Source: a virus (Duplodnaviria > Caudoviricetes). Taken from it: a stretch of 32,046 nt of DNA. The stretch covers positions 1 to 32,046 of IMG/VR virus record IMGVR_UViG_3300025815_000060; one strand, 5' to 3'. Made by a program: the position numbers and the translations under genes. The notes below the pieces were generated by a model that was not told the DNA's origin, made no database searches, and saw only the letters and a list, made by a program, of their open reading frames with translations. The number at the start of each line of letters is the position of its first letter. The first letter of the stretch is position 1. Below are positions 1-32,046 of this stretch, one piece after another.

Positions 1-127
1 TGCGTGTCTACGAGTCTTCCGGTATCTATATCGACGGCATCCCTGTACCTATCCGCTCGTTTGGCGAGGCAGGTATCACGTCACCACTTACTAACGAGTC
101 TATTGTCCCCACAAGTGGCATAATAGA
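1..127. repeat. Exact 127-bp direct repeat, copy 1 (defines a unit length of 29,892 bp)
   Basis: 1-127 is identical to 29893-30019; the first mismatch is at 128 (g) versus 30020 (a). Confidence 0.97.
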
Positions 128-239
128 GGATGTTTACGACATTAACGGCTGGGGTAGAGAGGTCATACCGACGATTACGTGTCCTGATCCAACACCCATG
201 CACATACAAATGATTGAATACGAGATCGAGGGTAACTGA
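1..239 (+). CDS. 3' end of tail tubular protein B (nozzle), allele A, partial
   Basis: Frame from base 3 reads RVYESSG...MIEYEIEGN*, matching the C-terminus of 27594..30131 with I/V swaps; TGATG overlap with the next gene. Confidence 0.92.
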   Translation, partial: RVYESSGIYIDGIPVPIRSFGEAGITSPLTNESIVPTSGIIEDVYDINGWGREVIPTITCPDPTPMHIQMIEYEIEGN

Positions 240-658
240 TGGCTCTCCCAATATTTGCAATATTAGCGGCAACAAGCGCGGCAGTGTCAGCCTACGGTCA
301 GGTGCAAGCTGGCAAGGCTCAAAAGGTAGCACTCAAAGAGCAAGCTAAGCAGGAAGAACTTGCGGCAGAAAGCCAAGAACTAGCACGACGCCAAGAACTT
401 AACCGGGCATTGGCGGCTAACGTCGCGGCACTCTCGACAGCAGGAATTAGTGGGGAAGGTACGCCAGCAAGTCTGGCCTTGGAAAGCGCGAAGCAGGCAG
501 GTCTTAGCGAGATGACTATTGACCTATCAGAACGCCTAAGAAGGGCGTCATTAGAACGTCAGGCGAGATCGGCAACACAAATAGCAGGACTCACAGCGGC
601 AAGCACGCTACTTAGTGGCGGGTTAAAAGCGGCTCAGTTAGTGCCAGAGGAAGAGTAA
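239..658 (+). CDS. Small internal virion (ejection) protein, T7 gp14-like position, allele A
   Basis: 139 aa, Ala/Gln-rich helical protein with hydrophobic N-terminus; first gene after the nozzle; homologous to 30132..30578. Confidence 0.75.
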   Translation: MALPIFAILAATSAAVSAYGQVQAGKAQKVALKEQAKQEELAAESQELARRQELNRALAANVAALSTAGISGEGTPASLALESAKQAGLSEMTIDLSERLRRASLERQARSATQIAGLTAASTLLSGGLKAAQLVPEEE

Positions 659-2997
659 TGGCTCAGAAGCGCATTGAATACTACGGCAAGTTTACGCCAA
701 CAGGTGTAGATACGTCTCAGGCTAAACGCTTGCAGGCTCTCTCTGGCTTGGCTGAACAGGTCGGGGACATTGCGTTTGATATCGGCGCTAAGATTCAAAC
801 AGAGCGCGGTCAAGAAGCTGGCGTTGCATCCGGTATGGAAGCGGCGCAAGAAGGCCAAGCACCAGAAACCAAAGAGGGCTTTCTCTCTGCGATCTCTATC
901 TATGATCAGGCATACAACAAAGCGGCATTGAACGCTTATAGCTCTGGCATCCGAGTTGATGGCAAGAAGAAGCTGTTTGAGCTTGAAGAGCAGTATGCAG
1001 ATGATCCCGATCCCGTAGCATTCCAAAGTGACTTCAATGGCTATATGAAGGGCGTCACAGAAGGCTTGCCAGAGGATATTGCGGCAGACCTACGGTTACG
1101 ACTCACTGAAGATGCAATGCGCGTACAGGGCCGTTTAGCGGACGCACAGCGAAAGCGTCAGTTTGACCTTGCCGCCGCCAACTTGAATGAAGAGCTAACG
1201 ACTCTGGCCGATGAGCAAGCAAGAGCCGCTCGTGATGGCGATGACACTCGTGTTCAAGAGTTGCAATTGCAGATCGAAAACATTGGGCTTGAGAACAACG
1301 AGATTCTCGATCCAGCGGCATACTCAAAGTTCACCTCAGAGCAAGAAGATCGACTGATTGTCCAGAGTAACTTGGGCCAACTTGATCGCGCTATCTTGAA
1401 CAATGAAGACCTATCGCTTCAGGAAAGGATTGAAAACGGTAAGCAGATGCTTGCGACCATTACCGCCAATCCTATTGAAGGGCTATCTCCCGAACAGCAG
1501 TCAAAGCTAGAGTCGCAGATGGCGACAAGATTGAATCAGCTTGAAAGCCGTCTAGTCGAAGAGGACACAGCATTCGGTATTGAGCTATCTGACTACGAAG
1601 TACAGGTTGCAAGCGGGAACATTGACCCGGTTGACGTAGATCAGCAAGCAAACGAGTGGTATACAACGGGCCGCATTTCTCAGAGTGAGATGACCAGCCT
1701 CAAGAAGTCGGCACGTACTGCCGTGGCTAAAAAGGCCGAGACCACTGCCGTCAACGTCAACATCACTAAGCAGTTCACAGACCAGCGCGATCCCTATTAC
1801 GTTCCAGATCAGTCTGATATCAACAAGTATTACGATGATGTATACGTGCCAGCGCAGGAAGGTGCGACACCCGAGCAACGTATGCTGACCGATGCGATCT
1901 TTATTCAGAAGACGCGCATGATCCCAAGCACTGTAAAGAACCAGACAAACAGCTATCTACTGTCAGGTGATCCCGCATTGATTATGCAAGCGGCACAGCT
2001 CATTGATCGCGTTGATGAGACGCCCGGCATGTTTGACCAGATCACCAATGTTCAGACAAAAGCCTTTGCATCAAACATGGTTAGATTGATGGAAGTCATG
2101 GACCCCAAAGAGGCGCTCCGACTTAGCCAGCAACTAACTGATCCGGCTGATCAGAACCGCGTAACGGCTCGACGTGATCAGATCAAGACCGAGAAGTACA
2201 ACGACAAGTACGTTGACTGGACTCGTGACATTGTTGGCGAGGCTGATCCGACATCATTCCAGAATGCCGTTAGCCAGTATCAAACAATCTTTGAGAGCTA
2301 CTATCTCGCTGGTTCCGATGAGGATTCGGCAAGAGCGCAGGCCGAGAAGATGATCCAGTCTAACTATACTCAGTCCATATTCGGCGACATGATGTACGCA
2401 CCCGAACAGTATTACTCTGTGAATGGAAGCGTTGAGTATATGCGTGATCAGCTAGATGAAGAGATCCGCGCAGAGGCTCCCAATCTCCAGTTTGACCGCG
2501 AAAACATCTACTTATTGACCGATGACGCTACATCCCGATCAGCGGCGGCTGGATCGCCTATGTATCGTGTTCTCATCCTTGACGATGATGGCGTATTCCA
2601 ACAGCGTAGTGGCTACTTTGTCCCCGATGTTGAAGGCCAGCAAGCCAAGCTCCGAATCGAAACAGCAGAACTAGCGGCTGAGATCAGACAGGCAGAGGAA
2701 GAAGGTAGCGTTGCCCACAGACGCCAGCAGTTCGAAGAGAAGAAGGCCGCATACGAAGAACGCAAGGGCAAGCCAAGAAGGGCTGTGCCAGCGTCAGAGC
2801 TTTACGCGGATACCGTCCTATCTGATAGCCGCAGAATCATTGCAGAAGCGATACAGCTACCCGGCGAAATCCGTAGAGAAGTAGCAGGGTCGGCGGTTGA
2901 AGTGCTAACAACGGTTGGCGAAGCTATTGAAAAGACTGGCAAGCGCCAAAGATCAAAGCTCATTGAGGATATCCAAGAGCGAGAGAGCCAAGACTGA
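658..2997 (+). CDS. Internal virion (ejection) protein, gp15-like position, allele A
   Basis: 779 aa acidic helical ORF coupled to neighbours by TAATG/TGATG; function inferred from podovirus synteny. Confidence 0.7.
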   Translation: MAQKRIEYYGKFTPTGVDTSQAKRLQALSGLAEQVGDIAFDIGAKIQTERGQEAGVASGMEAAQEGQAPETKEGFLSAISIYDQAYNKAALNAYSSGIRVDGKKKLFELEEQYADDPDPVAFQSDFNGYMKGVTEGLPEDIAADLRLRLTEDAMRVQGRLADAQRKRQFDLAAANLNEELTTLADEQARAARDGDDTRVQELQLQIENIGLENNEILDPAAYSKFTSEQEDRLIVQSNLGQLDRAILNNEDLSLQERIENGKQMLATITANPIEGLSPEQQSKLESQMATRLNQLESRLVEEDTAFGIELSDYEVQVASGNIDPVDVDQQANEWYTTGRISQSEMTSLKKSARTAVAKKAETTAVNVNITKQFTDQRDPYYVPDQSDINKYYDDVYVPAQEGATPEQRMLTDAIFIQKTRMIPSTVKNQTNSYLLSGDPALIMQAAQLIDRVDETPGMFDQITNVQTKAFASNMVRLMEVMDPKEALRLSQQLTDPADQNRVTARRDQIKTEKYNDKYVDWTRDIVGEADPTSFQNAVSQYQTIFESYYLAGSDEDSARAQAEKMIQSNYTQSIFGDMMYAPEQYYSVNGSVEYMRDQLDEEIRAEAPNLQFDRENIYLLTDDATSRSAAAGSPMYRVLILDDDGVFQQRSGYFVPDVEGQQAKLRIETAELAAEIRQAEEEGSVAHRRQQFEEKKAAYEERKGKPRRAVPASELYADTVLSDSRRIIAEAIQLPGEIRREVAGSAVEVLTTVGEAIEKTGKRQRSKLIEDIQERESQD

Positions 2998-5900
2998 TGC
3001 CGTTTATCGAAGCGCCAGATGATCTCGTATTGATCAACAAGCTAACTAACCTTGCGGAAGCACCCGAGGATGAAGATCCATCGGCAATCGAGATCGCAAG
3101 CGCGTTATGGCGTCAAGAAAACACAATCGGCTCATTCGTTAATCAAGAGTCTGGCCTACCTGATGGCGTGGATGACCAGTCATTCAACCCTTATGACTAT
3201 CTATCGGAAGGCGAGAAGCTAGACAAAAAGTTTGTATCCCATGCGGCACTAGCCGATACGGTCGATGAGATCGAAGCAGTACGCAAACAATATGCTAGAG
3301 AGACAGCAGATCGAGAGACCATCCAAAAGGGCGGCGCTATGTCGTTCCTTGTTGGCCTTGGCGTTGTTGGTGTCGCTGATCCTATTAACCTGATACCAAT
3401 TGGCGGAGCGATTGCTAAGACGTATAAGGCGGGCAACTCGATTCTTGATGCGGCAGTCGTTACAGGTAGTGTTGCAACAGCCTCCACAGCCGTCACAGAG
3501 GCCGCTCTGCACCAATCACAGCTAACCCGTACTTATGGCGAGTCTGCGATCAACTTAGGCGCGGCGGCGCTTCTAGGTGGCGTACTGGGCGCAGGCGGTA
3601 AGGTTCTCGCTAACTCACTCGATGCGTCTGCCATTGGCGGCATTGTTGATTCAATGGATGTTGAGCCAAAGGTGAAGACAGGCGATGACAGTGTTTTGTC
3701 CCCTGAGTACCGGGCGACTCCACAAGAAAAGAGCGTGGGCGCGGCACAGCGCGTGGCAGATGTTGAGGTAAGTGGTAAGGCGGCAAAAGGTTTGGTCAAG
3801 ACTCTGGGCTTTGATCCGCTGTCTCGCACACTAACCAGTGATAACCCATTCACCCGGATCGTTTCTAACCGATTGGCAGAGAATCCCATCAAGATGGATG
3901 GCGATATCGTCACGGCTGTTGAGTCACGCGCCAAGATACATGACGGCAAGTATGCGACAGCACTCCAAAATCATTTAGATATTTATAGACAGTACCGAAA
4001 AAACGGCGGTCGTCTGCGTAAGCGTCAATTCAACGAGGAAGTGGCAAGGGCAATGCGGAATGATGAATCTGCAATACCCGAAGCTATGCAATCTGCAAAT
4101 AGCTGGCGCACAGAGCTATACAACCCGATCAAGAATGACTTGGTTGAGCTTGGCTTACTACCCGAAGACGTAAGTGTTGGCACTGCTGTTGGCTATCTGA
4201 ACCGACGCTGGAATAAAGGTAAGGTATCAGCAAACCTTCCCAAGTTTATTGACACTACTGCGAAGTGGTTGCGCGATGAAGATGTCCGTTTGCGCGATGA
4301 AGCGACAAAAGCCGAGGCGGATATTGCTGAAGCTACTGGCGCAGAGCGTACACGATTACAAGAAATCATCGACCGGGCAGAGCGTAAAGAGGCCAAAGAC
4401 TTAACCGATGAGGATTATCAGCGCATTGCGGAGCAGATCGCACAGCGCATCCAAGGCACTCCAGATGGTCGGCTCCCCTATGATTGGAAGATCGGCGAAG
4501 GCTCTGCAAACAACAATCTGAATGGCACTGTTGGATTGCGTGGGCCGCTTAAATCTCGAACATTCCAGATTCCCGACAACATGGTTGAGGAGTTTTTGGA
4601 TAACGACATCGAAGACTTAGGGCGTTACTACCTACGCAACACAGCAACAGACATGGAGCTAGTGCGAGAGTTTGGTGATCTTGACCTAACCATTCAGAAG
4701 AAAGAAATATTGGATTGGTATACAGAAAAGCAACGTACTGCTAAGACTGAAAAAGAACGCATCAAGCTAAAGAACCAAGCTGATGCAGATATACGCGATA
4801 TTACTGCAATGCGTGACCGTATGCGTGGCATCTATGCTCAACCCGACCCTGATAATGTATGGGTTCGTGCTGGTCGTGTATCTCGAAACCTTAACTATAT
4901 GCGATTTATGGGTGGCGTCGTAGCGTCGTCAGTTCCCGATGTGGCTCGTATCTTCATGGCTGAGGGCATTGGCAAGACTTTCTCGAAGGGCTTATTGCCG
5001 CTCGCTAGAAATATCAATTCGTTCAAGGTGTCATCGGCAGAAGCAAAGCGTTATGGCGTTGGCGTTGATGCGTTGATGGGCGGTCGCTCGCAGATCATTT
5101 CAGACGTGGCTGATTACACACAGCCCAACACAGCGTTTGAGCGTGGCATCCAGTATGCCACTGATAACTTTGGCCGTGTAAACCTCATGGACTACTGGAC
5201 AACTGGAGTAAAGCAGCTTCACGCCGTAACCATGCAGAACAGCGTCATTGATGGACTGCTGAAAGGTCAGGTCGATAAGCGTCTGGCTCGCTTGGGTATT
5301 GATGCCGGTAACGCACAGGCAATGGCGGCAGAGCTAAAGAAACACGCGACCAAGGTTGATGGCGTATGGCTCTCCAATGCTCGCAACTGGGACTCACCCG
5401 AGCTTGAAAGACTTTGGGGCGCGGCAATTCGTAAAGAGTCTGACCGCGTGATCGTAGTCCCCGGCCAAGAAAAACCCCTGTTTATGTCTACTGAGTTGGG
5501 CAAGACTATCTTCCAGTTCCGCTCGTTCATGTTCGCATCGACTCAGCGCATGACTATCGCGGCGCTACAGGCTCAGGATCACAATGCTCTGGCTGGCGTA
5601 TTGATGCTGACTACCTTGGGCATGATGTCCTATTCGTTCAAGCAATGGGATGCGAAGCGAGAGATTGCGGAAGACCCTGTTGAGCTAGTGATTGAGGGCA
5701 TTGATAGATCAGGTGCGCTTGGCGGCATCATGGAGATCAACAACACGCTTGAGAAGCTATCGAGCAACAACTTTGGAATGCGCCCGTTGTTGGGTGTAGA
5801 CATCCCGGCGGCACGATTTGCCTCACGTAGTATGTCGGAAAACTTACTTGGCCCCACATTCGGGAGCTTTTTGGACACGTCTCTAAGGGTGGCAAACGCT

Positions 5901-6026
5901 GGTCTGGCAGAAGACGGATGGAATGAATCAGACACCCGCGCATTGCGGAGACTTATCCCCTATCAAAATCTTACGTTTATTCGTCAAGCCTTTGATAGAA
6001 TAGAGGAAGAGGTTGGAGACTTATGA
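2997..6026 (+). CDS. Large internal virion (ejection) protein, gp16-like position
   Basis: 1009 aa with Gly/Ala-rich hydrophobic segments near the N-terminus; lies directly before the tail fibre, as in T7/BPP-1-like podoviruses. Confidence 0.75.
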   Translation: MPFIEAPDDLVLINKLTNLAEAPEDEDPSAIEIASALWRQENTIGSFVNQESGLPDGVDDQSFNPYDYLSEGEKLDKKFVSHAALADTVDEIEAVRKQYARETADRETIQKGGAMSFLVGLGVVGVADPINLIPIGGAIAKTYKAGNSILDAAVVTGSVATASTAVTEAALHQSQLTRTYGESAINLGAAALLGGVLGAGGKVLANSLDASAIGGIVDSMDVEPKVKTGDDSVLSPEYRATPQEKSVGAAQRVADVEVSGKAAKGLVKTLGFDPLSRTLTSDNPFTRIVSNRLAENPIKMDGDIVTAVESRAKIHDGKYATALQNHLDIYRQYRKNGGRLRKRQFNEEVARAMRNDESAIPEAMQSANSWRTELYNPIKNDLVELGLLPEDVSVGTAVGYLNRRWNKGKVSANLPKFIDTTAKWLRDEDVRLRDEATKAEADIAEATGAERTRLQEIIDRAERKEAKDLTDEDYQRIAEQIAQRIQGTPDGRLPYDWKIGEGSANNNLNGTVGLRGPLKSRTFQIPDNMVEEFLDNDIEDLGRYYLRNTATDMELVREFGDLDLTIQKKEILDWYTEKQRTAKTEKERIKLKNQADADIRDITAMRDRMRGIYAQPDPDNVWVRAGRVSRNLNYMRFMGGVVASSVPDVARIFMAEGIGKTFSKGLLPLARNINSFKVSSAEAKRYGVGVDALMGGRSQIISDVADYTQPNTAFERGIQYATDNFGRVNLMDYWTTGVKQLHAVTMQNSVIDGLLKGQVDKRLARLGIDAGNAQAMAAELKKHATKVDGVWLSNARNWDSPELERLWGAAIRKESDRVIVVPGQEKPLFMSTELGKTIFQFRSFMFASTQRMTIAALQAQDHNALAGVLMLTTLGMMSYSFKQWDAKREIAEDPVELVIEGIDRSGALGGIMEINNTLEKLSSNNFGMRPLLGVDIPAARFASRSMSENLLGPTFGSFLDTSLRVANAGLAEDGWNESDTRALRRLIPYQNLTFIRQAFDRIEEEVGDL

Positions 6027-8017
6027 CAGTAGCAGACAACACAAGCCGTAACCAATATACCGCGACTTCTGGTCAGACGGTCTTTGCGTATACGTTCGAG
6101 ATCGTAGACAAGGACGATATTGTCGTATTGAAGAACGGCACTACCCTCTCAGAGGGCACTAATTACACTGTGTCGAACGTGGGCAATGATAGCGGGGGTA
6201 ACGTAACCCTTACCGTTGGCGCTACAGCAGGCGACATTCTGACCCTGTATCGGGATATGCCCTACGCTCGCACCCAGAACTATACAAACTCTGGTGACTT
6301 CCTTGCCTCTGAGGTAAACAGCGACTTCGATAATCTATGGCTGGCAGGCGAGCAGACTAACCGATCATTCTCACAGTCTATCCGTAAGCCTATTACCGAC
6401 TCTGACTCTATCTCGATGGAGCTACCTGCGGCGGCTGATCGTGCTGGGAAGTTATTATCTTTTACCTCATCTGGTGCAGTATCAACAGCAACATCTGCAA
6501 CAAACGGAACAGTCTCCAATCTTGTTACATATACTCCCGCTGGTACTGGTGCAGTAGATACCACAGTACAGGCCAAGCTACGCGAAAGCATTAGCGTCAA
6601 GGATTTTGGTGCTGTTGGTGATGGCACGACTGATGATACTGCGGCTATACAGGCTGGGATTGATTATGCTTCCACTAGCAAAGCCATTTTAAAAATTCCA
6701 AACGGCACGTATCTATGCCAAAGCGTTTTGATTTTGAAGTCAAATTGCGTTGTTGAGTGTGATGGAAGAATTGAAACAACCGCAACAACTGATTTCATAA
6801 CGGGTACAACCATTACAAATGCGGAATGGAGAGGCGGAGAAATAGTAGCCAATACCCCAACAAATGCTCAAAGTTGCTTTGTCATTAAAACAGACTCAAA
6901 CAACAACTTAATTGCAGATGTAAGTTTGACTAATTTTAGAAACAAGGGCGTTGATATTCAGACTGGTAGTTATGAGAACACAGTTCAGCGTGTAAAAGTA
7001 TCAGGGGCCTCTGGAACTTCTGGCTCTGGCGTTAGCATTTTTGGAACTGGATCAGACAGACCGGATCATAACAAAATTATAGATTGCCAAGTATCAAACA
7101 GTCGCGGCGGAATATCGGTTCAAGGTGGCTATTACAATCAGATTGTCAATCCTGTAATTTATGATTGCACTCTATGGGGCGTTGGCCTAGATGGAGTTGT
7201 TACGGCGGCAGGTGATGGAGCTAGATACACACAAATTTCCAATGCAAATTGCAATCGAGTCTCAAGCACTACCTATGGCGGCATTTATCTTGGCAATGGA
7301 TCATCATTCAATATCATTGATTCGCCAGTTCTTATTGATTGCTATACAGGAATAAGAGGATCAGGCGGATCAGGCTATGAGCCTTCAAACAATGTAATTA
7401 CCAATCCGATCATTGATGGCAATGTTAGTAGCGCTCTAGGCAATACAGGCATAAATCTATCTGAATGTGATTATGCAAAAATTATTTCCCCGACTATTAG
7501 AAATATGTCATCGAGAGGCTTGTATTTATTTTCAAGCCCATACTCTCAAGTTACTGGCGGGGAGATAAGTAACTGCACTGCTGAAGGTTTATATCTTCAA
7601 ACAAAAGAGTGTTTAGTATCTGGCGTTTATTCACACGACAACAATTATGGGATTCGCATAGAGTTTGGCGGAGATGCCAATGGTACGAATAGATTTACTG
7701 ACTGCAAAGTAGAAAGCAACACAACTGAAGATTTACGAAGAGGAATATCCACAACTTATGTAAAAGACTGCAAGGGATTTGTTAATAGCAATGCAGGAAC
7801 AGCAACACTATCTAGTGGCACCAACGTAAAAACGGTCACTCATGGTCTGGATTACACTCCAACCGCTCAAGATATAAATTTGACACCGTATTCAAACCCA
7901 AACAATTTAGGTGCGTATTGGGTTTCTGGAATAGGTGCTACAACTTTTAATATATCGTCGTCAAACACAGCCACAGCAGACGTTGATTTTGCGTGGCAAG
8001 TTGAAGAAAGGCAATAA
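6023..8017 (+). CDS. Tailspike/tail fibre with right-handed beta-helix (pectate-lyase-3-like) domain
   Basis: N-terminal T7-type tail-anchor-like domain (YTATSGQTVFAYTF), then SVKDFGAVGDGTTDDTAAIQA and N/G/I-rich beta-helix repeats. Confidence 0.88.
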   Translation: MTVADNTSRNQYTATSGQTVFAYTFEIVDKDDIVVLKNGTTLSEGTNYTVSNVGNDSGGNVTLTVGATAGDILTLYRDMPYARTQNYTNSGDFLASEVNSDFDNLWLAGEQTNRSFSQSIRKPITDSDSISMELPAAADRAGKLLSFTSSGAVSTATSATNGTVSNLVTYTPAGTGAVDTTVQAKLRESISVKDFGAVGDGTTDDTAAIQAGIDYASTSKAILKIPNGTYLCQSVLILKSNCVVECDGRIETTATTDFITGTTITNAEWRGGEIVANTPTNAQSCFVIKTDSNNNLIADVSLTNFRNKGVDIQTGSYENTVQRVKVSGASGTSGSGVSIFGTGSDRPDHNKIIDCQVSNSRGGISVQGGYYNQIVNPVIYDCTLWGVGLDGVVTAAGDGARYTQISNANCNRVSSTTYGGIYLGNGSSFNIIDSPVLIDCYTGIRGSGGSGYEPSNNVITNPIIDGNVSSALGNTGINLSECDYAKIISPTIRNMSSRGLYLFSSPYSQVTGGEISNCTAEGLYLQTKECLVSGVYSHDNNYGIRIEFGGDANGTNRFTDCKVESNTTEDLRRGISTTYVKDCKGFVNSNAGTATLSSGTNVKTVTHGLDYTPTAQDINLTPYSNPNNLGAYWVSGIGATTFNISSSNTATADVDFAWQVEERQ

Positions 8018-8413
8018 ATGACCCTAACTGACTTCAACAATCTATACAGCTACAAGTTCGATCCAAAGGGTCGGGACCAGTGGCGCGTGTTGAAGCCTAA
8101 TGCACTGGATCAGTACCACGGCGATTGCGAAGACTACTCACTATCCGTCCTGTACTACGTGATCTGTCAGGAGTCATGGCTTAAGTTCTGGTGGCTACTA
8201 ACTACCTTCCAAGCTGAGTTATGCGGCTGTGACACTAACGGCGGAGGCCATGCTGTACTTCGCTATGGCGATCAGTACATAGACAACTGGACAAAAGAAT
8301 GGGTTGACCGTGAACACATGGAAGGCTTAGGTCATAAGTTCTGGCCTTGGCACAAAACTATTATTCCCACTACTGTCGCCATTAAGATGGTAATGGCAAA
8401 ACTGAGAGGCTGA
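8018..8413 (+). CDS. Transglutaminase-like cysteine peptidase (BTLCP/C93-like), short
   Basis: GDCEDY, GHAVL and YIDN motifs give a Cys-His-Asp triad typical of BTLCP proteins. Confidence 0.75.
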   Translation: MTLTDFNNLYSYKFDPKGRDQWRVLKPNALDQYHGDCEDYSLSVLYYVICQESWLKFWWLLTTFQAELCGCDTNGGGHAVLRYGDQYIDNWTKEWVDREHMEGLGHKFWPWHKTIIPTTVAIKMVMAKLRG

Positions 8414-8414
8414 T

Positions 8415-9035
8415 ATGACTATCAAACATTTAGGCGGCATTTTTGGTCGCAACCCAACATTTGAAGACGTTACCGTTGATAATCGCGTCGGTATCGGCAC
8501 TAGCAGTCCGTCTGAGGCGCTCACCGTTTCTGGCAATATTCAAATAGAAGATAACGACGCATACTTGCAGTTTAAAGATACTAATGCCGGTGCTGACGAC
8601 AAGTTTAGACGCATATATCACTCAGATCAGAATTTATATATTTCCCGTAGAAATGACAATGGAACTTTACAGGCCAATGATTTGGTTATAGATGCCAGCG
8701 GCAACTTGCTGTTGGGTGGCATTACTACTCCAGCATCGTCCGATGGTAACTTGGTGATGTTTAACGGAACAGCCCCCACTGGTAGCGTAACAAACGGCAT
8801 TGTTCTTTATGCTGAAGATGTATCAGCAAGCTCTGAGTTAAAAGTAAGGGACGAGGCAGGTAACGTAACTACGCTTTCACCTCACAACTTTGAGTTAATA
8901 CCAGAAGGCCCGTCCGAAGATATGGCGTGGTCGTATTATTCAGAAAAAGATGGCAAGCGCATTAACGTAGATATGTTGAAGGCCATACGTGTGCTTGAGA
9001 AAATGAGCGGCGAACAATTAGTTTACGAGGATTAA
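8415..9035 (+). CDS. Tail-fibre-like structural protein
   Basis: RVGIGTSSPSEALTVSGNI and IDASGNLLLG fibre-shaft-like motifs; located in the tail module. Confidence 0.6.
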   Translation: MTIKHLGGIFGRNPTFEDVTVDNRVGIGTSSPSEALTVSGNIQIEDNDAYLQFKDTNAGADDKFRRIYHSDQNLYISRRNDNGTLQANDLVIDASGNLLLGGITTPASSDGNLVMFNGTAPTGSVTNGIVLYAEDVSASSELKVRDEAGNVTTLSPHNFELIPEGPSEDMAWSYYSEKDGKRINVDMLKAIRVLEKMSGEQLVYED

Positions 9036-9038
9036 ACC

Positions 9039-9344
9039 ATGTCAGGCGAAGTAACAAAGAGCATTACAGCTCAGAACACATTTAGCGATGAGATCAAAAT
9101 ACAGGGCTACTTCAACTTGTCTGTCTCTGGCATTGCTGGCGGCACTGTCGTTACAGTACAGAAGCAGTCAGGTGTTGATGGCACTAACTGGACCGACGTT
9201 GATGACTTCTCATCCGATATCGAAACATACGGCTTTGAGGCAGAGCGTCAGAACTATCGCGTAGGCGTTAAAACTGGCGACTTCGGATCAGGTACGTGCA
9301 AGGTCCGACTCGGTTGTAAGTGGATTGATTACCTGTCGTCGTGA
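9039..9344 (+). CDS. Hypothetical beta-rich protein, possibly virion-associated
   Basis: 101-aa ORF with GAGG SD, overlapping the next gene by GTGA. Confidence 0.6.
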   Translation: MSGEVTKSITAQNTFSDEIKIQGYFNLSVSGIAGGTVVTVQKQSGVDGTNWTDVDDFSSDIETYGFEAERQNYRVGVKTGDFGSGTCKVRLGCKWIDYLSS

Positions 9345-9640
9345 AGACACCAGCATGGCAACGTAAGGCTGGGAAGAATCCCAAGGGCGGCTTGAACGAG
9401 GCGGGTAGACGTTCAGCCAAGGCCCAAGGGATGAACCTCAAGCGGCCAGTGAAGAGCGGTGACAACCCTAGACGGGCATCATTCCTTGCTCGTATGGGTA
9501 ACATGCCGGGGCCAGAACGCAAGAACGGCGAACCCACACGTTTATTGTTATCATTGAACGCATGGGGTGCTAGCTCAAAGGCAGATGCTAGAAGGAAAGC
9601 GGCGGCAATCTCTCGACGTAACAAGGCGCGGAAGGCATGA
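9341..9640 (+). CDS. Small basic protein (DUF6321-like)
   Basis: AWQRKAGKNPKGGLNEAGR...RRASFLARM motif recalled from uncharacterised phage proteins; K/R-rich. Confidence 0.7.
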   Translation: MKTPAWQRKAGKNPKGGLNEAGRRSAKAQGMNLKRPVKSGDNPRRASFLARMGNMPGPERKNGEPTRLLLSLNAWGASSKADARRKAAAISRRNKARKA

Positions 9641-9813
9641 GAAAGTCTACTGTTAACAAGGCTGGCAACTACACAAAGCCCACGATGAGAAAGAACCTGT
9701 TTGACCGTATCAAGGCAGGTGGTAAGGGCGGCGCACCCGGTCAATGGTCGGCACGTAAAGCCCAGATGTTAGCCAAGCAGTACAAGGCCAAAGGCGGTGG
9801 ATATCGTGATTAA
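9637..9813 (+). CDS. Small basic protein, N-terminal half of a DUF5872-like family (58 aa, not in ORF track)
   Basis: MRKSTVNKAGNYTKPTMRKNLFDRIKAGGKGGAPGQWSARKAQMLAKQYKAKGGGYRD*; ATGA overlap with the upstream gene. Confidence 0.8.
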   Translation: MRKSTVNKAGNYTKPTMRKNLFDRIKAGGKGGAPGQWSARKAQMLAKQYKAKGGGYRD

Positions 9814-10057
9814 GAAGTCACAGCGATCCTTGATGGACTGGACCAAGCAGAAGTGGCGCACCAAGTCAGGCAAGCCATCGACGCAGGGACCAAAGGCCAC
9901 AGGCGAGCGTTATCTACCTGAGAAGGCTATCAAGAGTTTAAGTTCGGCAGAGTATGCGGCTACGACTAGAGCCAAGCGCCGAGCCAAGAAGAAGGGCGAA
10001 CAGTATGCCGCACAGCCAGCAGGCGTGGCACGTAAGACTAGGAGATTCAGAACATGA
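9806..10057 (+). CDS. Small basic protein, C-terminal half of a DUF5872-like family
   Basis: SQRSLMDWTKQKWRTKSG...GERYLPEKAIKSLS; likely GTG start at 9806 overlapping the upstream stop. Confidence 0.75.
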   Translation: MIKKSQRSLMDWTKQKWRTKSGKPSTQGPKATGERYLPEKAIKSLSSAEYAATTRAKRRAKKKGEQYAAQPAGVARKTRRFRT

Positions 10058-10158
10058 AGTACGGCAAGAAAAAGAAAAGTCTTTACGACGGCATGATGAA
10101 GCGTATGCGTAGCAAGCCTGTAAAGGTTAACGCTTATGCGAAGCCTAAGAAGAGATAA
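10054..10158 (+). CDS. Lys/Arg-rich 34-aa peptide (not in ORF track)
   Basis: MKYGKKKKSLYDGMMKRMRSKPVKVNAYAKPKKR*; AGGAG SD, ATGA overlap, fills the gap exactly. Confidence 0.7.
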   Translation: MKYGKKKKSLYDGMMKRMRSKPVKVNAYAKPKKR

Positions 10159-10160
10159 CC

Positions 10161-10493
10161 ATGAGCATAGAGCGGTCAGTAGCGAAGCTCGAAGCCCAGC
10201 AAGAAGCTATGGCGCAAGACGTTAGTGAGATGAAGTCTGCTCTCACAAGTATTGCCCAAACTCTTCAAGACTTATCAAGCATGGAGCAGAGGCAGGTTCA
10301 CTTGACCGAGACTGTAACCCGCGCACATAAGCGCATTGATGAGATCCAAGCTATCGTGAAGGATGAGGTAAAGAACCACGAGAAGCGCATCCAAGCTATC
10401 GAGATTAGCATCGCCAAGAATCAGTGGATCGAGCGCATTATCATGGCTGGCGTCATGGCTGTTATCGGTATGTGGATCAAGAGCGGCATCTGA
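10161..10493 (+). CDS. Coiled-coil protein with C-terminal transmembrane helix (XhlA/holin-associated-like)
   Basis: Heptad coiled coil followed by IIMAGVMAVIGMWI; first gene of the lysis cassette. Confidence 0.65.
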   Translation: MSIERSVAKLEAQQEAMAQDVSEMKSALTSIAQTLQDLSSMEQRQVHLTETVTRAHKRIDEIQAIVKDEVKNHEKRIQAIEISIAKNQWIERIIMAGVMAVIGMWIKSGI

Positions 10494-10888
10494 TGCTTGA
10501 CCTACTTGTCGGTCCTATCGCCAAGCTGTTGGACAAGGTTATTCCCGATGCGGATGAGCGCGGTCGGTTAGCCCATGAGATCGCAACACTAGCGGAGCGG
10601 CAGGCCCATGAAATCGCCAAGGCTCAGATTGAAGTCAACAAGGCAGAGGCAAGCAACCATTCAATGTTTGTTAGCGGCTGGCGTCCGGCTGTGGGATGGG
10701 TGTGTACTATTGGCCTTGCGACTAACTACCTGTTTGTTCCTGTTTGCAATTTTATACTTACTATCAATAAGCATCCCATTACTGTCCCGCCTTTGGACCT
10801 GAGCGAGATGATGCCCGTCCTCTTGGGAATGCTCGGGCTTGGCGGTCTGCGTACCTACGAAAAGACAAAGAACGTGGCGAGGAAATAA
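10493..10888 (+). CDS. Holin, 3-TM (GTA holin-like) family
   Basis: SGWRPAVGW and LLGMLGLGGLRTYEK signatures; start reassigned to ATG 10493 (TGATG overlap). Confidence 0.85.
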   Translation: MLDLLVGPIAKLLDKVIPDADERGRLAHEIATLAERQAHEIAKAQIEVNKAEASNHSMFVSGWRPAVGWVCTIGLATNYLFVPVCNFILTINKHPITVPPLDLSEMMPVLLGMLGLGGLRTYEKTKNVARK

Positions 10889-10931
10889 TACACTTGATGT
10901 ACGATAAGATACATTCGCGCGAGGTAAAGGA

Positions 10932-11057
10932 ATGCCATTGAAGAAAGGTAGAAGCCGCAAGACCATCGGCAAGAACATAAGCCTGTTACGTGGCGAAGGT
11001 TATCCAGAGAAACAGGCTATCGCTATCGCGCTGTCAAAGGCCAAGAAGAAGAAATGA
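10932..11057 (+). CDS. Small basic 41-aa protein (MPLKKG...KQAIAIALS family; not in ORF track)
   Basis: [41 protein letters not shown]; GAGG SD; ATGA overlap with the endolysin. Confidence 0.8.
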
Positions 11058-11413
11058 AATACTTCCATATCAGGGAGTTCGATTGCACCCATACAGGAAC
11101 CGGTGGCGACAATATGGACCCCGAGTTTCTGGAAAATCTTGACCGCTTGCGTGAGATATGCGGCTTCCCGTTCCGCATAACATCCGGCTGGAGAGATGCG
11201 ACCCATCCCGTTGAGGCCCGAAAGGAAAAGCCCGGCACCCATCACCAAGGGATCGCGGCTGACATAGCCGTCTCTGGTAGCCTTGATCGGCTAACCCTTG
11301 TGCGTGAGGCTATAAAGATGGATTGCTTTTTTGGAATAGGTATCGGAAAAGACTTCGTACATCTTGATGGACGCACAACCACGCCAGTCATGTGGACGTA
11401 CTATCCCAAATAA
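11054..11413 (+). CDS. Endolysin, Zn-dependent peptidase M15A (Peptidase_M15_3) family
   Basis: [19 protein letters not shown] and FVHLD motifs; adjacent to the holin. Confidence 0.88.
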
Positions 11414-11414
11414 C

Positions 11415-11455
11415 AACATAAAGTGTTTGCATTCCCCTAAAACATAACCTAATAT
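11415..11455 (+). promoter_or_regulatory. Sigma70-type early promoter with overlapping palindromic operator
   Basis: TTGCAT (11427-32), 17 bp, TAATAT (11450-55); AACA-N5-TGTT at 11415-27 and AAACATA-N6-TATGTTT at 11440-59. Confidence 0.7.
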
Positions 11456-11495
11456 GTTTATTGTTCCATGTGGAACTAACCAAGGGAGATGACAA

Positions 11496-11810
11496 ATGGC
11501 ACGTTTTGATTTCTATGAAATCCTGATCAACCACCCTTCATGGGAGGAAAACTATCACGACATCACTGACCCTGAGATCCGTCGCGAACTCATGTGTGAT
11601 GTTGAAGAAATCTCATCCGAGATTGCACCAACCGCAATGCAACAAACTGGCAGTGAGATCGAGTGGGTAGACCTGATCTTTAATGATGAGGTTGACCCGG
11701 CTGTCGTCGTTCAGAAAACCCGCGAGCTTCTGTGGAACTATTCGGAGTCAATGATTGTTGACTTGATCGAGAGCGAAGCCGCCAAACACGCGGAGGCTTA
11801 CGATGATTGA
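11496..11810 (+). CDS. Hypothetical acidic early protein
   Basis: 104 aa with strong SD (AAGGGAG); first gene after the promoter. Confidence 0.8.
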   Translation: MARFDFYEILINHPSWEENYHDITDPEIRRELMCDVEEISSEIAPTAMQQTGSEIEWVDLIFNDEVDPAVVVQKTRELLWNYSESMIVDLIESEAAKHAEAYDD

Positions 11811-12021
11811 TTTATCTAGGTCTGATGAGGACTTTCTCACCGAGCGCTACAAAGACTGGCTACAGGTCGCAAGCCGTGAGTTCCGCAAGGGATTCATGGA
11901 TGGCATGGCTTGTAACTGCCAGAAGTATCCAGCAACGGATATGTACCTATCAGGCTATGCCGATGGCTATGCCTTAACCCAGATGCGAGACGCATCACAA
12001 CACGCAGGAGAAACGCTATGA
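11803..12021 (+). CDS. Hypothetical protein
   Basis: 72 aa, GGAGG SD, FRKGFMDG / YLSGYADGY internal repeat. Confidence 0.75.
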   Translation: MIDLSRSDEDFLTERYKDWLQVASREFRKGFMDGMACNCQKYPATDMYLSGYADGYALTQMRDASQHAGETL

Positions 12022-12605
12022 ATGGCGTCGTAAAAATCCACGGCAAAGAATATAAAACCGTGGCACTAAGGGTCGCAGAGTTTAGACAGGCCCATCCCGA
12101 CTACACGATATCGACTGAGTTAGTCGAAGCTAACGATGTGCTAGTCATTATGAAGGCAAGCATCTTGGATAACGATGGCCGTCTCTTGGCTACTGGTTAT
12201 TCAGAAGAGGTACGTGCCGCCAGCAAGATCAATGCCACCAGTGCGCTAGAGAATGCAGAGACTTCCGCTATTGGTCGCTGTCTGTCGGCTCTGGGCTTTG
12301 GCGGTACTGAGTATGCGTCGGCAGATGAGGTAGCCAGTGCTATCAAACAGCAGAATGATGGCGAGTTTCTGACGTTTATGGAAACAGTTCGGGAAAACTT
12401 TGATTGGGTCTCATTTGCCAAGTGTGCCATCCACAATCAGGACTGGGATGAATTGGCCGCTATCTGGGGCGATATAAGCCACGACACTATGGCTACGTTG
12501 TTCAGAGCGCCGACTAAGGGCGGCATCTTTACCACCGAAGAGCGTGATGCTTGCAAAGGCAATGACGCATTTAACAAAGCAAGAAAGGAGTTAGCTAATG
12601 GCTGA
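12018..12605 (+). CDS. Putative ssDNA-annealing recombinase (Rad52/Sak-like)
   Basis: GKEYKTVALRV and ALENAETSAIGRCL...YASADEV motifs; directly upstream of an SSB-like gene. Confidence 0.6.
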   Translation: MNGVVKIHGKEYKTVALRVAEFRQAHPDYTISTELVEANDVLVIMKASILDNDGRLLATGYSEEVRAASKINATSALENAETSAIGRCLSALGFGGTEYASADEVASAIKQQNDGEFLTFMETVRENFDWVSFAKCAIHNQDWDELAAIWGDISHDTMATLFRAPTKGGIFTTEERDACKGNDAFNKARKELANG

Positions 12606-12999
12606 TATTACTTTTGTAAATGGCATGAAGCCTAATCGCAAAGAAGATGCGCCAGATTGGGCTGTGCTAAAGCAGACGATTGATCGAGAAAAGTTTATTC
12701 CGTGGCTACAAGAACAGCCGGAAAATACCATCTATATCGAGACACTGATCGCCAAAAGCAGTGGCAATCTTTACACCAAGGTTGATGATGAAACCCGCGA
12801 GTATAAAGAGCGCGTCCGAAAAGAGGGAATAGACAAAGCTAAAGCGGCATTGTCTGAAGATCAATCAGCATCACAGGAGATTCCAAGTGGCCAGTTCAAC
12901 AACCCGGCAAAAGTTCATGAGGATGGCGTTCAGCAAGTCAGAAGCACCCTCGAAACCTCAACCGCAACCGAGCAGTTCGATGACGACATTCCATTTTGA
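12598..12999 (+). CDS. Putative single-stranded DNA-binding protein
   Basis: Short domain, low-complexity linker and acidic C-terminal tail FDDDIPF. Confidence 0.7.
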   Translation: MADITFVNGMKPNRKEDAPDWAVLKQTIDREKFIPWLQEQPENTIYIETLIAKSSGNLYTKVDDETREYKERVRKEGIDKAKAALSEDQSASQEIPSGQFNNPAKVHEDGVQQVRSTLETSTATEQFDDDIPF

Positions 13000-13204
13000 T
13001 ATTGGTCTGTCATTGCGGACAGCACAAAAGCAATTCCGTGTCAGTAACAAACAACTGGCGGAGGAATTTGGTGTGACTGAGATGACTATCGGCAGATGGC
13101 GCAAGAGCAAGGATGCAAGCCTTGGCCGGATAGTTGATTTCGCGGAGCGTTTCGATATGGACTTTGAGACGTTCCTTGATCTGCCATACAAGGAGCAAGC
13201 ATGA
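12980..13204 (+). CDS. XRE/Cro-like HTH transcriptional regulator
   Basis: VSNKQLAEEFGVTEMTIGRWR helix-turn-helix; likely start ATG 12980 overlapping the SSB 3' end. Confidence 0.8.
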   Translation: MTTFHFDIGLSLRTAQKQFRVSNKQLAEEFGVTEMTIGRWRKSKDASLGRIVDFAERFDMDFETFLDLPYKEQA

Positions 13205-13407
13205 GCCATTCAGCGCAGATACTTGACCATTTAACCAAAGGCCCGATCACAGCCATGGACGCTCTGAATAACTACGGGTGCTTCAGGCTGGCCGCACGTA
13301 TCAATGACCTTCGCATGAGCGGTCACAAGATACACACGGAGATAGCCAAGAAAGATGGCAAGCGGTACGCCAGATATCACTTAGTCAAAAAAAGGGAGGA
13401 AACATGA
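13201..13407 (+). CDS. Winged-helix DNA-binding protein (HTH_39-like)
   Basis: ILDHL..GPITAMDA...YGCFRLAARINDLR..GHKI signature; AGGAG SD. Confidence 0.82.
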   Translation: MSHSAQILDHLTKGPITAMDALNNYGCFRLAARINDLRMSGHKIHTEIAKKDGKRYARYHLVKKREET

Positions 13408-13682
13408 AACAGTTTGTAATTCTATTGGCGATTGTACTAGCGGCCCCGGCATTTGCAGGGACCAAGGCTTACACCAAGAACGGGGAAGGCGGCCAGATCG
13501 TCCTAACCGATGAGCCTTGTGAAGCTGATCCAAAGATGCTTCGGGCTTACTTCTTCACTGAAGCTCACTACACCGAGGAAGGTTGTTGGAAGGACGATGA
13601 CACAACCATCTTTGCTGTATGGGATCAGCAGGGAAAGTACCGCTATCGCAAGTCGATCTTCAAGGTCGTCAATCAGTGGTAA
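13404..13682 (+). CDS. Small secreted/periplasmic protein
   Basis: Sec-type signal peptide MKQFVILLAIVLAAPAFA; two Cys; GGAGG SD. Confidence 0.8.
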   Translation: MKQFVILLAIVLAAPAFAGTKAYTKNGEGGQIVLTDEPCEADPKMLRAYFFTEAHYTEEGCWKDDDTTIFAVWDQQGKYRYRKSIFKVVNQW

Positions 13683-13706
13683 AAAAAAGGCCCTCGCGAG
13701 AGGGCC
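13681..13706 (-). terminator. Rho-independent terminator for a minus-strand transcript
   Basis: GGCCCTC-GCGA-GAGGGCC hairpin (13689-13706) preceded on + by A8, which is a U8 tail on the minus strand. Confidence 0.75.
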
Positions 13707-13764
13707 ATGTCACTTGTCCAAGGGAGGGACATATGATATCTTCAAGGGGTCAAGTCAAGAAGAT
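13681..13764 (-). ncRNA. Candidate ~85-nt small regulatory RNA carrying an anti-RBS tract
   Basis: Minus-strand -10 TATACT (13776-13771), terminator at 13706-13681, and internal CAUAUGUCCCUCCCUUGG. Confidence 0.5.
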
Positions 13765-13800
13765 GTACAGAGTATACACGAAACAACGCTCTACAACACC

Positions 13801-14058
13801 TTCCCGCTTGGCTCAGAGTCGAGCCTCTTCAAATTGACCCGTCGCATGGTGCGGGCGCTCAAGAAAGCCAGATTTCCGACAACGACCTTTGAGGGCGGGA
13901 ATAAACAGCGTATTGGTGACTGAATAAGGGGCGGTGTTAGCTACCGTGGCAGAGATACCCACTGTCGAAAAAGTTTGCTGATGAATGTTGTTGGATTGGG
14001 AAATTAGGTTTCAAGTCTTGGTAGGGTCACCCATAGCCCTCTAATGATCCTTATTGTC
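13801..14058 (+). ncRNA. Candidate large structured non-coding RNA or cis element
   Basis: Many nested helices by eye (13801-07/13895-901; 13923-29/14049-55; internal hairpins) with G-U pairs favouring the + strand; no credible ORF. Confidence 0.5.
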
Positions 14059-14070
14059 TGGAGAAAGGGA

Positions 14071-14559
14071 ATGGAAGAGTTAACGCAAGATGTAGTTAAA
14101 GATCTTTTTGACTACAAAGATGGAAGTCTTGTCTGGAAAGTTTCTCCAAGTCGAAGTGTAAAGATTGGAGCGATAGCTGGAACGACAGGCTACGATGGTC
14201 GGCAAAGAATTGGTATCAACGGCTCTTTGTATTTAGCTCACAGAATTATATTTCTTTGGCATCATGGCTATCTTCCAAAAGTTATTGATCATATTGATAA
14301 CGATTCATCAAATAATCGAATCGAAAATCTGAGAGAGTGTTCAAAGTCTCAAAATCAATGGAATAGCAAAGCACGGCGCAATAATAAGTCTGGCTTTAAA
14401 AATGTTTATTTCGATAAAGAAAAAAATAAATGGCGCGTTTTAGTAGAGTGCAAAAGAAAAAAGTATTACGGCGGGTATTTCAGCAATATTGATGACGCAG
14501 TAAAGGCGGCTTCTGAACTGCGTAATTCGCTTCACAAAGAGTTTACGAGGGATTGTTAA
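14071..14559 (+). CDS. HNH (HNH_3) homing endonuclease with C-terminal AP2-like DNA-binding domain
   Basis: YLAHRII, IDHIDNDSSNNRIENLR, NNKSGFKNVYF..KNKW and YGGYF motifs; AT-rich relative to flanks. Confidence 0.92.
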   Translation: MEELTQDVVKDLFDYKDGSLVWKVSPSRSVKIGAIAGTTGYDGRQRIGINGSLYLAHRIIFLWHHGYLPKVIDHIDNDSSNNRIENLRECSKSQNQWNSKARRNNKSGFKNVYFDKEKNKWRVLVECKRKKYYGGYFSNIDDAVKAASELRNSLHKEFTRDC

Positions 14560-14943
14560 ATGATTATTTTAAATGATGGTACTTACTACGAACCCGATGA
14601 TGAATACCTGATTCAACTGCAACAGGCTTATTCAACTGTCGATGTCTTTGCCGAGCTTAATGCGATGGCGATGTGGTGCGATGCCAACCCCAAGAAACGT
14701 AAGACGCCACGAGGTATTAAGCAGTTCATAACCTCATGGCTGAAGCGGGCGGCTGACATGGAAAAGGGGATCAGTCCATTTGCAGAGAAAATGCAGACAA
14801 ATGATGGTAAAATCGGCTTAAAGCAATGGAGCCACCTCGACTGTCTAACCCATGACTTCCTTAAATCCGAGAAGTATCGAGCGCACTGCCTTGAGAAATA
14901 CGGCCAGTACGTCACCTTTGAAGGTGAGCGAGTAACCGCATGA
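14560..14943 (+). CDS. Protein resembling the C-terminal domain of phage replication initiators
   Basis: VDVFAELNAMAMWCDANPKKRKTPRGIKQFITSWLKRA recalls C-terminal domains of lambdoid-type replication proteins; sits just before nin-like genes. Confidence 0.55.
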   Translation: MIILNDGTYYEPDDEYLIQLQQAYSTVDVFAELNAMAMWCDANPKKRKTPRGIKQFITSWLKRAADMEKGISPFAEKMQTNDGKIGLKQWSHLDCLTHDFLKSEKYRAHCLEKYGQYVTFEGERVTA

Positions 14944-15335
14944 GCGAGCGCTGGTTCGTAAACAACAAGTTCCAAGCCGATCAGTTCTGTGAGTACATCC
15001 GGGCTAATCAGGACAAGGGCCATATCTACGAGATTATCCCTGTCACCCGTACCGGAAAGCAGAACGATGCTATCCACGCATATTGCCGTGAGGTCGCTAG
15101 TGTTATGGCGGCTCATGGTATGGACATGAAGACCGTCATCAAAGACGGCGTACCTATCGAACCCACTATGTACCTGATCAAAGATTACATGTGGCGACCT
15201 ATCCAGAAAGCAGTAACCGGCGTTGAGTCCACGAGGAAGATCAATCCCATGGAGGTCAACGACATTTACGAGGTTTTGAGTAGGCTATTAGTCGAAAAAT
15301 ACTCGATCAACGTGCCATTTGGGAGGCGCATTTAG
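14940..15335 (+). CDS. NinB-like recombination accessory protein
   Basis: RTGKQNDAIHAY (R-S/T-x-x-QN) and STRKI..E motifs; position in a nin-like region. Confidence 0.55.
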   Translation: MSERWFVNNKFQADQFCEYIRANQDKGHIYEIIPVTRTGKQNDAIHAYCREVASVMAAHGMDMKTVIKDGVPIEPTMYLIKDYMWRPIQKAVTGVESTRKINPMEVNDIYEVLSRLLVEKYSINVPFGRRI

Positions 15336-15353
15336 CATCAATCCGAGGGGGAG

Positions 15354-16520
15354 ATGATGAGCTTAATTGAGTATTGCAACACTGAAAGACAGGCGGAGAT
15401 AGTCAGACTGTTTGAGTCTGGCATGAACAAAACTGAAATCGGGCGGACGCTGGGCGTTACCCGAGAGACCATCAAGGGTTCGCTAAAGATTATCAGCGAT
15501 CGGGCCGCAACTCAGGGCTACTCGCCCCAGCATGACATGATCCATACGGTCCCAAATGTCTTTAAGGTCCGTGGCGTATCCACCCTGTACAATGATGAAG
15601 GGAAACCCGTTAACCAGTGGGTGAAGTCTGTCGCTGATAAAGAGGCAATGCTTGAGGCCGCGCTTGAGGCATTCAAGGCTGGATTCCTTGAAGAGATAGA
15701 TGGCCTTTACAAGCCCGTACAAGCCCCAGAAGCGTCGAAGGAAGCAGATAGGCTATCGGCTTACCTCATTGGAGATCATCACCTGAACGCCCTCTGCTGG
15801 TCCCCTGAGACGGGTGGCGATGATTGGGATACAAACATTGCTCAGGACGTACTGATCAAAGCCGTCGATAAGCTGGTATCAGTTGCGGGTGATTCGGAAG
15901 TAGGCGCACTGATTAACTTGGGTGACTTCCTCCATGCCAATACGTCGGATAACAAGACGGGCAAGGGAACCCCCCAAGATGTTGATGGAAGGCTAGGCCG
16001 GACTATCCGCATTGTCGGCAATCTCTTTAGAGTCTTGATCACTCGTATGCTAGAGACGCACAAGGAAGTGTGGTTGATCAACGTGCGAGGCAATCACGAT
16101 CCTGATGCCAGTCTTTGGCTGAATGAAATGATGCGCTTGTACTTTGCAAGCGAGCCACGGGTGAGGGTCTTTGACAACTTTTCTAAATGGATACACTTCG
16201 AATGGGGCGAGACTCTCGTGGTCCTACATCATGGCGACCGAATGAAGACTCAGGCGCTTTATGAGGCTGTTACGCGAGACTACGCGGAGGAATGGGGCCG
16301 CAGTAAATACCGATACCTGTATCACGGTCATATCCATCACCGGACTGTGACAGAGATGGGCGGGTTGCACCTCGAATCGTTTGGCGTCCTGTGTCCACCA
16401 GATGCCTACCATTCAGCTTCAGGCTACGGTTCAGCGAGGTCCATGTCCTGCGTTATACTCGATAAGAAGTATGGCGAGCATAGCCGATTCAAGGTCGGCA
16501 TTGATGAGGTAAAAGCATGA
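15354..16520 (+). CDS. HTH fused to calcineurin-like metallophosphoesterase
   Basis: N-terminal HTH (NKTEIGRTLGVTRETIK); DHH, LGDFLH, RGNHD, HHGD and GHIHH metal-binding motifs. Confidence 0.85.
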   Translation: MMSLIEYCNTERQAEIVRLFESGMNKTEIGRTLGVTRETIKGSLKIISDRAATQGYSPQHDMIHTVPNVFKVRGVSTLYNDEGKPVNQWVKSVADKEAMLEAALEAFKAGFLEEIDGLYKPVQAPEASKEADRLSAYLIGDHHLNALCWSPETGGDDWDTNIAQDVLIKAVDKLVSVAGDSEVGALINLGDFLHANTSDNKTGKGTPQDVDGRLGRTIRIVGNLFRVLITRMLETHKEVWLINVRGNHDPDASLWLNEMMRLYFASEPRVRVFDNFSKWIHFEWGETLVVLHHGDRMKTQALYEAVTRDYAEEWGRSKYRYLYHGHIHHRTVTEMGGLHLESFGVLCPPDAYHSASGYGSARSMSCVILDKKYGEHSRFKVGIDEVKA

Positions 16521-16762
16521 TCCCGATTATCAGTTGTCCGTTACCGGGTGGAGGTCAAGCGCTCATCAAGACACAGGACATTGGCGGCGCAACAACTGGC
16601 AAGAACCCGAAGCACTGTGACGTGTACGTGCTAGGCTGGGCGGCTAACGGGATCACAGTCGATCTGAGTTTGGATGACTTCGCGGAGATATGGGTTTCCG
16701 CTTTATTTGATGAGGGATCAAATGACATTGAAATCGTATTTACCCCAGATGACTTGCACTGA
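16517..16762 (+). CDS. Hypothetical protein
   Basis: 81 aa, GAGG SD, ATGA overlap. Confidence 0.7.
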   Translation: MIPIISCPLPGGGQALIKTQDIGGATTGKNPKHCDVYVLGWAANGITVDLSLDDFAEIWVSALFDEGSNDIEIVFTPDDLH

Positions 16763-16913
16763 GTGTCACAAGATCATGGTGCCGCAGTTCAAGAAAGAGT
16801 ATCCCCATAAGCTGGATGGCTGGTCGTGCGATTGCGGCAACTGCGAGAAGGCTATTCTACGAGAGCGCCAATACACGAGGGCCGATGATGGCAGTCAAGC
16901 GCGAGCAGTGTGA
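16749..16913 (+). CDS. Small zinc-ribbon protein
   Basis: CTEC...CDCG motif; start codon uncertain. Confidence 0.55.
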   Translation: MTCTECHKIMVPQFKKEYPHKLDGWSCDCGNCEKAILRERQYTRADDGSQARAV

Positions 16914-17271
16914 TATCTGGTTTTCAAAGGCGGTAAGGTTACGAGACGGGAAGTGCCTACACTGTCACAAGACTGATCGGCTAGAGTGCGCCCATATCTA
17001 CGGGAGAGCCAACAAGCGAGTGCGCTGGGCTATGTCAAACGCTACCGCCTTGTGCCATGCCTGCCATCGATACTTTACGTCCAACCCTATAGCATTCCAC
17101 GACTGGCTGAATGTCGAGCTTGGCGAGGCGCACATGGATAAGTTGCGGCAGGATCGGAACGAGATTTACAAAACCAACAAGCTGTTGAGAAAGGATATCT
17201 CTGATCACTACCGCGATGAGGTCAGGCGTAAAGAAATAGATCCCGAGTACGAGATTCAGAGTTGGAACTAA
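16885..17271 (+). CDS. NinG/Rap-like HNH-fold junction endonuclease
   Basis: DIWFSKAVRLRD, CLHC, ECAHIYGR and N...LCHACH motifs. Confidence 0.75.
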   Translation: MMAVKREQCDIWFSKAVRLRDGKCLHCHKTDRLECAHIYGRANKRVRWAMSNATALCHACHRYFTSNPIAFHDWLNVELGEAHMDKLRQDRNEIYKTNKLLRKDISDHYRDEVRRKEIDPEYEIQSWN

Positions 17272-17422
17272 CGTAGTCCAGATAGTATTGGTGTAGGGCC
17301 ATACGCTTGCGGAGCTTCTTCAATGCGCTGGCCTCTAGCTGGCGAACCCTTACCCGGCTAATGCCTAACTGATCCGCAATCTCTTGATGGGTCATGTGGT
17401 ACGGGTAGTCGATAGGTCTCAT
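17222..17422 (-). CDS. Stand-alone sigma70 region-4-like HTH protein
   Basis: THQEIADQLGISRVRVRQLEASALKKLR closely follows the sigma region 4.2 consensus; GAGGGAG SD. Confidence 0.82.
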   Translation of the reverse strand: MRPIDYPYHMTHQEIADQLGISRVRVRQLEASALKKLRKRMALHQYYLDYVSSNSESRTRDLFLYA

Positions 17423-17565
17423 GCTTCTCCCTCATACGGATCATGTATGCCGGGATACTTCATCAACCAAGTGCCCTGCACATTCTCAATGTACCTAGTG
17501 CTAACGTCGTGACTCTTACACCAGCGCAAAGCACTCTCCAAGCTGTTGAATACGATTGTAGTCAT
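17419..17565 (-). CDS. Hypothetical 48-aa protein (not in ORF track)
   Basis: MTTIVFNSLESALRWCKSHDVSTRYIENVQGTWLMKYPGIHDPYEGEA*; GGGGGA SD; ATGA overlap. Confidence 0.7.
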   Translation of the reverse strand: MTTIVFNSLESALRWCKSHDVSTRYIENVQGTWLMKYPGIHDPYEGEA

Positions 17566-17575
17566 TGCTTCCCCC

Positions 17576-17601
17576 AAAAAGAAAAGGCCGCTTATGCGAC
17601 C
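17576..17601 (-). terminator. Terminator-like hairpin (repeat copy 1)
   Basis: Minus strand GGTCGC-ATAA-GCGGCC followed by TTTTCTTTTT. Confidence 0.65.
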
Positions 17602-17765
17602 TTGACTTGATCTAAGGCTTTCTTTGCGGCGTTCATTGCCTCGTCAAAAGTCACTTCCTCTGCGATTGTTTTTAGCACCTTCCACTTATCGCCAGCCAAA
17701 ACTGTATAAGTGCCAGTGCCGCCTGCTGTTGTTGAAACTTCAAAAATTTGCATTTCAAAACCCAT
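17592..17765 (-). CDS. Hypothetical 57-aa protein (not in ORF track)
   Basis: MGFEMQIFEVSTTAGGTGTYTVLAGDKWKVLKTIAEEVTFDEAMNAAKKALDQVKVA*; leader CCAAGGGAGAAAGGAA. Confidence 0.72.
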   Translation of the reverse strand: MGFEMQIFEVSTTAGGTGTYTVLAGDKWKVLKTIAEEVTFDEAMNAAKKALDQVKVA

Positions 17766-17782
17766 TTCCTTTCTCCCTTGGT

Positions 17783-17801
17783 AAAGGCCGCTTATGCGGC
17801 C
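17783..17801 (-). repeat. Hairpin repeat copy 2 (GGCCGC-ATAA-GCGGCC)
   Basis: 18/19 identical to 17583-17601, exactly 200 bp apart; the upstream gene's TAA lies in the loop in both copies. Confidence 0.85.
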
Positions 17802-18019
17802 AACTGTGATGCGATTGCTTCGAAGATGTTGCGTCGATACTGAACTTCGTTTTCTTGACGAGAGATTGATACAAAGGCACCAACAGCCGCGTCACCAAAC
17901 GCATATGCTTCGCCGCGAGCTTCGCTCTTTATCTCGTGTAACTGCTCTTGCGCATCTTCAAGTGCAATTTCAGCTTTAGTCAAAGTTGCCCAAAAATCGT
18001 TGTTGATTGCGTCTTTCAT
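17792..18019 (-). CDS. Hypothetical helical early protein
   Basis: 75 aa; first gene of the leftward operon; leader CTAACCAAGGGA. Confidence 0.75.
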   Translation of the reverse strand: MKDAINNDFWATLTKAEIALEDAQEQLHEIKSEARGEAYAFGDAAVGAFVSISRQENEVQYRRNIFEAIASQLAA

Positions 18020-18066
18020 GTCTTTTCTTCCCTTGGTTAGTGGCTGTGTCCCCAGCCGATGAACAC

Positions 18067-18106
18067 ATTAAATCACATCTAAAATCAAAAAGCAACATTT
18101 TTTGTT
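18067..18106 (-). promoter_or_regulatory. Leftward sigma70-type promoter with operator
   Basis: Minus strand TTGCTT (18095-90), 17 bp, TGn-TTTAAT (18072-67); AACA-N5-TGTT at 18094-18106. Confidence 0.7.
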
Positions 18107-18137
18107 AGTTTTTTTTAGAGGGGTAAATCTGGGGCAG

Positions 18138-18174
18138 AACATAAATTGTTGCAAAACCACAAATTGTGTATAAT
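18138..18174 (+). promoter_or_regulatory. Rightward sigma70-type promoter with operator
   Basis: TTGTTG (18146-51), 17 bp, TATAAT (18169-74); AACA-N5-TGTT at 18138-50 and palindrome CACAAATTGTG at 18158-68. Confidence 0.7.
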
Positions 18175-18180
18175 GGGGGC

Positions 18181-18375
18181 ATGTGTACTACAGTGAAGCG
18201 AGCCATGTTCTGCACTCGTAACGGCTATAAGCACATTGAGAACCTCGATAAAGTATGTGTACTCATCGGGCGTTTGAAAGGACTCACGGAGTCCGAGTAT
18301 CTCGATCTATGTGCAATCAACAAGCTAGAGAATGCACGAGCGTTAGAGATGGCGAAACATTACCCCAGTCACTAG
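18181..18375 (+). CDS. Hypothetical protein, possibly leaderless
   Basis: 64 aa from ATG 18181, which lies 7 nt after TATAAT. Confidence 0.55.
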   Translation: MCTTVKRAMFCTRNGYKHIENLDKVCVLIGRLKGLTESEYLDLCAINKLENARALEMAKHYPSH

Positions 18376-18440
18376 GCATGGGGATATAACAGGCCGAAAA
18401 GGTCGCGGGGCTTCTTGCCCCTCAAAAAAGGGAAAGGGAT

Positions 18441-18644
18441 ATGAAAGAGCATTTAAGTGATAACTGTTTGGCGATAGGAATAATCGCGGTCATTCTGATT
18501 CTGTTCGGCTTTGCAGGAAGTGCGGACATGGAAGACAGAATTAACGATGAGCTATTTTACTGTGAGATGGTTCAGATATTCGAAGACTCCAAAGGTGAAA
18601 ACGGCTGGCCCAACTTCAAAGGCATCGACTGTGAAGGTTCTTGA
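18441..18644 (+). CDS. Small membrane-anchored or secreted protein
   Basis: Hydrophobic N-terminal segment LAIGIIAVILILFGFAG; YCEMV...GWPNFKGIDC motif; AAGGGA SD. Confidence 0.75.
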   Translation: MKEHLSDNCLAIGIIAVILILFGFAGSADMEDRINDELFYCEMVQIFEDSKGENGWPNFKGIDCEGS

Positions 18645-19482
18645 TCTATTCGCTGGAATAGGCGGATTCACGTTAGGACTGGAACGGGCGGGATTTGAAA
18701 CAGTAGCATTCTGTGAGATAGATCCATACGCTCAGAAGGTCTTGAAAAAGAACTGGCCCGGAGTACCGATTTATGACGATGTACGAACAATCACAGCAGA
18801 GCGACTGGCTTCAGACGGAGTTGGAGTCGATGTCATTACAGGCGGCTTCCCCTGCCAAGACATATCAGTCTCAGGAAACCGAGCAGGAATACAAGACGGA
18901 ACGCGAAGCGGACTATGGACAGAGTGCGCCCGTCTTATTGGGGAGCTTCAGCCCCGATACGCCATCTTTGAAAACGTCACAAACTTGCTTAATGGAGAGC
19001 GGGGAGCTTGGTTTAAGCGAGTTCTCTGGGACATTTCCCAGATCGGGTATGATGCGGAGTGGCACTGTATACCAGCTTCCGAACTTGGCGCGCACCATCA
19101 CAGAGATCGGATCTGGATTATTGCCTACCCCAGTGGCGTCGGACATGGGCAGTGCATCGCAGAAACGAATCAATCAAACGGGGCATCCGAAGGCGGCGTT
19201 AAGGGAAGCAGTTTTTTGGCCGACACCCAATGCCAGCCAAGGCGGCACAACGGGGAACTGGAAGCCAGTACGCGACAGTGGCCACACAGTCCAATTAAGT
19301 CTCGCCCAATCTGTCAGAAACTTACGGATACAACAGGGCAAGCCTTTTGGCGGACTGAACCCGACGTGGGTAGAGTGGCTAATGGGATTCCCAATCGGTC
19401 ACACAGACTTAAATGCTTAGGCAATGCAGTAGTTCCGCCAATACCAGAACTGATTGGGAGATCTATCAATGGACATGGATGA
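18631..19482 (+). CDS. DNA (cytosine-5) methyltransferase, large (alpha) polypeptide lacking motif IX
   Basis: LDLFAGIGG (I), GGFPCQ (IV), ENV (VI), HHRDRIW (VIII), LGNAV (X); GTG start at 18631. Confidence 0.92.
   Translation: MKVLDLFAGIGGFTLGLERAGFETVAFCEIDPYAQKVLKKNWPGVPIYDDVRTITAERLASDGVGVDVITGGFPCQDISVSGNRAGIQDGTRSGLWTECARLIGELQPRYAIFENVTNLLNGERGAWFKRVLWDISQIGYDAEWHCIPASELGAHHHRDRIWIIAYPSGVGHGQCIAETNQSNGASEGGVKGSSFLADTQCQPRRHNGELEASTRQWPHSPIKSRPICQKLTDTTGQAFWRTEPDVGRVANGIPNRSHRLKCLGNAVVPPIPELIGRSINGHG
18773..19420 (+). CDS. Nested alternative-frame (beta) polypeptide of the C5 methyltransferase
   Basis: 215-codon open +1 frame inside the MTase gene; GGAG SD 9 nt upstream; LPTP/WPTP repeats; terminal LNPTWVEWLMGFP resembling motif IX. 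Confidence 0.8.
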   Translation: MTMYEQSQQSDWLQTELESMSLQAASPAKTYQSQETEQEYKTEREADYGQSAPVLLGSFSPDTPSLKTSQTCLMESGELGLSEFSGTFPRSGMMRSGTVYQLPNLARTITEIGSGLLPTPVASDMGSASQKRINQTGHPKAALREAVFWPTPNASQGGTTGNWKPVRDSGHTVQLSLAQSVRNLRIQQGKPFGGLNPTWVEWLMGFPIGHTDLNA

Positions 19483-19621
19483 GTACATCATTGCAGTGCG
19501 GGCGGCAGACTCTATGGCTAAGGCTTGGAGATCGGACGTAGCTATACTGTCTAACCTAAAGATCGTAAGACTGGAGAACGCTAGAGGGCCGATACTAGAG
19601 GTTGTGAGGTGGGATCTCTGA
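19469..19621 (+). CDS. Hypothetical 50-aa protein (not in ORF track)
   Basis: MDMDEYIIAVRAADSMAKAW...EVVRWDL*; GGGAG SD; TGATG coupling to the next gene. Confidence 0.65.
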   Translation: MDMDEYIIAVRAADSMAKAWRSDVAILSNLKIVRLENARGPILEVVRWDL

Positions 19622-19788
19622 TGAAAGATCAACGTGGTAAACTAGACAAGGAAACGCGGGACAGACACTTTCCAGAGACCAATGGCGGGAAAGGATCATT
19701 GCCACGTAAATCCACAAAGAGCAGTAGACAAGCATACGCTGATAACTGGGATAGGATATTCGGTGGCAAAGACAAGAGCGCAACTTAA
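19621..19788 (+). CDS. Small conserved phage protein (GKGS..R / NWDRIFG type, 55 aa; not in ORF track)
   Basis: MKDQRG...GGKGSLPRK...YADNWDRIFGGKDKSAT*; GAGG SD. Confidence 0.72.
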   Translation: MKDQRGKLDKETRDRHFPETNGGKGSLPRKSTKSSRQAYADNWDRIFGGKDKSAT

Positions 19789-20053
19789 CAGAGAGACACG
19801 CCAAGCCGAGATGCGAAAGAAGATTGAAGCGTCTGGGTATGAAACGCATGTTCATGAAGTTGTTAAGAAATTGCTAGATCCTGAGCAGGAATACGACTCT
19901 ATTGAAGTCCAGCGTATGAAGTCTGCGGCTGATCTGTCTATCAAGATGATGGCTAAGTTCATGCCAGACCTTAAATCAACGGAGATATCCGGCCCGAATG
20001 GTGGCGATCTAGTCATTGCGGTACAGCGTAAGCGCTTCGATGGCGAAGATTGA
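19763..20053 (+). CDS. Terminase small subunit (putative)
   Basis: Immediately upstream of and overlapping TerL; C-terminal KFMPDLKSTEISGPNGG; likely GTG start at 19763. Confidence 0.7.
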   Translation: MAKTRAQLNRETRQAEMRKKIEASGYETHVHEVVKKLLDPEQEYDSIEVQRMKSAADLSIKMMAKFMPDLKSTEISGPNGGDLVIAVQRKRFDGED

Positions 20054-21503
20054 ATATATAACTAAACCACCGGGTAAAGTTCTCGAAGAGTTTGCCGATT
20101 GTCGGGCGCGTAACTCTTTCATCATGGGGCCGCTAGGCTCTGGCAAGACCGTCCAAGTCATCCTGAAGTTTCTAGAGTTGATGTGCGAACAGGCACCAGT
20201 CACTCGTGAGACCCATCCCAACTACGGCGTGAGACTCTCAAGGATCATTGCGGCACGTAACACCTACAGCGAACTATTCTCCACAACGATTAAAGACTGG
20301 ATCGAAGTACACGGCGAGCTTGGGGAGTTTAAGCAGGGCAACAAGGAACCGCCCACGCACAAGATTGAGTTCAAGTTAGAGGATGGCACGACTGTACGCA
20401 GTGAGGTCATCTTTATCGCCTTTGATCGACCTGATCACGTCAAGAAGGCACGAGGCATACAGACTACATGGGTATGGCTGAACGAGGCCAAGGAGCATTC
20501 CAAGAGCGTTGTGGACATGCTGGATCTACGTTGTGGTCGTTACCCGTCGATGAAGGAAGGTGTGCGCCCTACTCACTACGGAATGATAGGTGACTCTAAT
20601 GCCCCAGATGAAGATCACTGGTATTACCGATTGGCTGAAGAGGAAAGGCCGGAGGATTGGAAGTTCCATCGTCAACCCGGTGGTGTATATCGGGAAGGAG
20701 ACGGCTGGTATCTCAACGAGAAAGCCGAGAACATTCAAAACCTACCTGAAGACTATTATCGACGTGGCTTGCAGGGTAAGTCGGACGATTGGATTAAGGT
20801 CAATCTGGCGAACGAGTATGGATTTGTCTCAGCAGGTAAGCCAGTGCATCCGCTATACACTGACTCTATTCATTGCTTGCCTGATCTTTACGAGCCTAGT
20901 CCTGATCAGCCTATCGTATTGGGCTTTGATTTCGGTCGGACACCAGCTTGCGCGTTTCTTCAGAGAGATGCGGTTGGCCGCTGGATTTGTTTTGATGAGT
21001 TTTGTATGACTGATTCTGGGGCTGTGGACTTTGCTCCCAGTCTCAAGCGGTATATCGAGGCGAACTATCCGAAGGCGAGGTTCCGTGGCTGGGGCGATCC
21101 CTCTGGCGACAACAAGAACCAAGCGAATGCTGATACACCATTCAAGATCATGCGGGCGGCTGGCATACCCTGTACACCTACGCTAACGAATGACCCGGCA
21201 TTGCGACGTGCGGCCCTTGAACTACCCATGAAAGAGTTGTGCATGGATGGCAAGCCTCGATTCTTAATCAGCCCGAAGGCAAAGATGATTCGCAAGGGCT
21301 TACAAGGCGGCTTCTGTTATCGACGTGTGCAAGTGTCGGGAGAGAAGTACACCGATGAACCCGACAAGAATGAATACTCGCACCCAGTTGAGGCGCTTGA
21401 GTACGCATTACAGGGCGAAGGTGAAGGCCGTCAGGCATTGACTAACCTACATACGCAACAGAGACAGCCAAGGCAAGCGCAGGTCAAGTTTAGTGTCTTC
21501 TGA
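20040..21503 (+). CDS. Terminase large subunit
   Basis: Walker A GPLGSGKT, WLNE Walker B region, DSN coupling motif, LGFDFG nuclease motif and C-terminal SHPVEALEY. Confidence 0.93.
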   Translation: MAKIEYITKPPGKVLEEFADCRARNSFIMGPLGSGKTVQVILKFLELMCEQAPVTRETHPNYGVRLSRIIAARNTYSELFSTTIKDWIEVHGELGEFKQGNKEPPTHKIEFKLEDGTTVRSEVIFIAFDRPDHVKKARGIQTTWVWLNEAKEHSKSVVDMLDLRCGRYPSMKEGVRPTHYGMIGDSNAPDEDHWYYRLAEEERPEDWKFHRQPGGVYREGDGWYLNEKAENIQNLPEDYYRRGLQGKSDDWIKVNLANEYGFVSAGKPVHPLYTDSIHCLPDLYEPSPDQPIVLGFDFGRTPACAFLQRDAVGRWICFDEFCMTDSGAVDFAPSLKRYIEANYPKARFRGWGDPSGDNKNQANADTPFKIMRAAGIPCTPTLTNDPALRRAALELPMKELCMDGKPRFLISPKAKMIRKGLQGGFCYRRVQVSGEKYTDEPDKNEYSHPVEALEYALQGEGEGRQALTNLHTQQRQPRQAQVKFSVF

Positions 21504-21843
21504 TTGCTATGTCGTGTTTTGTGATGACAGCAAACACTGGTGGAGTCCGATACTCCATCCGACGATTAGACATTGCTATGTGATCAAGCCTGAGAACGGG
21601 AAATGGATCGTGCATTCCAAGACGACAAAGGGCGTTGAAATGTACACCACAGATGATGTGACCCATGTGGTTGAAAATGATATCATCGTGAAGGCTGTAA
21701 TTAGAGAACCCCGACGTGGGCTGTTCATGTTGAACACTTGCGTTGGGCATACGAAACAAGTGTTAGGGATAACCAAGCCATTTATCTGGACCCCTTATCA
21801 ACTGTATAGGTATCTGAAACATGAAATCACCGAAAGCACCTAA
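21493..21843 (+). CDS. Hypothetical protein, possible permuted papain-like peptidase
   Basis: RHCY upstream of NTCV, and TPYQLY; lies between TerL and the portal. Confidence 0.55.
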   Translation: MSSDCYVVFCDDSKHWWSPILHPTIRHCYVIKPENGKWIVHSKTTKGVEMYTTDDVTHVVENDIIVKAVIREPRRGLFMLNTCVGHTKQVLGITKPFIWTPYQLYRYLKHEITEST

Positions 21844-22135
21844 GCCCACAGCACAGCAAATCGCTGTTGAGCGTCGTCAAGCGGCGGCATTGGATGAAGA
21901 GATCCGAGAGCAGGAAGAGCGCTTTGCGGCAATGGCTCGCGGCAAGCTAGGAGTCAAGTCACTCTTGGGTGGCGTACCTCGTACTCGTGCTGAGGCCGCA
22001 GGTACAGGCGCAGGACGTGCCGCTCCCGCTCGTACCATGTTGGGTATGGGTGGAATGGGCGGAGCCGCTCCCCGTCGTGCTGGTGGCGCTCCACGCACTG
22101 GCACCTACAATGGCACTATGCCTCAACTCCGATAG
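21821..22135 (+). CDS. Small pre-portal virion-associated protein
   Basis: Pro-rich N-terminus, coiled coil and Gly/Ala/Arg-rich tail; typical of the gene before the portal in T7/BPP-1-like phages. Confidence 0.6.
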   Translation: MKSPKAPKPTAQQIAVERRQAAALDEEIREQEERFAAMARGKLGVKSLLGGVPRTRAEAAGTGAGRAAPARTMLGMGGMGGAAPRRAGGAPRTGTYNGTMPQLR

Positions 22136-22145
22136 GTAAAACCCT

Positions 22146-23711
22146 ATGAGCTTGCCCCCGCATCTAGGCTCGATCCAAGATATCAAGGAACGAGAAGCCA
22201 AGGCGTTCAACACTCAGGCAATGTGGCATGACCAATTGCAAGACGTGTATGAATATTTTCTACCTCAGCGCAACTTGTTCGACCGTGAAGACAAAGGACA
22301 GAAGAAGATGGATAAAATCTTCGACTCGACTGCGTTGACGGCTATCCAGCAGGGTGCGAGCAAGCTACAAGAGAACATTGCTCCGATCTGGTCGCGCTGG
22401 GCTACCTTCCAACCGACCGATGAGATTGTCCGATTGGTCGAGACTGGGCAGTTCGATGTGTCTGAAGAGGACATCCGGGCGAACCTTGACCAGCAATGCA
22501 ATCTGGTATTCGACTACATCAACCGATCCAACTTCCATACGCAGTTTTATGAGGCCGCACTTGATCTATTGGTAGGCACTGCCACCATGAAGATCGAGGA
22601 AACGGACGATGAGACCAACCCTATCTGCTTCAACACGATCCCACAGAAGGGCATTGCGTTTGAAGAGGGTCCATATGGTGGCGTTGAGACGCATTGGCGA
22701 CGGTTTGAGGTCAAGGCTCGCTTGTTAGAGCGTATGTGGAAGGGCTTTGAGGCGTCGGAGAAGATCAGAAACCTCATAGAGAACAGTCCGAACAGTGAAG
22801 TACGGGTGTCTGAAGGCGTCATCTTTGACCCTAAGAACAAGCGGTACTACGGATGTCTATGGGTTGCAGAGGAAAGCAGGTTCTCATGGACTGAAGACTT
22901 CGGAGAATCAAGCCCTTGGGTCACTGGTCGGTACACGAAAGTGGCTGGCGAGGTACGTGGTCGCGGTCCAGCGATGCAGTCATTGCCCGATGTGCGCTCG
23001 TTGAACAAAGCCAAAGAGTTTGTATTGCAGAAGGCCGCAATTGACCTTGCAGGAATGTATACGGCTACTGACGACGGCGTGACAAACCCTTACAATATGG
23101 TCATTGCACCGGGTGTCGTGATTCCAGTCGGATCAAACAACACCAACAACCCTTCAATTCAACGTCTCGATACAGGATCGAACCTTGCTCTCGCGCAATT
23201 TGAAATCATCGAGTTGCAAAACGCTATTAAACTGGCGATGTTCAACGACCTGCGTGATCCTGCTGGTCCTGTTCGTAGCGCCACTGAAGTTGCTATTGAA
23301 TCCAGAGAGCTTGCAAAGCGGATCGGGTCGGCTTTTGGGCGACTTCAGACCGAGGTACTCATACCAATACTCAAGCGTGTCGTCGCAATACTAACTCGAC
23401 GCGGCTTGATCGTACCTATCGAGCTTGATGGGCGCGATGTAAGGGTTAAATTCACGTCACCACTAGCACGAGCGCAGGATGGTGAGGATCTGTTAGCTGT
23501 TCAGCAGGCGGTTCAGTTCGTATTGGGTACGTCTGGCCCAGAACAGGTACTCATGGCGTACAAAACCGAGGACTTCGGTACGTGGGCGGCAGAGAAAACA
23601 GGGATGCCAGCGGAATTGGTGCGATCTGAGATAGAAAAACAGCAGATTATCCAAGCCGGGGCGCAAGCTCAGATGATGCAACAACAACCACAAGAAATGG
23701 AAGCTGAATGA
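22146..23711 (+). CDS. Portal (head-to-tail connecting) protein
   Basis: 521 aa; FDSTA, GEVRGRGPA..SLPDVRSLN, SATEV, LQTEVL.P and FTSPLARAQ motifs. Confidence 0.93.
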   Translation: MSLPPHLGSIQDIKEREAKAFNTQAMWHDQLQDVYEYFLPQRNLFDREDKGQKKMDKIFDSTALTAIQQGASKLQENIAPIWSRWATFQPTDEIVRLVETGQFDVSEEDIRANLDQQCNLVFDYINRSNFHTQFYEAALDLLVGTATMKIEETDDETNPICFNTIPQKGIAFEEGPYGGVETHWRRFEVKARLLERMWKGFEASEKIRNLIENSPNSEVRVSEGVIFDPKNKRYYGCLWVAEESRFSWTEDFGESSPWVTGRYTKVAGEVRGRGPAMQSLPDVRSLNKAKEFVLQKAAIDLAGMYTATDDGVTNPYNMVIAPGVVIPVGSNNTNNPSIQRLDTGSNLALAQFEIIELQNAIKLAMFNDLRDPAGPVRSATEVAIESRELAKRIGSAFGRLQTEVLIPILKRVVAILTRRGLIVPIELDGRDVRVKFTSPLARAQDGEDLLAVQQAVQFVLGTSGPEQVLMAYKTEDFGTWAAEKTGMPAELVRSEIEKQQIIQAGAQAQMMQQQPQEMEAE

Positions 23712-23983
23712 CTTGGGAAACGATTGAGGGCCAAGGCCCAGATGCCAAGAAACAACAAGCAGAAATAAGGGAAAAGCAGGCAGAGCTATCGAAAGCCTAT
23801 GCCCGTTGCTTCAATACCGATGACGGGCAGAAGGTTTTAGAAGACCTCACCCGTCGATTTCTCTTTGATAACGCTACTGCCCTATCTAGCCAGAACGTCG
23901 CGTATGAAGCGGCGTATCACAATGGCGAGGCTGGCGTGATTCGCATGATCATCCACTACATACAACAAGCTGAACGACTATGA
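23708..23983 (+). CDS. Bbp19-like conserved protein
   Basis: YARCFNTDDGQKVLEDL...AYHNG motif directly after the portal. Confidence 0.7.
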   Translation: MTWETIEGQGPDAKKQQAEIREKQAELSKAYARCFNTDDGQKVLEDLTRRFLFDNATALSSQNVAYEAAYHNGEAGVIRMIIHYIQQAERL

Positions 23984-24297
23984 CTGAAGAAACCAAGAAG
24001 CGGGCTCGCAAAGCGAAGCCCAAGTACGAGGTTGTCTGCTCTGAACCCGATCACTTGAAGTCAGTAGGCTTCGACATGGATTGGCTTGGCGGACTAGCTG
24101 ACCAGTATCAGTTCGATAAGTTCGAGTACCTGCATAAGTTTCGCGCATTTCGATGCTACAAAGGCGGGCAACACGTTGATTGGATCGACATCAACGACTT
24201 GTCTCTGCTGAATGGCAAGCGAAGGCTTGAGGACATCAAACTCAGGCACCAACCCATAAGCCCGAAGAGGGCTGTTATTAACTATCCTTGGAGATAA
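23980..24297 (+). CDS. Hypothetical protein
   Basis: 105-aa ORF coupled by ATGA. Confidence 0.7.
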   Translation: MTEETKKRARKAKPKYEVVCSEPDHLKSVGFDMDWLGGLADQYQFDKFEYLHKFRAFRCYKGGQHVDWIDINDLSLLNGKRRLEDIKLRHQPISPKRAVINYPWR

Positions 24298-24300
24298 ATC

Positions 24301-25035
24301 ATGGAAGAACAGGCCGTAGAAACAAACGATACCCTGACATCACTCGTTGATGCCGCTGAACCTACGTTGAGCGAGGGTGAATACTTCTTATCTGACAATG
24401 TAAAAGGCGTTGGCGAGATGCCCGAGTGGTACAAAGCCGACAAGTACAAGTCAGTCGCAGAGCAAGCCAAGGCATACACCGAGCTTGAGAAGAAGTTTGG
24501 TGGATTCACTGGCGCACCAAAGGACGGCTATCAGGTATACGATGGCGTCGAGTCGGACGATGCACTGTGGGGCGAGCTTGTAGAGTTTGGCAACAGCACC
24601 AATATGTCTCAGTCTGCGTTGAATCAGGCATGGGAACTATTGACAGCGCAAGAGCAAGCCATTGAGGAAGTGTCTGTTGAGGCAGAGATGGCAAAGCTGG
24701 GCGATAACGCTGTTGAGCGTATCAAGGTTGTTGAGCAGTACATGAAGAACAATCTCGATGCCGATACATACGAAGAGCTTCGCTACGCTGTGAACAGTGC
24801 TGAGTCTGTGAAGCTGATCGAGGCGCTGGTCAAGTCAACAGCACCTGCAAAGCTACCGATTGACGGCTATGTCGAACCCGGTGGACTTGAGTGGGCAGAC
24901 ATCGAGGCAGAGATGTTCCGCAAGGATGAGAACGGCAATCTGCTTCGCTCTGTTGACATAAACCATGAGCGCAAGATTCAGCGCATGATGAAAGAGTTTG
25001 GTGGTGATAAGCCATATACGCAGACGTTTGGCTAA
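24301..25035 (+). CDS. Capsid assembly scaffolding protein
   Basis: Acidic; KYKSVAEQAKAYTELEKKFG motif; immediately upstream of the capsid gene. Confidence 0.82.
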   Translation: MEEQAVETNDTLTSLVDAAEPTLSEGEYFLSDNVKGVGEMPEWYKADKYKSVAEQAKAYTELEKKFGGFTGAPKDGYQVYDGVESDDALWGELVEFGNSTNMSQSALNQAWELLTAQEQAIEEVSVEAEMAKLGDNAVERIKVVEQYMKNNLDADTYEELRYAVNSAESVKLIEALVKSTAPAKLPIDGYVEPGGLEWADIEAEMFRKDENGNLLRSVDINHERKIQRMMKEFGGDKPYTQTFG

Positions 25036-25182
25036 CACTAACAAATAGTGGTATCATCGGCGCATCGGATACCCCTTTCACAAGGCCCGGTAGTTTAGGT
25101 TGAACGACTGACCGGCTATCGGGTACTCAGTCCAAAACCTCTAAATCATTGTTATCAACTTTGACAACGAGGAGACTGAATC
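25028..25182 (+). promoter_or_regulatory. Putative promoter and structured 5' leader of the major capsid gene
   Basis: TTGGCT, 18 bp, TGn-TATCAT (25052-57); several hairpins; GAGGAG SD at 25169-74. Confidence 0.55.
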
Positions 25183-26016
25183 ATGTCAAAGAATCTTTCG
25201 GCAGTTGCCGTACAAGAGTTTGACAGCATGGTGAAACAGGCATACCAAGGTATGGGTGTGCTCAAGCCTGCTGTTACAGTTCGCAACAACGTTGTGGGCG
25301 ACATCTACAAGTTCCGCCGTATGGGCAAGGGCTTGGCTAACCAAAAATCTACTTCTGATCTCGTCACTCCAATGGACGTGACTCACGAGTTCAAGAATGC
25401 GACTCTCGCAAACTGGAACGCTCCTGAGTACACCGACATCTTTGACCAGCAGGAAGTAAACTTTGACGAGAAGCAAGAGCTTGCGAATACTATCGCTGGC
25501 GCTCTTGGCCGTCGTTGTGACCAGCTTGTCATTGACGCGATGGATGCCTCTACTCCGCTGACTACTACAGTTGCGGCTGGTGGCACCAACTTGACAATGG
25601 CTAAGGTCATCGACGCTCAGGTTGAGCTTCGCGATCAAGGTGTTCCATCTTCTGAGTTGTTTGCTGTTATCGAAGCAGGCGGTTTGGGCGGATTGTTGAA
25701 CGATGAGAAAGCAACTTCTAGCGACTATCAAAACATCAAGGCACTCGTATCTGGCGAAGTCAACACACTTGTTGGTTTCCAGTTCATGGTGATCGAAACT
25801 CGTACTGAGGGTGGTTTGACTGAAGCGGCGAATATTGTTGACTCTTGGTTCTTCCAGCGTCCAGCTGTTGGCCTTGCTATCGGCATCGACATGAAGACAG
25901 AAATTAACTGGATTCCCGAGCGTACAGCTTGGCTTTCAAACGGTATGTTGAAGGCTGGCTCTGTTGTACGTGACGAGGGTGGTCTCGTTAAAGTTCAATA
26001 CGACAAGACTGCGTAA
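25183..26016 (+). CDS. Major capsid protein
   Basis: 277 aa; EFDSMVKQAYQ, AGALGRRCDQLVIDAM and GSVVRDEGGLVKV motifs; strong SD; follows the scaffold gene. Confidence 0.9.
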   Translation: MSKNLSAVAVQEFDSMVKQAYQGMGVLKPAVTVRNNVVGDIYKFRRMGKGLANQKSTSDLVTPMDVTHEFKNATLANWNAPEYTDIFDQQEVNFDEKQELANTIAGALGRRCDQLVIDAMDASTPLTTTVAAGGTNLTMAKVIDAQVELRDQGVPSSELFAVIEAGGLGGLLNDEKATSSDYQNIKALVSGEVNTLVGFQFMVIETRTEGGLTEAANIVDSWFFQRPAVGLAIGIDMKTEINWIPERTAWLSNGMLKAGSVVRDEGGLVKVQYDKTA

Positions 26017-26029
26017 GGAGAACTAAGTC

Positions 26030-26287
26030 ATGGCATTTGATTACACTAAGCTCTCACGCATTGGCGGTATGGGCGATGCTCAGAAGGTTTACGCTTATGC
26101 GTCAACTGATTCAATCGCAACTGTTACTGGCGCGGATTACTTCCTGCCAGCAATCAATGAACTTGAAGTCAACGACATCATTTTCGTAAGCGACTCGGAT
26201 GCGGCGGCTGTTACTATCACTTTTGTGAAGAGCAACACCGGCACTGCAATCGACTGCGCGAGCGGAACTGCACTCGGCGACGCATAA
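26030..26287 (+). CDS. Putative capsid decoration protein
   Basis: 85 aa directly after the capsid gene and before the hairpin; AAGGAG SD; DSIATVTGADYF motif. Confidence 0.65.
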   Translation: MAFDYTKLSRIGGMGDAQKVYAYASTDSIATVTGADYFLPAINELEVNDIIFVSDSDAAAVTITFVKSNTGTAIDCASGTALGDA

Positions 26288-26294
26288 GTTCCAC

Positions 26295-26321
26295 GGCCCC
26301 TTCGGGGGCCATTCTAATTCT
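26295..26321 (+). terminator. Hairpin/partial terminator after head genes
   Basis: GGCCCC-TTCG-GGGGCC with a weak, interrupted U tract. Confidence 0.65.
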
Positions 26322-26330
26322 GGGTGAGTT

Positions 26331-26891
26331 ATGGCGAGTAAGATCGACTTAATTAGCAATGCGCTTATTCTGATCGGGGATACTCCGATTAACGCACTTA
26401 CTGGCGGATCACGGCGCGAGACAGTTGCCAACAATCTTTACGACAACATCGTCCAGAACGAGCTAACAAAGCATCGTTGGGGCTTTGCACGTAGGAAGGC
26501 ACAGATATCTCTGTTGACGGATACCCCGGTTGACCCCAATGGCTGGAGAAGCATCTACCAGCTACCCACTGACATGCTGTTCTTGATCACTGTGACACCT
26601 GATTCCAACTATCAGATTTATGGTGACAAGGTATACAGCAACTCTACCCAAGCCCTATACGCTGACTACATTGCAAACGTCACTGAAGATGAGTGGCCTG
26701 TGTACTTCGCAAAGATGATCGAGTACGCATTGGCTATGGACTTCGCGGCGAGCATTAGAGACAGTTCTGCGGCACGAGGTGAGATGGCGGCGGCCTATGT
26801 GAATGCGTCCCGTATGGCGCGATATACGGACTCTCAGCAGTACCCAACGGAGCAACTACGAAGCAACCCGTTCACTAATGTGAGGTTCTAA
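26331..26891 (+). CDS. Tail tubular protein A (adaptor, gp11-like)
   Basis: SKIDLISNALILIG, H.WGFARR and YQLPTD motifs. Confidence 0.85.
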   Translation: MASKIDLISNALILIGDTPINALTGGSRRETVANNLYDNIVQNELTKHRWGFARRKAQISLLTDTPVDPNGWRSIYQLPTDMLFLITVTPDSNYQIYGDKVYSNSTQALYADYIANVTEDEWPVYFAKMIEYALAMDFAASIRDSSAARGEMAAAYVNASRMARYTDSQQYPTEQLRSNPFTNVRF

Positions 26892-27601
26892 TGGCTTTTA
26901 ATAACGAGACCCTTTCACACGTTGGCGGAGCCTCTCCAGCACCAAGGATTTATACCTACTACACTGAGGACTCTCAGGCGACGGTTACTGCCGCAAACTA
27001 TTTCGATGATGCGTCTACAAAGTTCCAAGTAAATGATGTGATCCACGTCATAAACACGACTGTGGTTTATAAACTATTGGTGACGGCTGTTAGCAAGAAA
27101 TCTGTCACGGTAGGAAGAACCGGGATTACAAGTGCGGGCTATGCTGTATATGACGACTCAAGAGCCTCAACACTAACTCTGACTGCCGACACTCTAACGG
27201 TAGTCCCCAATGACGCGCTGGGTACAGCTACCACTAACGCCTATCTTCCGTTGGGCGTGACCAATTTGTGGAACGCGGCAACAAGCTCGTTTGATTTTAG
27301 TCAGTTATCGGTAGGCGATACGGTTGAGATGCGGATTATTGTCCAGCCAACAACTACCAGCAACAATACAGAAATCGAATTGGATCTGTATCTTGGCTCT
27401 GGCGGCACTCAGTACAAAGTGCCTTTCATTACTACGCAGAATTTCCAATTTTCTGGGTTGTATGAAGCTACCCGATACACCTCGTTTCCGATAAGAGATG
27501 AAGATACGAGAACGTCTCCCGCGCAGTTTAAAGCAATGGCAGATAAAAACTGCACTCTTCAGACCGATGACTTCTTTGTAAAAGTGACGCGCAATGGCTA
27601 A
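26891..27601 (+). CDS. Virion protein with decoration-protein-like N-terminal domain and beta-rich C-terminal domain
   Basis: First ~55 aa align with 26030..26287. Confidence 0.65.
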   Translation: MAFNNETLSHVGGASPAPRIYTYYTEDSQATVTAANYFDDASTKFQVNDVIHVINTTVVYKLLVTAVSKKSVTVGRTGITSAGYAVYDDSRASTLTLTADTLTVVPNDALGTATTNAYLPLGVTNLWNAATSSFDFSQLSVGDTVEMRIIVQPTTTSNNTEIELDLYLGSGGTQYKVPFITTQNFQFSGLYEATRYTSFPIRDEDTRTSPAQFKAMADKNCTLQTDDFFVKVTRNG

Positions 27602-30131
27602 GACTCGCTATATACAGTCTAACTTTGTAAGCGGTGAATTATCGCCACTGCTGAAAGGCCGCATTGATATCAACCAGTATTATCAGGCGGCTGAGACAGC
27701 TAGTAATGTTGTGATTGTTCCTCAAGGCGGCTTGCGTCGTCGCCCCGGCACTGAGTTCATCGCTGAGACCACACGCAACTTGGTGTCTTTTGCTTACACA
27801 GGAACCATGCCGAATGGCGGCACAGCGTCGGTACTGTATGGCAATGACGCAACAACCACATCAACTACGGTAGCGATTGGCACGACCAATGATTACGTCG
27901 TAGTCAAGGCCGATAAAGGCGCAAGCAACATAGCTGATATCGAGTTTATTGATATCCGGCAAATTAGCTTGTCGTCTGGCACCTCAACTGAGTTCAAAGT
28001 TCAGTATTCCTCTGACGATGTGACGTATACCGACGCAGGTGACGTTCCATTGATCGGCACAAGCCCACAGGACTTCCGCATCAAGATTGGCATATACGCT
28101 CGCTACTGGCGTCTGGTCCGTGTTGGCACGACTGATTTGGGGTCGGCGACGATCACGGCGGCAGGATTTCAGCTAATCCAAGAAACCGGCGTTGATAGTG
28201 ACTGTAAGTTGGAAGACTTCAGCGTTGAGGATGATCGGCATTACCTGATCGAGTTTACGCGGGACAATATCGCTATCTTCCGCTCTCAGCTTGTTGGGCT
28301 AAACATCCAGACCACGCGAGTTGCGGACATCAAGCCGACTTATGATTCTACTGTTGACGTATCAACTGTGCGAACAGCGCAGATCGAGAACGTCATGCTG
28401 GTCTTCGGCAACTTCGAGCCTATTCGCTTGGTGAATCTTGGTACGGATGCGGACTGGGTTATCGACAACATCCCGTTCATTAACGTCCCTCAGTACGATT
28501 TTGACGATGCACAAAGCCCTACTCCCGTTGATGACGTGCAAGTGCTGACGCTGGGCGGCGGTAGCTTGGCAAAAGGCGATAGATTTCAAGTTGATATCGA
28601 GTCGATCCAGTCCAAGAACATTACATTCGCGGGTGACGGTACGGCAGATGAGCAAGCCTCAACTGTTTTCAACATCCAAAAGAATCTGCAAGAGATGCCA
28701 GTCTTTGGCGAGACGGGTGTGGCCGTAGCAAGAACAGGCGCATTGCAGTACACGATCACAATATCAGGCGAATCCACAAAAAACTTCGAATTGTTTTCTG
28801 GCTACTTCACTGAAGGCGATGCAAGCAATACGGTTTCGTTTGTAAAGACCGCCAACGGTACACCCAGAAAAGAGGATGTTTGGTCTGCTACCCGTGGATA
28901 CCCTATCAGCGCGTGTTTCTACGAAGGCCGGTTGGTACTTGGTGGCACTCAGTCCAAGCCTCAGTCGATCTTCATGTCTAAGACGGGCGCATTCTTTGAC
29001 TTCGACATTGATGACGGCGATGACGATGAGGCGATCTTTGCCACCATCTCTTCACGCAAGTTGAATGACATTGTTGACGTATATCCCGGTCGTAACTTGC
29101 AGATATTTACGTCTGGCGCGGAGTTTGCTGTAACCAGCAGACCCGTCACCCCGTCCAGTATCAACATTCAGCCACAGACTTCACACGGCGCAAACAGTGT
29201 TGAGGTCCAAGATGTGGATGGCTCGACCATATTTGTAGACCGCTTTGGTAAATCGCTCCTGAGCTTCCTGTATTCGTTCAACGAGGACGCTTACACCACA
29301 GACGATAGGTCGGTACTGGCCTCACATTTGATCAATCAGCCGGTCGATATGGCGCTCCTAGCGGGTACTGCGAGTGACGACGCTAACTGGCTATTTATCG
29401 TAAATAGTGACGGTACAGCGGCCATCCTGAACACCCTGAGAAGCCAAGACATCAACGGCTTCACTAGCTGGAGTACGAGCGGCGACATCAAGAGCGTTTG
29501 CGTTGTAGACGATCAGTTGTTTATGACGGTTGAGCGCGAAGTAAATGGCACTGACAAACTGTTTATTGAGCGCTGGGACTTCACCTATCTCATGGATTGC
29601 TCGATCAAGAGCGTACAAGTGGCTGGTGTTATCGACGGACTAGATCATTTGGACGGCGAATCGGTCAAGGCTATTACACGCGAAGGCTATTTGGACAAGA
29701 ACGAGGGCTATGTGCTGTCGTCTTACACGGTAGCTAGTGGGCAGATCACGCTTGATGCCAGTGAACAATACTCGCTAACCACGTATGAGGTTGGCTTGCC
29801 GTTTGTTCCTACTATTAAGCCGATGCCACTGAATACCAACATCGGATCAGGCCAAAACCAGATGCGTCTGAAGAAGATTGTCCGCATGAACCTGCGTGTC
29901 TACGAGTCTTCCGGTATCTATATCGACGGCATCCCTGTACCTATCCGCTCGTTTGGCGAGGCAGGTATCACGTCACCACTTACTAACGAGTCTATTGTCC
30001 CCACAAGTGGCATAATAGAAGATATTTACGATATTAACGGCTGGGGTAGAGAGGTCATACCGACAATCACTTGTCCTGATCCTACGCCCATGCACATACA
30101 GATGATTGAATACGAAGTTGAGGGTAACTAG
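27594..30131 (+). CDS. Tail tubular protein B (nozzle, gp12-like) with inserted domains
   Basis: QSNFVSGELSP, PQGGLRRRPG, WSATRGYP and FYEGRLVLGG motifs. Confidence 0.9.
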   Translation: MAKTRYIQSNFVSGELSPLLKGRIDINQYYQAAETASNVVIVPQGGLRRRPGTEFIAETTRNLVSFAYTGTMPNGGTASVLYGNDATTTSTTVAIGTTNDYVVVKADKGASNIADIEFIDIRQISLSSGTSTEFKVQYSSDDVTYTDAGDVPLIGTSPQDFRIKIGIYARYWRLVRVGTTDLGSATITAAGFQLIQETGVDSDCKLEDFSVEDDRHYLIEFTRDNIAIFRSQLVGLNIQTTRVADIKPTYDSTVDVSTVRTAQIENVMLVFGNFEPIRLVNLGTDADWVIDNIPFINVPQYDFDDAQSPTPVDDVQVLTLGGGSLAKGDRFQVDIESIQSKNITFAGDGTADEQASTVFNIQKNLQEMPVFGETGVAVARTGALQYTITISGESTKNFELFSGYFTEGDASNTVSFVKTANGTPRKEDVWSATRGYPISACFYEGRLVLGGTQSKPQSIFMSKTGAFFDFDIDDGDDDEAIFATISSRKLNDIVDVYPGRNLQIFTSGAEFAVTSRPVTPSSINIQPQTSHGANSVEVQDVDGSTIFVDRFGKSLLSFLYSFNEDAYTTDDRSVLASHLINQPVDMALLAGTASDDANWLFIVNSDGTAAILNTLRSQDINGFTSWSTSGDIKSVCVVDDQLFMTVEREVNGTDKLFIERWDFTYLMDCSIKSVQVAGVIDGLDHLDGESVKAITREGYLDKNEGYVLSSYTVASGQITLDASEQYSLTTYEVGLPFVPTIKPMPLNTNIGSGQNQMRLKKIVRMNLRVYESSGIYIDGIPVPIRSFGEAGITSPLTNESIVPTSGIIEDIYDINGWGREVIPTITCPDPTPMHIQMIEYEVEGN
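29893..30019. repeat. Exact 127-bp direct repeat, copy 2
   Basis: Identical to 1-127; diverged homology continues to about 30690. Confidence 0.97.
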
Positions 30132-30578
30132 ATGGACCCGTTTACTATATTGGCAACACTGGCTGTAATTTCTGGGGCGACATCCGCCTACGGTCAAGTG
30201 CAAGCTGGTAAAGCTCAAGAGGCAAGTTTTAAAGAGCAAGCCAAGCAGGAAGAGATGGCGGCTCAAAGCCAAGAGCTAGCACGTCGTCAAGAGCTTAACC
30301 GGGCATTAGCGGCTAACGTCGCGGCACTCTCAACAGCAGGAATATCTGGGGAAGGCACACCAGCAAGTTTATCGCTGGAAAGTGCAAAACAGGCAGGTCT
30401 TAGCGAAATGACTATCGACCTATCAGAACGCCTACGAAGGGCGTCATTACAACGTCAGGCACAAGCGGCAAGACAGCAAGGTCAATTAGGTGCGGCAAGT
30501 ACGCTATTACAAACAGGCGTACAAGTTGCGACTCTAGGCCAAAGTGCTGGCGGAGAAGGCGGCGGAGAAGGCGGTTAA
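30132..30578 (+). CDS. Small internal virion protein, allele B
   Basis: Central ~90 aa nearly identical to 239..658; both termini differ. Confidence 0.8.
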   Translation: MDPFTILATLAVISGATSAYGQVQAGKAQEASFKEQAKQEEMAAQSQELARRQELNRALAANVAALSTAGISGEGTPASLSLESAKQAGLSEMTIDLSERLRRASLQRQAQAARQQGQLGAASTLLQTGVQVATLGQSAGGEGGGEGG

Positions 30579-30580
30579 GA

Positions 30581-32046
30581 ATGGCTCAGAAGCGCATTGA
30601 TTACTACGGCAGGTTTACACCAACAGGTGTAGATACGTCTCAGGCTAAACGCTTGCAGGCTCTCTCTGGCTTGGCTGAACAGGTCGGCGGTATTGCGTAT
30701 GGTGTTGCTTCTGACATTGCCGAGCGCAGAGGCTTACAGGCTGGACTTGCGGCTGGACAACAGGCGGCAGAGAAAGGCGAGATCATTGAGACACAAAAAG
30801 GCTTTTTGTCACAGATCTCTATATTCGATCAGGCATATAACAACGCTATGTCAAAGGCATACGTTGCTGGCGTTGATAACGACGCACGAGAGAACATTAA
30901 CCGACTGCTGACTGACAACCCCGATGACATTGATGCGTTTGATTCCGCAGTGAATGCGTATCGAACAGGCGTCACGCAGAACATAGCCGATGAGTTCAAG
31001 CCACTGATTGACCAGTCAATGGATCAGATGATCTCTAGCGCTCGGTCACAGGTACACCAAGCGCAAACAGCCAAGAATCTCAAGAGCGCGGATGACACGC
31101 TCATTCGCTCTGGTCAAACAGCAAGCGAGGCCGCATTGAAGGCGGCACGTATCGGTGATGATGAGTCGGCATTGATCGGTCGTATGAATGCGTTTTCATC
31201 TTTTGATGCGCGTGTTGAAGCTGGAACGATGACTGAGGCGGCGGCTGAGACTGCAAAGCAAAATCTTATTGTAGCCACTGAAGGCGAGAAAGCCCGAGGC
31301 GGATTGCAAGCTATCATTAAGAATCGCGGCGCGTATGCGGCGGTTGAGTTTATCAATGCGGTAGCTGAGACGCCTGTTAGTAACTTCACGCTTGAACAGC
31401 AGGAAAATCTTGCAGATGTTCTACGTGCTGACTTGAACGAGTACATATCACTGACCAACATCCAAGAGAAGCAAGCTGAGGATGCACTGAAGGCCCGTCA
31501 AGGCGAGAACTTCACTAGCCTGTACGTTGGCATCATTAACGGCGAGACAGACGTGGGCGACATTACACGCACTGCTATGGCTGGCAATCTCACGCAGTCA
31601 CAACTGACTACGCTGACCAATGTGATGAACACTCGCGGTCAAGGTATTGATGACTTCGATCTGATCTATGACATCCAGACGCAGATGTATCAGAACCCAC
31701 AAGCGGCGCGTGACTTGATTATTGCTAACACTGGCACCCGGCTGACCGGATCTAGGGCGCAGTCATTACTGTCTACGCTAGGTGAAGAGCCTATTTTGAA
31801 CACGCCAAAGGCTACGCGCTATCGCAAGTATGTCAGTACAAACGTGGGCATTGTTGACCCGATTACTGGTCGCTTTACTGGCGCAGGTACGAAGGAACGT
31901 GCCGCTGACTTAATGCTGGCGTTTGATGAGAAGGTGTTGGCTGGTGAAGATCCTTCCGCTGTCGCAGAGCAATTGCTAGATATCAACGACATTCCACCTC
32001 AATTCACTAGCGAAGCCGATGTGAACAAGGCGCTTGAGCGTTTAGC
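30581..32046 (+). CDS. Internal virion protein, allele B, partial (runs off window; not in ORF track)
   Basis: Open frame MAQKRIDYYGRFTPTGVDTSQAKRLQALSGLAEQVG... to the window end; 34 of the first 36 aa match 658..2997, then it diverges strongly. Confidence 0.88.
   Translation, partial: MAQKRIDYYGRFTPTGVDTSQAKRLQALSGLAEQVGGIAYGVASDIAERRGLQAGLAAGQQAAEKGEIIETQKGFLSQISIFDQAYNNAMSKAYVAGVDNDARENINRLLTDNPDDIDAFDSAVNAYRTGVTQNIADEFKPLIDQSMDQMISSARSQVHQAQTAKNLKSADDTLIRSGQTASEAALKAARIGDDESALIGRMNAFSSFDARVEAGTMTEAAAETAKQNLIVATEGEKARGGLQAIIKNRGAYAAVEFINAVAETPVSNFTLEQQENLADVLRADLNEYISLTNIQEKQAEDALKARQGENFTSLYVGIINGETDVGDITRTAMAGNLTQSQLTTLTNVMNTRGQGIDDFDLIYDIQTQMYQNPQAARDLIIANTGTRLTGSRAQSLLSTLGEEPILNTPKATRYRKYVSTNVGIVDPITGRFTGAGTKERAADLMLAFDEKVLAGEDPSAVAEQLLDINDIPPQFTSEADVNKALERL

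Follow-up and report, generated by a model that had tools for sequence, protein, structure and literature searches.

Plasmid ctRNAs are antisense to the leader of the replication initiator, and their loops are free to vary in cis. The C4 RNA of phages P1 and P7, of ~77 nt with three stem-loops, instead pairs in trans, through short loops, near the ribosome-binding site of a phage mRNA, and small changes in seed and target define its specificity groups; as described there, RNase P releases C4 from a longer transcript, and C4 has two elements (a' and b') and acts on one antirepressor operon of a temperate phage (PMC5320573). Lambda OOP is described as a small counter-oriented RNA with its own promoter and terminator that lies just 5' of the replication block; it is antisense to cII in cis, and its action depends on RNase III (PMC12197685). 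Silencing of multiple targets by exposed anti-Shine-Dalgarno motifs is reported for the chromosomal AbcR1/2 RNAs, which target host metabolism (PMC8844928), and T4 RegB inactivates early mRNAs at the Shine-Dalgarno sequence while sparing late ones (PMC3014915). In the account of cluster K mycobacteriophages, extended tags that overlap the Shine-Dalgarno sequence (SAS/ESAS) precede a subset of genes, the 13-bp SAS lying before 11–19 genes without an identified reader, and whether RNA or protein reads them is left open (PMC3203893). The phage sRNAs characterised in a review that includes PreS (bioRxiv 2024.10.31.621285) regulate, as far as they are described there, either a single phage gene in cis or host genes in trans. 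Shut-off of several early operons by the phage's own RNA via a private ribosome-site tag would, if true, be a third route.

The locus analyzed here belongs to a window of 32,046 nucleotides, apparently a complete 32-kb phage genome in which the first 50 bases are repeated at the end. On the sequence evidence its element is real, conserved, non-coding and evolutionarily tied to early ribosome sites, and it belongs to none of the C4, AbcR1/2, OOP or RegB families. It resembles a trans-acting sRNA in being a unit of its own with an intrinsic terminator and no conserved ORF, and in having an unpaired seed that is complementary to distant mRNAs and accompanied by compensatory change, albeit in few independent events. 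The likeness to C4 (three outer helices in 86/86 versions of 72–105 nt) is a loose one since the third helix is the terminator; unlike C4, the element has its own −10 box and terminator, one seed, and at least two early operons among its predicted targets, with no integrase among the proteins scanned and no Rfam match. It shares with OOP its position and counter-orientation before a downstream block, but only the stop codon of gene 13404 lies under its U tract and its seed matches distant leaders; compared with a plasmid ctRNA, its overlap with the predicted plus-strand transcript is only ~16 nt, and its seed tracks those distant leaders. The weak resemblance to MmgR/suhB (RF00519), via CCUCCCU and the terminator, amounts to 18.9 bits, far under the 41-bit threshold, and, in contrast to AbcR1/2 and MmgR/suhB, the phage has a private seed (GGGAG-type) that evolves together with the phage's own leaders. 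RegB is a protein nuclease working with S1, whereas the agent predicted here is an RNA, although its job would be alike. Unlike the SAS, the tag is 7–10 nt long, precedes a few early genes, and has a co-varying counterpart in a complementary RNA gene; the small RNA thus offers a testable reader for start-associated tags that are unexplained in other phages. The evidence is evolutionary and consists of more than a single complementarity. In the open-access literature searched, neither this RNA nor any phage sRNA that silences several early operons of its own phage is described. There was no match to the element in three supplement files of PMC10690425; the sequence archives of that paper may already list it as an unannotated candidate.

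Genome context and architecture of the element

The capsid protein is 44% identical to that of Methylophilales phage MEP301 and ~34% identical to those of small Vibrio phages, and 22 Pelagibacter phage records are found among its 82 matches. Scans of 28 and 33 proteins (a part of all ORFs) detected neither an integrase nor a RegB-like gene; no prophage copy was found in GTDB using one leader pattern, and no cultured phage matched the DNA of the window. Six GTDB genomes that did match the leader pattern are chance matches, and no host or prophage follows from them. On one side of the element, at lower coordinates, is a rightward early operon (11496–13682) of unknown genes, a recombination-type protein, an SSB-like protein and two HTH genes; on the other is a block, replication-like by its position only, that comprises an HNH gene, gene 14560, for which the searches gave no assignment, and NinB-like, phosphoesterase and NinG genes. 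A short leftward early operon begins at 18019.

The predicted RNA (~84 nt, minus strand, 13681–13764, its start placed 7 nt 3' of the −10 box) comprises three hairpins. Hairpin 1 (13738–13764) forms the 5' end; its stem is invariant within clade 1, its arms change from ATCTT/AAGAT to GTCTT/AAGAC between clades, and the predicted plus-strand transcript begins with ~16 nt complementary to its loop. Hairpin 2 (13710–13736) bears the seed CUCCCUU(GG) (13718–13726), of which CUCCCUU falls within a 7-nt loop (13726–13720) with an opening cost of 0.1 kcal/mol. The third is the intrinsic terminator (13681–13706), with a 7-bp stem (13706–13689) followed by U8 (13688–13681). The minus-strand fold has a z score of −5.2, equalled by 0 of 200 shuffles. 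A preliminary description of this DNA had proposed both the terminator and a minus-strand −10 box, TATACT (13771–13776), and the coordinates of both check. The terminator is the best terminator-like match in a scan of the window, which overall returned 12 matches vs 11.9 in shuffles, thus no excess, and which does not list the TATACT promoter. No Rfam family matched: C4 gave no match at E<=1 across the window, nor at E<=10 in 13640–14080 or in the related locus L008, and the best scores, those of RF00519 (threshold 41), were 18.9 bits in 13640–14080 and 17.5 bits in L008.

Facing the RNA, and absent from the preliminary description, is a plus-strand promoter-like site (13714–13742) with −35 TTGTCC (13714–19), a spacing of 17 nt, and extended −10 TG-a-TATCTT (13734–42). 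A TTGACA-like hexamer stands 17–19 nt before TATCTT/TAGTCT in 72/72 versions, with TG in the extended position in 63/72. The site presumably serves the operon starting at 14071/14560; with a predicted plus-strand start near 13749, the two promoter-like sites would converge, their transcripts overlapping by ~16 nt. A 34-codon plus-strand ORF (13733–13837) had been named as the competing reading of the same bases, but judged by its variable length it is not a conserved gene (8–97 codons in 36 clade-1 versions, mostly 3–19 in clade 2), and the conserved RTG that opens it is better taken as belonging to the promoter-like site.

Conservation was assessed in related uncultured phages, a family of small marine phages, gathered through homologues of gene 14560 and through DNA patterns; two of the pattern scans gave mostly chance matches among the matches listed, and three loci from another (L372, L378, L380) were rejected as chance. 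The element was found by blastn in 23 of the first 34 gene-14560 loci, and the remaining loci that reach far enough upstream show a second architecture at the same place. A pattern finder requiring an A-tract hairpin and a TATAC-like word yielded 72 distinct versions; loci anchored on the downstream leader alone, which the finder had missed, contain a version in 17/17 listed stretches and added 14 distinct complete ones, giving the total of 86. Both anchors, the gene-14560 homologues and the downstream leader, are independent of the element. The three outer helices are predicted in 72/72 and 14/14 of these versions respectively. The gene upstream of the element differs among relatives. At the terminator the relatives keep an A-tract and hairpin with varied stems, and the U tract is weak in L244. 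TAnnnT occurs six bases before hairpin 1 in 86/86 versions (TATACT 47, TATAAT 28, TACAAT 6, TACACT 5), preceded by GTG in 68/86. The −35 box of the preliminary description does not generalize: the best match to TTGACA is <=3/6 in 73/86 elements, and no conserved −35 was found. The clade-2 middle stem, which corresponds to hairpin 2, carries compensatory changes at 4/5 pairs (42 compensatory cells vs 13.4 in shuffles, 0/500, and none in slid controls, a count inflated by relatedness). The seed lies in the hairpin-2 loop in clade 1 and in the linker before the terminator in clade 2, unpaired in both, and opens for <=1.5 kcal/mol in 32/36 clade-1, 34/34 clade-2 and 2/2 type-3 versions, compared with a median 7-mer cost of ~5.5.

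The minus strand was chosen because of the polarity of the terminator, the −10 box, and the hairpin 1 arm lying 5' of the predicted plus-strand start; transcription and strand are thus predicted from sequence features. Folding energy is lower for the plus strand in 46/72 versions and does not pick the strand, and G–U counts (29 minus/54 plus and 78/67) are uninformative. The seed of L397 can form 9 bp with its first leader, including two G–U pairs possible only for a minus-strand RNA. Among the assembled low-depth contigs of eight runs, none from an RNA run covers the element; one contig from X2 starts at 13767 and one from X10 ends at 13688, single observations that are given no weight. A depth peak over the element in run X11 was rejected as a sign of expression; it is the summed depth of related contigs and shows conservation.

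Early-gene leaders and their co-variation with the seed

The preliminary description placed the complement of the seed in three leaders, and there it is: CCAAGGGA occurs at 11480, 18036 and 17781, in addition to the element (13718) and two sites inside ORFs (9424, 11245). These six occurrences in the window compare with 0.59 +/- 0.79 expected, and 0/100 shuffles reach six; the shorter AAGGGAG is not enriched in the window (4 vs 3.6 expected). The predicted target E1 (11480–11498, plus strand, CCAAGGGAG) is the leader of gene 11496, the first gene of the rightward early operon, and is preceded by a promoter-like site (TTGCAT 11427–32/TAATAT 11450–55) and then a 5' hairpin. E2 (18017–18036, minus strand, CCAAGGGAA) is the leader of gene 18019, the first of the leftward early operon, and E3 (17763–17781, minus strand, again CCAAGGGAG), the leader of gene 17765, stands behind a repeated GGCCGCATAAGCGGCC hairpin. 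The leaders of genes 13404 (13392–13406, plus strand, AAGGGAG) and 18441 (18425–18443, plus strand, AAGGGAAAGGGATATG) are further candidates, and the likely targets number more than three genes. Of the leaders in the window, 7/18 early and 0/29 late ones contain AGGGA (p = 0.0005, with gene lists chosen by hand, as were the seed windows, taken at the structurally matching place). When 47 hand-picked gene starts were compared, the best predicted partners were 17765 (−10.4 kcal/mol), 13404, 21493, 18019 and 18441, of which 21493 pairs through hairpin 1 and not the seed. Gene 11496 ranks 9th of 47 (−6.5) if untranscribed upstream bases are included and reaches −8.1 from its predicted start. Net pairing energies are modest, −8 to −10 kcal/mol.

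A GGCCGC(A/G)TAAGCGGCC hairpin is repeated on the minus strand at 17584–17603 and 17784–17801, before early genes. It occurs across all clades, followed by the seed-matching tag, and may be a processing or recombination module. In L180 the repeat hairpin that precedes CCAAGGGAG at E3 of the window precedes CTGGAGGGGT.

Seeds fall into distinct classes, given here in plus-strand spelling. Clade 1 has (CC)AAGGGAG in the hairpin-2 loop; clade 2 has AAGGGAG or ACGGGAG in the linker before the terminator; type 3 (L203, L397) has AGGGGTAT/AGAAGGGTT, an AGGGGT class, and type 4 (L180, L193, L205) has CTGGAGGG, both in the hairpin-2 loop. That the seed should co-vary with the early-gene leaders was a test set beforehand, and it does. 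In 69 non-redundant element/leader combinations, with two of type 3 left aside, seed and E1 have the same base 5' of GGGAG in 56/56 cases (48 A/A and 8 C/C, 0 discordant), and seed and E2 do so in 35/36 (29 A/A, 6 C/C, and 1 discordant, L166), giving 91/92 concordant pairs for A/C beside GGGAG, which represent only 2–4 independent events. The contrast is seen within otherwise identical leader scaffolds (L226 vs L208, L167 vs L179, L165 vs L200). As a control, other GGGA leaders carry the C in 4/39 cases in C-seed phages, 2/50 in clade-2 A-seed phages and 10/106 in clade 1; leaders other than those of the first genes do not track the seed base. On FastTree trees of three genes the A/C switch needs 4, 3 and 2 changes, with 3, 3 and 1 independent pairs and none opposite, so few that significance is unreachable (sign test p = 0.25). 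Eleven ACGGGAG-seed loci found later, close kin of one another, match in 9/9 of the E1 and 6/7 of the E2 leaders present, the mismatch being in L210; L166, L210 and L055 (GAGAGGGAA) are the discordant E2 leaders. Many other E2 leaders present GGGAA to a GGGAG seed, and AGAGGGAG seeds need a bulge to pair with their leaders.

The remaining classes behave alike. Type-3 seeds match the GGAGGGGTT of their own leaders, the first leaders being AGGAGGGGTTATG; type-4 first leaders are CTGGAGGGACACACTATG (2/2 present), and within 11 kb of L180 TGGAGGG is found five times, of which four precede start codons and one lies in the element. When 12 seeds were paired with 12 E1 leaders in all combinations, own-class means were −15.0, −14.6, −13.0 and −16.7 vs mostly −6.6 to −10.6 kcal/mol; type-4 seeds are the exception, binding type-3 leaders (−17.4) just as well as type-4 ones. 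The block pattern recurs on an overlapping set when accessibility is taken into account. Among the 16–39 leaders of each of 12 phages, E1 ranks 1st in seven, 2nd in four (in one of these behind the element itself) and 4th in one. The preliminary description had the pairing extend over GACA and the AUG; this is possible for 11496 and 18019, but the spacers differ in relatives, so it is not general. What is conserved is a pairing of 7–10 nt in the Shine-Dalgarno region and not at the AUG, and the co-variation together with the loss of the ORF supports the trans-acting sRNA proposed there.

Competing explanations and a possible mechanism

Several other explanations of the co-variation were weighed. 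It is unlikely that the motif is read by a phage protein (as a DNA operator near the three promoters, or as a RegA/RegB-like site in the mRNA) with no RNA–RNA pairing, although one reader for both element and leaders, differing in specificity between lineages, would make them co-vary. In the element the motif does lie in or beside a promoter-like site, and at the early genes it follows the promoter by ~20 nt; its place relative to the promoter, however, shifts from the −35/−10 spacer in clades 1, 3 and 4 to upstream of the −35 in clade 2. The genome encodes three small HTH proteins, but in the sole one compared, which is Cro-like, the recognition region varies widely under one seed (VSEMTIQRW, VCKQTVTRW, CHEMTVCRM). 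In clade 1 the motif is also a hairpin loop on the plus strand, and T4 RegB provides a protein precedent for recognition of early Shine-Dalgarno sites (PMC3014915); against a protein reader stand the persistence of the motif as a single strand between a minus-strand −10 and a minus-strand terminator, and the finding that several differences between element and leaders are exactly G–U compatible in L397, L208, L381, L013, L014 and L049. Host ribosome preference, or a short module that was merely copied and has no regulatory role, is very improbable. All the motifs are Shine-Dalgarno-like, and repeated hairpin modules are common to early leaders; yet with a C immediately before GGGAG the usual 16S tail would pair less well, and the virtual confinement of the C to the first leaders (4/39 of the others) largely refutes this explanation. 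Late genes, moreover, have GGAG-type or other sites (AGGGA in 0/29), and since the flanks of the element, E1 and E2 are unrelated, conversion of a single base at all three sites is implausible.

A unit acting in cis alone, in which the counter-transcript and the converging promoter tune the downstream operon in the manner of plasmid ctRNAs or lambda OOP and GGGAG is a plus-strand ribosome site on a read-through mRNA, has little likelihood, as it leaves the main observation unexplained: pairing in cis compensates itself and predicts no co-variation with leaders 2–4 kb away. The element is also retained before two unrelated downstream leaders with different genes. The location before a replication-type block, the facing promoters with their ~16-nt overlap, and the failure to find any terminator on the plus strand from the early operon up to the element are what such a unit would show. 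It would also account for the NTG found on the plus strand 4–8 nt behind GGGAG in 70/70 clade-1 and clade-2 versions; however, this NTG is the TG of the extended −10 (clade 1) or the TTG of the −35 (clade 2), in type 4 no start codon stands at a usable distance as judged by eye, and the plus-strand ORF is not conserved. A cis role alongside a trans role is possible.

The element is thus probably a trans-acting anti-Shine-Dalgarno sRNA that represses early translation. As such, a −10-only promoter would make the ~84-nt RNA, perhaps in dependence on an activator and hence with a delay. The RNA would display its seed unpaired, and pairing initiated from the loop would nucleate where the early mRNAs are unstructured, past their 5' hairpin, after which 7–10 bp would cover the Shine-Dalgarno sequence and, by analogy with anti-Shine-Dalgarno sRNAs, exclude the 30S subunit. 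This would turn down both early operons at their first genes, together with a few more early genes led by GGGAG, probably once the recombination/replication block is switched on, and the facing plus-strand promoter-like site may couple expression of the RNA to the downstream operon. Late genes would escape because the tag is absent from them. More tentatively, and rather doubtfully, the private tag may replace an ordinary Shine-Dalgarno sequence in the first early genes such that the seed/tag classes (AAGGGAG, ACGGGAG, AGGGGTT, CTGGAGGG) are exclusion groups defined by the RNA; a resident phage's RNA would then silence the entry genes of later-arriving kin bearing the same tag, and this silencing would drive seed and tags to switch together. 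If true, early genes would be switched without any protein, and the same switch would serve as superinfection control, in phages for which no integrase was detected. With four natural seed/leader classes, a nearly orthogonal set is already at hand, for which a day-scale reporter assay suffices as a test, and if repression works the classes could be reused as compact orthogonal translational repressors.

Other features of the locus

Two interchangeable leader types come after one and the same small-RNA unit. The leader in the window (13815–14043; GTCGAGCC...CCTTTGAGGGCGG...GCCCTCTAATGATCC) is common to L049, L055 and L071, where it stands before a different gene; in the window an HNH endonuclease gene (14044–14559) sits between it and gene 14560, and relatives have various other small genes here. 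The other type, replaced in the window, is a conserved multibranch structure of ~185 nt directly 5' of the gene-14560 homologue (L003:9598–9781). It has 46 distinct versions in related loci, including types 3 and 4, with a closing helix GATTAC[T/C]G...C[A/G]GTAATC and compensatory change at 10/40 predicted pairs (10 diverse versions); it has no Rfam family and is a candidate for a new cis-regulatory RNA or a single-stranded origin.

Within the element, the hairpin-1 loop (13744–13757, UUGACCCCUU) and the clade-2b hairpin-2 loop (CCCCCUU) are second C-rich open loops, which by predicted pairing could bind GAGGGG-type leaders such as that of gene 15354. Pairing of the hairpin-1 loop with the downstream leader, which seemed possible by eye, was dropped as inconsistent among classes, and a CsrA-type reading of the plus-strand loop was dropped as the seeds of types 3 and 2 have no GGA in a loop.

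Elsewhere in the window, a promoter-like TTGTTG-17-TATAAT (18145–18171, plus strand), with GTG before its −10, resembles the promoter of the small RNA, and the two may have a common regulator. The long ORFs 18511–19482 and 18773–19420 (plus strand) overlap in different frames and both match DNA-methyltransferase families, an arrangement visible in L159 too. Near an early promoter of L203 (11700–11830) there are about five direct repeats of CTATCCCACGG, as likewise in L397; these are possible origin iterons.
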